The position numbers and the translations under genes were made by a program. A stretch of 64,000 bases of DNA from Candidatus Poribacteria bacterium (lineage in GTDB: Bacteria > Poribacteria > WGA-4E > PCPOR2b): assembly GCA_965218095.1 (NCBI GenBank), contig OZ244587.1, forward strand, positions 4,800,001 through 4,864,000, given 5' to 3'. Each line of letters opens with the position of its first letter. Position 1 is the first letter of the stretch. Positions 1 to 64,000 of this stretch are shown one piece after another. The notes beneath the pieces were generated by a model that made no database searches, was not told the DNA's origin, and was given only the letters and a program-made list of their open reading frames with translations.

Positions 1-94
1 ATATTATATGGGGTGTGTTCAAGGATAAAACGCAAAATGCTGATGAAATCAAGTCGTACACCGTTAAATAAATCTTGATGATAGTTATTTCGCT

Positions 95-155
95 GTAGGT
101 CAATTTTCCAAAATTGACTCTCTGAAATCGCGTCGAGATTGGAATCTCGACCTAC
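95..155. repeat. GTAG-type REP doublet (REPIN-like)
   Basis: GTAG-GTCAATTTTCCAAAATTGAC hairpin facing an inverted GTCGAGATTGGAATCTCGAC-CTAC hairpin. Confidence 0.6.
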
Positions 156-286
156 TGTTAAAACATAATTTACAGTGTAATACTACACGTTGGCGGAAAT
201 AATGACCCCACTTTTATGCTAAACCTTCCGAACCGAGAATGAAACGGCCCCGGCCAGAGTGATTCCCGCTTGTGGAAACTATTATA

Positions 287-437
287 ACCTGAGTTGCTAG
301 TATCATAGAGAAACCGAGTTTTTCACTTTCAGATTGTCTGATTTAGGGAAAATCAGTTGTATTTTTCCCTAAATCGTGTTCCTTATCTATAAAAAACTCG
401 GTTTCTGACGCTTGCTTTATCAACTAGCAACTTGCGT
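287..437 (+). mobile_element. 151-bp MITE, copy 1
   Basis: Imperfect TIRs ACCTGAGTTGCTAGT / ACTAGCAACTTGCGT; flanked by TATTATA direct repeats (280-286, 438-444); identical inverted copy at 9970-10120. Confidence 0.85.
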
Positions 438-506
438 TATTATATAGAGTATGATACGCCGTTATGCACGAATCAGACTCATTTCATCCGATTGAGAGGA
501 AATGCT

Positions 507-835
507 ATGCAAAATTCATCAAGCTGCGGCGCAATTCTCATTGTCATTGATGGCTGCCGTCCCGGTGGTATCCAGCAAGCCAATACACCAAGACTCTCTT
601 AGATCGCCATTTTATCCTCGTCTAGAGCGATCATGGTGGGCACGAAAAAAGTCACGGCACAGATCTCCCTGAAGATTTGACGATTCCGCGGATTGCGGCC
701 GGAGCGAAGGTCTCACCGATCGGTGAGATCAAGCAGCCGGTGCGTATTATTGACACCGCATTGACGCTTGCTCACGTTCTGGATGTGCTGTTTTCGGAGA
801 AACGGGAGGGACACCCGATTATGCGAATCTTTTGA
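507..835 (+). pseudogene. Alkaline phosphatase / type I phosphodiesterase family remnant with large internal deletion
   Basis: Manual translation gives an N-terminal ILIVIDGCRPGGIQQANTP and, after a break, the C-terminal SDHGGHEKSHG...VRIIDTALTLAHVL motifs. Confidence 0.7.
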
Positions 836-1066
836 CTCGTGAATCTTCTGACGAACATCTGTTCAGGTCAAGTGAAAATCAAAAGTCCCTGAGACTAAAA
901 ACACAAAGTTTCAAAGGTATGAGCGTTTTGAGAGGTGAAAAAATAATTGAGTAAAAACCGAAATTCTGCTAAACTAATACCAATTTTCAATTCTGAACTG
1001 GTATTATACTACGATTCAAACGCATCTTAACAATCACACATCTTAAAATCAGAAAGGGTAGGAGAT

Positions 1067-2359
1067 ATGCCGACCGATCTTGCACACCACATTCAAGCGA
1101 CTGCTTTGGTCGACACACATGAACACCTGCGAAGGGAACCGGAGTGGCTGGAAAACGGACCCGACATTTTACAAGACCTGTTTGGGAATTACGTTCCCGC
1201 AGACCTCAACACAGCAGGCGCATCGCCAGACGCGATGAAACGCTTGATGGATGCTTCAGATCCGGATATTGCCGGACGTTTCGAGGGTATTCAGGAGGCG
1301 TGGGAAGCGACGCAGTTCACCGGATACGGCGAAGCGGTGCGACTCATTGCGGAACATATCTACGGGATTGACGAACTCACCGGGGAAGGCCTTGAATCAG
1401 CGCAAGAGAAAATTAAAGTGCTACGCAAGCCCGGTGAACGCTATCGCCTGCTGCACGATGTCGCGAACCTAGATCATGTTCAAACTGACGACTTTTGTTG
1501 GCCCTGTACCCCGGATCATTCCGGGCTGGACTTCTTTCTCTATGACCTCTCATGGGCAGGATTTTGTAATGGACAGATCGATTCGGAGCAAATCCACGTC
1601 GAGACCGGCGTTGAAGTAAAAGATCTCAGAACGCTGAAACAGGGAATGGAAGCGATTTTCGCGAAGTATGCCCCTTGTGCGATTGCGGTGAAGGCGCAAC
1701 ACGCCTACAACCGCACCCTCAATTGGATTGAACGGAACGACGTTGAGGCATCAGCCGCTCTCGGAAGAGTGCTGACTGCGCCTGAAGAGGAGATCAGCGT
1801 CGAAACTCGGCTCTGCTTGGGCGATTGGTGCTGGGCGCGGGGGGTTGAGTTGTCAATCGAACATAACCTCCCATTCAAGATCCATACCGGCTACTACGCG
1901 GGGAACGACCGAATGCCGGTACGTCGGATTCCTGCGGGGAATATGTGCGCGCTCTTTGGACGTTATCTAGACGCCACATTTGTCCTGATGCATATCGCCT
2001 ACCCCTACAACGATGAGCTCGTTGCACTGGCGAAGCACTATCGCAACATCTGGGTCGATCTTTGTTGGGCGTGGAGCATCGATCCGTACAGTTCCCGTGA
2101 CTTTTTGCGTCGATTTCTGCACGCCGTCCCATCGAACAAGCTATTTGCGTTTGGCGGGGACACAGGCTGGCCCACAAGCTCGATGGCTTACGCGATCCAG
2201 GCGCGTAACGAGATTCGGCGCGCCCTTGAGGGGGAGATCGCGGACGGCTATATGACGGAAAAGAGTGCGATGCAAATCGCCACGCGCATCATGCGGGATA
2301 ATCAGTTCGCTTGCTTTGATGTCGAAGGGACACGGGCGAATATTCGCGCTGCTGCTTGA
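1067..2359 (+). CDS. Amidohydrolase family protein (TIM barrel metallohydrolase)
   Basis: DTHEH metal motif, KIHTG, LMH and FGGD motifs; SD AGGAG upstream. Confidence 0.85.
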   Translation: MPTDLAHHIQATALVDTHEHLRREPEWLENGPDILQDLFGNYVPADLNTAGASPDAMKRLMDASDPDIAGRFEGIQEAWEATQFTGYGEAVRLIAEHIYGIDELTGEGLESAQEKIKVLRKPGERYRLLHDVANLDHVQTDDFCWPCTPDHSGLDFFLYDLSWAGFCNGQIDSEQIHVETGVEVKDLRTLKQGMEAIFAKYAPCAIAVKAQHAYNRTLNWIERNDVEASAALGRVLTAPEEEISVETRLCLGDWCWARGVELSIEHNLPFKIHTGYYAGNDRMPVRRIPAGNMCALFGRYLDATFVLMHIAYPYNDELVALAKHYRNIWVDLCWAWSIDPYSSRDFLRRFLHAVPSNKLFAFGGDTGWPTSSMAYAIQARNEIRRALEGEIADGYMTEKSAMQIATRIMRDNQFACFDVEGTRANIRAAA

Positions 2360-2634
2360 ACAAATTAGGCTCAGATAACGCTGGTTATCGGCAGCGATTG
2401 TAAACATCAAGAATTCTAGGCAGGGTGAAAACTTGAACAAAAAAATCCCCAGTGATACAGTTCTCATCTTAAAGTGTGCCTATCTGTTTCAATGCCTTAG
2501 CTGCATTTTTACGAACCAAGTCATGTTGGTCTCTCAACGTATCTTTCAACGCAGGAATAGCTCTAGAGTCACCGTAGCATTTTCTCGTCTAAAATCGAAT
2601 GAGTTATCACGCATTACACCTCACTCATCACGTT

Positions 2635-3900
2635 TCACTTCTTCCTCAGACAACACTGTTTGTACTTCTTGCCACTGCCGCAGGGACAGGGCGAATTACG
2701 GCCGACTTTCTGCGGGACTTCCACCTGTTCGGGGTGCATCAATGGCATAATGCTATCAGCGGGGCGTCCTGCTTGCAGCGCGGCAGCCATCATTTTCATC
2801 GGTCGGTCAGTGTGGTTGAAGAACATCTTATAGCCCGCGCAGAGATAGTTCAAACCGTCTTCGCCGCTTGGTGTTTTGATGAAACGGTTTTTCGGGCAGC
2901 CGCCGTTGCAGACGAAACGAACTTCGCAGTCCCGACAATACTGCGGCAAGGTGTCACGCTTGTCCGTCCCAAACTTCCGCTGGAATGGTGAGTCCACCAA
3001 GTCCTCCATCGGCGTGTCCATTACATTTCCGAGGAAGTATTCCGGATCAACGTAGTGATCACAAGAGTAGAGATCGCCGTTATGCTCAATTGCCATTGCG
3101 TTCCCGCAGGTCTCGTTGAAAATACATAAGCTCGGCTGATAGCCTAGCCAGCCTTCCAGGGCAACATCGAAGATCTGGACAAAGATCTTCCCAATATCGT
3201 TCACAACCCACTCATCGAAGATTTCACAGAGGAATTTGCCGTACTGCTTCGCGTGTACCGAGCGATCTGTCACACCCCTCTCACCCACGCGCTCGACAGC
3301 GGGGATAAACTGCATGAACTGAACGCCAAGTTTCTTGAAGTAGTGGTACACCTCACGCGGATAATCTCCATTGTGGCTATTGACAACGCAGAGAACGTTA
3401 TAATCCACGTTATGCTTCTGTAGAAGCCGAAGTCCCCGAAGGACATCATCGGAGGAAGGCCTGCCCCTTTTGTCGTAGCGGTACTTATCGTGTAATTCAG
3501 GGGGTCCATCAATACTAATGCCGATCAGGAAGTTGTGCTGCTTGAAGAAAGTACACCATTCATCATTCAGGAGCGTGGCATTGGTCTGGAACGTATTCTG
3601 GATGCGCATACCGGGGCGTCGGTATTTCTTCTGATATTCGACAGCGCGTCGGAAAAAGTCAACGCCCATCAACGTTGGTTCGCCGCCTTGCCAGGCGAAG
3701 GTAACTTCATTGACCTGCTGGGTTTCGATATATTGACGCACATAATTTTCCAGGACCGCATCAGTCATCCGAAATGAGTGCGTATTGGGGTAGAGTTGCT
3801 CTTTATCCAAATAGAAGCAATATTCGCAGTCCAGATTACAAATTGCCCCAATCGGTTTGGTCATCACATGAAACGCACGCGGGGTTTTGTATTCAATCAT
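2635..3900 (-). CDS. Anaerobic sulfatase maturase (radical SAM/SPASM) with C-terminal SEC-C motif
   Basis: CNLDCEYC, FAWQGGEPTL, SPASM cysteines (YSCDHYV, CRDC..CNGGCPK), GRNSPCPCGSGKKYKQCC. Confidence 0.93.
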   Translation of the reverse strand: MIEYKTPRAFHVMTKPIGAICNLDCEYCFYLDKEQLYPNTHSFRMTDAVLENYVRQYIETQQVNEVTFAWQGGEPTLMGVDFFRRAVEYQKKYRRPGMRIQNTFQTNATLLNDEWCTFFKQHNFLIGISIDGPPELHDKYRYDKRGRPSSDDVLRGLRLLQKHNVDYNVLCVVNSHNGDYPREVYHYFKKLGVQFMQFIPAVERVGERGVTDRSVHAKQYGKFLCEIFDEWVVNDIGKIFVQIFDVALEGWLGYQPSLCIFNETCGNAMAIEHNGDLYSCDHYVDPEYFLGNVMDTPMEDLVDSPFQRKFGTDKRDTLPQYCRDCEVRFVCNGGCPKNRFIKTPSGEDGLNYLCAGYKMFFNHTDRPMKMMAAALQAGRPADSIMPLMHPEQVEVPQKVGRNSPCPCGSGKKYKQCCLRKK

Positions 3901-4058
3901 TTCATTTTATCCTTTGCTAAACATTGGTCGAGAGTCACCGCTACGTCAGCAGATAAGGGTCAACAACTTGCGCCACGCCGTACCAGCCATCAACAATACA
4001 GTGAGATTTTAACCAAGCCGGAGCAGGGATTAAGACAAAAGAAAAAACGCTGACCGAG

Positions 4059-5456
4059 CTACTTCTTCCGCCTTCCAATCTTCCCTACCTTCGTCTTGCC
4101 ATCCCTCTGGGTGGTAATCATTGCGACATTGAACACCCGCCGTTCATAACTGTGTGATGGACGGTTCACAACGCCTCCAAGCCCCCAAAAAGTCGATGAA
4201 CTTCCACCATCGAAGTTGATGGCGTGTTTCACCCCGAGATCGCGTAAGAAGCCAGCCATTTCATAAAATGTCATTCCTATGCTATATTCTGCCTGTCGTC
4301 CATCCACCACAATAAGGAAAAGTCGATCGTCGTTAAACCCTAATACACTCCGTGGATGCAATTGGGCGCCATTGTTGTGGCCGGAGGCAGAGCCTCCGCT
4401 CGATTCGTGGAATTCGACAAGCTCGGGTTCTATTTCTCCATTCCGTAAGAGACGGATATTCCCCCCGATTCCGTCAGAAACGTGCTGCCATTGAGTTGGT
4501 GAAAGTGCGAGCTCAAGTTCCCCTGTTGTGCCTTCGCTCAATGTCGATTGCCACTCTTGCGCCAGATGACGATCGAGGGAGAGTACAATGCTGTCGCGGG
4601 GAATGCTGTTGTTGCCGCTCCTGCTGACCGTATCGATCACAAAACGGCTGCGATATTTGCCTGTGAGTGGCAATTTGAGTTGCTTGAGGACGACTTCATA
4701 ACCACTTCGTGTGAGGGTCTGCGGGCCAAATCGGGACGTATAAATCACGGCGGCACACTCGGATTCGCGGATCTGATTAATGCAATCGATTTCAAGTACT
4801 TTTCCATTGATACGGAGAACCCCATTCAACTGAACGGCATCTAGCAGGAATTCACCGTCTGTTGTCACGCCGAAACTCGTTTCACCCCAGGAGGAAGGCG
4901 GAGAGTATCCCCACCAATCGCGCCGGGGGGGTATACTAACCAGTTCCCAATCTTGAATGTGGAGATTAAAGATTATTCCTCCGCGCCTCATACCATCTTC
5001 GCGGATGCCGAAACTGCCATTGACACCAGCTAACATCGGGATATCGCGTGCTGCGAGCCGTTTTGCCATGCTACTCATTGTTTCCCGGCCCAAGATGCGG
5101 CTGTTAGCAAGTTCAACCCCAAAGCGAAGATTTTTGGCGGTGCGATCCATCTCGGCAACATAAATCGCCGATTGCCGTTTATTCCACCAATCACGGTAGA
5201 TACGCAGCCCCCCCTGCCAATCGGATTTTTTAAGGTAATCTCGCCTTTTGGACGAAGGATTGGGAGAGACGGTGGTATGCTTGCTAACAATTCTGGAGAT
5301 AACAGAGGAAGACGAGAAATCTACACTATTTCCGGGTGTAGGTTGAGGCGCTGTTGTTCGCAACGCTCCTATCGCCAGAATCAAGAATATCATCACTCCC
5401 CAAACAGTGGCTACTTTTATGAGATAAACGCGCTGATCACTGTCTTTCATCTTCAA
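4059..5456 (-). CDS. Phosphodiester glycosidase (NAGPA/DUF2233) family protein, membrane anchored
   Basis: AGVNGSF, HPRSVLG, VVDGRQ and AINFDGGSS motifs; N-terminal TM helix. Confidence 0.85.
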   Translation of the reverse strand: MKMKDSDQRVYLIKVATVWGVMIFLILAIGALRTTAPQPTPGNSVDFSSSSVISRIVSKHTTVSPNPSSKRRDYLKKSDWQGGLRIYRDWWNKRQSAIYVAEMDRTAKNLRFGVELANSRILGRETMSSMAKRLAARDIPMLAGVNGSFGIREDGMRRGGIIFNLHIQDWELVSIPPRRDWWGYSPPSSWGETSFGVTTDGEFLLDAVQLNGVLRINGKVLEIDCINQIRESECAAVIYTSRFGPQTLTRSGYEVVLKQLKLPLTGKYRSRFVIDTVSRSGNNSIPRDSIVLSLDRHLAQEWQSTLSEGTTGELELALSPTQWQHVSDGIGGNIRLLRNGEIEPELVEFHESSGGSASGHNNGAQLHPRSVLGFNDDRLFLIVVDGRQAEYSIGMTFYEMAGFLRDLGVKHAINFDGGSSSTFWGLGGVVNRPSHSYERRVFNVAMITTQRDGKTKVGKIGRRKK

Positions 5457-5583
5457 TCTTCCTCATAGTTTACGAAAATGATTCCATACAGGGATAATTG
5501 CTTGGCTGACATCCCGTCACATTGTAGCGCAAACTTGTTCAAGGTGCAAGCACAATAGAGCTCGGAGCATTTATTTTAGTCCC

Positions 5584-5875
5584 CAACATCCGGTACGAGA
5601 TTATGAAGAAGCGAATCGATAAGGCGAGGATCAAGGGACGCGCAGAACGGCTGACGTAGCCGGGCAAGATCGCTATCGTCTACTCTCAAGCAAAGGAGGT
5701 TTTTGAGTGCCGAGAATATATCGACTACCTCTAGGCGTCGGGGTATTTGACTGAAGAGTTGGAGGGATGTCGACTTGGAAGAGCTCCAGGGAATTCAGGG
5801 ATTGAAGGCGCTGCGAGTCATAGTGGACGTGCGGGGAGTGGCTCAAGAACCGGTCACTGCGGCAGAAGAAGTAGA
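5584..5875 (+). pseudogene. C-terminal fragment of a Bacteroidetes-type large GAF-domain protein family
   Basis: Translation across stops and a frameshift: NIRYEIMKKRIDKARIKGRAERLT*PGKIAIVYSQ...LEELQGIQGLKALRV; family recognised from memory. Confidence 0.55.
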
Positions 5876-5970
5876 GCAAGCTGTACAGGCTATAGCACAG
5901 GTTAGTTCGCTATGAATCGTGAATAGAAATGGTAAACGTAAAGCGTAAAATGTAAGAGAAAAGGTTCTTC

Positions 5971-7590
5971 TTACGTTTTACATCCAATATGTAGATGATC
6001 GATGAGATACTGTGCGTTGAGCGCTTCTCCGGTCGCATGGATGAGCAGCTCGTTCCAATGAATGCTGGCGCCGGGCTTGAAGACTCTTTTGCGCAGATAG
6101 TTCCCCACACGGGGTTCGTCCACATAACCCGTTGATTCAACGCTTGCTCCGTCCAGAACGTCCTGATCTATGGTATGTTGCAATTGAGAAGCAACCATTT
6201 CTCCCAAGAGGTAGTTGTGATAATAAACCGGCGCGGTTGCAATGTGGATTTTCGCCGCCCAATCGGGTTCGTTCCGATTTTCCGGGCGGGTGACGAGTTG
6301 GAAGTGTTCAACCAAATCCCACCATAGCGTATTCAAATCCTGATCCGGATCGCAGTAGAGCGCACGTTCAAAGTGGATCATCACCATCGCCCAACGCACG
6401 AAGATCAGCATCCTCAACCGGAAGGATTCGATCGTTTCCGCTGCAATCGCCTCATTTTGCGCGGGGGATAAGTGAATAATCTTGTCCAGCCACGCCGCGT
6501 TTCGAGCAAGACGCCCCATAAGCATTGCAATCGCTTCCGTCGTGATCAGGTGCGAGGGCTGTCGCAGCAAGAATGGAAGCGCCTCATCCAGATATTTATC
6601 GTAAACTGCGTGACCATATTCATGCAACAACGTTCCCATCCACCTCGCTGTCGCTCTGACGTTCGCAAGCACCCGCACATCTTGCTTCCTGTCTATATTG
6701 ATGCAGAAAGCATGCTGATCTTTCCCCGGATGTTCAAAGAGATTGCTCCTTTCAACCAGCTCTTCGATGGGCAGATTGATTCCACGATAAAAATCCTTCG
6801 TTATGGCAACTAGAGCCTCACCCTGGAATAGCTCATCAAAGTTGATTTTGCCGACCTCCGGCACCTCTTGAAAGAAGGGATCGGCGTTATGCCATGGGCG
6901 CAGTTCATCCACTGTGACCCCGAAGCGATTAGCCAGTTCTTGATCCAATTTCCCCTTCACCTGTCGGAAGGGTGCATCTGTCAATGTCTCCAACCGACTC
7001 ACGGTGTCGAAAAGCTGATCCGGATCGACTTCGCTGAGAGTCAGAGACATCTGATAATAGTCAGCAAAGCCGACAGTACGTGCAGCTTTATTGCGCCGAT
7101 GGGCTAAAGCGATTATATCTGCTGCGACTTTACGTCCGATCTGTTTGCTTCCTTCCCACACCTTCTGTCGCCTGACATTGTCGCCCTCTGTCTTCATCAC
7201 CTCAACGATTTCGTTATCGGTCATTTCTGTTCCATCGACAACGGTGCGATGGGCATGGAAAACCTGCTCAATTGCCGTCTGGCGCTTGACCAGCTCTTCG
7301 ATCATTTCCCGCGGAAGTTGGTGCGAGGTAAACTCTAAAATGAGTAAATGCAATTGCCGTGTAAGCTGCGGCTCTTCAATTGCGTTTGAGGCTTGAAAAT
7401 CTCTCAATTGTTGGAAGTGGTCCCGATCTGAGAAAATAAGACGATATTGCGTTTCTAATTCGGCGACCAACTGCGTTGCTTCATCGGAGCCTGTTAGGCT
7501 TGCCTCCCAATAACTTGCGTTCAACTGTCTCTCAAGCGGTTGAATCTGTGTGACCAATTGATCAATAAATGTTTGTAACTGCGATTCCAT
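5971..7590 (-). CDS. M3/M2-like zinc metallopeptidase (oligoendopeptidase)
   Basis: HEYGH zincin motif, TEAIA, PVYYHNYLLG. Confidence 0.85.
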   Translation of the reverse strand: MESQLQTFIDQLVTQIQPLERQLNASYWEASLTGSDEATQLVAELETQYRLIFSDRDHFQQLRDFQASNAIEEPQLTRQLHLLILEFTSHQLPREMIEELVKRQTAIEQVFHAHRTVVDGTEMTDNEIVEVMKTEGDNVRRQKVWEGSKQIGRKVAADIIALAHRRNKAARTVGFADYYQMSLTLSEVDPDQLFDTVSRLETLTDAPFRQVKGKLDQELANRFGVTVDELRPWHNADPFFQEVPEVGKINFDELFQGEALVAITKDFYRGINLPIEELVERSNLFEHPGKDQHAFCINIDRKQDVRVLANVRATARWMGTLLHEYGHAVYDKYLDEALPFLLRQPSHLITTEAIAMLMGRLARNAAWLDKIIHLSPAQNEAIAAETIESFRLRMLIFVRWAMVMIHFERALYCDPDQDLNTLWWDLVEHFQLVTRPENRNEPDWAAKIHIATAPVYYHNYLLGEMVASQLQHTIDQDVLDGASVESTGYVDEPRVGNYLRKRVFKPGASIHWNELLIHATGEALNAQYLIDHLHIGCKT

Positions 7591-7838
7591 TTTATGTTCC
7601 TCGTTGGTAACCGCTCAGATGATCGGGCAAACTGACAGTTTGTGTTACAAGCATCTGCTAGATTGCGTTTATTTCCGATTCTTCTCCGTTTACCACCTGA
7701 ATGGTTACTCTCGTTGATGAATTCGGGGCTGGGTTAGGTTATCATAGGCAGCATGAATTGTCAAACTGAAAAAGGGATTGCCCACGCATAAAAATTGGAT
7801 CGATTCTATGGGGAATTTCTAGGATCGCAATTTTCTCC

Positions 7839-7867
7839 TTGATCTTCAGCGCAAGTTAGAATATAAT
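7839..7867 (+). promoter_or_regulatory. Sigma70 promoter for the DUF5069 gene
   Basis: TTGATC-N17-TATAAT. Confidence 0.6.
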
Positions 7868-7939
7868 CTCCCTATTGTACCAATATGGCTGTACTATCAT
7901 TAGAAAATGGATCATCACGTTTCACGAAAGGAGTTTGCC

Positions 7940-8791
7940 ATGGATCTGACGAAACAACCCCCACGCAGTCCATACTGCACAGCGGTTCTTGGTCTGATGG
8001 GTGCGGCGCGAGCCGCGGATAAAGCGCGCGCCGAGCTCAACAACACGATTGGTGAATATCAATTTGGTCGGGATTCAGGGCTGGACAGACGCACGTTGGA
8101 ATTTCTGGGGCTCTCGCCTGAAGAATTCTTCGATGCAGTTAAAGCCTACCCAGATAATCAATCGTTGAGCGCCGGTCTGAAGGAGAAAACAGGTAAGACC
8201 ATCGAAGAAATTAAAGCGTACAACGAAGCCCAGCGAAATCGCACGCCTCCGGATGAGCAGTCACGTCAACGCTTTGAGCAGCGGAGACAGAATATCGGAC
8301 GCCTAGACATCAAGATGATGTCTGACATGCTCGATGCAGAAGATGTGCATGAGTTTGGACCGCCGACAGAGCTCACTGCAGGCCCTCCACGAAGTCCTCA
8401 CTCCGGTTCATTGTTGGGGATCGCGTGTTTGGCGCGAATGGCAGACAAAGCGAGGGCGAAACTGGCGGGAACGATCGGTGAGTACAAGTACGGAGAGGAT
8501 TCCGGGCTTGATGAAGGCACGTTGGAATTTATCGGATTGACTGCCAATGAATTTCTCGAAGGCGTCCGTCAAAGTCCTGATGACGCTGCACTTGCCAGTT
8601 GGCTGCTTGAGCGTGTCCAGAAGACCGATGCAGAGATCGCGGACTGGAACGCGCAGCGACGTGCGCGAGGCCCATGGAATGACGAGATACAGAAGATATT
8701 TGATCAACGGGCAAACGCCGCCGGGCGTCCCGATCTCACGACGTTCCTCAATTTGCTCGATTGTGAGGATGCACACGATTTTCCAAGATAA
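7940..8791 (+). CDS. Tandem DUF5069-domain protein
   Basis: Two internal repeats PPRSP...ARxADKARAxLxxTIGEY.(F/Y)G.DSGLD..TLEF.GL; start chosen after SD AAGGAG. Confidence 0.75.
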   Translation: MDLTKQPPRSPYCTAVLGLMGAARAADKARAELNNTIGEYQFGRDSGLDRRTLEFLGLSPEEFFDAVKAYPDNQSLSAGLKEKTGKTIEEIKAYNEAQRNRTPPDEQSRQRFEQRRQNIGRLDIKMMSDMLDAEDVHEFGPPTELTAGPPRSPHSGSLLGIACLARMADKARAKLAGTIGEYKYGEDSGLDEGTLEFIGLTANEFLEGVRQSPDDAALASWLLERVQKTDAEIADWNAQRRARGPWNDEIQKIFDQRANAAGRPDLTTFLNLLDCEDAHDFPR

Positions 8792-8880
8792 ATGTTATAA
8801 ATTCTCAACATCATTCTAGGTTCGATGAAGCGGTGCGTGTCATTGAGACGTGAAAATCAGCGGACGATAGGCACGAAAGC

Positions 8881-9435
8881 ATGAAAAACTACAGCGTCAA
8901 AATGATCCGCGAACATATAGATAACATCCCCAACATCTCCGTCCCAGAAGGGTTCTCCATCAGAAACTACCGTCCCGGCGAGGGACACATCTGGACACGT
9001 ATCCAGAGAGCCGCCGAGCCGTTTCTTGAGATCGAAGATGACCTGTTTGATCGGGAGTTCGGTCACAATCTGAAAGCGATGGAAGATCGGAGTTTCTTCC
9101 TCGTCGCGGACGAAGGAAAAGAGATCGGGGCAATCACCGCATGGTGGAATCCAGACTGGAAAGACGGGGAATGGGGGCAGATCCACTGGGTCGCAGTACA
9201 CCCCGACTATCAGGGGCGTGGACTATCCAAACCGATGATGTCGGTTGCGATGAAACGCCTCAAGCAATTTCATGACCGCTGCTTCCTCGGCACATCAACG
9301 AGACGGATTGTGGCAATCAAGGTCTATCTGGATTTTGGGTTTTACCCCGACCTCGAATCCGAAAATAGCCGTGAAGCGTGGGTGGAGGTCGCGTCGGTCT
9401 TAGAACACCCGATCTTAAAGGCGTGCGGGTTTTAA
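8881..9435 (+). CDS. GNAT family N-acetyltransferase
   Basis: WVAVHPDYQGRGLSK acetyl-CoA motif; AIKVYLDFGF. Confidence 0.88.
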   Translation: MKNYSVKMIREHIDNIPNISVPEGFSIRNYRPGEGHIWTRIQRAAEPFLEIEDDLFDREFGHNLKAMEDRSFFLVADEGKEIGAITAWWNPDWKDGEWGQIHWVAVHPDYQGRGLSKPMMSVAMKRLKQFHDRCFLGTSTRRIVAIKVYLDFGFYPDLESENSREAWVEVASVLEHPILKACGF

Positions 9436-9533
9436 ATCTGCGATAAATTACGTTTTACGCATCATACATATCACATTTCGTGTATGTATGTCGCATTCAT
9501 TGCAAAACAACATCGTTTTAGACAGAGGAAATC

Positions 9534-9902
9534 ATGCAACGCCTTTTCTTCGCACTCGGTTCTAGTTGTGCCTTGTTAGCTGTGATAACAGGCGCATTCG
9601 GCGCGCATGCCCTTAAAACGAAACTCTCATCCGATATGCTGGCAACCTTTGAGATTGCTGTGCGCTATCAGATGTATCATGCGTTGGGATTGATCGCTGT
9701 GGCCTGGGCTTCATCACAATGGAGTAGCCAACTTATCTCCGCGGCCGGCTGGTTATTCGTGGTTGGTATCGTTATCTTTTCAGGGAGTCTCTATATTCTG
9801 GCCTTGAGCGGAATTCGCTGGCTTGGAGCGATGACGCCGCTCGGTGGGCTCGCCTTTATCGTTGGCTGGCTGTGTCTTCTGTGGGCTGTAATACGAAACT
9901 GA
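9534..9902 (+). CDS. DUF423 (YgdD/TMEM256) membrane protein
   Basis: GAFGAHAL, YQMYHALG, FSGSLY, TPLGG. Confidence 0.92.
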   Translation: MQRLFFALGSSCALLAVITGAFGAHALKTKLSSDMLATFEIAVRYQMYHALGLIAVAWASSQWSSQLISAAGWLFVVGIVIFSGSLYILALSGIRWLGAMTPLGGLAFIVGWLCLLWAVIRN

Positions 9903-9969
9903 GAACACGAGACAATCTGTATCAACCCGGAGGATCTTGACCTGCGAGGGAATGGGATGGTGTACTATA

Positions 9970-10120
9970 ACGCAAGTTGCTAGTTGATAAAGCAAGCGTC
10001 AGAAACCGAGTTTTTTATAGATAAGGAACACGATTTAGGGAAAAATACAACTGATTTTCCCTAAATCAGACAATCTGAAAGTGAAAAACTCGGTTTCTCT
10101 ATGATACTAGCAACTCAGGT
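9970..10120 (-). mobile_element. 151-bp MITE, copy 2
   Basis: Exact reverse complement of 287-437; flanked by TACTATA direct repeats (9963-9969, 10121-10127). Confidence 0.85.
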
Positions 10121-10314
10121 TACTATACTAAACCTTTGAGAAACCGCATTGTAGCTTGGAATTAACGTCGCAAGAGTGTATGAATTCAAGAGTGCATGGG
10201 TTCATTGAACGCTTGAACTCAAATCCCGAGTCCTCGATACGCCAAATGGAATAGATCTTCTTTGAGAGCTATCCACTTAACAAATATAAGTACCTGCCGC
10301 CAAAAACTTGCTTC

Positions 10315-11232
10315 ATGTTCCTACCCATGAATCTATTTCTCCAAATCGCTCACGGTGTCATCGGGGCGGTCATCATATCCCTCTTTTTCAGCCTCAGATC
10401 TAGTTTCGGTGAAGCGCGACATACCCTCAGCATCATCGGAGCCATCGCGATTATTATTGCAAGTGGCTACATCCTGCGGACACGGCTCATCCGGTGGGGA
10501 AGTCGGCAAATCTGGTTGAAATACCATCAAAGGCTCGCATCTTTCGGATTGAGCCTTGTCTTTATCCACTCCGCCTTTCGCCCCTTCTCATGGCATTCGT
10601 GGCTGACATTCGCTCTCGCGCTGCTCAACCTTGGGACAGGCATTGCCGTGAGTCTCACTACACGGCGCACACGACGTGTCCTGCTCCGCTGTCATCTCGC
10701 CCTCGCGCCAATTTTGCTAATTGGCATCGTCGTACACGGCAGGGAAAAATTAGATCACGATGAATTCTTTCCCTTGACAGAAGAACACGATATTCCGTGT
10801 GTAAGGTGTCACACATCAGATCGGCTGCTGTTTACCATCAATTCGCGCTTTCAAAGTGATTTAGACGGTGAGGGCAATGCCTCGGATGACTTACAGTGGG
10901 AGTTTGGCCTTCAGGCGACTTCACTTTCTCAGCATGCAGCGATTTCGACGAAAAAGGGAGATGGCGGTTGGCTGATAACCGATGAGCCGAACCACCAGAA
11001 ATACATGGTCAGGAAAGTGGCAGATCGGCTGCACGTTTATGCCAATTCTCCATACAAGGGTTACACCTGTCTCACCTGTCATGTTCACAACACCCCTGAG
11101 ATTCAGTTTGCTCATGAGGCTCACGGTGTGACTTCCTATAACGCATGCTTCAACTGCCATCAAACGGTCATTGGTGGAGAAAAATATGGCAGACGAAAAG
11201 CGAACTGGGACTATAATCCAGTTAGGAAATGA
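10315..11232 (+). CDS. Membrane protein with His-containing TM domain and C-terminal triheme cytochrome c domain
   Basis: About 5 TM helices with His residues; three CxxCH motifs (CVRCH, CLTCH, CFNCH). Confidence 0.75.
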   Translation: MFLPMNLFLQIAHGVIGAVIISLFFSLRSSFGEARHTLSIIGAIAIIIASGYILRTRLIRWGSRQIWLKYHQRLASFGLSLVFIHSAFRPFSWHSWLTFALALLNLGTGIAVSLTTRRTRRVLLRCHLALAPILLIGIVVHGREKLDHDEFFPLTEEHDIPCVRCHTSDRLLFTINSRFQSDLDGEGNASDDLQWEFGLQATSLSQHAAISTKKGDGGWLITDEPNHQKYMVRKVADRLHVYANSPYKGYTCLTCHVHNTPEIQFAHEAHGVTSYNACFNCHQTVIGGEKYGRRKANWDYNPVRK

Positions 11233-11446
11233 ACAAATCAACAGCAAAAGTAGCTCACGTAGATCGTCCAATCTTGGGTCCTGGAGTGCAAAAGCTCCGT
11301 CCCGCTACGCGGGATCTTGCTTCACTAGAGACTTGTAGCGAAAACAGAGTTTTCGCACGCCGGTTGAAATTTTCCTTGACACCGAAACTTCACTTATGAT
11401 ACCCTTTGCGCACTCTCAAACGATAGACAGAAACTTAAAAGGCGCC

Positions 11447-11548
11447 ATGCAAACTCTGAATCGACGACCACAACTTCAAATTGTATCTCATCGTTGGCAT
11501 TGGTGGTGGTATGCTGTTCAGGGTGGGAGTGTGCCTTTGCTGAGATAG
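11447..11548 (+). CDS. Putative attenuator leader peptide (33 aa, HRWHWWWY)
   Basis: MQTLNRRPQLQIVSHRWHWWWYAVQGGSVPLLR*; four Trp and two His codons clustered, upstream of a terminator and hisI-trpE. Confidence 0.8.
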   Translation: MQTLNRRPQLQIVSHRWHWWWYAVQGGSVPLLR

Positions 11549-11576
11549 ATTTTTGGATTCATATTTTAGATAAATC

Positions 11577-11618
11577 AAAGCTGTAGGCATACGAACCCCG
11601 TTGTCTACGGCTTTTTTT
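11577..11618 (+). terminator. Attenuator terminator hairpin
   Basis: AAAGCTGTAGGCA...TGTCTACGGC followed by T7, 30 nt before hisI. Confidence 0.8.
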
Positions 11619-11648
11619 GTGCCTATTTTCTGCTAGCGAGGAGGAAAA

Positions 11649-12032
11649 ATGGAAATTCTAAATCAACTCAAACCCGATCAGAATGGTTTAATTCCTGCGA
11701 TCATACAAGACGACGAAAACAACGAAGTCCTCATGGTTGGCTATATGAACCGCGAGGCGGTGCAGCGGACGTTAGAATTGGGGCGTGTCTGCTTCTGGAG
11801 CCGTTCTCGCCAAGAATACTGGATCAAGGGGGAGACTTCAGGACACACGCAAACCGTACGAACTGTCGCCTTTGATTGTGATGGTGATGCGCTGCTGATC
11901 AAAGTTGAACAGAAAGGCGGGGCGTGCCACACCGGCTATCGCTCCTGTTTCTTTCGGGAGGTCTCCCCCGACGGTAACTCTACGCGCATTGTTGGCAAGA
12001 AGGTTTTTGATCCGGATACAGTGTACTCGTAG
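11649..12032 (+). CDS. hisI: Phosphoribosyl-AMP cyclohydrolase
   Basis: [31 protein letters not shown]. Confidence 0.96.
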
Positions 12033-12041
12033 GAGACTCCC

Positions 12042-13556
12042 ATGTATTACCCAAGCTTAGAAGATTTTCGAGAAAAAGCGCAACACGGAAACTTGATTCC
12101 CGTTTACAAACCGATTCTGGCGGATATGGAAACGCCTGTGTCCGCATTTTACAAGATTGAAGTGAGTGATTACGCATTTCTGTTGGAGAGCGTCGAAGGC
12201 GGTGAAAACCTTGCTCGATATTCATTCCTTGGCAGCGGTCCGTCGACTTTATTTCGGAGCAGAGGAAATCTGGTCCGGATTGATGACCTGCGTACCGGGC
12301 AAACCGTCGAACTGGAAAGCGAAGACCCATTGGAAGCACTTGAAAAATTGATGGCTCGCTACCAGCCCGTTGATGTTGAGGGATTGCCACGGTTTCATGG
12401 TGGGGCTGTCGGCTACCTGAACTACGACATGGTGCGTTTCGTTGAGGAACTGCCCGACGATACCGAAGACGATCGAGAACTATCCGATTGCTTTTTCATG
12501 GTCACCGACACGCTCCTGGTGTTTGACCATGTGAACCATCAGATCAAGGTTGTCGCCAACGCCCACATCAACGGCGACGTTGACGACGCTTACGCACAGG
12601 CAATCGATCAGATTGACGGGCTCATCGCCAAACTCAAACAGCCGTTGTCCTCCCCTTTCCCCGCAAGTGGGGGGGGGGAGAAGGGGGGAGTCAAAAAGCC
12701 GGCTAGACACCCAAGCGATGTGCCTGTCACTTCAAACTTTACGAAGGAAGATTACAAGCAGGTTGTCCTTCGGGCAAAGAAATATATCGCCGCGGGGGAC
12801 ATCATTCAGGTCGTGCCATCACAGCGTTTCACCGTGCCGATATCGGTCGATACATTCGAGGCTTATCGTGCTTTACGCACAGTGAACCCATCGCCTTATA
12901 TGTACTACCTCAAGTTCGATGAACTCCAGATTGCTGGCGCTTCACCTGAGATGATGGTGCGCGTTGAGGACGGTGTTGCGGAGATGCGCCCAATCGCAGG
13001 CACCTGTCCACGTGGGAACATGCCCGACGAAGATGCCGCCCTTGCAGAAGAGTTGCTCGCGGATCCGAAGGAGCGGGCCGAACACGTCATGCTCGTTGAC
13101 CTCGGGCGAAACGACCTGGGGCGCGTTTGCGAATACCATACTGTTCGCGTGAGTGAGATGATGCTGATCGAACGTTACTCGCATGTGATGCACATTGTTT
13201 CGCACGTTGTCGGAGAATTGCGCGAGGGGAAGACCTCCTTCGATGTGATTCGCGCCTGCTTGCCCGCCGGGACGCTATCCGGCGCCCCAAAGATCCGGGC
13301 GATGGAAATTATCGACGAACTTGAGCCGACGCGGCGGGGACCTTACGGCGGCGCCGTCGGCTACTTCAGCTTCTCCGGTAGCGCAGATACAGCGATCACG
13401 ATTCGCACGCTCGTCGTCAAAGACGGTGTTGCCTACGTCCAAGCGGGCGGTGGCATCGTCGCAGACTCTGTACCCGAAACGGAATATGAGGAAACGCTCA
13501 ACAAGGCGCGGGCGGTGTTAAAAGCAATTGAATTAGCTGAGACTGGATTGGAGTAG
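12042..13556 (+). CDS. trpE: Anthranilate synthase component I
   Basis: FLLESVEGGE, NPSPYMY, PIAGT, KERAEHVMLVDLGRND, GTLSGAPK. Confidence 0.95.
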   Translation: MYYPSLEDFREKAQHGNLIPVYKPILADMETPVSAFYKIEVSDYAFLLESVEGGENLARYSFLGSGPSTLFRSRGNLVRIDDLRTGQTVELESEDPLEALEKLMARYQPVDVEGLPRFHGGAVGYLNYDMVRFVEELPDDTEDDRELSDCFFMVTDTLLVFDHVNHQIKVVANAHINGDVDDAYAQAIDQIDGLIAKLKQPLSSPFPASGGGEKGGVKKPARHPSDVPVTSNFTKEDYKQVVLRAKKYIAAGDIIQVVPSQRFTVPISVDTFEAYRALRTVNPSPYMYYLKFDELQIAGASPEMMVRVEDGVAEMRPIAGTCPRGNMPDEDAALAEELLADPKERAEHVMLVDLGRNDLGRVCEYHTVRVSEMMLIERYSHVMHIVSHVVGELREGKTSFDVIRACLPAGTLSGAPKIRAMEIIDELEPTRRGPYGGAVGYFSFSGSADTAITIRTLVVKDGVAYVQAGGGIVADSVPETEYEETLNKARAVLKAIELAETGLE

Positions 13557-13577
13557 ATCGGCGACAGGAGGCAAATC

Positions 13578-14264
13578 ATGAGTGTCACACTCGACCAAGT
13601 CATTCCTTGGGGAAGAGCCCTCCAAGAGTACACGCGGATGTTCAAGCTCTCCGACGAGGAACTGAACTTACGGATCCTCGGCGTCGGTGATGGGCCTGCC
13701 AGTTTTAATAGCGAGATGAAGGCCCTGGGGCATACGGTTCTATCAATTGATCCGATCTATTCGTTTTCAGGAGCGCAGATCGAACGGAGAATTGAAGAGA
13801 GCTACGATACCGTCATCTCTCAAGTGAAACAGAAGCCTGACAACTTCGTCTGGGATTTTTTTTCAGATCCAGCGCATTGTGGTCGCTTCCGTCTTGAGAC
13901 CATGAGGAAATTTTTAGCGGATTTTGAGATGGGAAAGGTTCAAGATCGTTATCTTCCTGAGTTTCTACCTACACTCAATTTCGCCGATGACCAGTTCGAT
14001 TTAGCACTCTGCTCGCATCTGCTCTTTTTATATTCAGTTCAGCTATCTTTCGATTTTCATCGAGATTCTATACAAGAACTCTGTCGCATTTCTCAAGAGG
14101 TACGGATTTTCCCGCTGCTAGCGTTGAATTGCAAGAAGTCGCCCTACGTTGCACCGATTCAATCACACTTTTCGGCAGCGGGATTTACGGTTGATATTTG
14201 TCGCGTGCCTTATGAATTCCAGAAAGGCGGAAACGAGATAATGAGAATCTACAGAAATGGTTAG
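13578..14264 (+). CDS. Class I SAM-dependent methyltransferase
   Basis: [11 protein letters not shown] motif I; [13 protein letters not shown]; YEFQKGGN. Confidence 0.82.
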
Positions 14265-14275
14265 GAGAAGAACCA

Positions 14276-14839
14276 ATGATACTCATGATTGACAATTACG
14301 ACTCATTCACCTACAATCTCGTGCAATATCTCGGCGAGTTGGGGGCGAATCTTGTCGTCCATCGCAACGACAAAATCACGCTTGACCAGATCGAAGACCT
14401 CGCACCTGAGAAGGTCGTCATATCGCCGGGGCCCTGCACGCCGCGGGAGGCAGGCATCTCCTGTAAGTTGATTCGTCACTTTGCCGGGCGTGTGCCCCTT
14501 CTCGGCGTCTGCTTGGGGCATCAGTGCATCGGCGATGTTTTTGGCGGCGAGGTCGTTCGCGCCGGACGATTGATGCACGGCAAGACTTCGATGATTTACC
14601 ACAATGGACAAGAGCTCTTTGCCAATCTGGAGTATCCCTTTGAGGCAACACGCTATCACTCACTGATTGTCGCAAAGGAGACGCTGCCAGATTGTCTGGA
14701 GCTCACGGCGTGGACAGACCAGGACGAAGTTATGGGGATTCGACACAAAGATTATCCGATCTGGGGAGTGCAGTTTCACCCAGAGTCGATCTTGACTCGC
14801 GAGGGGAAAAAACTGTTGGGGAATTTTTTGAGGAGGTAG
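14276..14839 (+). CDS. trpG: Anthranilate/aminodeoxychorismate synthase component II (glutamine amidotransferase)
   Basis: [28 protein letters not shown]. Confidence 0.93.
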
Positions 14840-14890
14840 GCAATGTCTGAGACGACGCTATCCCTCCGCCAGGTACGGGTGAATGCTCGT

Positions 14891-15463
14891 TCACCCCTCA
14901 TAAATGTCCTGAAACTGCTCTAACGCCGCCGCTAGATTCGCGGCAATCAGATCGCCAACATAATCGTCATCCACCGAGGTCGTGCCGTCATTGGCGATGT
15001 CAATCCCATCGCCCTTGATGTTCCGTGTCGCTTGCGCTGCTATGGCGTCAAGTTTGCTTTCATCACTCGATGTGAACGGTCGGGACACCGCTATCGTCTT
15101 TGTGCCGTCGGTCTCCTCGGTAATCGTGATGCCCACGCCTTGGGCAATCGAATCGCCGCCGCTACTGCTCACCTGCGTCCACGCACTGCCGTCTGCCGAT
15201 ATATAAATCCCACCCGTGTCGCCCGTCCGAAAATAGATCGCCCGACGCCCCGACACCAGTAGGCTCTCCGCAGGGGCGTCATCACCTACCAAGATCAGAT
15301 CCTCGCTCGTGAACTTGATCAGGTTGCCATACGTCATCCCCTTCAAGTCCGCAAGCGTGGCATCTCCACTGCTGGGCACCGCCGCCGGCAGCCGCACGTC
15401 GTCCAACTCCGACTCCGCAACCTCCGGCACCGCTGTGGTATCGATGATATTTCGTTCTGGCAT
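14891..15463 (-). CDS. Phage tail-fibre-like protein fragment
   Basis: Gly/Ser/Thr-rich; SKLDAIAAQA and IKGDGIDIANDGT motifs typical of tail fibres; higher GC than neighbours. Confidence 0.45.
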   Translation of the reverse strand: MPERNIIDTTAVPEVAESELDDVRLPAAVPSSGDATLADLKGMTYGNLIKFTSEDLILVGDDAPAESLLVSGRRAIYFRTGDTGGIYISADGSAWTQVSSSGGDSIAQGVGITITEETDGTKTIAVSRPFTSSDESKLDAIAAQATRNIKGDGIDIANDGTTSVDDDYVGDLIAANLAAALEQFQDIYEG

Positions 15464-15489
15464 CGTCTTACATTCCCGTAACTGTGCAC

Positions 15490-15541
15490 AAAAAAAAGGC
15501 GCAAACTCCCGGTATCATGCCTGATACCGGGGCTTTGCGCC
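15490..15541 (-). terminator. Intrinsic terminator between a promoter and the tail-fibre-like gene
   Basis: About 19-bp stem GGCGCAAAGCCCCGGTATCA/TGATACCGGGAGTTTGCGCC followed by T8 on the minus strand. Confidence 0.75.
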
Positions 15542-15571
15542 CTCAAATCCCTGTTATTACGCAGCGCAAAC

Positions 15572-15601
15572 AGTATACCCAAAAGTATAACCGTTTGTCA
15601 A
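15572..15601 (-). promoter_or_regulatory. Sigma70 promoter
   Basis: TTGACA-N18-TATACT on the minus strand. Confidence 0.65.
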
Positions 15602-15694
15602 TCTGTTTTATCGTCCTGTTTTATCGTCTAATCACCATTGCCCTCCATATCAAATAGACCCGGTATCCCATTCAGGATCAAGCCCCAAGCGATT

Positions 15695-16084
15695 TCATCT
15701 GGTAAGTCTTAGCAAAGCTATTTCATATTCTAAACCATCTATTTCAGATCCTAAATCATCTATTTCAGATCCTAAACTAGATATTTCAGATTCTAAATCA
15801 TCTATCTCAGATCCTAAATCATCTATCTTAGAAATCAGGGACCCGGACCTATATGTTGGCTGGGTACCACCAATTCTTTTATTCAGCTTGTCGATTCTTG
15901 AATTCAATGTGTCAACACTACTGGTAAGACTTTGGATAGCCCTGCGTAACTGATGATCAGACGCTGGACTATAACTTACGTCGATTGCAAAAACAACAAC
16001 TACAGCGGTTATCAATAACCCAATCCATTTGATCAGTTTTATGCGTCCCATTTTTATCATCTCCTTATCAGACATTTTACTCAA
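15695..16084 (-). CDS. Membrane-anchored coiled-coil protein with heptad repeats
   Basis: N-terminal hydrophobic helix; DDLGSEI-type heptads. Confidence 0.65.
   Translation of the reverse strand: MSKMSDKEMIKMGRIKLIKWIGLLITAVVVVFAIDVSYSPASDHQLRRAIQSLTSSVDTLNSRIDKLNKRIGGTQPTYRSGSLISKIDDLGSEIDDLESEISSLGSEIDDLGSEIDGLEYEIALLRLTR
15719..15826. repeat. 21-bp tandem repeat (about 5 units) inside the CDS
   Basis: Units resembling TATTTCAGATCCTAAATCATC. Confidence 0.8.
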
Positions 16085-16375
16085 TATAATTTACCTGATA
16101 CTTATCCAGAAATAAATCAAGGTGTTTTCTTGCTTCCAATTCATTTGTGCCCCTGTATATTGGATATCCTTGGCATTTACCATCAGGAAAGCGCAGAATT
16201 CCACTGATAATCCAATAACCAGAATCCTATATCAATTTAACAGCCTCTAAATGCTCATCATCCACAAAAGTACTACCTCCCTTAAACTCCCTTAAAACCA
16301 GTAAGAGTTATTTTAGCACACCTCCTTTCAGATTGCCCCGGATCTGATCACGACTGAGATCTAGCGTTTTTTTGT

Positions 16376-16405
16376 TTGACAAGACTTCGTTGGGTTTGCT
16401 ACAAT
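16376..16405 (+). promoter_or_regulatory. Sigma70 promoter with extended -10
   Basis: TTGACA-N18-TACAAT with TG at 16397-16398. Confidence 0.65.
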
Positions 16406-16579
16406 ATGCAATGCATGTGGCTACCCCTAGCTGCCACACCAGGGATAGCCTCAAGCCGAACAACCAAGTTCGTTAGGAGCGCCCCCATTGGTTGAGCGAC
16501 TTTGGTATATTATAACGCATTTCTACCCTAAAACAGAAAAAAAATATAGAAATTGCCATAATATCACCGAAATATACCG

Positions 16580-16628
16580 AAAAAAAGGCGGGATCGCTCA
16601 AATTCTGACGCGATCCCGCCTTTTTTTT
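16580..16628. terminator. Bidirectional intrinsic terminator
   Basis: A7-GGCGGGATCGC...GCGATCCCGCC-T8. Confidence 0.8.
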
Positions 16629-16637
16629 GTCGCTGTC

Positions 16638-17033
16638 GTAGATATCCCCTTTCACATCGGTATCCAGACCGCTCCATGTTTCATCATTGATGAGTTGAAT
16701 GATTTGCTTCAGTTTGACGGGATCTTGGATCCTGTTTTGGGATTTTCTGAAGATTACACCTAGCGTACCGCTCTCCAGAGCCAACGTGTCGAGGATATCG
16801 CGGTAGTGTGTTTCAAGGGCAGCGCCCTCCTTGGCGACTAAACCTTCCCAGTCTTTCCCTGCGGGGACAACGGGGTCCTTGTTGTATGGCGGTTTGGTCT
16901 GCTCGTCCGCCATTTTCAGAAATAGGAGATAGGTCAACTGTTCCACATAGTCGCCGTAGCTGATCCCATCATCACGAAGGACGTTACAATAATTCCACAG
17001 TTTTTGCACAATAGCTGATGAATCGTTTGGCAT
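16638..17033 (-). pseudogene. hsdM: Type I R-M methyltransferase, N-terminal domain only (truncated)
   Basis: IVQKLWNYCNVLRDDGISYGDYVEQLTYLLFLKM...DVKGDIY, then unrelated sequence; no DPACG or NPPF motifs. Confidence 0.9.
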
Positions 17034-17073
17034 TTTCGGGATGGTTCTCCTGCGGTTGTATGGGAGGGCACGT

Positions 17074-17457
17074 TTATACCGGCGGCATTATTACCAATTG
17101 ACTGGCAAGAGCCAGCTTTCTTGCGATGCGATCGCGCGCGATCTTGTCTGCCGGGAACGGTGTGATATTCGCATGTAGTTCATGAGGGATGATGTCTGGA
17201 ATAACTGTAAGATGATTCTCATAAACGACCTCTGCCAAAAGATCTGCCCTTGCTCTCAGTGTTCTTTCGCCTTGGACGTTTTCCCGCCCAATCACCCACA
17301 CTTCGCTCTCAGAGAGGGATGAGATACGAAACACAGACAGATCCTCGCTATATAGAGGTGGCATGAATGCCGCATATTTGACAACCTTTTTTTCTACGGA
17401 AAAATGTCTTTTAGAAAAAATAAAGCGGGTAAGTTTCTCGCCTCCTGAAAAATTCAT
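17074..17457 (-). CDS. Hypothetical protein, RES/ADP-ribosyltransferase-like toxin candidate
   Basis: LTRFI...AFMP...LSVFR...HANI motif pattern; the function is an inference. Confidence 0.5.
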   Translation of the reverse strand: MNFSGGEKLTRFIFSKRHFSVEKKVVKYAAFMPPLYSEDLSVFRISSLSESEVWVIGRENVQGERTLRARADLLAEVVYENHLTVIPDIIPHELHANITPFPADKIARDRIARKLALASQLVIMPPV

Positions 17458-17467
17458 ATCATGTCCT

Positions 17468-17890
17468 TTATTGAAAGAGGCGGTTTAACGTTGTAAGAAA
17501 ACCCGGTAGAAGGGCAAAGTCCGACAAGGCACAAATTCCTGCAATCTCCCGCTTATCACTAAAAAAGGCACCGTAGATGACGTGACCGTCACCGTATAGG
17601 CTCATCGTCGCTATGCCATCCCCTGGTCGCCATTCCAACCCAATCCCTCCATCTTCCAACCACATCATCTCAGGCATTGGAATATTACGCTGCATCTGCT
17701 CCAGCAAAGAAAGTGTTTCATTGTACGCCGATTCAGGGACAGGCTCAACTTCGTTATCCAACTCACAGGCTTCCTCAACCTCCTCGCGGATATCCTCTAG
17801 CTCTCGTTGCACCTGTTTCCTAAACAGTGCTTCATCTACAGGAGGCCGAACGAAATCAAGTTTCTTTTTTGGGGTTTCCATAATGTTCAC
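17468..17890 (-). CDS. Acidic hypothetical protein, antitoxin/partner candidate
   Basis: PEMMWLEDGGIGLEW motif; acidic; 10 bp upstream of the toxin-like gene. Confidence 0.5.
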   Translation of the reverse strand: MNIMETPKKKLDFVRPPVDEALFRKQVQRELEDIREEVEEACELDNEVEPVPESAYNETLSLLEQMQRNIPMPEMMWLEDGGIGLEWRPGDGIATMSLYGDGHVIYGAFFSDKREIAGICALSDFALLPGFLTTLNRLFQ

Positions 17891-17919
17891 CTATCCGATT
17901 TTGAGATACGTTTCTTAAT

Positions 17920-18152
17920 GAGGTATCTCCGAAATCTGATTCATCGTTATCCCCTCGTAGCTCTGCCAGCAGTACGTCTCCGATATAATCATCGTGGCGT
18001 TCGCCTACGTCTGTTACCTCACACTCCAGCGTCCCTGCCAACGCCAGGAGGGGATCGGTGCCCTGCGTTTCCTGGGCTGGATCTTCGTTTTCTGGAATAT
18101 TATCTAAGGCGATTTCGGCAGATAAATCTGTCCACTCTCCTCGTGCCCTCAT
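17920..18152 (-). pseudogene. Decayed vapBC-like remnant (antitoxin plus first codons of a PIN toxin)
   Basis: DPLLALAGTLECEVTDVGERHDDYIG resembles PIN-associated antitoxins; an overlapping ATG AAT CAG AT(T)TTC GGA GAT ACC TCA resembles a PIN start MNQIFGDTS. Confidence 0.45.
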
Positions 18153-18217
18153 ACCTAATATCTCCCAATTAAAATTAAGACTTTAACAAGCAATTGGCAA
18201 TCAAATTACACTTAATT

Positions 18218-19714
18218 TTAACCTAAGTTTTCACTAAATACAATCTCTTTCTGTACCTTGATCCGTTCAAGCAAGACACTAGCAGGTTCATCGTTTGGGT
18301 CTTGCGACACCAATTTTCCAGAGAAGGCTTTTTTGAGAATTGACTGACGCAATTGCTCGGCGCGTTTCAGTTCTGCCGTAATAGTTTTTTCCACTTTGTC
18401 GGCAGCAAAGAGATGACGTTCGACTTCTTCAACAAGAATCTGCTGCTCTTTTTCCGGTGGCATAGGGACTGCAAGGAGTCTGAGTTTTGTGCCGTTTACA
18501 TTTGCCTGTCCTGCCTGTTGAGACACAACCGATAAAATCCAATCTTTACCATACACGGAGTTAATATAGTACGCTACAATCATCGAATCAATATGTGGAT
18601 TAAACCGTACCCTAATAAGATATGAAGCGAACGAACACGGGTTGGGTATTCCTGTATAAACTGCCGTTTTGCCAACTAATTCACGGCTATTTGTGCGATT
18701 GAATAGCAAATCCCCTTTATTCAGCAACAACTCTGGAAATTCATCGTGTTCTTTCGGGAGATATTTCAGATTATTCAGAACGATTTTACCGTCAACAATA
18801 TTCCCCATTCTCAGCACAGGTATATCGTTTGAATCCTCGCTTGTTTTTTTTGATGAGCCGTATTGGATTTTTGTCAAGAGTTGTTCAACAGTTGCCCAAG
18901 TCCATCCCTTTGGTAACTTTGGCAGCTCATTCGTATCAGGTGCAACAGGTTCTTTATACTTCGCCTTCCATTTATCATCTTTGGGTATTTCTCCCTTTGC
19001 CTGCATCTGCTCAAGCTGCTCTGCCTCCTACTTCTCCCGCCGCGCTTTGAGAATACGCTCAAGTAGTACAGAAGCAGGTTCAATCCCGTCCTGATGCTCC
19101 GCCCGCCACGCTTCAGTCAGCTTTCCTTCAAAGGCAGCTTTCAGGACGGATTGGCGATACTGCTTGAGTTGGGATTGTGCCTTGTGGAGTGCGTTAATGC
19201 CCGCATCAAGTTTGGCGAGGAGTTCTTCGATTTTGGTGACGATGCGGTATTGTTCGGGGAGTGGGGGTAGAGGGATTTCAAAGGTTTTGAGTTGGTTCCC
19301 CGTTATCGCATTAAAAGTTGTTCCAGCACCTCTGCCCGCGAGTTCATCTTCATAGGCACGCATCAAATAGAAGATGAAAAACGGCTCAATACCACTTAAC
19401 CCACGGATTGCTGCAAGACCTCTACCTACGCAGGATTTTTCAGGGCATAAGTTCGTTGGACCAACAGGTGCGCGAACAGAAATAAATACGTCCCCTTTTT
19501 CAGCGATTTTTTTCGGTGCGGCACACCACTTTTGTGGCGTTGGGTAGATCTCACCAAATTCAAGTTTACCTTGATAAAAAGGAAGTCCTTTTCCGTCAGT
19601 ATTATAGGTTGATGATGGTGGCGATTGCCCCAATATAATTTTGCTGATTTCCTCTAATCTCGTCCACACCCACCCATCGGGCAGCTCAGACAAACCTACA
19701 TCCGTTTCGCTCAT
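18218..19714 (-). pseudogene. hsdS: Type I R-M specificity subunit split by an in-frame TAG
   Basis: Two TRD halves (ELPDGWVW, LPKGWTW; PLPPLPEQ..IV; LRQSILKKAFSGKL); REK-TAG-EAEQ at 19028-19030 where W would be expected. Confidence 0.9.
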
Positions 19715-20901
19715 ATCACATGCTTCCTTTGGTTCATTGATTTTGTTCTTTCTGTCATGATTATATTGAGTATTTCATCTGCAACAAACAGACGGTTTCG
19801 CCGCCATCCGGTTATTTCCCTGAGTGTGCCTTTTTCGATAAGATAATCCACTCCCCGCTGAACGGTGGGAAAGGGCATCTCCCAAGCCTTCGATAATTCT
19901 GAAATTGAGATAATAGGACTTGCAAACAGATAGTCAATCAAGCGGTTTACAACCTTCAGCACCCTTCGACCGGCTGCAATTGCTCTGTATCGGTTTTGTA
20001 AGTCAAGCAATTTTTGAACCGTCAAAAGGGCATCTTCTGACTGTTGACGAATCCCGTTTAAGAAAAATGTGAGCCAAGCTTTCCAGTCCCCTTTTTGGCT
20101 TACATTCAACAGCAATTTATAATATTCATCTCTATGCTTCTCAAAAAAATCGGAAAGATAAAGGAGGGGCTGCGATAACAACTCCTTTTCCAATAACATA
20201 AACGTAATAAGAAGCCTGCCGATCCTTCCATTGCCATCAAGAAACGGGTGAATCGCCTCAAACTGATAATGAACCAGAGCGCATTGAATCAATGCCGGTT
20301 CCCTTGCGTTGGAATGGATGTATTTTTCCAAGTCTGAAAAACAACCTTTCATCTCTGGGTCCGGCGGAGGAACATAGGTTGCGTCCATCAAAGTACACCC
20401 GGGGCTACCAATCCAGTTTTGGCTCGTCCGCATCAAACCCGGGGTTGCACGTTCACCCCGCACCCCCTTCATTAGAATTCCGTGTATTTCACAGGTCAGC
20501 CGAGAACTTATCGGCAACTCTCGCAACCGTTTGATTCCATGTTCCATGGCTCTAACATAGTTGAAGATCTCTTTTACATCGGATGCAGGGGACGGCTCCG
20601 TTTCATCTGCTTCAAAGAGAAAGAGATCATCTAAACCGGATTGGGTGTTTTCAATTCTCGAACTCATTACGGCTTCACGCCGAATAAAAGGGCCAATCAA
20701 CAGATGCGGATTAGGAAGCAGTTGCCCTGCACCGGATAACTCTCCAAGTTTGCTGTCTGCTTTTGATAAAAGATTAGCTAACTCCCAATCCACTTCGATT
20801 TTTGATGGGAGTGGATTCGGCACATAAGCCGAATATGGGGGACGGCTTATCGTGCGAATACATTTACCAGCGGTTGAATTTTTGAAATCTTCCGGATTCA
20901 T
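19711..20901 (-). CDS. Fic family protein (Fic/DOC N-terminal, Fic core, C-terminal wHTH-like)
   Basis: HPFLDGNGRIGR catalytic motif; SSRIEN inhibitory motif. Confidence 0.93.
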   Translation of the reverse strand: MNPEDFKNSTAGKCIRTISRPPYSAYVPNPLPSKIEVDWELANLLSKADSKLGELSGAGQLLPNPHLLIGPFIRREAVMSSRIENTQSGLDDLFLFEADETEPSPASDVKEIFNYVRAMEHGIKRLRELPISSRLTCEIHGILMKGVRGERATPGLMRTSQNWIGSPGCTLMDATYVPPPDPEMKGCFSDLEKYIHSNAREPALIQCALVHYQFEAIHPFLDGNGRIGRLLITFMLLEKELLSQPLLYLSDFFEKHRDEYYKLLLNVSQKGDWKAWLTFFLNGIRQQSEDALLTVQKLLDLQNRYRAIAAGRRVLKVVNRLIDYLFASPIISISELSKAWEMPFPTVQRGVDYLIEKGTLREITGWRRNRLFVADEILNIIMTERTKSMNQRKHVI

Positions 20902-20916
20902 TTTTTATCACTTTAC

Positions 20917-21089
20917 GTTAATAAGATACAGTATTATTAACGTTTTTATGGGTTTGTGTTAATAAGGTTTAGCGTTATTAATGTTTTTTGCGAATTCGTG
21001 TTAATAAGATCTAGTGTCATTAACATTCTTGTGAATCAACGTTAATAAAATGTAGTATTATTAACGTTTTTTCGAGTTACTGTTAAAGC
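20917..21089. repeat. Phased array of 25-bp palindromes GTTAATAA-N9-TTATTAAC, period 41-42 bp
   Basis: Copies start at 20917, 20958, 21000 and 21041, with a partial copy at 21082. Confidence 0.85.
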
Positions 21090-21131
21090 GTTTGATAACA
21101 GCAGGGATTTTATCCAATTGAGGCATCTACC

Positions 21132-23927
21132 TCACGCCGCCAACTGCTCATTCAACGCCTCAAGAATTGTATCCAACGCATCCCCAAACAACTGATACAC
21201 CTTAATCGCCCCGCCCTTTGCCTGAAACGGTATGTTCTCAAAATCATCCATTTCAATGCGTAGCGATGTGGCGATATGGTCTTTTATCATCTCCAACCAC
21301 GCTATCTGTTCTTGTGAAAATTCCTTCTCCTGATTGGTGAGCCATTCTTGGAACTGTTGATCGACGGTCTCTTTGTAAGGCTCAAGCGTTGCAGTATCCC
21401 CAATTGCAAAGCGGACTAACGAAATGATGTCGGTCAATAGCTTGTGCGGGCCCGCTCCCTTGACTTTCGATTGGTCTAACCGCTCGTACGCCTGCCATAG
21501 CTCCTCTTTCGTGAAGCGATATGGCGGCTGTTCGATCGCTTGGGCGAGTTGCTGAACTTGTTGATATGTGAGATGCCGCTGCCCGTACGGTTTGCTGTAG
21601 ATAATCTGGATCGCTGTCAGTTCATCCTTGTTCTCTTCGATAAACTGCTTGAAACTTGCCACGCGCTGCTCCGCCCGCGCCTTTGCCTCACGGTCAAATC
21701 CCGAAGAGATGACGCTATCTTGGCTCACGGTGTCTATCGTCTGTTCCTGCTGCCTTTTGAGGTCAATGAGTGTGTTGCGTACGTCTGGGTTATCAAAGGG
21801 CTTACACGCCTCTGTGATAAGCCAATTCGTTTTCACCCGAATTTGCTCCGGCGTTAGGGATTCCGCCGGTGATTCGAGCAATAGCCGAATGTGCTCCGGC
21901 ACTAAGCCTTCAGTAGGTGATTCAGTCAATGCGATGGGTTGTTGATTATTGTCCGGATCCATCGCATCAAACAGGGCGTGGATCATACGCTGCAAGGAGA
22001 TACCCCCTGACACTTCGGCGATTTGTTTCCGGGCATCTTCTCCAATTTCACGGTCAAGACGTGCGAGCCTACCCGCCAACGAGGTCAAGGTATCGGTTTC
22101 TCGGTTGCCGAGCACCACAGACTCAAGCAACTTATCAAACGGCACACTCTGTTTTCGCTCAAGTGGTCGGGAATCGGTTTTGTCATTCTCACAAACGCCC
22201 ACTGCATCGACAATCACGAAATGGGTTTTGTGATGGGTGTCGGGAGTGACCGCGTGCAAATCTGTTGATGAAATCGTGCGCGTACCTCTGCCCTTCATCT
22301 GCTCAAAATAGACCTGCGATCTGATGTTTCGCATGAAGATGATACACTCTAACGGCTTGATATCCGTGCCTGTGGCGACCATGTCCACCGTTATGACGAT
22401 GCGCGGATTGTATGAAATGCGGAAGCTAGTGAGCAGGTTTGCCGGTGTATCGCCCGTTGTGCGGTATGTAATCTTTTTACAGAAGTCGTTACCTTTCCCG
22501 AACTCCTGACGGACGATATGTAGTATATCTTCAGCGTGGGAATCGTCTTTGGCAAAGATCAGTGTTTTCGGGACATGCTTTCTGCCGGGAAAAATCTCTG
22601 TGAACAGATTATCTCGGAAGGTTTGAATCACCTTGCGGATCTGGTCGTCTGCTACCACATCACGGTCAAGTTGATTCGCGCTGTACTCCATCTCCTCATC
22701 CAACAGTTCCCATCGGATTTTGCGGGTAAGCTTGTCCCGTTTGTCAACGTAAAAGCCGGGAGGAATCTTGCTGCCTTCCTCCGTAATCTCTGTCTTGATA
22801 CGATACACCTCATACCCCACATTCACGCCATCGGCGACCGCTCGCTCGTGGGGATACTCTGTGACCAAGTTCTGATTGAAGAATCCGAGCGTCTGCTTTG
22901 AGGGTGTGGCAGTGAGACCAACGATAAAGGCGTCAAAATATTCCAGTACGGGCTTCCATCGGTAGTAAATCGAGCGATGGCACTCGTCGGTGATGATAAA
23001 GTCAAAGGTCGAAATCGGAATCTTGGGATTGTATACCACCTCCGCAGCGGGTTGATTCGTCGAATCAAGGTTGAGCAGCGATTCACTCTCGCCCTGTTCA
23101 TCAAAAACCGATTCTCCCTTTAGCATCGAATACAACCGCTGAATCGTGGTGATACAGACCTTGCTCACCTTGTCAATCCGGTTGGTGGTGAGATGTTGCA
23201 CGTTGTAAAGTTCGGTGAATTTCCTGCCATCGTCCGGTGTGGTATATTGCTGAAATTCTTTGTGCGTCTGTCTTCCGAGATTGCTGCGATCAACGAGAAA
23301 AAGTATCCTTTTGGCATTTGCAAACTTGATTAGCCGATAGGCGAAATTCACGGCGGTGTATGTTTTCCCGCTGCCGGTTGCCATCTGAATCAGCGCGCGA
23401 GGGTAATCTTTGGCAAATGACTCCTCTAGATTGGTGATTGCTTCAATTTGACAGTCTCGCAAACCCTGCTTATCCAGTACAGGTGGTGTCTGGAGGTTGT
23501 ATCGTAATGTAAGCGGCTGCTGAATCCACTGTAACAGGGTTTCCGGTTTGTGGAAGGCGAAAACGGGTCGGGAGCGGGAGTCCGGATCGCGTAGATCGCG
23601 GAAGAAGGTTTCAACCCCCGTGCTCTCATAACCAAAAGGTAAAGGTTTTCGATAGCATCGAAGGGTTACTGGAATCCCGGTGAGATACTTCTCAGTTTGT
23701 TCAGAGACCCCGCTGAGGGTTGTGCCCTCCGGTTTGGCTTCGATTACCCCGACCGCTCTTCTGTTGATAAATAGCAGGTAGTCTGTGGGCCCGGCGGACA
23801 TAGGAAATTCACGTACCGCGACACCCAGCGATTCACTAGGATTCATCTGTTCATGATCTTGAATCGCCCAGCCCGCTGTGGTGAGCAGTTGGTCGATGTT
23901 CTGTCGTGCTTTTTCCTCGGGTTTCAT
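21132..23927 (-). CDS. hsdR: Type I restriction endonuclease subunit R (EcoKI/EcoEI-like)
   Basis: PTDYLLF..VIEAK nuclease motif, MATGSGKT, DECH, QMKGRGTR, EcoEI_R_C-like tail; start MKPEEKAR chosen downstream of the promoter. Confidence 0.95.
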   Translation of the reverse strand: MKPEEKARQNIDQLLTTAGWAIQDHEQMNPSESLGVAVREFPMSAGPTDYLLFINRRAVGVIEAKPEGTTLSGVSEQTEKYLTGIPVTLRCYRKPLPFGYESTGVETFFRDLRDPDSRSRPVFAFHKPETLLQWIQQPLTLRYNLQTPPVLDKQGLRDCQIEAITNLEESFAKDYPRALIQMATGSGKTYTAVNFAYRLIKFANAKRILFLVDRSNLGRQTHKEFQQYTTPDDGRKFTELYNVQHLTTNRIDKVSKVCITTIQRLYSMLKGESVFDEQGESESLLNLDSTNQPAAEVVYNPKIPISTFDFIITDECHRSIYYRWKPVLEYFDAFIVGLTATPSKQTLGFFNQNLVTEYPHERAVADGVNVGYEVYRIKTEITEEGSKIPPGFYVDKRDKLTRKIRWELLDEEMEYSANQLDRDVVADDQIRKVIQTFRDNLFTEIFPGRKHVPKTLIFAKDDSHAEDILHIVRQEFGKGNDFCKKITYRTTGDTPANLLTSFRISYNPRIVITVDMVATGTDIKPLECIIFMRNIRSQVYFEQMKGRGTRTISSTDLHAVTPDTHHKTHFVIVDAVGVCENDKTDSRPLERKQSVPFDKLLESVVLGNRETDTLTSLAGRLARLDREIGEDARKQIAEVSGGISLQRMIHALFDAMDPDNNQQPIALTESPTEGLVPEHIRLLLESPAESLTPEQIRVKTNWLITEACKPFDNPDVRNTLIDLKRQQEQTIDTVSQDSVISSGFDREAKARAEQRVASFKQFIEENKDELTAIQIIYSKPYGQRHLTYQQVQQLAQAIEQPPYRFTKEELWQAYERLDQSKVKGAGPHKLLTDIISLVRFAIGDTATLEPYKETVDQQFQEWLTNQEKEFSQEQIAWLEMIKDHIATSLRIEMDDFENIPFQAKGGAIKVYQLFGDALDTILEALNEQLAA

Positions 23928-23976
23928 ATCTTCTTTATCTGTGGTGAGGTGAGATTGTCGTGCAAACGTCAGCGTT

Positions 23977-24005
23977 ATTTTACCTGAATCTACTGCTGAT
24001 GTCAA
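23977..24005 (-). promoter_or_regulatory. Sigma70 promoter of the hsdR operon
   Basis: TTGACA-N17-TAAAAT on the minus strand. Confidence 0.7.
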
Positions 24006-24059
24006 ATGTCGCGTCCGTCCACTCGCATCCAATGGTAAGGATGATTCCGCAAAAATAGC

Positions 24060-24088
24060 TTGCCTAAGTCAACTCATTGGGCTATAAT
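24060..24088 (+). promoter_or_regulatory. Sigma70 promoter of the methyltransferase gene
   Basis: TTGCCT-N17-TATAAT. Confidence 0.65.
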
Positions 24089-24194
24089 ATTTTGATAAGG
24101 CAGGGAAGTCCAACCGGTAGTTCCGCAGTTAAGTTCAGTGGATCCCCGTCTTGTCAAGTTATAACTTTATACTTTAGTGGGGTGCTACCAAGCG

Positions 24195-24818
24195 ATGAGC
24201 AGCGAAGATTATTTTGATCAGGTTGCGGATCAATGGGACAGCCTCCAGGCGAGTTTCTATTCGGAGAAAGTTAGAGACCGGGCGCTTGCTACCGCCGCCG
24301 TGCGAGCGGGCGGCATTGCTGCTGATATTGGCTGCGGTAGCGGCTTCATCACTGAAGGGTTGATCCATGCCGGACTGCATGTGGTTGCCGTCGATCAGTC
24401 CGAAGCCATGCTGGCAGAAATGAAAAGGAAGTTCGCCGACATTGTCGACATTGACTACCGCCGTGGAGAGGCAGAGCAGTTACCGATTTCCGACGACTCT
24501 GTGGATTACGCCTTCGCCAACATGTATCTCCATCACGTCGAAAGTCCACTGATGGCAATCAAGGAAATGGCGCGGATTTTGAAGCCAGGCGGGGCATTGG
24601 TGATTACAGATCTGGATGATCACACCTTTGAATTTCTGAGAGATGAACATTATGATCGCTGGCTGGGTTTCGACAGACAGCAGGTTCGACAATGGTTTAT
24701 GGAAGCAGGACTCCGGCGTGTGGCTGTGGACTGTGTGGGTGAACATTGCTGCGTTCAATCCAATGGTGAGAGCCAGTCTGCCAGTATCAACATATTCGTG
24801 GCGTCAGGTGAGAAATGA
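24195..24818 (+). CDS. Class I SAM-dependent methyltransferase (UbiE/ArsM-like)
   Basis: DIGCGSGF, VDQSEAML, ANMYLHHV, LKPGG. Confidence 0.88.
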   Translation: MSSEDYFDQVADQWDSLQASFYSEKVRDRALATAAVRAGGIAADIGCGSGFITEGLIHAGLHVVAVDQSEAMLAEMKRKFADIVDIDYRRGEAEQLPISDDSVDYAFANMYLHHVESPLMAIKEMARILKPGGALVITDLDDHTFEFLRDEHYDRWLGFDRQQVRQWFMEAGLRRVAVDCVGEHCCVQSNGESQSASINIFVASGEK

Positions 24819-25145
24819 ACGTGAGGCAAAGCCATGCGTATCATACTGAGTCAAAAGGTACGCTGGAAGCGCTTATCGAACTAAGAAATCAAGCAGAGGA
24901 AAACAGACAGAGAAATCTGTAAACTTTGATTAGCACGTTCAAGAGATACGACTGCGCGTCCGGCGTTATCAACTCAAGCAACGCGCGTAGCAGCCCCACC
25001 GCCCTTCACGCCGTCGCCCGCGGGATGCAGACGAACATCAGGGCTAGTTCAGTTGGCGATGAAACGTCGGGAACAGTGGTTGAAAGATGGGCGTTTGGAA
25101 AAACTGGATCCAAGACACTACCGTCTACATCTCGATTGAAAATCT

Positions 25146-25220
25146 GTCGGTTGGTTTGAACAACCGTGAGCCCCAACGTATGTCCGTGCTTGTTGGGTAT
25201 CGTGCATCAACCTGACCTAC
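25146..25220. repeat. Degenerate GTAG-type REP doublet
   Basis: Minus-strand GTAGGTCAGGTTGATGCACGATACCCAAC facing a decayed inverted copy. Confidence 0.45.
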
Positions 25221-25239
25221 CGATTATTCCACAATCCGG

Positions 25240-26244
25240 TTACGCCTTGTAAAACTCGACGTGCTGTCCACCTAGCACGAGCTCGGCAACCTTTTCCACC
25301 AGCGCATCGCACTGTACTTCCTCTAGCCCGACGAACGACCGTGCCAGCGTAATCTTTTCCTTCATCTGTTCGGGGTTATCGGCTCCGGCGATCAGCACAC
25401 TGATCGGCAGCGACCAGACAAAACGGACTGCCTCGTCGATACTGACCCGGTAGGGGATGAGTTTTGGCTTGTCTCCATGCTCTCCCTGCTTGGAACCACC
25501 GAAGAATCCACCATTCGCTAACGTCTTCATCGCCAACACGCCGATCTTCCGCTCAACCAGTATGGGAAGCACGCCCTTGATAAAACTCGCGTAGCTCGGG
25601 TCAGCCAGATTGATAGGCATTTGACAGGTGTCGAAGATGTCCGATTTTTCAAGCACGCGCTGGTGAGCCAAAGGACTGTTATGACCGGTGAACCCGATAT
25701 AGCGCGTCTTACCGGATGCCTTTGCCTCAGTCATGACATCAAACATGCCCTGCTGAATGCGGCCGTCCACATCATCTGGATCTTGCACCGAGTGTACCTG
25801 CCACAGGTCGAGATAATCTGTCCTCAATCGACGCAACGAGCCTTCAAGATGACGCCTGGCGCCATCGGCGTCATGGGCGGTGGTTTTGGTCATGAGAAAA
25901 ACGGTGTCGCGGTATTTGGGCGTCAGCAACCGACCTAAGCGGCTTTCGCTGCCGCCATCCTGGTAGGACTCTGCCGAATCGAAGAATCGCACGCCGCCTT
26001 CAAGCGCCGTTTCAATCGCAGCCTGTGCATCGCGCTCATTATGCATCCGTCCGATGTGCCACCCGCCCACGCCGAGCATTGTCACCGTTTCGCCGGTGCG
26101 TCCCAGCGTGCGCGTCGGCAAAAGTTCGCCCAAACGATCGCTTTCCTGACGGTCTCCACCGGCGTTGGTTTGAGATGATGACAATACCCCTGCTGTTAAA
26201 TCAGTCAACGATTTTAGAAACATTCGTTGTTCTTGCATAATCAA
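25240..26244 (-). CDS. Aldo/keto reductase
   Basis: RTLGRTG, FFDSAESY, SLRRLRTDYLDLWQVH, IGFTGH. Confidence 0.92.
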   Translation of the reverse strand: MIMQEQRMFLKSLTDLTAGVLSSSQTNAGGDRQESDRLGELLPTRTLGRTGETVTMLGVGGWHIGRMHNERDAQAAIETALEGGVRFFDSAESYQDGGSESRLGRLLTPKYRDTVFLMTKTTAHDADGARRHLEGSLRRLRTDYLDLWQVHSVQDPDDVDGRIQQGMFDVMTEAKASGKTRYIGFTGHNSPLAHQRVLEKSDIFDTCQMPINLADPSYASFIKGVLPILVERKIGVLAMKTLANGGFFGGSKQGEHGDKPKLIPYRVSIDEAVRFVWSLPISVLIAGADNPEQMKEKITLARSFVGLEEVQCDALVEKVAELVLGGQHVEFYKA

Positions 26245-26356
26245 AACCTCCTCTTCACCGGACTATGGCTCGGCTATTCCGAATTATGCACATCCCTCAA
26301 CTAAGTGAGGGTGGTTCATAATTCAATGCGCGTCATTGCTGGCCTCGGGTAAGTTT

Positions 26357-26408
26357 GTAGTCGGGCGATTTATCGCCCGTCTCAACGCGCAATGAATTGC
26401 GCTACTAC
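26357..26408. repeat. GTAG-type REP doublet
   Basis: GTAGTCGGGCGATTTATCGCCCG ... GCGCAATGAATTGCGCTACTAC. Confidence 0.7.
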
Positions 26409-26443
26409 CAACCGCTTATTTTAACAAGAATTTTTTGCCAGGG

Positions 26444-26572
26444 AACTTATAGCAAGTAAAACGCGCGCTTCTCCCGTCAGCCTGAGCGAAGTGAAGCATC
26501 TCTTGTACCTTAACGAGGAGATTCTTCACTGCGCTCTATTAGACTTCCAAGAAACTACCCGCAATGAGTTCA
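26444..26572 (+). repeat. ~130-bp dispersed repeat, copy A
   Basis: Inverted homology to 32868-32996, including an exact TATTAGACTTCCAAGAAACTACCCGCAATGAGTTCA. Confidence 0.8.
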
Positions 26573-26931
26573 GGACCTATTTCTACAATCTCCAATTGAT
26601 AATTCCCTCGAATAGGCAAAGTCGGAACGGCGGCACGAAATTTTTTCGCGGCGGTTTTTTCGGCGGCATTTTTTGAAAATTAGATTCGACTTCGCGGGTA
26701 GCCAAAAAGGTAGGCTACCCGACCTCTTGGGTCGTTCTTCTTCCAACCAACAGTGTTGGCGGTCGGACTTTGCTTTCTCTCGTGCATATTTTTCAGCACG
26801 CTTTTTTTGTTCGTCGGATAGCTCGAAGTTTTCCTCGATAGCAGTGCGCAACCAACCAGCAGGGTTTTCGGAGATAAGCGGGGTAAAGTGTCCTTATCCA
26901 TCAACTCAAACCTGACAGACCAGTACCAAAA

Positions 26932-28152
26932 TTAAAACCCCATAAGTCCACAACAGCGACGGCAGACAGGCATGGGGCCTTCGGTGCTGATAGAGCTTCG
27001 GAATTTCCGGGCGGCTTCATTATTCCACATGTCCGTGACAGCATCCGTTTTGATGTTGCCGATGATGTAGTCGTGGTAATCACGGCAGAGGCTGACATCA
27101 CCGTTGCTATCGATTTCCATCGTCATGTGGATGCTGACACACTGATTGTAATCGAAGACTTCACTGTGATCTGTGTAGTATCGGTTGATCTCCTCTTTTG
27201 TGTTGAGGCTTGGCATCATCATCGGTAGGCACCGTTGTTGTGCTTTCGAGAGCTTCTCCATTTCCTCAAATTTATTGAGGATGGCGCCGTGATCGAAATC
27301 TTTCCATGTCCCGATCCAGCCGTAGTGGGTTTGGGGCTTGAAACCGAAACGGCGCTCAAAATCTTCTGTGTGTGCCTGTGCAGAATGCGAGTCGATCCAC
27401 CACGTCAGGTAGAAAATCTGTGCATCTGCGTACTGGCTTGTGAATTTGTAGAGATCGACGACATTGTCGATATTGTACATGGTGATGCAACTGAGCGGGA
27501 CAATATATGGAAATGCTAGATTACGACGCTGCTTCTCTTCGCTGAGTGTTTCGAGCGCTGCTTTCACATCCTTGAAGTTGTCATAGTTTCCTGTGACCCC
27601 GGGACGCTGATTGTTGTGAATCTCCGCATTTGGTCCATCAACGCTCAAGTAAAGAATCTTGCATGTTTCAAGAATATCGTCCGCACGCCTGGCCAGGTTC
27701 GTGCCGTTGGTTACGAGCGAGATTGCCATGCCTCGGTCTTTAATATAGTGCAACAGCTCAAGTAAACCGGGATAGAGCATCGGCTCGCCGCCCCAAATGT
27801 ACCACACAGGCGACCAGCCAGCATCAAGGATCTGATCAACAAGTCGTTTGTAGATTTCAACAGGAACCTCCCGCTGTTTCAGTTCTTTGAGGGACTTGTC
27901 AAGCAGATAGCCGTTATCTCCCCACTGCCCGCAGGAGTGACAGCGCAGGTTGCACATATCTGTTATTCGTAGACTCACCAGTTGGACGGCATCCCCTTTA
28001 CCGTGCCTGGCTCCAAATGGGTGTCTCCAGTTGAAGGTCTCCTTCGCCATCTGGTATTTCATGAGCGTGTAGGTGGTCGCCCAATCATCTGACATCGCTG
28101 TTGCGAGTTGACTTACAAGAAAACGGGGTGAAACTCGACTTCGAGTCGCCAT
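26932..28152 (-). CDS. Radical SAM protein with C-terminal SPASM/twitch domain
   Basis: CNLRCHSC, WGGEP, VSLCRDY..IGNIK, CRRCC. Confidence 0.9.
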   Translation of the reverse strand: MATRSRVSPRFLVSQLATAMSDDWATTYTLMKYQMAKETFNWRHPFGARHGKGDAVQLVSLRITDMCNLRCHSCGQWGDNGYLLDKSLKELKQREVPVEIYKRLVDQILDAGWSPVWYIWGGEPMLYPGLLELLHYIKDRGMAISLVTNGTNLARRADDILETCKILYLSVDGPNAEIHNNQRPGVTGNYDNFKDVKAALETLSEEKQRRNLAFPYIVPLSCITMYNIDNVVDLYKFTSQYADAQIFYLTWWIDSHSAQAHTEDFERRFGFKPQTHYGWIGTWKDFDHGAILNKFEEMEKLSKAQQRCLPMMMPSLNTKEEINRYYTDHSEVFDYNQCVSIHMTMEIDSNGDVSLCRDYHDYIIGNIKTDAVTDMWNNEAARKFRSSISTEGPMPVCRRCCGLMGF

Positions 28153-28263
28153 AATTTTCCTTTCTATCTATGAAGAATAAAACGTGAAACGCAATGCGTA
28201 AATGTACTCCTGAACTCTTGACTCTCCGATGGATCGGAATTTCCGTTTCGCTCCAACCTGAAC

Positions 28264-29514
28264 CTATTTCCCTTCGTTTCCTCCTTCCATTCTGCTACTC
28301 TTCCTCTTGTCTCCTTGTCCTTCTGTTATCCGTCCTAAGACACGGCACTTCGTGGCTGAAAGGATTTCGTACCGGACACCGCCCCATACAATCTTGTTCT
28401 GAAATAGGGCATACAGTGTGTTCAGACCCGCGACACACATGGATATGGGGGTAACAAGCGAGGTCATCCGGATGCTTTCGCGCATCTTGGGCATATCTCT
28501 CAGCCAACGGGGCAGGTTTCGGGTGAAGAAACGGTAATTCTGAATCTCAATAAATGGAACAAGGAGAACAGGGAGTAGCCGATCGGAATAGAATATAAAC
28601 GCGATTGAACCAAACACAAGCAAAACTTTGGGCAGAAGCACGAGCAGGGCGCCTGCCCATTGTGTTTTAAGCCCCATCCGGAAGGTCATCACCATTTGCC
28701 GGTTGGTAAACTCCATGATCTGCTTCCACGTACGTTTTTCGGTGTGCGTAACCGCAACGCAATCAGGGACAAAATGAACCTTGAGTTTCAAGTCTCTCAC
28801 CGCATGCGTCAAATTGTGATCTTCAATGGGGGCGTTTTCCCAGCGTTGCAACACCTTGCCTTTCTCAAAAGATTCGCGGCGGATTGCATTGGAGCCGCCC
28901 CAAACCATAGCGAGTGGGTGATCGCCCTGTAACGCAATCTGGAAGTTAACCCAGATCGCCTCGACAAGCGACGCTGCGTTCAGGGTATGTGGGTAATAAA
29001 ATCTTGCCCCCACTGTTGCACCGATTTTCTTATCCTGGAGCGGTTGGACGAGCAGTGTCAGCCAATTTCTCTGAATTGTTGCATCCGCATCAACAAAGGC
29101 GATAACTTCAACATCATCTGGAAATGCCAAGATTGCTGTCATCAGATTCTGCACTTTCTGCGAACGTGGCAAGGAGTTATCTATGATATTTGGCGCCAAT
29201 AGCACATGTGCGTTGGGGTGCGCTTCGGCGATTTCAAGGAGATGTGTGTAAGACACATCGTAGCCCAATTCCCCGTTCGCGTGTGTGACGAAAAACACTT
29301 CATATGTCCCCGCATAATCCTGATCCAATAGCTGTTTGACATTCTCCGCTGTCTGAGCGTCCCAACCGTAGTGCGGTGCGATGATGGCAACCTTTGGCGT
29401 ATAACCGGGTCTTTCCGTTCTTCTTTCTCGACGTGCGTACAGGAATGAGTTGATGATCAGCAGAATTTCAAGGATGAGGAGGAAATAAACCGTTCCAATG
29501 ATGTATGAAACCAT
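28264..29514 (-). CDS. GT2/GT21 glycosyltransferase (HpnI/ceramide glucosyltransferase-like)
   Basis: SQKVQNL, FVDADA, WGGSNAIRR, EDHNL, NRQ; N- and C-terminal TM helices. Confidence 0.82.
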   Translation of the reverse strand: MVSYIIGTVYFLLILEILLIINSFLYARRERRTERPGYTPKVAIIAPHYGWDAQTAENVKQLLDQDYAGTYEVFFVTHANGELGYDVSYTHLLEIAEAHPNAHVLLAPNIIDNSLPRSQKVQNLMTAILAFPDDVEVIAFVDADATIQRNWLTLLVQPLQDKKIGATVGARFYYPHTLNAASLVEAIWVNFQIALQGDHPLAMVWGGSNAIRRESFEKGKVLQRWENAPIEDHNLTHAVRDLKLKVHFVPDCVAVTHTEKRTWKQIMEFTNRQMVMTFRMGLKTQWAGALLVLLPKVLLVFGSIAFIFYSDRLLPVLLVPFIEIQNYRFFTRNLPRWLRDMPKMRESIRMTSLVTPISMCVAGLNTLYALFQNKIVWGGVRYEILSATKCRVLGRITEGQGDKRKSSRMEGGNEGK

Positions 29515-29799
29515 AGCGTGAAACGTGAAACGTAGTTATGAGTAGATACAGTTGCATTTTATAGAATGCAACCACTGGAGTTGTACACCGCCGAAAAATT
29601 ACCGCTGCAATTCCCGAAAAATATAGGCAATCCATTAGCAGCTTTCCACTATAACGGCGTCTCATCTTAACATAAGATGCAAATATGGTCAACACAAAAA
29701 ATACGTTCATGTAAGGATATATAGGCTGCCTGATTACGTTTCACGTTTCAATATCACGCATCAGCATCGCTATATCGGGCAAGTCCCATAAAAACGTAT

Positions 29800-30090
29800 A
29801 CGCATCTTGAGTTTGTCGCAGCCGAGGGGTAAATCCACTTTTGGACGCCAGTAAATAGAAGCGGTAGTTCCTTGCTTCATAAATGCGCTCAATTGGCGGT
29901 GGATAAACCGCATCCAAAAGACAATAAATAGATCATTGATTTTGTAACGGCTTTTCTTAGATCTCCAGGATTTTTCGGTGACAGGCGCCTCACGTTCAAC
30001 CAGATCAAAAACCTCAGACAATTCCCTCATATACTTCGAGAAGCTCGTGGCACGAATACCTGTGGGACCAGAGATTTCAGACAAAGGAGA
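29800..30090 (-). pseudogene. Fragment of AAA ATPase/DUF234 family protein
   Basis: SKYMREL..FDLVERE.PVT...SRYKINDLFIVFWMRFI; ATPase core absent. Confidence 0.65.
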
Positions 30091-30140
30091 AAAGTCCAAT
30101 GATGCAGGCATTTAACTGGAAAGGCGGTCTGTTGGCGCTG

Positions 30141-30455
30141 TGATCACCCGACGGGAGGCAGATTGCGTTTTCAAGGTTCGATGGGGAGGCCTATAATCTT
30201 TATGTCATAGATGTTGCGGGCAAAAATCTGAGGCAAATCACCAACAGCAACATATCGGAATTATTCCCAAGCTGGTCGCCGGATGGCAAAAAGATCGTAT
30301 TTGTGGTCGTGCCGGATTTAGCTGCTGTGGCGGATGCGCATTTTTCCACTATCGATTTGACCACCCACAAGGTTGAACGATTAGCCGATGCCTCCGGCTT
30401 CAGCTTCTTCGATGGTGGACCAAAGTGGTCACCTGGCGGACTTTCGAGGGCTTGA
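30141..30455 (+). pseudogene. TolB-like PD40 beta-propeller fragment
   Basis: *SPDGRQIAF, PSWSPDGKKIVF and PKWSPG repeats; no start codon, W->TGA. Confidence 0.75.
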
Positions 30456-30509
30456 TCCCAATAGAATTCGATGTGCAGTCCCCCATATTTTCCCACGCGG
30501 GTGAATTTT

Positions 30510-31553
30510 CTACCCGCTGAGGACTTCACGCTCTCGATCTGCACCCGATAATGGCAACTCAGTCCATCCGGCGTTGCGGGCGTGTGAGGCATGGAAACCA
30601 ACGATGGCTTCCAGCGTATGGACGGCTTCCTCGGTTGGGTACGGGAATGGGGCGCTGCCATCGAGCCAAGCCACAATTTCTGCGACCGCTCGGTCCATGT
30701 CGGTCGTTTCATCGCCGGGTCTGGACCAATGTTCCTGACCGCCCCCCCAATATTCAAGCGTCACACTGCTGCCGTCGGAGATCGCTCTACCTTCAGTGCC
30801 ATTGAAGGTCATCTGTCCTGGAACTTTAGCGTAGTCTGCCGCATCCACCGTGACCATGACCCCGCCGTCTAATCGCACCAGCCCCCAGCCGCCGGGATCG
30901 CGAAATTGTGGGCCACGGCAGTCGGGTCTGCCGGAAAGATCTAGCGTGGCAGAGACTGCGTGGACTTCTCGGGCAGTCAGCATGAGAAGGGCGTCAATCA
31001 TGTGGGTGCCGACGTTTCCCAGTCTGCCAGAGCCCCACTGCAAAGAAACGGAGGTCAGTTCACCTAAACCATCTGCGGCGACAAGATCTCGCAGCCGGCG
31101 GTTGTTGAGGTTGAACCGGCGTTGGTGATTGATTACTAGAAGCACGCCGTTTTTGTCGCATGCCTTGACCATTTGTTCTGCATCGGGGAGCCGGGTCGCT
31201 ATCGGCTTTTCACAGTAGATGGCACGAACCCCCTGCTCGGCACATGCGATGGTGATTTCTGCATGGATTGGAGCATAGGTTGCCACACTAACGATGTCGA
31301 GTTCCTCTTGAGCCAGCATCTTGTTCCAGTCGGAATAGGTAAGTGCGTCCGTGCGCTGGGCGAAACGTTCTCGCCGTCCGGCATCACGGCTGCTGCCGGC
31401 GACCAGATCGACGTGAGGATGGTTGGACAGCGCGTCGAGGTGCGTACCATTAAGGTCAATGACACGCTGATGGAGAGCATCGCCGGAAACCTGATCCGCT
31501 CCGCCGATAAAACCGAGTCCGATGATGCCTGCCCGATAGGTTGAGTTGGTCAT
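30510..31553 (-). CDS. Gfo/Idh/MocA family oxidoreductase
   Basis: GIIGLGFIG, CEKPIA, NHQRRF, GTHMID. Confidence 0.92.
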   Translation of the reverse strand: MTNSTYRAGIIGLGFIGGADQVSGDALHQRVIDLNGTHLDALSNHPHVDLVAGSSRDAGRRERFAQRTDALTYSDWNKMLAQEELDIVSVATYAPIHAEITIACAEQGVRAIYCEKPIATRLPDAEQMVKACDKNGVLLVINHQRRFNLNNRRLRDLVAADGLGELTSVSLQWGSGRLGNVGTHMIDALLMLTAREVHAVSATLDLSGRPDCRGPQFRDPGGWGLVRLDGGVMVTVDAADYAKVPGQMTFNGTEGRAISDGSSVTLEYWGGGQEHWSRPGDETTDMDRAVAEIVAWLDGSAPFPYPTEEAVHTLEAIVGFHASHARNAGWTELPLSGADREREVLSG

Positions 31554-31680
31554 AGGTTTCTTCTCCTCCTGAGCCTATCAATAATTTATTGTCTAATAGA
31601 TATGACTTTTTCAGTTATGGCGGAAAATCAGGAAGATTTCGCCTCCAACCGCTAAGTGAAAAACTCGTATAATAGAGGCT

Positions 31681-31750
31681 TTGCGAAGAATCTCCCCGAT
31701 GGATCGGGACTGTTTAGCAACAAAGATCCTTCACTCCACTCAGGATGACA
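31681..31750. repeat. GTCATCCTGAG..GAAGGATCT-type palindromic repeat doublet
   Basis: GCGAAGAATCTC ... AGATCCTTCACTCCACTCAGGATGACA; related to the core of the 26444/32868 repeats. Confidence 0.55.
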
Positions 31751-31763
31751 TTTTATTGCCTCG

Positions 31764-32699
31764 CTAACCGACTTGATTGAGCAATTCCGCCTGCGCGTTC
31801 AACACCGCTTCGACCGACAATTGTTCGCTTGCCGTGGCGGTGCTGCATTTCATTCCAATGAATATCGGTTGCGGGCTCGACGCCAGCAGAGAAGCGCAAG
31901 CTGTTGCGTCCGCGGCAGTGAAACCACTTTCGGGGTCAAGATGCGAATTATGGGAGTCCATGAATCCATTTTCGGAAGCACCGGCTCCGGACAAAATCAC
32001 GCCCGCCAGCGGCGCCTCTGATTCCAAAATTTGGTTGATGCTCGATAGCGGTGCGTCGCCGTTGATCAGAAGGCGTCCCCAGTTCACCATTAAGGAGATG
32101 GGATGCCCCGGCGCAGACTCTCGATTTACGACAGTTAGAGTCTGGATAAGAGAAGGCAGCGTCAGTGAAGCCTTCTTGGCGGCAGGAAAAGGTATGGGAT
32201 GATCCGGAGGGAGGCTATCCGTTACTTCCGCTGCCAGCGTGCAGTCGAGTAGGACAGCGGCAACTAACTCGCGCAAATCGACTAAGCTGCGATAGAACGC
32301 GATGGCGTGCGGGATTGTATCTCCGGAACGTCTCCCAGTCTGCACGACCACATTGCGGATGCGGACGCCTTGTTCGGACAGCGATAGGCACTGCTGCAAG
32401 ACTGAACATGTATCGAGCACCGCTGCTTGACGAGACGATTCCTCCAGCGAGGAAAAACCGTACGCCGGATTCTTCTGTCCTGCCGTCGCCCACTGCGCCA
32501 CGAGAGTGACCACGAGTGAAGCGGGTATTTCTGCAAATGCATCAACCAATTCCGGCGCTAACGGTATACCAGCGAGAACCGGAATTTCAAAAGTGTTTAT
32601 GTCCCATTCGCGCGCCGCTTTGCGATACCAGCCGGCTTGTTCGACTGGTGTAAGCGACCCAACGGAGGCATACGCCCCTAAAACTTTTTCGACAATCAT
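31764..32699 (-). CDS. DUF4862-like TIM-barrel protein
   Basis: LGAYAS start, VNWGRLLI, LAGVILSGA, DSH and IGMK motifs. Confidence 0.6.
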   Translation of the reverse strand: MIVEKVLGAYASVGSLTPVEQAGWYRKAAREWDINTFEIPVLAGIPLAPELVDAFAEIPASLVVTLVAQWATAGQKNPAYGFSSLEESSRQAAVLDTCSVLQQCLSLSEQGVRIRNVVVQTGRRSGDTIPHAIAFYRSLVDLRELVAAVLLDCTLAAEVTDSLPPDHPIPFPAAKKASLTLPSLIQTLTVVNRESAPGHPISLMVNWGRLLINGDAPLSSINQILESEAPLAGVILSGAGASENGFMDSHNSHLDPESGFTAADATACASLLASSPQPIFIGMKCSTATASEQLSVEAVLNAQAELLNQVG

Positions 32700-32867
32700 T
32701 AGTAATGTCCTTTCAATAGATTGTGCTATCACTAAATTTGTGAGAATCCGCACCATCACTGAATCTGTACCTGAAGTGCAAAACGTGAAATGTGAAGAAT
32801 CTCACGCCTCACACGCAACGCCGTGAGGTTCATCTCCCCAAGAGACTGGATCTCCTCAACTATTTCG

Positions 32868-32996
32868 TGAACTCATTGCGGGTAGTTTCTTGGAAGTCTA
32901 ATAGAGTGCAGCGAAGAATCTCCTCGTTAAGGTGCAAGCAATCCTTTACTTCGCTTAGGACGATAGGAGAAGAGCGCATTTTACTCGCTATAATTT
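32868..32996 (-). repeat. ~130-bp dispersed repeat, copy B
   Basis: Inverted homology to 26444-26572. Confidence 0.8.
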
Positions 32997-33014
32997 CGTG
33001 ATAGAACAGAGATT

Positions 33015-34091
33015 TCATTTTTTACGGGACCTCCATATCGGAAGTCCTATCCCGTTGTGAGCGCCCCTCCCTTCATACATACTAAAACCCAGGACAAGGA
33101 GGAGCACCGTGGCTTGTGTCACCCATGTCAATTTTGAGGGAACTTGGGCGACCATCTGCATCTCCTCAGATCCGGCTTGCAACATGCCGAAAAGCAACGC
33201 CGAAAAGATGACGCCAATCGGGTGAAGCCGCCCGAGTAGTGCAACAGCGATTGCAGTGTATCCGTAGCCGGGCGCGTTCTGATAAAGTCGATGCGGGCTG
33301 AGTCCCGTCAATTCAATTGCGCCCGCCAATCCCGCTAACCCGCCGCTGATTAGCATGGCGATGATGATATTTCGGGAGACGCTAATGCCCGCTGTTCGTG
33401 CAGCGATCTGGTTCTGTCCGACAGCGCGAACTTGATAACCAAGCACCGTGCGAAACAGAATCCAGTACAGAACCACTGCGATGATAAGTGCAAGGAGAAT
33501 CCCCAGATGGAACCGGTTGTGAGGAATCCACGCTTTCGGAAGCAAGCGAGGGAGCAGGGCGTTCGCCGCAATCCTTTCGCTTTGTTGATATGACCGGGTT
33601 GCTTCTTGCAGCGGCCCCCCGTCAATGAAGTAGCGCACCAACTCAAGGGCAATGAAGTTGAGCATAATTGTGCTGATGACTTCTGCCACACCGCGGTGAG
33701 CCTTGAGTAAGCCTGCGATTGTCCCCCAGAATCCTCCGGCGATAAACCCCGACACAAGGATCAGGGGGATAAAAAAAATGGGCGGCAGGTTGGTGATTGA
33801 TGTGCCGATCCAAGTTGTGATGAGTGTGCCGATGAGGTATTGGCCTTCGGCGCCGATGTTCCAGACACCACACCGGAACGCGAATGCAACAGCTAACCCT
33901 GTCAAGAGCAGTGGACAGGTTTTCACAAATGTTTCCGTCACCTCCCGCATGCCTCCCAACGCCCCCTGATACATGGCGACAAACGCCTTGATCGGTTGAT
34001 AACCGCACACAAGCATAATCAGCGCGTTGATGAGTAGTGCTAAGAGGATGATGAGAATTGGAAAAAGGATCTGGGTTGGTTTGATGCGCAT
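33015..34091 (-). CDS. ABC transporter permease (nucleoside/BMP-associated type)
   Basis: WNIGAEGQ, EVISTIMLN, RAVGQN..AARTAGI, GYGYTAIAVALLG. Confidence 0.92.
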   Translation of the reverse strand: MRIKPTQILFPILIILLALLINALIMLVCGYQPIKAFVAMYQGALGGMREVTETFVKTCPLLLTGLAVAFAFRCGVWNIGAEGQYLIGTLITTWIGTSITNLPPIFFIPLILVSGFIAGGFWGTIAGLLKAHRGVAEVISTIMLNFIALELVRYFIDGGPLQEATRSYQQSERIAANALLPRLLPKAWIPHNRFHLGILLALIIAVVLYWILFRTVLGYQVRAVGQNQIAARTAGISVSRNIIIAMLISGGLAGLAGAIELTGLSPHRLYQNAPGYGYTAIAVALLGRLHPIGVIFSALLFGMLQAGSEEMQMVAQVPSKLTWVTQATVLLLVLGFSMYEGRGAHNGIGLPIWRSRKK

Positions 34092-34211
34092 TCGGATGGA
34101 GGCAATGCGGTAGGAAAAACGGATGTGTGAAACGTTGTAATGCGTAATGCGTAAAACCGTGACGTAATACGCAATACGATGCGTTGATTTGTGGATTTGG
34201 CGATTCTACTG

Positions 34212-35258
34212 CTATTCAACAACCCATGTATCGCCTGCATTGAGCAACGCCTCCAGATCGCCTTCTCCCATCCGCTGTTTGGCGGTGTCTATCTGTTGTG
34301 TCATCATATCTTCGTAACAAGGATGTTCAACGCTACGAAAGATGCCGATCGGATGGGGCAAGTCTGGAACTTCAGTCATACGGCTGAGGAAGTATGCCAA
34401 TGTCCGATCTTCGGCAAACTGATCATGGGTAATAAGATTGTCGAGGGTGTTTGTGCCGTCGATCAAGGAAACAACCTCTGGCTGAAATCCGTTCGGGCAG
34501 ATGCCTTTGTCACGTTCCTTCCCAAAGACGAGCGGTTCGCCATGTTCGAGAAACATCGTATTCTCAGCTTTCGTTTCCTTTTCGGTGTACGTGAAGAATG
34601 CACCGTCATTGTATATGTTACAGTTCTGGTAGATTTCGATGAACGAGGTGCCCTTGTGTTCAAACGCTGCCTTGATGACACTTCGCAGATGCTCGGGATC
34701 TCTGTCGAGTGAACGGGCAACAAAGGTTGCTCCAGAAGCAAGTGCAAGGCTAATCGGATTGAAGGGATTGTCGATTGAACCCATCGGCGTTGAATAGGTT
34801 TTTTTGCCTTGCTCGGAAGTCGGGGAATATTGCCCTTTCGTCAGTCCATAGATGCGGTTGTTGAACAGTAGCACGTTGATGTCGAGATTACGACGCATCA
34901 TGTGAATGAAGTGGTTGCCCCCGATCGACAACGCATCACCATCGCCGGTGATCACCCAGACTGAGAGATCAGAGTTGGCAGTTTTTACGCCTGCAGCAAT
35001 GGTTGGTGCACGCCCATGAATGGTATGAAAGCCGTAAGTATTCATATAATATGGGAAACGGCTTGAGCAGCCAATCCCAGAGATAAAGACAAAGTCTTCC
35101 TTCGGAATGCCCAGGTCCGGCAAAATCCGTTGGGTTTGGGCAAGAATTGAGTAATCTCCGCAGCCTGGGCACCAGCGGACATCTTGATCGGAGGTAAAAT
35201 CTTTCTTAGTTAGCGTCGGAACAGCTCCCGGTATTGGAGTGGCGGTTCTGTTTTTCAT
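34212..35258 (-). CDS. korB: 2-oxoacid:ferredoxin oxidoreductase subunit beta
   Basis: WCPGCGD, SGIGCSSR, GDGDALSIGGNH TPP motif. Confidence 0.93.
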   Translation of the reverse strand: MKNRTATPIPGAVPTLTKKDFTSDQDVRWCPGCGDYSILAQTQRILPDLGIPKEDFVFISGIGCSSRFPYYMNTYGFHTIHGRAPTIAAGVKTANSDLSVWVITGDGDALSIGGNHFIHMMRRNLDINVLLFNNRIYGLTKGQYSPTSEQGKKTYSTPMGSIDNPFNPISLALASGATFVARSLDRDPEHLRSVIKAAFEHKGTSFIEIYQNCNIYNDGAFFTYTEKETKAENTMFLEHGEPLVFGKERDKGICPNGFQPEVVSLIDGTNTLDNLITHDQFAEDRTLAYFLSRMTEVPDLPHPIGIFRSVEHPCYEDMMTQQIDTAKQRMGEGDLEALLNAGDTWVVE

Positions 35259-37093
35259 ACATCACCTCTTAACAACTCATCGATTTTAGATTCAACTTCA
35301 AATACATGGAACGGTTGTCCTTGGATCTTATTGAGGCCAATGGCATCTATCAGATACTCTGCACGAATCAGTAGGCGCAACTGCCCCAGGTTAAGTTCAG
35401 GAATGAGCACCTTGTTGAACCTCCTCATAATGTCGCCAAGCTCTCTTGGAAGGGGGTTGAGGTAGCGGAGATGCACATGCGAAACCGATTCGCCTTCTTC
35501 CTGTTTATATTCAACGGCTGTTCTAACCACACCGTAGGTTCCACCCCAACTCAACACGAGGAGCTCGCCGCTAGACTCACCAAAGGTTTCGGTGGGTGGG
35601 ATATCGTTCACGATGCGGGCGACCTTTTCTGCTCTAAGATGAACCATCTGCTCATGGTTTTCCGGATCATAACTGACATTTCCTGAGATGTTCTCTTTCT
35701 CCAAACCGCCAATCCGATGTTCCAGGCCGGGGGTGCCCGGGATTGCCCAGGGACGTGCTAATGTTATTTCATCCCGCAGATATGGGTCAAATCCATCCCC
35801 ATCTGTTTGGAAATCCACGTCAATTGCCGGTAAGTCCGATGCCTTCGGAATGGACCAGGGTTCAGCACCAAAGCCGATGTAAAGATCCGACATGAAAATC
35901 ACCGGCGTCATGTATTTGACAGCAATTCGGCAGGCTTCATAGACAGTTTCAAAGCAATCGGAGGGACGCGAAGCGGTAATCACGGGAATTGGGGATTCGC
36001 CGTTTCGTCCGTAAAACATCTGTAGAAGATCTGCTTGTTCGGTCTTCGTTGGCATCCCTGTCGAGGGACCTGCTCTTTGGATATTGCAGACAACGATTGG
36101 CAATTCCGCAATCACGGCGAGGTTAATCGCTTCCGCTTTGAGGGCAATGCCTGGGCCACTACTGCCGGTGGCACCCAACGCACCACTAAACGCGGCACCA
36201 ATTGCAACGCCAACCGCCGCGATTTCGTCTTCCATCTGCATCGTTTTGACCCCGAAATTCTTGTATCTCGCCAATTCGTGGAGAATCGCGCTTGCGGGCG
36301 TAATCGGGTAACTGCCGTAAACCAGCGGTAATCCAGACTTTTGAGAGGCGGCAACCAGCCCCAGTGCTGTCGCCATATTCCCTTCGATATTGCGATATTT
36401 CCCTGCTGCAAACGTTGCTGGTTTGACTTCATAAGAAGTCGCAAACTGCTCCGTGGCTTCACAGTAAATGTTGCCTGCCCGCAACGCAATGGTGTTGGCT
36501 TCGATGTATTGCGGTTTTGTGGCAAACTTCTCCCTCAGCCATCGTAAAGTATAGTCCGTCGGGCGGTTATACATCCAACACACCATCCCAAGCGCGAAGA
36601 AGTTCTTACACCGATCTATTTCGCGTTGACTCAGACCTGTGTCTTTCAACGCTTCTCTTGTGAGGCGGGTCAGTTCGACTGGAAAGACCTGAAATTTGGT
36701 CAACGAACCGTCTTCGAGCGGATTGCTATTATATCCAGCTAACCTGAGGTTTCGCTGTGCAAAATTATCTGTATTGATAATAAGAATACCGTTCGGTTTG
36801 AGTTGATCAATGTTGACCTTCAATGCCGCTGGATTCATTGCGACGAGGACATCACAAGTATCACCGGGAGTGTGAATCATTGCACTGGAAAAGTGGAGTT
36901 GAAAACCTGATATGCCTGCCAACGAACCGGCCGGAGCGCGAATTTCCGCGGGGTAATCTGGAAGCGTTGCGAGGTCGTTTCCTGCGACTGCAGAAGCCTC
37001 GGTCATTTGCGTCCCGATTGTCTGCGAACCATCACCGGAGTCGCCAGCAAACATAATCGTAGCTTCCTCGATAGTTTGCACCCGTTTTCTCAT
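35255..37093 (-). CDS. korA: 2-oxoacid:acceptor oxidoreductase subunit alpha
   Basis: FAGDSGDG, YPAEIRAP, YPITPAS, EDEIAA, GPSTGMPTK. Confidence 0.93.
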   Translation of the reverse strand: MRKRVQTIEEATIMFAGDSGDGSQTIGTQMTEASAVAGNDLATLPDYPAEIRAPAGSLAGISGFQLHFSSAMIHTPGDTCDVLVAMNPAALKVNIDQLKPNGILIINTDNFAQRNLRLAGYNSNPLEDGSLTKFQVFPVELTRLTREALKDTGLSQREIDRCKNFFALGMVCWMYNRPTDYTLRWLREKFATKPQYIEANTIALRAGNIYCEATEQFATSYEVKPATFAAGKYRNIEGNMATALGLVAASQKSGLPLVYGSYPITPASAILHELARYKNFGVKTMQMEDEIAAVGVAIGAAFSGALGATGSSGPGIALKAEAINLAVIAELPIVVCNIQRAGPSTGMPTKTEQADLLQMFYGRNGESPIPVITASRPSDCFETVYEACRIAVKYMTPVIFMSDLYIGFGAEPWSIPKASDLPAIDVDFQTDGDGFDPYLRDEITLARPWAIPGTPGLEHRIGGLEKENISGNVSYDPENHEQMVHLRAEKVARIVNDIPPTETFGESSGELLVLSWGGTYGVVRTAVEYKQEEGESVSHVHLRYLNPLPRELGDIMRRFNKVLIPELNLGQLRLLIRAEYLIDAIGLNKIQGQPFHVFEVESKIDELLRGDV

Positions 37094-37177
37094 TCCATCC
37101 TTCTTTCTATTATAATCGTTGTATGTTCTTTCGAAGCCCTTGATGTAATATCATAAAATTAGGCACAAACGTCCCGT

Positions 37178-37717
37178 CTACGCACCTTCACGGGCTTTCA
37201 TCGCATCACGAATAGGTTTCGGTGGCAGGGTCAACACTTCTTGGGGAAAATGCTCGACAAGATAAGAGATAATATGACGAATGGACACCATCCCAACCGG
37301 CTGATTCTGTTCATTCACGATGGGTATATGGCGGTAGCCACCCTTCGCCATATATAAAATTGCTGTGTCAAGCGAATCCCCAATATACGCGGTCTGCGGG
37401 TCGACTTTCATAAAGTGTTCGACAGGAATCTGTGTTAAATCGCCTACTGACTTGTTCAAAATTTGCGTCAGCACATCCCGCTCACCGAAAATCCCTCTGA
37501 GGACATCATCAGATACAACAAGGATTGCACCGACCTTATTGGCGACCATTAAATCAATCGCGGCTTGTATACTTGCGCCCATCTCAATCGTAACAGGCGG
37601 GTCCATCAAAGAACTCAGCGGCACCTGGATTTCGTGTGGCTTCAAGGTTTTTGACGGCTCATCGGGCATTCCCTCCATGATAGCTAGTTCCTCATCCACA
37701 ACTTCTTCATAAAGCAT
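37178..37717 (-). CDS. CBS domain protein
   Basis: GIFGERDV and GYRHIPIV..PVGMVSIR CBS pair. Confidence 0.88.
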   Translation of the reverse strand: MLYEEVVDEELAIMEGMPDEPSKTLKPHEIQVPLSSLMDPPVTIEMGASIQAAIDLMVANKVGAILVVSDDVLRGIFGERDVLTQILNKSVGDLTQIPVEHFMKVDPQTAYIGDSLDTAILYMAKGGYRHIPIVNEQNQPVGMVSIRHIISYLVEHFPQEVLTLPPKPIRDAMKAREGA

Positions 37718-37729
37718 GCTTCACACCTC

Positions 37730-38155
37730 CTAACCAGTCTCTAAAAACGCGGCGACGTGGTTCGCAATATCCTTACTTGAGACAACGCCCACAGGATATC
37801 CACTTTCATCGTCGTCGAAAACGAGCAGAGGGATATGGCGGAAGTGGCCCAGATGCATGAGGTTCAAGGCAAATGCTACCGGATCACTCACACGCAATGA
37901 TTCCGGTGATAGTGTCATAATATCGTCTACCAATACATCGGCGGGGTCCGCGCCCTTTCCGGCAATGTGAACAAGTAAATCCCGGTCTGTGATGATGCCA
38001 ACAAGCTGTTGTTGGTCACCAACGACCAATACACACCCAAATCGCCCCTCTTGCATCAAGTTGATAACCTCCGAAACCGGTGTGCCCGTCTCCACAGTGC
38101 AAGGTTCATTAAGGTTCAGGGTGCTAATCGGTAAAGATAGCGTTTGCGCGTCCAT
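37730..38155 (-). CDS. CBS domain protein
   Basis: LVGIITDRDL and HFRHIPL CBS pair. Confidence 0.88.
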   Translation of the reverse strand: MDAQTLSLPISTLNLNEPCTVETGTPVSEVINLMQEGRFGCVLVVGDQQQLVGIITDRDLLVHIAGKGADPADVLVDDIMTLSPESLRVSDPVAFALNLMHLGHFRHIPLLVFDDDESGYPVGVVSSKDIANHVAAFLETG

Positions 38156-38243
38156 GCTTTTCTCCTTTCAATTTCCAACTCTCGAATCGATCATGTTTCT
38201 TTTGCAAAACTTATGTAAGTGGGTTAGGGGCAATAACGTAGAA

Positions 38244-38272
38244 ATGGTAGCACACACCTCGACATTTTGCAA
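38244..38272 (-). promoter_or_regulatory. Sigma70 promoter of the CBS-CBS-korAB operon
   Basis: TTGCAA-N17-TACCAT with extended -10 TG. Confidence 0.55.
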
Positions 38273-38506
38273 GTTGAAATGGAGCGAAATAGAAATATAC
38301 AAATGAGCAAAGGGACACAGGAGGCCTGATAGGAGGAGGCAAATGTTTGCGAATTTCTAAAACGGATACAATTTACTAAAGTTTGGACAGTGTACTCAAG
38401 TGTCTAAAGTGAGAAGAGATTTTCGCTTTGCGCCATCTTTTCTCCTTAATGAAGCTGATGGCATCTCGGAAGCGTTTCGATCTCCGGGTTAGCGCCTAAC
38501 CATTTT

Positions 38507-39850
38507 TCACACCTCCCTAAGTCGTGCGGCAAATGTCCCGTCGATGCCGTATTCGTGCGGGAAAGTCTGAAGGAAACCCGCTGGCGTTATCGCGTTAGTG
38601 GGAACAAACGGCAAGAAATCCCTTGCGTCTTCGACGACGAAGTGTGGATGGCTCTCAAGAAAACGACGAATAATCCTCTCATTTTCTTCAGGCTCGGTGC
38701 TACAGGTACTATAAACCAAAACAGTCCCCGGCCTGACATATTGCGCCGCGTTGTGCAAAATCCGTGACTGTAGCTGCGCGAGCGCATTAATCTGTTCGGG
38801 TTTCTTTTGCCAGCGGATGTCTGGATGCCGCCGTAGCGTGCCAAGCCCTGAACACGGTGCATCAATGAGAACATGGTCCGCGGCTTCTATAAAGTTGAGC
38901 GCATCGCCTGCGGCATCCGCAATTCGGGTCTGAACGTTAGTTACGCCGAGCCGCTGGCAGTTTTCTGTAATCCGCTGGAGCTTGCCCTGAGATCGATCCA
39001 AGGCAATAATCTCGCCGACATTACGCATCAGTTGCGCGATATGGGTGGTCTTCCCACCGGGGGCGGCGCAAAGATCAACGACTTTCTCCCCCGCCTGTGG
39101 GCGAAGCAGATACCCTACTAGCATCGCACTTTCATCTTGCACATAGAACCCACCATCGCGGTAAGCAGCCAGCGATGGGACCGGCGGAGAATCTTGCAGG
39201 GACAACCCATCCGGAGCGATCCGGCTGTCTTGGATCGAAACACCGTCAGCCGTGAGTGAGCGGATGAGATCGGCACGACTCGTTTTCAAAGTGTTGACGC
39301 GGACAGTCAGCGGGGCAACCCGGTTGCTCGCACGACAAAATCCCAGAGTCCACGGGGCACCGTGTTGTACAATCCAACGCTCCACCAGCCACAAGGGGTA
39401 GGAGAGGGCGACAGCAATGTGCCGTGCCGGATCTGATTCCAACGACGGGTACTGAAGGTTAGCTCCCGCTTGCTGTACACTACGCAAAACAGCGTTGATA
39501 AATCGAGCCGTTTTGTGTTTCGGTTTCGCAAGTTCGACCGTCTCGTAGATGGCGGCGTGTGGTGGAATCTTGTCCAGATGGAGCAGTTGATACGCCCCTA
39601 ATCGTAACAGGTTGCGGGTATGCCGATTTAAACGAAAGCGACAGTCTACAAAGTGGCCGAGCACCCAATCAAGCTGCCCTCGCCACCGAATTGTCCCGTA
39701 GACCAGTTCGTTGAGCAACCCCCGGTCCGCCGGACTCAGATTGTTGCGTCGAACCGCTAGATTAATAACCGGAGCAATAGGGGTGTTGTCTTTTTCTAAT
39801 TGAATCAGGCAGTCTAATACAAGTTGGCGTGCCGAAATTCCTTTTCTCAT
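38507..39850 (-). CDS. rsmB: 16S rRNA m5C967 methyltransferase
   Basis: NusB-like N-terminus, VQDESA, DLCAAPGGKT, DAPCSGLG, YSTCS. Confidence 0.95.
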   Translation of the reverse strand: MRKGISARQLVLDCLIQLEKDNTPIAPVINLAVRRNNLSPADRGLLNELVYGTIRWRGQLDWVLGHFVDCRFRLNRHTRNLLRLGAYQLLHLDKIPPHAAIYETVELAKPKHKTARFINAVLRSVQQAGANLQYPSLESDPARHIAVALSYPLWLVERWIVQHGAPWTLGFCRASNRVAPLTVRVNTLKTSRADLIRSLTADGVSIQDSRIAPDGLSLQDSPPVPSLAAYRDGGFYVQDESAMLVGYLLRPQAGEKVVDLCAAPGGKTTHIAQLMRNVGEIIALDRSQGKLQRITENCQRLGVTNVQTRIADAAGDALNFIEAADHVLIDAPCSGLGTLRRHPDIRWQKKPEQINALAQLQSRILHNAAQYVRPGTVLVYSTCSTEPEENERIIRRFLESHPHFVVEDARDFLPFVPTNAITPAGFLQTFPHEYGIDGTFAARLREV

Positions 39851-40720
39851 TGCGTTGGGATGCGTAAGACGAATGCTTCAGGCTGCTTGGATTCTCGGCG
39901 GCTCGATGAATCCACTTATGAGTAAAACAGGACTTGCGCAGTTGATATAAAGTATCGCCATCACTTGACTGGATCACATGTCGGCGCAAGACCCTCGTGG
40001 CGCCGGTTTCTTAACCTGCGAAGGAAAGTTTGCGGTTCGTATATTATACCGTTTCTGAATAATTTTGTCGCACCATTCGGGCAGAAAACAATGGGTATCG
40101 ACGACGGAGTACATTCGTTCATTTGTTCAGGGGTTCAAAAGCGTGAGTTTTCTTCACGTTTCACGTTTCACGCATCACGTTTCGCGTTTCAACAATGGGT
40201 TATGCTTCATCAGAATTGGTATTATTTCTCCATCATAGCTGTGAAAACTATCCAGCTTATGATTCGCATGGGGACAATTATATCACTACGTGGATCGACT
40301 GTCCATAACAAAAAGGTATGAACGAATTGGCATTGACAACTGATATGATTGGGGGCGGCGGGTTCACTTTCCTCTTGCTTTGGATGTGCCATCGCTTCAT
40401 CTGGTGGCCGCTTCGCCCCATCGGCTATCTCTTGGGAGCAACCTATCCACCGTTTCATCTCTGGTCATCGGTTTTTATCGGTTGACTGATTAAGTACAGC
40501 CTGTTAAAATTCAGTGGTCCCGGAACCTATCGCAAACTGCGTTTCCTTTTTCTTGGGCTGATCTTTGGCGAGTATCTGATGGTGGGTGTGTGGATGGGGG
40601 GTGGGTTGTTTACAAAGGTAGGATATTTTGCGCTGCCGTCATGAACGTTCGGGGAGAATTTGTTGAGGGCTGATGTCGAAATAAAGGGCGACCCCGGCCT
40701 GTGATCGGGGTCGACCAATT

Positions 40721-41485
40721 TTATCTCTCATAAGTATACGATTCCCCCGGCAGCAGTTTGACCACTTCCGTTCGCGGCGAGGTCACCGCAACCATCTCGC
40801 GCAATTTGTCAATATCTGCAACCTGCTTGGGGAAAGTGTCATAGTGACACGGGATAGCGACTTTGGGACGTAGCATGTGGCACGCAAAAGCGAACTCCCG
40901 CAGTCCCATGGTGTATTGCCCCCCGGCGGGCATGATAGCAATTTCGGGATCATACATATTGCCGATGACCTGCATCTCCGCGCTCACGCCTGTATCGCCG
41001 CTATCGTAGAGAACAATGCCGTTATCGAACGAAATAACATATCCGCAGGTCTGCCCATCAGCACTCATCGTCTTGTCTTCGAGATATTCGTAAAGCATCA
41101 TATTAGTCGAGTGACAAGACGGCGTCATCGTATAGGTCGCCTTTCCGACCTTTGCGCTGCCACCGATGTTCAGGCAGTAAGCCGTTGGCTCTTCGTCGTA
41201 AGGGATGCCGTGCTTGTCGGCGTACATGCCGACCTCTGGACTGGAAATTAGACAAGCACCGGTATTCTTCACCAATTCAATGGCATGGCCGAGATGATCG
41301 ATATGCCCGTGCGTGACGCAGACGACATCGGCTTCGATAATATCGTCTACGCTCCACGGGGAAACGGGACTTTCCCAATCGCCAAGACTTGATCCTTTCA
41401 ACCACGGATCGAAGTAAGTTTTTTCGCCTTCGTTCTCAAACAGAAACGAAGCATGACCGATAAAAGTAATTTTAATGCTCGCCAT
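40721..41485 (-). CDS. Metal-dependent hydrolase, metallo-beta-lactamase fold (UPF0173-like)
   Basis: GHASF, THGHIDH, GDT, PCHYDTF. Confidence 0.88.
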   Translation of the reverse strand: MASIKITFIGHASFLFENEGEKTYFDPWLKGSSLGDWESPVSPWSVDDIIEADVVCVTHGHIDHLGHAIELVKNTGACLISSPEVGMYADKHGIPYDEEPTAYCLNIGGSAKVGKATYTMTPSCHSTNMMLYEYLEDKTMSADGQTCGYVISFDNGIVLYDSGDTGVSAEMQVIGNMYDPEIAIMPAGGQYTMGLREFAFACHMLRPKVAIPCHYDTFPKQVADIDKLREMVAVTSPRTEVVKLLPGESYTYER

Positions 41486-41962
41486 TATGGCACCTCTCAG
41501 TATTTTGCTTTGGGATCAACTTACCCAATCATAGTACGCTCGGAGAAGGCGAGCAAGCGGAAAATATTAATCTACCCTATCCCTAAAATCTGATGTACAA
41601 TCCCAACCCACTGAAGTAGCACATCCGTTCGCCCATCTACGGAGTCGCCGATTGGTACACCGACGCAGAACTTCAGGATATTCGCGCCCTTCAAACATCG
41701 CTCTTTCCACATCATCCGCCCGTTCTCTTAAAAGTTGTTGGCAGTGTTGTGATTGGTGGCCCCAACAGACAAGTTCGGTAGGTCATTATCGATTTTGCGA
41801 ATCCAACGCACTGAACCTCCCAGAAATCATTTATAGCCTACCTTTCGAGTAATCCAACAACAAGAGATAGCGAAAACACCGAGAATTTTTGTAAAAAAAT
41901 GTCAGGATCTGCTTCCTCAACTGTTATACTTTCAGGTTGACACTCTCAAATTAGGACACGCT

Positions 41963-42487
41963 ATGGAAATTTCAGAACAGGACATTCTACGGATACTGAT
42001 GCAATCGCGTGGCCGCATTGAGGCAGCAGCGTGGGTGGTGGTGCACGATGCCCACGTTGCGGAAGACATCTTTCAAAATGTTGTGCTCAAGGCGTTAACG
42101 AAGGAGGTCAGTTTTAAAGCGGAGGGTGCCGTACTTTCGTGGGCATTCATTACCGCACGTCGGGAAGGGCTTGATTGGTCACGACGGCATAGAAAAGAGT
42201 CAATCGGCTTGGACGTGACGACTCTGGAACTGTTGGAACAGGAATGGTTGAGCGAGGCAGCTAGCCATGGCGAGGCGAGGCTGGCAGCTCTGCGGTCGTG
42301 TCTCAAAGGGCTGCCGGAGAAATCCTCTCGATTGTTGCGATTGCGTTACTTTGAAGACAACAACTGTGGCGAAGTTGCGAAAAAACTCGGTATCGGACTC
42401 AATGCAATCCACAAGCGTTTGTCGCAGCTGCACCAGAGTCTCAAGGACTGCATTGAACTCCGGCTGGATGAATCAAAAGGGGGCTAA
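41963..42487 (+). CDS. ECF RNA polymerase sigma factor (Planctomycete/Verrucomicrobia type)
   Basis: DAHVAEDIFQNV region 2; LRSCLKGLP..LRLRY region 4. Confidence 0.9.
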   Translation: MEISEQDILRILMQSRGRIEAAAWVVVHDAHVAEDIFQNVVLKALTKEVSFKAEGAVLSWAFITARREGLDWSRRHRKESIGLDVTTLELLEQEWLSEAASHGEARLAALRSCLKGLPEKSSRLLRLRYFEDNNCGEVAKKLGIGLNAIHKRLSQLHQSLKDCIELRLDESKGG

Positions 42488-42490
42488 ACC

Positions 42491-43837
42491 GTGAAAGATA
42501 CAGAATCAAATCATGAACTTCTGTTACAGTATCTGGACGGAAACCTCCCTCCGGAAAAGGAGGCGCAAGTTGCCGACCTGTTGCGTCGTGACCCGGAGGC
42601 AAGGGCGTTTCTTCGAGAGGTAGCAGAACAGGCAGTCACAGTGGCAGATTTGGAACGGGCGGAGGAGAATCGAGGGAGAGCGTTGGAAACAAGGCACGAT
42701 GAGGCGGAAAATCGGCACTCAGTGCTGCGCAGAATTGGCAGACAACATGACTCTTTCATCGGATGGCCGTGGGCGGTAGCGGCGGCTGCTCTTATCGCGC
42801 TTATAGCAAATGTCTACTTCCTGCTCACCAACGTCAAGCCTGAGATTGCCCACATCACGGAACTCAGCGGGACTGTACAATGGACAGGTGATGGAGGGAG
42901 AGTGGTTCACGACATTGAAGTTGGTAGTGCATTGCGCGGCGGTACGCTGGAATCCCTTTCTGCCGATTCTTGGGCTACACTGGCGTTTCGGGATGGTTCG
43001 ATGCTAACCATTTTGGGCAAGTCAATGCTGACAATTTCGGAACATGAGCGGAAGGAACTGTATCTCCGGGGCGGCAGCTTATCAGCCGACGTTGCGCCGC
43101 AACCGAAGGGAAAACCGATGCACATCAATACACCTACCGCGAACGTAGAAGTCCTCGGCACCGCGCTAAGTATGGAAACTGAACCGGCATCAACGATTCT
43201 CCGCGTGAGCGAAGGACGGGTCCGCGTGACGCGGCTGGTGGACGGGAGCGTGACCGAGGTTCCAGCAAAGCATCAAGTGGTCGCATCTGTAAATCCGAAG
43301 ACCAATTTCAGTGTGAACCGTCGGCCCGAGCCCGTTCATTCATGGCAAAGCAATCTGCCCACAGGGGCAACTCATGGAGCATGGTTGCCAGATCTGGGTG
43401 AAAATGGTGGTGGTCTGCACGCTATGCCAATGCTGTTATATTCCGGGGAGAAATCGAAGAAAAAACTTGTCCCGTTTTACATTGTGATAGGCAGTGTTTC
43501 TAGTGGTCAGTCTTCACCCGTAGCGTTGACTCACGGCGCGAAGTTTCGCATTCGGGGTCAGATCGAGTCTACGGGGGATGTTGAATTTGGCTTCACGACG
43601 CACATTCCGGAGGGAGGTTTTGCAGCGAAGTGTACGGTTAGGCGCAGATTTGAGGTCCTTGAGAAATCAGATGAAAATCTAGACGTTGAATTTCATCTTG
43701 GAGATTTTAATTTGATGGCAAAGGAAACTCCTGACTCACTAATTGACCTGATACTCTTCGAGTGGTGGTGTAGCACTGACGAAGTGGATGCTGGACTGAG
43801 CATCAGTAGCATTGAGTTGATACCGGCTGAATGGTAG
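42491..43837 (+). CDS. FecR-domain anti-sigma factor
   Basis: LLQYLDG ASD-like N-terminus, TM helix, INTPTANVEVLGT..VSEGRVRV FecR motif. Confidence 0.88.
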   Translation: MKDTESNHELLLQYLDGNLPPEKEAQVADLLRRDPEARAFLREVAEQAVTVADLERAEENRGRALETRHDEAENRHSVLRRIGRQHDSFIGWPWAVAAAALIALIANVYFLLTNVKPEIAHITELSGTVQWTGDGGRVVHDIEVGSALRGGTLESLSADSWATLAFRDGSMLTILGKSMLTISEHERKELYLRGGSLSADVAPQPKGKPMHINTPTANVEVLGTALSMETEPASTILRVSEGRVRVTRLVDGSVTEVPAKHQVVASVNPKTNFSVNRRPEPVHSWQSNLPTGATHGAWLPDLGENGGGLHAMPMLLYSGEKSKKKLVPFYIVIGSVSSGQSSPVALTHGAKFRIRGQIESTGDVEFGFTTHIPEGGFAAKCTVRRRFEVLEKSDENLDVEFHLGDFNLMAKETPDSLIDLILFEWWCSTDEVDAGLSISSIELIPAEW

Positions 43838-43939
43838 CAGAAACTTGCCGAGATCATTGCTCCTAGCTTGAGAAGCAATTCTTATCAATCATTAGTCACA
43901 CAAGACATGGAATGGAATCATATTAGAGAGGAAGATGTA

Positions 43940-45944
43940 ATGAGAAAAAAAGGACAAAAGCGAATCATTACTAGCAGCATCATTGTGACCCTTTTTCTCA
44001 CAAACGTGAGTATCTGGCTGACAGCATGTAGTAAAAACGAGGCAAAAACGCCACAAAAGACGGAAGCTGTAAGACGTGGCGATTTTGTGATAAAGATTAA
44101 CTCATCAGGAAATCTGGAATCCCTGTTGTCAGTCGAAGTAAAATCGAATGTCGAGGGTGAAATCGAAAAACTTTATGTCGAGGAAGGCGATTTCATTGAG
44201 AAGGGCCAAATCTTGCTCCAGATAGATGATGAGCAAATTAGAGAGGAAATGAGGCAAGCAGAAGCAAATGTGTCTGCTGCACAAGCAGAGCTAGAGCAGG
44301 CAAGGCGATCGCTTACCATAGCTGGACAGCGATCTGAAGCAGCAGCGCGACAGCGTGACACAGGCTCAATCTGGCTATAACGTCGCCAAGGCGACAACGG
44401 AACAGCAAATATCGCAGCAGAATACAAATATTCAGAATACCAAGCAAGCCTTGGAGCAGGACCGAGCTGCGCTGCGACAGGCAGCAATCGCACTGAGGCA
44501 GACAGAACTCACTTTAAGCGAATTAGAGGAAGCCGAAAAAGCCGCCAAGGCAGACTTGGACAACGCGGAATCTGAACTAAGGCGTCGTGAAGGGTTGTAT
44601 GAGAGTAAATTTGTTCCCAAGAAATCTCTGGAGGAGGCTCAAGCTGCGCTGGCAAACGCTCGCTCCCGCTATGAATCCGCTCAAAACCGCGTGTTGTCGC
44701 AAAAAGAGACCGTTCAGTCGCAGCAGGAAACCATTGATACGCGCCAGCGGGCAGTCCATATGCGAGAGACAACGCTCGCATATGAAGAGCAGAACCTGGA
44801 GCTGCTGAAGCAAACGCGCGAGGCTCAAGAAGAACAAGCCTTAACACAAATAAATATCGCACAGACACGTCTAGCTCAGCTTGAGCAAAACCTCAATGAT
44901 GAAGTGGATATCAGCCGTTTTGCCCTTGAGAGTGCTAGGGCGAACTTACTGCGGGCCGAAAGCTCCCTGAAAAATCAGAGAGAACGGCTTGAATGGACGA
45001 TAGTCGTAGCCCCTATGTCAGGTGTTGTCATCAATCTGGAAGTTGAAGAAGGTGAGATCGTTACTTCCGGACGTTCCGCTTTTTCACAGGGACCCGCTAT
45101 AATGTCTATTGTAGATCTATATCAAATGGTCGTTAAGACCTATATCAACGAAGTGGATATGGGGAAGCTAGAACTTGGCCAGAAGGCGGAAATTCAGGTC
45201 ATATCCTATCCGAACAGGCCCTTTCTCGGGGAAGTACGAGAAATCTCCCCCAGCGGTGAAGCGCGTGATAATATCATCTATTTTGAGGTAATGGTCGCTG
45301 TTCTCGGTTCGCCTCAAGAACTTCGTCCCGGCATGACAGCGGACGTGGATATCATTGTGGTAGAACGTCGAGCCACGCTTCTCCTTCCTATTGCCGCGGT
45401 GCAGAGCCAGCGAGTGATGACTGCTAATCTGATGCTGCCTGCGGAGGACGCTGACCGGTTGGTTTTCAATCAACCGGTGGAATTGGGCTTAGGCACAGGG
45501 GGCAGGTCTCCGGGCATAATCAGCCGTTTGACCGCAGGTGCGGCAGGCATCCACGTTGAAATTGCGCTGACTGGCGCAGGTGAGCGTTTTAGCCAAGGAA
45601 GGGCGTCTGTGGATCTTCGCACGGCCGGTTATAACAATCGGAACATTCCCGCTGTACTTCGCTTTGGCAGGTTGTATTATGCAGCGCGATCCTCAACAGA
45701 AAAAGTAAAGGAGGTTACGAAGCCGGTCATTGACAAAGACATCAAAGAGAAAACAAAAGACAGCGCGAAAACAGGTGTTGAAGAAGATGTCAATACGCTT
45801 ATCCAAGTAGGGGCGCAAGACAACACGTACATAGAGGTCTTGAGTGGTTTGAATGAGGGGGATGAGGTCATCGCGCAAGCGTCCGCGCTGTTGGCTTCTG
45901 GAATGGCTGAAAAGGGAGAGAAAGAGAGCCTAGCAAAGAAATGA
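43940..45944 (+). pseudogene. MacA/HlyD-type periplasmic adaptor, frameshifted near 44320
   Basis: VEEGDFIEKGQIL lipoyl half in one frame; LDSDLKQQRDSVTQAQ...APMSGVV, LRPGMTADV in another. Confidence 0.85.
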
Positions 45945-48011
45945 ATCTTCTTGAAAGCATCGCTTCAGGAATTCAGGTTCTGTTTAGTCATAAGATGCGC
46001 ACTCTTCTAACCTTACTTGGGGTGATGATCGGCGTGGCGGCAGTCATCAGTATGGTTTCCGTCGGTGATGGAGCCAAGACAATAGTGATGGAGGACTCTG
46101 AGAAAATTGGTGGCGCGACCATGGTTTACTTCAAGGAGGCTCGTTATAAGAAAGCAGGTGACAGGCAGGTTCGCAGAGACAGTGAGGAATATTTCACGTT
46201 AGCAGACGCAGAGGCGATAGAAGAACAATGTCCCGCGGTGAAATATGCGGTTGCCTCTATTTACGGCGATGCGCGAGTTAGCACGGGAGTAGGTTTATCT
46301 ATGCGGGAAATGTATACTAGGTTCTGTTGACATTTCAAGGGAGCCATATAAGAGTGGCGACAAAGCTGAGAAATCCAAAATAACGGACAGCTAGCTTCTC
46401 AAACCGAGAGAAGATACGACGATACCATTTTATCTTGTTGATGAAACATTCAACCCGATGTCTCTCTTTGTATAAGTGTTTGTCATACGTTCTTTGGTCA
46501 ACACGATGACTTTTTGGCGGTATCACCACAATCGCTCCATTCGCCTCAATAACGGCGATAAAAGCGTCCGAATCGTACCCCTTGTCTCCAATCACATATT
46601 CACTATTATATCCGATTATCAACCCTTCTGCCTCAGTTATGTCATGTCTCTGACCGGGTGTCAGATGAATTCTTAGGGGATTGCCTAGTCCGTCAACGGT
46701 GATGTGATTTTTTGTACTGAAACTGCCCCGAGACCGACCTAATGCTTGGTTTTCAGTGCCACCGTTTTTTTTTCGGCGCCCGCCGCAGACGGGTGAGCGC
46801 GGCAGATGGTACTGTCCACAATAAGCGACTCGATATCGGGGTCAGAGGCAAAGTGGGGGTGCATCTGTGTGAAGATACCTTTGTCGCACCATCGAGCAAA
46901 CCGCTTGTAGCGGGTGTTCCATTTGCCATAGGTGTCTGGTAGAAGTCTCCATTGAGCCCCGCTACGAGTCACCCACAGGACGGCTTCGACGAAGCGGCGT
47001 GTAGCAGCTTCGTCGCCAACATAGATGGTGGGACAGCTAAGAAGAAACCGGTATATCTTATTCCATTGGTCATCAGGTAAGGTTATTGGCGTCATTCTTC
47101 TATTATGCCACAACCTTATACTCAAATGTCAACAGAACCTAGTTACCTAAGGTGTCACGCCATCATACCAGAAAGGGATGAATTGGCGTCCCTAGTCAGG
47201 AAGATTTATCTCCGATGCCGACGTGGAAAATGCAATGTCCGTCTGTGTTGTGGGGCGAGATGTCGTGAATGAGTTATTCAGAGGCGAAGATCCCATTGGT
47301 GCCGTAATCAGATTGGATGACGTGCGTTTCTCTGTCATTGGGGTTATGGAACAGCGTGGGCGTAGTTTGAGATTTGGTTGGAATCTGGATGAGAGTATCT
47401 TCGTGCCGATAACTACTGTGCAGCAGCGATTCACCGGTAATGACCGCATTGCCCTATCAGTCAAGGCAGCGAATACTGGAAACGTGCCGAAAGCAATTGA
47501 ACAAACAACAACACTGCTGTTGAGTCGGCATCGGAACCAAGAATTCTTCCAGCCTTACGACGTGACAAGCGGTCTGGAGTTCATAATGAAAATCAACAAG
47601 ATCATCAAGATCTTGTTGACAGGGGTGGCTGGTTTCTCATTACTCATCGGTGGCATAGGCATCATGAACATCATGCTGGTGTCGGTTGCGGAACGCACAC
47701 GAGAGATTGGACTGCGTAAAGCTATCGGCGCGAAGCGTCGGAACATTCTTGGGCAATTCCTGATAGAAGCTGTTCTCCTTTGCACATTTGGTGGCTTATT
47801 GGGACTGTTATTGGGAATTGTCTTGGGAGCAGGGGTGGCTTGGACCGTGACTAGCTTTATCATCAAGACAGTTAGCTGGCCCTCCTCGCTCCCGTTTTTC
47901 TGGGCGATGGTATCTCTGGTTTTTTCGGCTGTCATCGGTATGTTTTTCGGGCTTTATCCCGCCATCCGAGCCTCGCGTTTGGATCCAACTGTCGCATTAA
48001 AAATGGAATAG
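45941..48011 (+). pseudogene. MacB/FtsX-type ABC permease interrupted by IS5, with an additional stop and frameshift
   Basis: RTLLTLLGVMIGVAAV N-terminus; GIGIMNIMLVSV.ERTREIGLRKAIGA C-terminus; TAG at 47192-47194. Confidence 0.9.
46320..47139 (-). mobile_element. IS5 family (IS427-like) element, 820 bp
   Basis: TIRs GGTTCTGTTGACATTT / AAATGTCAACAGAACC; inserted at CTAG with TA duplication; orfA (RSGAQWRLLP..YGKW) and orfB (GDKGYDSD, RHRVECFINKIK) joined by -1 frameshift at an A9 run (46765-46773). Confidence 0.95.
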
Positions 48012-48014
48012 GGT

Positions 48015-49317
48015 ATGAGTTTTCTAGACGGACTATCAATGGCTTTTTCTGGTTTGCGCAAGCAGCCGTTGCGTGCCTGCCTCACCTTATTAGGTATCGT
48101 TATTGGCGTCGGTGCTGTTGTAGGTGTCGTGGCAATTGCAGACGGGGCACGGGTTATGACGCTAGAAGAGATTCAGCAAACAGGCGGTATTAATATGCTG
48201 GAGATCTCCCGAAATCAGTGGGAAAGAAGTAGCAGAGGAGGGACACTCGTTCAGACTGTTCAGGCAGTCACAGGTAGATGGCAAAAGAACAGGTCGGAGG
48301 CTTTGGAATATCCTGATGCAATTGCTCTGGAAGATGGTACAACTTTGGTAGCACAGGCAGTCGCAGAAACTGAAAGAGACGGGATAAATGCCACTTTTGA
48401 GGGCAGTACAACTGAAGCACGCCTTATCGGCGCATCTCCGGGCTATCAACGTTCACATAACTGGTATGTCTCCAATGGACGCTTTTCAACGATATAGACA
48501 TGGAAAATGGCAATCTGGTCACGGTGATTGGCTCACAACTTGCCGAGGATTTGTTTGTTAGACACTCGCCCATAGGGGAGAAGATTCGGGCACAACGTTT
48601 TCAACAGAGATGGGGTGATTCGTTCGATATCGTACTTGAAGTGATAGGAGTCATGAAACACAAAGGGGGAACTGGAGCCACAATAGAATGGGATGCTTCA
48701 ATCATTACGCCGCTGCGAACCTTTCAGGAGCGTGTAACCGGAACGAAAAGTATCGAACGTATTCGCGCGGAAGTTGCAGATGTAGAGCAGATAGATCAAG
48801 CTATGATTGAGGTCGGAGAATATTAAGTCGTCAGCATCCCGGAGATAATCAGTACGAAATATGGACAGCTACCCAAGAATTGGTAATAGCGGAACGAGTA
48901 GGATTGGTCATGAAACTGATGCTTGGTGGAATTGCCAGCATTGCGCTTCTAGTAGCGGGTATTGGCATTATGAATATCATGCTTATCTCGGTGACTGAAC
49001 GCACAAAGGAGATTGGGCTACGGAAGGCAATCGGCGCTAGACGACGGGATATTCTGCTTCAATTCCTAGTAGAGTCTGTCACACTCAGCTTAGGCGGTGG
49101 CGTTCTGGGGATTTTCTTCGGGATATTCCTCGGGCATGCCACTGCAAATCTTATATCGAATATGGTTTGGGAGAATACCCAATGGCCCGTCGTTTTTTCG
49201 CCCTTGACTGCCGTCATTGCATTCATCGTTGCCATAGCTGTAGGTATCTTTTTCGGTCTTTATCCCGCTCAGAAAGCAGCGCGGATGACTCCTGTTGATG
49301 CATTAAGACGCGAGTAA
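48015..49317 (+). pseudogene. Second MacB/FtsX-type ABC permease, two frameshifts (~48486, ~48815)
   Basis: Three consecutive ORF pieces reconstruct one permease (LTLLGIVIGVGAV ... GIGIMNIMLISVTERTKEIGLRKAIGA). Confidence 0.88.
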
Positions 49318-49443
49318 AAGTAGCATCGTCCGCACAGAGTACGGAAAAATGCGATTGGGTATGTTACTTTTTCGGAGATTTCGTATTCTTCAAGCAGGCT
49401 CGACAACATCACAATCACGAATAACAAAAAAGGAGATTTGCTT

Positions 49444-50922
49444 ATGAAACACATATTCATACCAATTCTAATACTCATCTTAGTTACGGTGTTGACCTCG
49501 TTCCATGCGACTCACGCGCAAGATGGAGCCACAGAGACTGACCTGGAAGCATTGGGTGCCCAATTGAAGGCGGCTGTCGCCAGCGGTGAAATGACCGAAG
49601 AAGAAGCATTTGCCAAGTACGAAAAAGTGGCTGGGAAGATGAAAGGCGCAAAAACCGGGAAGGGCAAAGGCAAAGACGACAAAAACTCGAAGGCACCAGC
49701 AATAAACGGTCTACCCTATTCGCCAAACGTACCAGATGGCATAGATCCAACTGATGGTGTCTCGTTTGATTCCAACCATATGGTGTGCATTAAAGTGACA
49801 ATGGATCAACATGATTTCGAGCTGTTGACCAAGGAAACTCGCTTTGATGGTGCCGGAAATGACTTCGAGCAAATATGGTCGGATTGTTCGCAACCCTGGC
49901 CCTCAGCGTATAACTGGTATCAGGCAGATATCGAGATCGACGGCGTGAGCCTATTAGAGGTTGGAATTCGTAAGAAGGGCTTTGTTGGCTCCCAGTTCTC
50001 GCCGGTACCAGCTTTGAAAATCAAGACTGACAAATACGTGAAAGATCGATTCCTTGGCGATACCGAGCGAATCACGCTCAATAACAATGGTGGAATCATA
50101 CCCCGCATGGCAACCTGTCTGACCTACGAAGTCTTTGCCGTAGCTGGCTACCCTGCGCCCCGGTGCAACATGGCAAATGTGATAGTCAACGGTCAGCCAA
50201 AAGGTCCCTACGTGCATGTCGAAGCCATCAAGAAGCGTTTCCTTCGTCGGGCTTTCGGTGACGACACCGGCTCCCTCTATGAGGGTACGCACACCGACTT
50301 TGTCGAAGCGTGGTTGCCGCGCTGGGAGTGCAAAACCAGCGATACCGACACCAGTTATGCACTGCTGATAGGTGTTGCCCAAGCCCTACAGAAGCCCGAC
50401 GATGAGCTTGTCGATGCACTGTCTTCCGTGCTGAACATCGATCGTTATATCACCTTTTGGGCACTTGAGGTACTTGTGGGCCACCTCGATGGCTACGGTG
50501 CCGACCGCAATAATTTCTACGTCTATTTTGATCCGACGGATGCTGGCCGCGCCGTTTTCATACCTTGGGGGGCCGACAAAACATTTCTTGGTGATTTTAG
50601 TCGAGATCGGTATCTGACAGCCGGCCTGATCGCCGATCTGCCACGGCGTCTCTCCCGCATACCAGCCATGGCCACTCGCATGGAAAATGAACTCGAAAGG
50701 TTGCTCGACGAGGTGTGGGACGAGGCTGCCATCCTAGGGAGCATTGATCGCTACAGCGCACAAGTAAAGCGTGCACAGCAGGACGACGACTACGATACCA
50801 AGGTCGAAACCCTGCGTACTTGGGTGAGAAGTCGTCCCGATCAGGTCCGCGAGATGCTTCGTGTCGGACTCCCTGTGGGCATGGAAAAATCACTCCCTTG
50901 TACAAACGAACGTGTGAAATGA
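49444..50922 (+). CDS. CotH kinase family secreted protein
   Basis: Signal peptide; VGIRKKG, LKIKTDKY, LTYEVF..AG.PAPR, DGY..RNNFYVY, IPWGAD. Confidence 0.88.
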   Translation: MKHIFIPILILILVTVLTSFHATHAQDGATETDLEALGAQLKAAVASGEMTEEEAFAKYEKVAGKMKGAKTGKGKGKDDKNSKAPAINGLPYSPNVPDGIDPTDGVSFDSNHMVCIKVTMDQHDFELLTKETRFDGAGNDFEQIWSDCSQPWPSAYNWYQADIEIDGVSLLEVGIRKKGFVGSQFSPVPALKIKTDKYVKDRFLGDTERITLNNNGGIIPRMATCLTYEVFAVAGYPAPRCNMANVIVNGQPKGPYVHVEAIKKRFLRRAFGDDTGSLYEGTHTDFVEAWLPRWECKTSDTDTSYALLIGVAQALQKPDDELVDALSSVLNIDRYITFWALEVLVGHLDGYGADRNNFYVYFDPTDAGRAVFIPWGADKTFLGDFSRDRYLTAGLIADLPRRLSRIPAMATRMENELERLLDEVWDEAAILGSIDRYSAQVKRAQQDDDYDTKVETLRTWVRSRPDQVREMLRVGLPVGMEKSLPCTNERVK

Positions 50923-51112
50923 AAAATCGTCTCACACATCACAATAGCAAAGGAGAAATTAACAATGAGAAGGTTAGCTTGCAGTTTGCTAGTTTGGATT
51001 GGCTTCCGTTGCGTGGCGGAACTGACAACAGATGAATAACACAGTACCTGTCTTAACGAGGCTACATCGTCCTATCAGGCTAATTGAGGCAACAAGGAGA
51101 GATTAATAATTC

Positions 51113-52759
51113 ATGAGACACATATCACTGACAATCCTAACACTCGCTTTCGTCGCAGTGTTGATTCCACCTTATGCAACACTTGCTGAAAATGAGGCGG
51201 AAGAAGTGTATTGGAACCAGTTTCGTGGCCCAAACGGAGACGGCAAAACGCTTGCGATAGATCTCCCAGTCAAATTTAGCGAAACACAGAATATACGCTG
51301 GAAAACGGCGATTTGCGACAAGGGGTGGTCGTCGCCAGTCGTTTGGGGTGACCAGATTTGGCTGACGACAGGGCGTGAAGATGGTACGGAACTGTTTGCC
51401 ATTTGTGTGGACAAAGACAGTGGGAAAATCATACATGACATCAAGGTATTCGATGTGGCGCAGCCGCAGTTAGAACATCCAGGCCTGAACAGCCACGCCA
51501 CACCCACCCCTATTGTAGAAAAGGATCGCGTCTATGTTCACTTTGGAACCTACGGCACAGCCTGTCTAGATAGGGAAAGTGGGGAGAAACTCTGGGAGCG
51601 TCGAGACCTAAACACCGATCACCGAGTACGTCCCGCATCCTCACCCATTATTGAGGGCGATTCACTCTTTCTCACTTTTGACGGGGTTGATATTCAGTTT
51701 GTTGTAGCACTCAACAAGAACACCGGCGAAACCCTCTGGCTGCGGGACCGGGATGTGGATTCAGATATGGCAGCCATGCTCAAGGCGGAAGGCTTCTCCG
51801 ATGCCGATATTGAAGAGACCCAAAAGGAAAAACCGAATGACAACAAGAAGTCTTACGCAACGCCAACAATCATTGAGTATCAAGGGAAGCAGCAGCTCAT
51901 TAGCCCGGCGGCTGGTGCTACAATCTCGTATGACCCAGAGACCGGCGGCGAACTCTGGCGTGTTCGCCATCGTGGCATGGGCTTTAACGTAGCGTGCCGT
52001 CCAATCTTTGAACACAATCTCATTTATCTCACGACCGGCGTGGCAAAACGACTGTTGGCAATCCGCCCTTCAGGAACGGGTGATGTAACGGATACACATG
52101 TTGCTTGGAGTGCTCGCAGGGGGACTCCCGAAATACCGTCACCACTAATTGTGGACGACCTGATGTTCATGGTCACTGAAGGGGGTGTCGTATCTTGTCT
52201 GGAGGCGAAAAGTGGGAATGAGGTTTGGAAAAGACGGCTCGACGGTGATTACTGGGCATCACCTCTGTACGCCGACGGAAAAATCTACTTTTTTAGCCAA
52301 GAGGGAAACGTGTCAGTGATTTCAGCGGGACGAGAATTTGAACTACTTGCCGAAAACGAGTTCGACGAAGGTTTCATCGCATCTCCGGCAATCGCTGGCA
52401 ATACCATAATCGTGCGTTCTCTGACACATCTCTATTGCTTCGCCAAGGGTTACGAGATGGCACCACAACCAGAAATCGTGAGTAAGCCGAGAGCATCAAA
52501 GCCGAAAAAAAAGGTGTCCAAACCGCTGTCGGAACTTCCACTCAATATCACAGGATACTATATGGGCGAGACTCGTAACGACAGCGTTTTTGAGGCAACG
52601 TTTCTCATTGAATTCCCAGATCTTGACAAAGATGATTGGCCCACGGTCACCTTCACTGGCGAGCAATTCCGAGCTGCCTTTGCGAACCTGACGCAGTACC
52701 ATCGTGTCACACTCAATCTAACTGAAGGTGCAAAGGGAGGTAAAGGTCGCAGTAAATAA
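51113..52759 (+). CDS. PQQ-binding-like beta-propeller (BamB-like) secreted protein
   Basis: WNQFRGPNGDG, GWSSPVVWG, NSHATPTP, ASSPII repeats. Confidence 0.9.
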   Translation: MRHISLTILTLAFVAVLIPPYATLAENEAEEVYWNQFRGPNGDGKTLAIDLPVKFSETQNIRWKTAICDKGWSSPVVWGDQIWLTTGREDGTELFAICVDKDSGKIIHDIKVFDVAQPQLEHPGLNSHATPTPIVEKDRVYVHFGTYGTACLDRESGEKLWERRDLNTDHRVRPASSPIIEGDSLFLTFDGVDIQFVVALNKNTGETLWLRDRDVDSDMAAMLKAEGFSDADIEETQKEKPNDNKKSYATPTIIEYQGKQQLISPAAGATISYDPETGGELWRVRHRGMGFNVACRPIFEHNLIYLTTGVAKRLLAIRPSGTGDVTDTHVAWSARRGTPEIPSPLIVDDLMFMVTEGGVVSCLEAKSGNEVWKRRLDGDYWASPLYADGKIYFFSQEGNVSVISAGREFELLAENEFDEGFIASPAIAGNTIIVRSLTHLYCFAKGYEMAPQPEIVSKPRASKPKKKVSKPLSELPLNITGYYMGETRNDSVFEATFLIEFPDLDKDDWPTVTFTGEQFRAAFANLTQYHRVTLNLTEGAKGGKGRSK

Positions 52760-52770
52760 GGCTGGCTATA

Positions 52771-53395
52771 TCAGTGGATATCAATTCCATTTTCCGCAGC
52801 GATTCCGCGAACATTTGCGTTCGCAAGGGGAATCTTTCCCATCGGCAGATGTTCAATCAGACCGTATCCATCCGGATAGAACTCATCAAACCTTCTGAGT
52901 GCCTGCGCGAGATCTAACTCGCCCTCACCGGGCATCTCCTCATTAATGTGAAGGACCAAGCCGTTTGTCACCTTGATGTCTTTGACATGCGCCACAGGGG
53001 CGATTGGTCCCATTACATCAAAGATATGGTTCAACCAATCGGTGCTATTATAAACCTGCTGAAGCGTCTGAAAATGGTTGACAAAGTCCATAACGATGTG
53101 CAGGCTATCTAAGCCGACGGCATCAACAACCGCCTTGCATGTTTCGGGCGAGTCCATTATCGAAACGGCATGGGTCTCGACAATAATGGTCACACCTTCC
53201 GCATCCGCCTTCTGAGCAATTGGCGTTAATGTCTCGATTAAACGTTCCATACTTTCATGCAGGTGGTTATCCCGGTGCGACGTCCATGACCCATCGGGAT
53301 TCAGGCTTCCGGGACGGATGAGGTAGCTATGTACGTTGATCTGCCGCGCAATCTCTGCGCCTCGATTAATCCTTCTGATGATCGACTCCCTGACA
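52771..53395 (-). pseudogene. Sugar phosphate isomerase/epimerase (xylose isomerase-like TIM barrel), 5'-truncated
   Basis: IIVETH, MDFVNH, AHVKD, GEGELD, LIEH; N-terminus replaced by the antisense of an unrelated fragment. Confidence 0.75.
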
Positions 53396-53399
53396 GCAA

Positions 53400-53794
53400 G
53401 AAGCTGTAAGATAGATCTGAAGCTCAAGGGAAATAATAAACACTTTCTTACAAAAGTGCTTGAAAGAAGGGGGTGGGTGATATATAATGTTTTCAGTACC
53501 CAATACAAGGTTAGATGGCTGGGCAAAGTGCAAGTCAAAGGCAGGCAAGATGCGTTTTCGGTGTTTGAAGTCTCCGATGGGGCCCCGGAGGAGATAGCAG
53601 CAGTCAAGATGAAGACCAGAGAAGACTTTGAAAGGGGCCTGACCTACTATAATGACAACAAATCTGCTGAGGCAAGTGTGTGTTTCAATAACGTACTAAA
53701 GAGCGACCCGGAAGATAAGGCCGCTCGGCTTTATCTAGAGCGTACGGCTCATTTTAAAGCAAACCGCGCACCATCCCACCGTCCACCGACATGA
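53400..53794 (+). pseudogene. Adenylate/guanylate cyclase C-terminal (TPR-tail) fragment
   Basis: YKVRWLGKVQVKGRQDAFSVFEV...FERGLTYY...DPEDKAARLYLER. Confidence 0.7.
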
Positions 53795-54545
53795 CTTGTC
53801 CCGTGATGTCACCAGCACGGTCGCTGCAGAGAAAAGCAACCAGCGCTGCCAACTCCTCCGCTTCGCCAATCCGACCGACAGCAGTCACTTCAGCCGTTTC
53901 TGATTCGACTTCCGCGATGGTCCTGTTCTGTCCTTCCGCCGCCTGGCGTATCAATTTTTCGCCGAGCGGTGTCCGAAATGGGCCGGGGCAAACGGTATTG
54001 ACCAGGATGCCTGACCGTCCAAACTCGTTGGCAAGCGACTTGCTCAACGCCGCTACTCCCGCTCGAAAAACGCTGGAGATAAGGTAGGGTGTCCCCGGTT
54101 CTCTGACAGCGATACTGGTGATGTGAACGATACGCCCCCATCCCGCCTCTTCCATATAAGGAGCGACCAGACGGCAGAGCCGAATAACGGGGAGCAAAAC
54201 GCCCTCATAGCCATGCTGCCAGTCATCCTCGTTGAGATCGGAGAACGCGCCCATTTGTGGATGCCCAACGTTGGTGACGAGGGCGTGAACGCTTGCGAAC
54301 GCTTCAATGGCCTTCTCCACCAGCCGCTTGATGTCCTCTCCCTTTGTGAGATCGCAAACGACGGGCAATACCCGCGTGCCAGTTTCGCTGCTTATCGCTT
54401 GCGCCGCCTCATTGAGTGCTTGTTCGTTCCGTGCACAGATAACTACGTTTACGCCTTCACGAGCCAATGCGGTTGCGCACGCCCTGCCCAATCCCTTGCT
54501 CGCCGCACCAACGATGGCGACTTTTCCATCCAATCCAAAGTCCAT
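53754..54545 (-). CDS. SDR family oxidoreductase
   Basis: GAASKGLG, VNTVCPG, ITGQVMSVDGG. Confidence 0.92.
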   Translation of the reverse strand: MDFGLDGKVAIVGAASKGLGRACATALAREGVNVVICARNEQALNEAAQAISSETGTRVLPVVCDLTKGEDIKRLVEKAIEAFASVHALVTNVGHPQMGAFSDLNEDDWQHGYEGVLLPVIRLCRLVAPYMEEAGWGRIVHITSIAVREPGTPYLISSVFRAGVAALSKSLANEFGRSGILVNTVCPGPFRTPLGEKLIRQAAEGQNRTIAEVESETAEVTAVGRIGEAEELAALVAFLCSDRAGDITGQVMSVDGGMVRGLL

Positions 54546-54661
54546 TGATGTGTCCTCCCTGGTATTTTTTGGTTTTTACTTACTCAGCGAATCCTGACAT
54601 CTATGCGAAATGGCGCTTGATGAGAAATACCTTCCTCCCTCTCTATTGGGTAAATATCCAA

Positions 54662-54690
54662 ATTGTAATCTTAGCCACATCTTTTGTCAA
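54662..54690 (-). promoter_or_regulatory. Sigma70 promoter for the SDR gene
   Basis: TTGACA-N17-TACAAT on the minus strand. Confidence 0.65.
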
Positions 54691-54712
54691 TCAATTTCCG
54701 TCCAATTTCTTG

Positions 54713-54741
54713 TTGACGGTTTCTAGCGTCTGTGGTATAGT
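54713..54741 (+). promoter_or_regulatory. Sigma70 promoter for glpK
   Basis: TTGACG-N17-TATAGT with extended -10 TG. Confidence 0.65.
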
Positions 54742-54819
54742 GTCAGGACTTCACATTGGTGCGAAAAGCAATACTGTCCTTCACATATTTCTACTATGTC
54801 TGTCCAGGGAGCGGACAAC

Positions 54820-56307
54820 ATGGCAAATCCTCCTTATATCCTTTCTATAGATCAAGGCACGACTGGCTCAACGGTGTTACTCATTGACGCACACGGGGAG
54901 ATTACAGCGCACGGCTACCGTGAATTCACACAGCACTATCCACGCCCCGGCTGGGTCGAACATGATCCAATCGAGATCTGGGAAGTGACCCATCAAGTTA
55001 TCGCAGATCTGGTTAACGCACAGGGTATCGCTGATCAGATCGCGGCGATCGGCGTGACGAATCAGCGGGAAACGACGGTGGTGTGGGAGCGCAGCACAGG
55101 GCGACCGATTCACCGTGCAATCGTGTGGCAGTGCCGTCGAACAGCGGACATCTGCGCCGATCTGAAGGAGCGCGGGATGGAAGAGCTCGTGCGTGCGAAA
55201 ACAGGCCTGGTCCTCGACCCGTACTTTTCGGCGACGAAGATTGCGTGGATTCTGGATGGGATCGAGGGGGCGCGTAAGTGGACTGAACGCGGCGAACTCG
55301 CTTTCGGTACGATCGACACTTGGCTGCTGTGGAACCTGACAGGCGGCGAAGTTCACGCGACAGACTACACAAACGCCTCCCGAACGATGCTGTTCAACAT
55401 TGATACGCTTTCGTGGGATGATGAGTTGTTGGAGGTGTTCCACGTGCCTGCATCCGTTTTACCAGAAATGCAGGCTTCAGGGGGCGTTTTCGGAGAAACG
55501 AAAAATATCAACCCTTTACCTGATGGTATCCCAATCGCTGGAATCGCTGGAGACCAGCATGCTGCATTATTCGGGCAGCTTTGCACGCAAGCTGGTATGG
55601 CGAAGAACACCTACGGCACAGGCTGTTTCTTGATGCTCAACACCGGAGAGCAGCGAGTTGATTCAAAATCTGGATTGTTGACTACATTAGGGTGCAGTCT
55701 CGATGAAAAGCCGGTCTACACGCTGGAAGGCAGTGTATTTATCGCAGGGGCGGCGGTGCAGTGGCTCAAGGATGGCTTGCAGATTATCGACTCTGCGGCA
55801 GAAACCGAAGAAATCGCCATCAGCGTCCCGGATTCGGGCAGTGTCTTCGTTGTCCCAGCTTTTACGGGGCTTGGCGCACCGTATTGGGACGCAAACGCGC
55901 AGGGGGCAATTCTCGGTTTGACACGCGGCATAACCCGTGCACACATCGTCCGAGCGACGTTGGAATCGATAGCGTTTCAAACGGCTGATGTCGTCACAGC
56001 GATGTGCACCGACACAGGGATCGAACTGGATCGGCTGCGCGTTGATGGTGGTGCGGTTGTAAACAATTTCCTGATGCAGTTTCAAGCAGACGTGTTGGGC
56101 GTTGAGGTGGAACGCCCAACGCGAATCGAAACGACAGGACTTGGGGCAGGATACCTAGCGGGACTGACCGTTGGTGTGTGGAATAATATTTACGAGTTGG
56201 AATCACATCGGAAAATCGAGGTCGTTTTCTCATCACAGATCGACGCCGATCAACGAAAAGAAAAACTCGAAGGCTGGAAGAATGCAGTTCGGAGGGTGAT
56301 GAGCTAA
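54820..56307 (+). CDS. glpK: Glycerol kinase
   Basis: IDQGTTGS, TNQRETT, DPYFSATK, TDYTNASRT, AGDQ, KNTYGTGCF. Confidence 0.96.
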   Translation: MANPPYILSIDQGTTGSTVLLIDAHGEITAHGYREFTQHYPRPGWVEHDPIEIWEVTHQVIADLVNAQGIADQIAAIGVTNQRETTVVWERSTGRPIHRAIVWQCRRTADICADLKERGMEELVRAKTGLVLDPYFSATKIAWILDGIEGARKWTERGELAFGTIDTWLLWNLTGGEVHATDYTNASRTMLFNIDTLSWDDELLEVFHVPASVLPEMQASGGVFGETKNINPLPDGIPIAGIAGDQHAALFGQLCTQAGMAKNTYGTGCFLMLNTGEQRVDSKSGLLTTLGCSLDEKPVYTLEGSVFIAGAAVQWLKDGLQIIDSAAETEEIAISVPDSGSVFVVPAFTGLGAPYWDANAQGAILGLTRGITRAHIVRATLESIAFQTADVVTAMCTDTGIELDRLRVDGGAVVNNFLMQFQADVLGVEVERPTRIETTGLGAGYLAGLTVGVWNNIYELESHRKIEVVFSSQIDADQRKEKLEGWKNAVRRVMS

Positions 56308-56308
56308 C

Positions 56309-57997
56309 ATGCGTTTACAGTGGAAGTACGCATTGATTATCAATTTGTCTGTTTTGACCATTTTGGTGGCTTTTTATGCCCTGGATGAGATTAAGGCACG
56401 GAAGGATCTGAAGGATATTCACATTCAGAACGTGGAAAATGGCGCGATTTTCAGAAATATTGTGGAAAAAGTTCTTTGGCGTGTCGTAGATCAAATTGAA
56501 CGGGACAGTACATTTAATCGAGACAAAATCGAGAATGAACTTCGCAGCCTGAAAGCGCAAAATTCTGATGAGATGGGGCGCGTTGTAGATATTCATGTTA
56601 CACTCGGACGAGATGCCAGGATTCAGGCAAGCCTTAACCAGGAGTTACTGTTCAGTATTGATTTGACAGCCCTAAATCGTCCAGGCAATGGCGGCAGTAT
56701 CCTGGATATTTTGCGGCCGGAGTTTGAAAACAACAGCGTCTCACTTTCTGAGAATGCCACAATTAAGCCGAAGGATGGTATATGGCTGATTAAGGATCAT
56801 AAAAAGACTTATTCTGTCGAAAAAGAGGGAAATCGACTCAATGTTTACGTTCCGAAAGACTACTATATCAATTTTACCGGGTACGATCTTTTTGAGGTAG
56901 AACGGCATGGCGTACAGGTATATAATCTTGTCGAAAGCGAAAACGGCAAATACGCGACGGAAATGATCATCGACTACCAAACCGGTGTCATTGTCGATTC
57001 GCGGATCACAGGCTTTATTCAAGTCCTTTTTGAAGCCCCTGACATTGCCAAACATATCAATGACCTGCGTCTGATGCACCTTATTTACGTTATCGTCGTA
57101 AGTGTCTTGCTGGTCATCATTATCGATATGACCACGACCCGCCTCATTATGCGGCCCCTTGAACGTATGATGGAAATTATCAAACGTGCAGAAGCCGGCG
57201 ACTCCGAGTCTCTGCCGCAGTCCTACTCATCGGGCGAAATGGGGCGTGTCACCTACAGTCTTGTGAGAATGTTAAAGCAATTGACTGAAGCGCACTCCAA
57301 GCGGATTGCCGCACTCGGACAGTTGGCGGCGGGCGTCGCCCATGAAATCCGCAACCCCCTCAACACTATCGGGATGACGGCTCAACATCTGAAAGATCTC
57401 TTTTCACAGAAGGACGTTAAGCCGGCGGACATCAAAGAGGCTCAAGATCTCCTAGAGATTGTGAATTATGAAATCGAACACTTGAAACGGATCTCTGAGC
57501 AGTTTGTGACCTTGAATCGTCCGAAAGCACTCGACATAGAATCGACTAATCTCAGCGCGCTCCTGGATCAAGTGATTCCGGAATTTACGCTCATGATGGA
57601 GGATGCCAAAGTCGAGGTTATCAGAAATTATGCAGCGAATCTGCCGTTGCTCCAACTCGATAGCGGGTTAATTCGGCAGGCAATCTTCAATCTGATACAG
57701 AACAGCATTCAAGCCATGGCCAAGGGCGGCAGGATTTACATCACAACGAAGTTGGATCAGATGATGGTTGGTGAAGGCGTCGCGCTGGAAATTCGTGACA
57801 CCGGTATTGGGATTCCGGCGGAGATCCAAGAACGTATCTTCGATGCTTACTTCACGACGAAGGAGAGTGAAGGCGGGATGGGACTTGGGCTTGCAATCGC
57901 GCACCAGATTATTACGGCGCACCAGGGAAGGATTGAACTCAGGAGCCAGGTCGGAATGGGAACGGCATTTAAGATCTACTTCCCCATCCCCGATTAA
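56309..57997 (+). CDS. Membrane sensor histidine kinase (HAMP, HisKA, HATPase)
   Basis: AHEIRNPL H-box, NLIQNS, DTGIGI, GMGLGL; two TM helices. Confidence 0.93.
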   Translation: MRLQWKYALIINLSVLTILVAFYALDEIKARKDLKDIHIQNVENGAIFRNIVEKVLWRVVDQIERDSTFNRDKIENELRSLKAQNSDEMGRVVDIHVTLGRDARIQASLNQELLFSIDLTALNRPGNGGSILDILRPEFENNSVSLSENATIKPKDGIWLIKDHKKTYSVEKEGNRLNVYVPKDYYINFTGYDLFEVERHGVQVYNLVESENGKYATEMIIDYQTGVIVDSRITGFIQVLFEAPDIAKHINDLRLMHLIYVIVVSVLLVIIIDMTTTRLIMRPLERMMEIIKRAEAGDSESLPQSYSSGEMGRVTYSLVRMLKQLTEAHSKRIAALGQLAAGVAHEIRNPLNTIGMTAQHLKDLFSQKDVKPADIKEAQDLLEIVNYEIEHLKRISEQFVTLNRPKALDIESTNLSALLDQVIPEFTLMMEDAKVEVIRNYAANLPLLQLDSGLIRQAIFNLIQNSIQAMAKGGRIYITTKLDQMMVGEGVALEIRDTGIGIPAEIQERIFDAYFTTKESEGGMGLGLAIAHQIITAHQGRIELRSQVGMGTAFKIYFPIPD

Positions 57998-58087
57998 GCG
58001 AATCGGCAAAATCTGTGAATCACGCAATACGTTTCAGATAAGAACTTCCAGGGTAACGAAAGAATCAATTGAATGGAGGGAATGTGC

Positions 58088-59482
58088 ATGCCATCAATAC
58101 TGATTGTTGATGATGACCGGGGGCAGAGAACCGTTTTGCAGACGATATTGAAGCGTGAAGGATATGACATAGAGACGGCTGAAAACGGCATTCGCGCCCT
58201 CGAAAAAATTGAAGAAAAGATGTTTGATGTGGTTGTCAGCGATATGCGGATGGCTCAGATGTCAGGGCGTGACCTGCTTCATGAAATCAAAAAGCGGGAT
58301 GCAGATCTCCCCATGCTGATCGTTACGGCTTACGCCGAGGTGAACGACGCCGTTGATCTCGTAGCACGCGAAGGAGCGTTTTACTATCTCGAAAAGCCGA
58401 TCCGGATTGATGTCCTCAAAAAAGAGATTAAACGCGCACTCGAAATGCGGCGTGGCTTCACAGGCGATGAAAACAGCGACGAGGCGCCGGCGCCAGAAAT
58501 TCATTTCGAGCGGATTATCGGCCAAAGTGAGCGTATGCGCCAACTGTTCAAAACCATGTCTCGAATCATTCATCGCGGCGTAAATCAGGTCCTCATCACC
58601 GGTGAAACAGGCACGGGGAAAGGCCTGGTTGCGAAAGCAATTCATGACTACGGGGAACGTAAAGACAAGCTATTCTTGCCGGTTAACTGCAGCGCTGTGC
58701 CCGATACGCTGATTGAAAGCGAACTTTTTGGACATGAAAAAGGTGCGTTTACGGACGCTTATCGCCAGAAAGCTGGCGTGTTTGAGGCGGCAAATGGCGG
58801 GACAGTCTTCCTCGATGAGATCGGCGATATTTCTGTACACATGCAGAGCAAACTCCTCCACATCTTACAAGAACGTGAGATCATGCGCGTTGGGGGGGTA
58901 AAGCAGATTAAAGTTGATGTCTGCGTCATTGCGGCAACCAACAAAGATCTGAAAACGACTGTAGAAGAGGAAACTTTCCGCGAAGACCTCTACTTCCGCT
59001 TAAACGTCATTCCGCTTCACATTCCGCCACTCAGGGAGCGAATAGATGATATTCCGTGCTTGATCGATTTCTTGCTCCAAAAGTTCAGCGAAGAATACCC
59101 CGACGCGGAGCCGAAGCGCGTGACACCAAGGGCGATGTCTGCACTCCGGCGATACGAGTGGCCGGGGAATGTGCGTCAGCTTGAGAATTATCTCCACAGA
59201 ACCTTTGTGCTTTCCGAGGGTGAAGTGATAGACCTGGAAGATCTCCCGCCTGAAGTTTCGGACAGCTCATTGCCGCCAGGGGATTTTCATGTTGAGATTC
59301 CAGCGGATGGGGTTGCCCTTGAAGAGATCGTGAAGGAATACATTCGAGTTGCCTTAACCCAAACCAATGGCAACCAAACAAAAGCCGCCGAACTTTTGGG
59401 GATTTCACGTCGGCGGTTTCAGAATCGAATGCAGAATTATGGGTTTAGTAGCCAGGATTTCAAGAATAAGAATCCGCAATAA
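58088..59482 (+). CDS. Sigma-54-dependent response regulator (NtrC/AtoC family)
   Basis: Receiver (IVDDD, SDMRM), GETGTGK, ESELFGHEKGAFTDA, WPGNVRQL, Fis-type HTH. Confidence 0.93.
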   Translation: MPSILIVDDDRGQRTVLQTILKREGYDIETAENGIRALEKIEEKMFDVVVSDMRMAQMSGRDLLHEIKKRDADLPMLIVTAYAEVNDAVDLVAREGAFYYLEKPIRIDVLKKEIKRALEMRRGFTGDENSDEAPAPEIHFERIIGQSERMRQLFKTMSRIIHRGVNQVLITGETGTGKGLVAKAIHDYGERKDKLFLPVNCSAVPDTLIESELFGHEKGAFTDAYRQKAGVFEAANGGTVFLDEIGDISVHMQSKLLHILQEREIMRVGGVKQIKVDVCVIAATNKDLKTTVEEETFREDLYFRLNVIPLHIPPLRERIDDIPCLIDFLLQKFSEEYPDAEPKRVTPRAMSALRRYEWPGNVRQLENYLHRTFVLSEGEVIDLEDLPPEVSDSSLPPGDFHVEIPADGVALEEIVKEYIRVALTQTNGNQTKAAELLGISRRRFQNRMQNYGFSSQDFKNKNPQ

Positions 59483-59526
59483 GTAGATTAAGGCTTGACA
59501 TTTCGCAATAAGTCGTAACACGCTTA

Positions 59527-59580
59527 TTTAACGCGGAGAACACAGAGAAGAATTAAAAAAACTCTGCGCCTCTGCGGTTA
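59527..59580. repeat. CGCAGAG-type inverted repeat element
   Basis: TTAACGCGGAGAACACAGAG ... CTCTGCGCCTCTGCGGTTAA. Confidence 0.55.
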
Positions 59581-59606
59581 ATTTAAGCCAGTAACTACTT
59601 ATTCCC

Positions 59607-59767
59607 AACACTTATACAAAGAGAGGCATCGGGTTGAATGTTTCATCAACAAGATAAAATGGTATCGTCGTATCTTCTCTCGGTTTGAGAAGCTAGCTGT
59701 CCGTTATTTTGGATTTCTCAGCTTTGTCTCCACTCTTATATGGCTCCCTTGAAATGTCAACAGACCC
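59607..59767 (+). mobile_element. Partial IS5 copy (3' end and TIR)
   Basis: Near-identical to the reverse complement of 46320-46480; ends AAATGTCAACAGACCC. Confidence 0.9.
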
Positions 59768-60099
59768 AAGAACGGATCATCTTAATGTCCACTGATGCGG
59801 GCGATATTGTCCTTGACCCGTTCTTGGGGACGGGAACAACGGCGGTTGCTGCAAAGCGTCTTGGACGGCACTTCGTCGGTTTTGAAATTGATGAAGTTTA
59901 CGCAACGATCGTCGATGCTAAAGTGAAACAACACGCATCAACCTCCCGGCTTGGAGGTGCATGGGTCAGTGTTTATTTAGACGAAATTATCACAATCCGC
60001 GACCGAGATTGGCAGACGTTACAATTAGAGTTTCACACCCCTGAGTCTGCCAAAGCAATTGATTATACGAAAATCTCGCTAAAAAAGAAGGGGCTTTGA
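59768..60099 (+). pseudogene. Site-specific DNA methyltransferase (N4/N6) C-terminal fragment
   Basis: ERIILMST..GDIVLDPFLGTGTTAVAAKRLGR.FVGFEID; 5' part replaced by the IS remnant. Confidence 0.85.
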
Positions 60100-60193
60100 A
60101 ATTGCAAATGTCCGGTAATAAGAGTTACCGAACTGCCCACGCCTTATCCCTCAGCGGTGCAGTGGATAACCTTGGGGGCCTGGAGGACTTCAG

Positions 60194-60790
60194 ATGAAGA
60201 AGAAAGTGAGTGTTAGAGATATGGTGTTAGGTGCAGGGATTATGCTGGTCGGTTTGGGGATAGGGGCTATTGTTTCACCCCCATTGATAGCACAAAGATA
60301 TGGCGTGTTTGGTGAGATTCAATGCACCAGACTTACGGTGGTCGATGAAAGTGGCAACAAAGCGATTGTCTTAGCAGGTGGAGATGGTGGGGAATACGAG
60401 GAAAACCATCTGAGTATCTATTATCCACAGGGCGAGGAAGGGATTCGATTAGGGTGCTTTGAACCCGGAACGAGCACGATACAAGGCTTTAATCGTAATC
60501 GTGGTGATGGGTTTGATTTGATTCACTACGCTACGGGGACCAACACATTGAGGCTTTGGAATAAGGAACTTGGTGGGACAGACAACCATCCGGCGATTGA
60601 GTTAGAATGCAACAAGAAAGAAAACAGGGTGTTTGTCAGGGATAGAAGATTTGAGTGGGGTAAGAGTTTTAGGACAAGGAAAAATATAGGAGCAGGCATG
60701 GCTATTGGCTTACACAGCCATCTTTGGGGCAATGAGATTTTTGTCGTTAATCCGCATACAGGCACAACGAGGACACTGGAGGATAGATGA
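60194..60790 (+). CDS. Secreted/membrane-anchored hypothetical protein
   Basis: SD GGAGG, N-terminal hydrophobic helix, FGEIQCTRLTVVD beta-rich segment. Confidence 0.65.
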   Translation: MKKKVSVRDMVLGAGIMLVGLGIGAIVSPPLIAQRYGVFGEIQCTRLTVVDESGNKAIVLAGGDGGEYEENHLSIYYPQGEEGIRLGCFEPGTSTIQGFNRNRGDGFDLIHYATGTNTLRLWNKELGGTDNHPAIELECNKKENRVFVRDRRFEWGKSFRTRKNIGAGMAIGLHSHLWGNEIFVVNPHTGTTRTLEDR

Positions 60791-60910
60791 TGAACGAATT
60801 AGTTACACAACAAACAGAGGTGTGGCTGGTGATACCCGATGAAACAGCGTCGTTGATCCAGTCAAGCATTGCAGAAAGCACGCTCAAGCGATACCAGAGA
60901 TTATCGGATA
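60787..60910 (+). pseudogene. Possible tyrosine recombinase N-terminal fragment
   Basis: SD GGAGG then LIQSSIAESTLKRYQR, resembling the start of Cre-like SAM domains; breaks off after about 40 aa. Confidence 0.35.
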
Positions 60911-60958
60911 TTTCTTTCAAGAGAAGTTTTCTCCTTCAAAAAAAACTGATATTGTGGT

Positions 60959-61153
60959 TTAACCTCCAATGTTTAGTTGCAGGACTGCTACATATTGAAT
61001 TGCCGCTTCAATTCTTCGTCCGTTGGCAAGTTCATGGGCGGGTCTAAAAAACGAATTGCAGTGAACAATAGCATAACCCAATGTAACGTGTGATTGAAGA
61101 AATTGTTGAAACGTATCTCGATCCGATGTCTCAATAACAATAATTGTGTCCAT
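60959..61153 (-). CDS. Small hypothetical protein
   Basis: 64-aa ORF with GAGG SD, abutting the MTase fragment. Confidence 0.4.
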   Translation of the reverse strand: MDTIIVIETSDRDTFQQFLQSHVTLGYAIVHCNSFFRPAHELANGRRIEAAIQYVAVLQLNIGG

Positions 61154-61422
61154 TAAATCAAACCTCGTCGCCCCAGCAGGGACGCTTCTAGGTTCGTGGT
61201 GCCGCTTCCCATGAACGGATCAAGGATCATATCCCACTTCTCTGAATACCGCTCAATGATCCATCGAGGCAGTTCAGGGAAAAACTTGGCGGGGTATTTG
61301 TGTATTCCGTGCGTCAATGCCCGCTGATCGCGACTGATGAACAAGAACTTATCGCCGTTTTTTATAGACAGCGAAACGGGAATATCCCCCTCTATCCTGA
61401 TTGATTCAGCAGAAAAATCCAT
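61153..61422 (-). pseudogene. DNA methyltransferase N-terminal fragment
   Basis: LTHGIHKYPAKFFPELPRWII...ILDPFMGSGTT; only 89 aa. Confidence 0.82.
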
Positions 61423-61438
61423 TTATATCTCCTCCTTT

Positions 61439-62908
61439 TTAGCTGGGGGAATCGCTCTGAGAAGTGTGCTGGTATCCGGCATCTGTAACCCTGAACACTG
61501 TAAGTGGTTCCTCTCCACCGCTTTTTTCTAAATATCCAGCAGACACCAACTCTCTCAGTGCTGATTCCCACTCTGCTGCAACCGTTTCCCTTCGATCTTG
61601 GGGTATATTTCTACGGTGCAAATCCTCCTGAATTATATCCTCACCATTGGTCAAAATAATAACCTCTTGCTCTAAATTAAAATGCTCAACCTTTCTCTCA
61701 GGATCAGCAGCTTGGTTGAGCAGATAGGCAGCTTTCTCGCTTAATTGTGGCATGGGAATATCTCTGCTTTCACTTTTTTGCAATAATTCACGAGCTTGTG
61801 AATTACTAGGATCCAGTGCTAGTGCCTGCTGATAATTTTCGATGGCACGGCTGCGATCCCCTCGGCGAGCGTAAAATACTCCTAGTGTTACATAAACATG
61901 GGGATAATTGGGGCTCAATTGTATTGCTTTGACGAAATCGCTGAAGGCACGGTCTGAATCCTCTCTCATTTCATAAGCTGCTCCCCGTCCGATATAAGCG
62001 TCGGCATAATCGGGATTTAGTAGTATGGTTTTGCTAAAAGTTTCAATGGCACAATCATACTCACACATCTTAAAACAATAATGATAGGCTAGTTCTGCGT
62101 AGTAAGTGGTGTTATATGGTGAATATTCGATTCTTGTAGTATACGCCTTCACTATTCTTTCATGTTGTTTTTGCCTCTCTTCATCAGTAAGATTGCCATC
62201 CGGAATGTGCCTCGCAAAAACCTTTTCCATAGCAAGAGGTTTCCATGCCTCGTCAGACCTACTCAAAGCGTCTTGACTGATAAATCCATATAGGTCATTG
62301 AAAAGAGTTTCGTAAGATATGTCTTGAAATCTATACAGATGAATCAGTATCCACTGTTTTAGTTCTTTCGGAATACACACTGTTTTCACATCTTTGTCGC
62401 TGGGGAGTATAAAGCCGTTTGGCGGTCGAACAAATATACTTTTCTGAGCTTGGACGCGGTTTGCTGGATACTGAGCGTGTTGTATTTGGTATTTTGCTAT
62501 TGTCTCTTCGTTTTTCTCCAATAAAACAATCCTACCATCTTTGCCATGAAGTTTTGTACAGGCGAAGTAAAGTGCTACATCATAATCCGTTGTAAAATCC
62601 ATCAAGTTGGACTTACCACCATAATGCTGAAGTTCAGAGGCGATTTCAAACTCTTGTTTTTCCTGATTGCGAGTATAGGTTCTAGCCTTGTATATCTCAA
62701 TATTTTGAATTTGCTCTATAGTAAATTTTCCCGTAGCAATTACATCCTTATAACTGCGGTGGAGGTTTGAAGAAATTTCTGGATAGCATTCAGGTTCACC
62801 GCGGTAGATGTAATCCCCGCCGGCTGATATAGCGACTATTTCGTTGATTATTCTAAATAATCCATTGAGATAGTAGTTTTGTAGATCGGTTAAGTTCTCT
62901 GTGTTCAT
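61439..62908 (-). CDS. FRG-domain protein with TPR repeats
   Basis: YIYRGE, LQHYGGKSNLMDFT.D..VALYFAC, NRVQAQKSIF; TPRs (LNPDYADAY, LSPNYPHVY). Confidence 0.88.
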   Translation of the reverse strand: MNTENLTDLQNYYLNGLFRIINEIVAISAGGDYIYRGEPECYPEISSNLHRSYKDVIATGKFTIEQIQNIEIYKARTYTRNQEKQEFEIASELQHYGGKSNLMDFTTDYDVALYFACTKLHGKDGRIVLLEKNEETIAKYQIQHAQYPANRVQAQKSIFVRPPNGFILPSDKDVKTVCIPKELKQWILIHLYRFQDISYETLFNDLYGFISQDALSRSDEAWKPLAMEKVFARHIPDGNLTDEERQKQHERIVKAYTTRIEYSPYNTTYYAELAYHYCFKMCEYDCAIETFSKTILLNPDYADAYIGRGAAYEMREDSDRAFSDFVKAIQLSPNYPHVYVTLGVFYARRGDRSRAIENYQQALALDPSNSQARELLQKSESRDIPMPQLSEKAAYLLNQAADPERKVEHFNLEQEVIILTNGEDIIQEDLHRRNIPQDRRETVAAEWESALRELVSAGYLEKSGGEEPLTVFRVTDAGYQHTSQSDSPS

Positions 62909-62935
62909 GATTGTTTTCCATTTACTTCAACTTTG

Positions 62936-63226
62936 CTAAGGTAACACCGGCACTTCGGCAGTTTTCCGCTTGTTGCACCGCGGCAGTTCTTTAGCCCGCT
63001 CGACAGTCATGCGACGGTTATAGTAAGGGATACGCAGGCTATCGGAGATTAACCCCAACTCTGCCGATAAAATAAGAAACTCATGGTCGATCCGTGCGTC
63101 AGGAACGGTGCGGAGATACTTCCGTACAACCTTATACGCAGGACCATCATATCTGTCCATCACACGCATTTTTCGCTTGCCTTGAACCTTACGCTGGGAA
63201 CATGAAAGGATAACGAGTCTTTTCAT
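62936..63226 (-). CDS. DUF6884-like protein, probably truncated
   Basis: LVILSCSQRK, DRYDGP, ILSAELGLI, YNRRMT. Confidence 0.6.
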   Translation of the reverse strand: MKRLVILSCSQRKVQGKRKMRVMDRYDGPAYKVVRKYLRTVPDARIDHEFLILSAELGLISDSLRIPYYNRRMTVERAKELPRCNKRKTAEVPVLP

Positions 63227-63280
63227 CTTTTTCTCCCGTAGTGTAGGCGCGGGCTGGTAAGATCCACTACCCGATAAGAG

Positions 63281-64000
63281 CTACGCATCGCTTGTTTTCT
63301 CCTTTTTAAGAGCGTCAATCCGTGGTTTGAATACCCTGTAAAAGAGTTCAAGTTTGTCACAGAGCCATTGGTGCTGCCGGTCCCGGTTTTCACGGGGATC
63401 TGTGTTAGGTAGAATGAACTGTATATCGCTCTCCTTCTTATCGGGCTTTTCATTCCATTCTAATTTAGCTTCAGCACTTATCTCTTTTTCAATCACTCTC
63501 CTGTCCCGCTTAAAGAGGTGGAAGTGAGGTTTTGCGTTTTCACCCCAAATTTTGAGACTGACATGGATAAATTGTTTTTGCACGCTAGCAACAGTGCAGA
63601 GGAAGAAGTTGCTACTGCGAAAGGGATAAAAGTAAAGCCAATGTCCTTTGTTAGGTGCTACGGGTTTGATTACGCCGTTGCGTTGTTTGAGGTGAGCGCA
63701 TAGTTCCGTCCAGTATTCAAAATACAAATCCTTTGTGGTAGGAGGCTTTCGTGCTAGTACGTCGTCATCCGGAGGCAGTGAATCACAAATGTCCTCACTC
63801 TTAAACGTCTTCAATGCTCGCTGGACAATCTCCGCGATCTGCGCCCTCTGCTCTGGTGTATTTATGGGGATGTCAATGACAGATGCCACATAGTTTACGA
63901 AATCTTCGTTAGGTGATTCCAACTGCCCCATCAAAAACTGTTGAATCATTTTTGAATACTTCAAGTTGTGTGCGGCGGCAAGTGCTTTATCTACATCGAA
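63281..64000 (-). CDS. DUF4268-domain protein (5' end beyond the window)
   Basis: YFEYWTEL, IEKEI..KLEWNE, QHQWL.DKLELFYRVFKPRI. Confidence 0.75.
   Translation of the reverse strand, partial: FDVDKALAAAHNLKYSKMIQQFLMGQLESPNEDFVNYVASVIDIPINTPEQRAQIAEIVQRALKTFKSEDICDSLPPDDDVLARKPPTTKDLYFEYWTELCAHLKQRNGVIKPVAPNKGHWLYFYPFRSSNFFLCTVASVQKQFIHVSLKIWGENAKPHFHLFKRDRRVIEKEISAEAKLEWNEKPDKKESDIQFILPNTDPRENRDRQHQWLCDKLELFYRVFKPRIDALKKEKTSDA

Follow-up and report, generated by a model that had tools for sequence, protein, structure and literature searches.

The window, by which we mean the whole 64-kb stretch of DNA analysed here, covers positions 4,800,001-4,864,000 of the single-contig, 6.35-Mb genome G000. 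Two of its genes, one for a membrane-anchored cytochrome and one for a sensor histidine kinase, contain copies of one 68-72-aa module, and the features of the two hosts are as follows (window coordinates, with the basis of each assignment in brackets).

10315..11232, + strand: host 1, a 305-aa membrane-anchored triheme c-type cytochrome (ORF, translation, helices, orthologues)
10798..10812, + strand: haem motif 1, CVRCH, residues 162-166 (motif, orthologues)
10817..10828, + strand: first copy of a 12-nt exact direct repeat, CAGATCGGCTGC, lying across the 5′ junction of the cytochrome module
10819..11046, + strand: inserted stretch of 76 aa, consisting of DR, the module and AN (empty-site orthologues, families f4/f5)
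10825..11040, + strand: module core, cytochrome copy, 72 aa, residues 171-242 (profile, fold)
11021..11032, + strand: second copy of CAGATCGGCTGC, 204 nt downstream, in frame, inside the module's last strand region
11068..11082, + strand: haem motif 2, CLTCH, residues 252-256 (motif, orthologues)
11146..11160, + strand: haem motif 3, CFNCH, residues 278-282 (motif, orthologues)
56309..57997, + strand: host 2, a 562-aa sensor histidine kinase with HAMP, HisKA and HATPase_c (ORF)
56645..56848, + strand: module, kinase copy, 68 aa, residues 113-180, at position A of the periplasmic loop (BLASTP, profile, orthologues)

An earlier, sequence-only reading of this DNA had proposed that the same module sits in both proteins. 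Translating 10825-11040 (+) gives a 72-aa segment running from LLFTINS to RLHVY and translating 56645-56848 (+) gives a 68-aa segment of the kinase, exactly the two peptides that had been quoted. When the whole proteins are compared by BLASTP the cytochrome and the kinase align with E 4e-10 and 34% identity, the edges of the alignment fall just outside the module, and no similarity is found elsewhere, so that the pairwise match is significant and the hosts are, as had been stated, otherwise unrelated. An iterated profile built within the genome itself (41,890 six-frame ORFs) scores the cytochrome copy at E 2.3e-29 and the kinase copy at E 1.2e-21, which excludes a chance resemblance. Both copies had also been placed outside the cytoplasm, and this agrees with their hosts, as the kinase copy lies between two hydrophobic segments and the cytochrome copy in the c-haem part; the c-haem part of cytochromes is matured in the periplasm.

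The cytochrome begins with four to five hydrophobic helices, according to helix prediction and the structural model, and continues with three CxxCH motifs. Pfam gives only weak c3/c7/NrfB-type matches, over residues 237-286, and no family over residues 1-160 (window 10315-10800); this N-terminal membrane part might represent a membrane domain for binding haem b or a metal, joined to the triheme c part. Orthologues from families f1-f3 align with the query end to end at 57-75% identity and have the module. In six orthologues from families f4 and f5 the match stops at about residue 169 and resumes at about residue 244, with nothing in between. The protein of G027, for example, reads ...CVKCHTS followed directly by STYETYTCLLCH..., where G000 has ...CVRCHTS, then DR, the module and AN, and then SPYKGYTCLTCH... 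At the empty site of the f4/f5 orthologues (...CHTS/STYETYTC..., the slash marking the junction) the host sequence is thus continuous across the gap, and the insert in G000 is exactly 76 residues long, leaving the host otherwise undisturbed. The position first given for the cytochrome copy, between haem motifs 1 and 2 (residues 171-242), is confirmed; its boundaries stand as those of the module core, and the true insert, as defined by the empty sites, extends two residues further on each side (10819-11046). Comparing orthologues with and without the insert had been suggested from the outset, and it yields clean-edged empty sites in the cytochrome (f4, f5) as well as in the kinase. Two further observations concern the cytochrome itself. 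His 36, 71, 85, 94, 127, 141, 148 and 158 are invariant among 30 orthologues, and an in-frame TGA present in many orthologues of one genus proved to be the ordinary stop codon of these genes, which end a few codons short of the query.

The kinase is laid out as a transmembrane segment (residues 7-25), the periplasmic loop with the module, a second transmembrane segment (residues 255-273), HAMP, HisKA and HATPase_c. Its orthologues have the N-terminus MRLQWKYALI in common and are 39-72% identical in the C-terminal part across the phylum, and the module is distributed among them as follows.

Position A (after ...ARIQASL): G000 and G002, and probably G006, in which the contig is cut
Position B (about 110 residues downstream, just before ...GYIQVLF and the second transmembrane segment): G012, G008, G010, G038, G056, G078 and G117
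No module: G018, G007, G004, G001, G005, G027, G033, G067, G109 and G043
Internally deleted remnant: G106

A 243-nt indel separates the kinase genes of G012 and G004, which belong to a single genus. Together with the two module sites and the module-free orthologues this indicates that the module entered the kinase gene at least twice and was lost from it several times. That the two sites are of independent origin we judge from their position, not from phylogeny; in a tree of 47 module copies, which has too few alignment columns and leaves 32 of the 44 inner branches open, the position-B kinase copies cluster together and apart from the position-A copy. In the G106 kinase (L068, G106:C140) most of the middle and end of a position-B module is deleted (...ILDEGTLQHDV, a gap, GWR and a further gap), and this remnant is decaying in frame. 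The kinase gene is preceded by a glycerol kinase gene (54796-56307) and followed by a gene for an NtrC-type sigma-54-dependent response regulator (58073-59482), and the sigma-54 gene of this genome also carries a module copy (G000:C1:1974906-1975142).

The module is not confined to these two proteins. Searching the whole genome with the cytochrome segment returns 15 places, and the iterated profile settles at 16 copies, distributed over 15 ORFs that are all open frames free of stops; decayed, intergenic or out-of-frame copies were not seen in the whole-genome search. By Pfam the other hosts are RpoB (with two copies), SecA, SecD, sigma-54, CtaA, a Wzy_C O-antigen ligase, YibE/F, an AI-2E-like protein, an ABC exporter, DUF5916/CBM9 and DUF5683 proteins and two HEAT-repeat proteins. 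The SecA copy lies inside the wing/scaffold domain and the sigma-54 copy inside the core-binding domain (Pfam), and with RpoB these are cytoplasmic hosts; the copies in the cytochrome, the kinase, SecD P1 and a loop of CtaA are extracytoplasmic. Cysteine is absent from 15 of the 16 copies. At the DNA level the copies are ∼66-74% identical over alignments longer than 90 nt, with shorter local matches of up to 86% (pairwise blastn), so the module is not recognisable as a nucleotide repeat family. The exception is the pair of RpoB copies, which are 84% identical and sisters in the copy tree (support 99).

Across this sponge-associated phylum, named Poribacteria according to record titles, the module occurs in 117 of 121 sampled genomes, with 1-41 matches in each; G002, with 39, and G006, with 41, are rich in copies. 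All 41 genomes of the same order, this one included, have it (5-41 matches), and genomes of the other class (families f7 and f8) have 11-15 matches each. The module-free genomes, all 89-95% complete, are G044, G045 and G109 of family f5 and G067, the one genome sampled from family f6; the fourth f5 genome has one weak match. The contrast between module-free f5/f6 and the 11-15 matches in the distant class is explained either by wholesale loss or by separate invasions. With 16 copies in 15 proteins of one genome, this distribution and the clean empty sites, the description of the module as promiscuous, lineage-expanded and inserted in frame has held.

Extending the profile search to public databases, another check proposed at the start, retrieves 2,408 proteins at E ≤ 0.001 and 858 at E ≤ 1e-10 from a library of 1.84 billion representative proteins, counted irrespective of taxon and with up to seven module copies per protein. 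Among the best 150 representatives, 81 were scanned with Pfam, and their hosts include pentapeptide-repeat proteins, SpoIIE phosphatases, Cache/HAMP/CHASE2 sensors, a caspase, BamA-type POTRA proteins, MotB/OmpA, TssG, ComEC, RseP, signal peptidase, KaiC and a KAP NTPase. Between different proteins the median module identity in the best 150 representatives is 31% and the maximum 86%, and near-identical copies in different proteins were not found in that set. Most module sites are common to four genomes of one genus, and the combination of genus-wide common sites with the lack of near-identical copies indicates that the activity which spread the module is ancient or very slow. Tandem arrays of three to seven modules, often ending pentapeptide-repeat proteins, occur at G002:C1:2775893-2776741 and 3255940-3257406 and in P0003 and P0012; such arrays could be the original home of the module or the source of its copies.

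For the other class we compared 28 module-bearing ORF fragments of G041 and G042, in which two to three loci can share one ORF so that the distinct hosts are fewer, with the proteins of G000 after masking the module. For 17 of the 28 there is a G000 homologue at E ≤ 1e-5, a best hit being no proof of orthology, and just one of these 17 matches a module-carrying G000 protein. This is SecA, in which the module occupies a different site (after about residue 505, as opposed to 703-774 in G000). In addition, G041 has the module in RpoC, not in RpoB. To judge from these matches, the other class and G000 have hardly any hosts in common.

A degenerate DNA pattern for one motif of the module, run against a named genome collection, occurs in 28 places, 26 of them with the module. 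Most matches are in records titled Candidatus Poribacteria, and three in an 'uncultured bacterium' record belong to the same genome as G001. Four further matches fall in metagenome-assembled genomes labelled KSB1, Nitrospiraceae, Phycisphaerae and Pirellulales, which have one or two copies each (L083, L095, L096, L102, L108-L112). Copies under such outside labels may reflect mis-binning, mislabelling or transfer, and mis-binning is possible since one KSB1 contig is syntenic with G000 at 2.144-2.150 Mb, with 54-73% amino-acid identity. One strict pattern found no match in viral contigs, a narrow test that is silent on absence.

Predicting the fold of the module, likewise an early suggestion, gives a confident small alpha/beta domain (AlphaFold2 with a 16-row alignment; pLDDT 93.1 and pTM 0.79 for the module alone). 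The predicted elements are a strand at 3-6, helices at 7-14 and 21-29, and strands at 39-43, 48-53, 58-65 and 68-71. The same elements appear at residues 171-243 of a model of the full cytochrome built with 30 orthologues, with pLDDT ∼85 over the module and 31-55 in the haem flanks. The module is hence predicted to fold autonomously, as a strand, two helices and a four-strand meander. No Pfam-A 2025 or NCBIfam release 20 family covers it in the two hosts of the window, the 13 others or the 81 scanned representatives, the best NCBIfam value being E 0.019 in one of 16 copies. Structure searches gave no clear match either, with nothing at E ≤ 0.001 from Foldseek against the PDB, a best Z of 4.2 and no Z ≥ 5 from VIA-align among 48,161 chains, and a best E of 0.2 from a profile search of the PDB sequences. 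An ESM Atlas query with cytochrome residues 171-242 matched nothing but cytochrome clusters, whose scores of 0.78-0.80 fall short of the useful range. The best-conserved positions of the module, taken from 380 aligned copies in the best 150 representatives, are Y72 (100%), W49 (97%), L2, L13 and L69 (91%), F3 (89%), L34 (88%), F27 (86%), L23 (85%), Y60 (83%) and D53 (79%), and make up, for the most part, a hydrophobic core. A homodimer prediction with two module copies (score 0.00, mark 0.42) says nothing either way on self-binding.

Estimated from 14 cytochrome orthologues of a single genus, the dN/dS of the module is 0.19, and that of the host is 0.078 in the membrane part and 0.079 in the haem part (80-91 usable pairs, dS ∼0.65). 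Identity to G000 in the same set is 35-61% for the module and 60-82% for the host parts, and the module evolves ∼2.4 times faster than its host. Judged by these rates it is translated and under purifying selection that is weaker than on the host. The two metatranscriptome runs provide short contigs over parts of the gene only, the uncovered parts being uninformative. One contig of a sponge library (X11, 491 nt, from a relative) matches 10735-10781 and 11053-11105, and the 271 diverged nt between these matches equal the corresponding window segment in length. It suggests, weakly, that the relative's RNA retains the segment, DNA carry-over in the library being possible.

On balance we think it somewhat probable that the module is an ancient, repeatedly inserted coding element, now slow or inactive, that is selfish or nearly neutral and not a tag for a common function. 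In such a model unrelated poribacterial genes would, over the history of the phylum, have received internal copies of the module on many occasions, in frame and in sense, and the surviving copies would mark sites that tolerate an extra compact domain, such as the stretch between haem motifs 1 and 2 or the periplasmic sensor loop of the kinase. Once inserted, a copy would be inherited vertically, selected for foldability less strictly than its host, and occasionally deleted; its autonomous folding would allow it to be tolerated on either side of the membrane. The copies would have spread as DNA by copy-and-paste, whether through a transposition system now extinct or through recombination of the illegitimate or template-switch kind, and most hosts would gain nothing from the module. 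The sequence-only reading had offered two ideas, a localisation or interaction tag of extracytoplasmic regions and a selfish in-frame coding insertion. The tag finds no support, given the cytoplasmic copies in RpoB (twice), SecA and sigma-54, the core hydrophobic character of the conserved positions and the losses from the kinase. The selfish insertion fits better, but a DNA-level signature of mobility was not found.

It is also conceivable, and we hold this only tentatively, that the module is a domain-level transposon, that is, a stretch of coding DNA under selection for nothing more than a harmlessly folding product and moved by a dedicated recombinase, a reverse transcriptase or template switching. 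If so, it would have remodelled RNA polymerase, the Sec translocase, sigma-54 and envelope and signalling proteins across a phylum, and its spread would amount to exon shuffling in prokaryotic form, with a selfish module as the driving force.

A functional alternative, which we judge rather unlikely, is that the module is an adaptor or regulatory domain recruited repeatedly for a common partner, ligand, surface, switch or degradation signal. It would account for the purifying selection on the module (dN/dS 0.19) and for its retention in the cytochrome across f1-f3 and in essential proteins. The near-invariant W49, Y72 and D53 could form a binding surface, and arrays of three to seven copies resemble a working repeat domain. 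However, copies are found on either side of the inner membrane, which makes a single partner confined to one compartment unlikely, and the hosts have no common pathway. The kinase has two module sites and has lost the module in many lineages, the conserved positions are mainly core hydrophobics, and the module changes faster than its host, all of which weighs against an adaptor.

We consider it improbable that the module is a non-autonomous DNA transposon of the MITE or Rickettsia palindromic element (RPE) type, readable in frame by chance and moved by a transposase. Repeated in-frame insertion into unrelated genes does have a precedent in the Rickettsia elements as presented in a MITE review (PMC10969869), and the secA copy has the 7-nt repeat GACGGGA exactly at both junctions. 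Yet a junction repeat of at least 7 nt also occurs in 9 of 240 mismatched control pairs, and the remaining copies have junction repeats of 4-6 nt, as in the controls. The 12-nt repeat of the cytochrome copy is longer than any in the 240 mismatched pairs (longest 8 nt) and is not placed at both junctions. A consensus of 30 cytochrome orthologues has SE-x before the module in place of DR, so this repeat seems particular to the present genome. The first RpoB copy (G000:C1:1015541-1015582, L009) has at its 5′ junction the host residues WKSA (TGGAAGTCTGCT), which recur 9 nt further on, in the diverged first strand of the module, a local duplication of 12 nt judged by eye. The junction repeats hint at slippage or microhomology events and at no defined element. 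In the present-day copies terminal inverted repeats or a hairpin beyond the amino-acid constraint were not found against synonymous resamples: terminal complementarity is 8.69 matches compared with 8.39 ± 0.29, a value equalled by 19% of the resamples, and the folding energy shows no excess (mean z +0.53); an older signal may since have decayed. The homology is visible mainly at the protein level, the nucleotide identity being low; G000 has no intergenic or out-of-frame copies; and a transposase-type domain is absent among the 81 host proteins scanned from the best 150. The present-day copies thus lack two hallmarks of a classical MITE or RPE mechanism.

That the module is an intein-like or intron-like element removed from protein or RNA, self-splicing introns and IStrons included, is practically inconceivable: although the module sits in frame in the essential RpoB and SecA, and inteins often sit in frame in essential proteins, it starts with L, F or Y and ends with the invariant Y and a variable residue, with no Cys/Ser/Thr nucleophile and no His-Asn, just as the sequence-only reading had noted the absence of C/S..HN termini; 72 aa is far below the size of a mini-intein; no Rfam family matches 10600-11250 at E ≤ 1; the RNA-library contig of the relative keeps a segment of equal length; and purifying selection at the codon level means that the module is translated, so that termini, size and selection together exclude both mechanisms.

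Domain gain in bacteria is usually pictured as fusion at an end. The poribacterial module lies instead inside unrelated proteins that number in the dozens, RNA polymerase, SecA and sigma-54 among them, at lineage-specific sites and with persistence over the depth of a phylum. If it is a selfish coding element it would be a second, much older example of the Rickettsia phenomenon, selected at the level of the protein fold, and the movement and survival of in-frame mobile modules would become directly testable. As a natural insertion-tolerant domain it marks, by its sites, permissive loops in many essential proteins, and it confounds annotation and orthologue alignment in Poribacteria.

In open-access full text and bioRxiv we found no description of the module, from Poribacteria or elsewhere, but several known systems resemble it in part, the Rickettsia palindromic elements most closely. 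According to the MITE review, these elements are ∼150-bp palindromic DNA repeats found in frame inside unrelated genes (PMC10969869). They have in common with the module a short element, many in-frame copies in unrelated genes of one lineage, and tolerance of the added peptide. The differences are that the Rickettsia elements are described as palindromic and recognisable as DNA repeats (PMC10969869), whereas the module is ∼213 bp long with no inverted repeat or hairpin excess, its copies have only ∼66-74% DNA identity over their longer alignments and are conserved as a confidently predicted globular domain, and it spans a whole phylum, in which different families have orthologous copies. Inteins and bacterial intein-like domains are likewise self-contained in-frame inserts in essential proteins with variable presence among orthologues; the module differs in having no splicing residues, in being about half the size of a mini-intein and in showing nothing that suggests removal. 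The lineage-specific insertion domains of the RNA polymerase beta and beta′ subunits, reportedly described by Iyer, Koonin and Aravind in 2004 as including sandwich-barrel hybrid motif modules, are also extra domains in loops of RpoB and RpoC in particular phyla. To our knowledge, the sandwich-barrel hybrid motif insertion modules are confined to RNA polymerase, in contrast to the poribacterial module, which has no clear match to a beta-sandwich or any other solved fold and is present in SecA, SecD, sigma-54, kinases, cytochromes and transporters as well. Finally, PepSY, LysM and BON are small autonomous domains that occur in many architectures, as the module does; unlike these, the module has no Pfam or NCBIfam model, occurs in the cytoplasm and in the periplasm, and is mostly found inside other domains, not appended to them.
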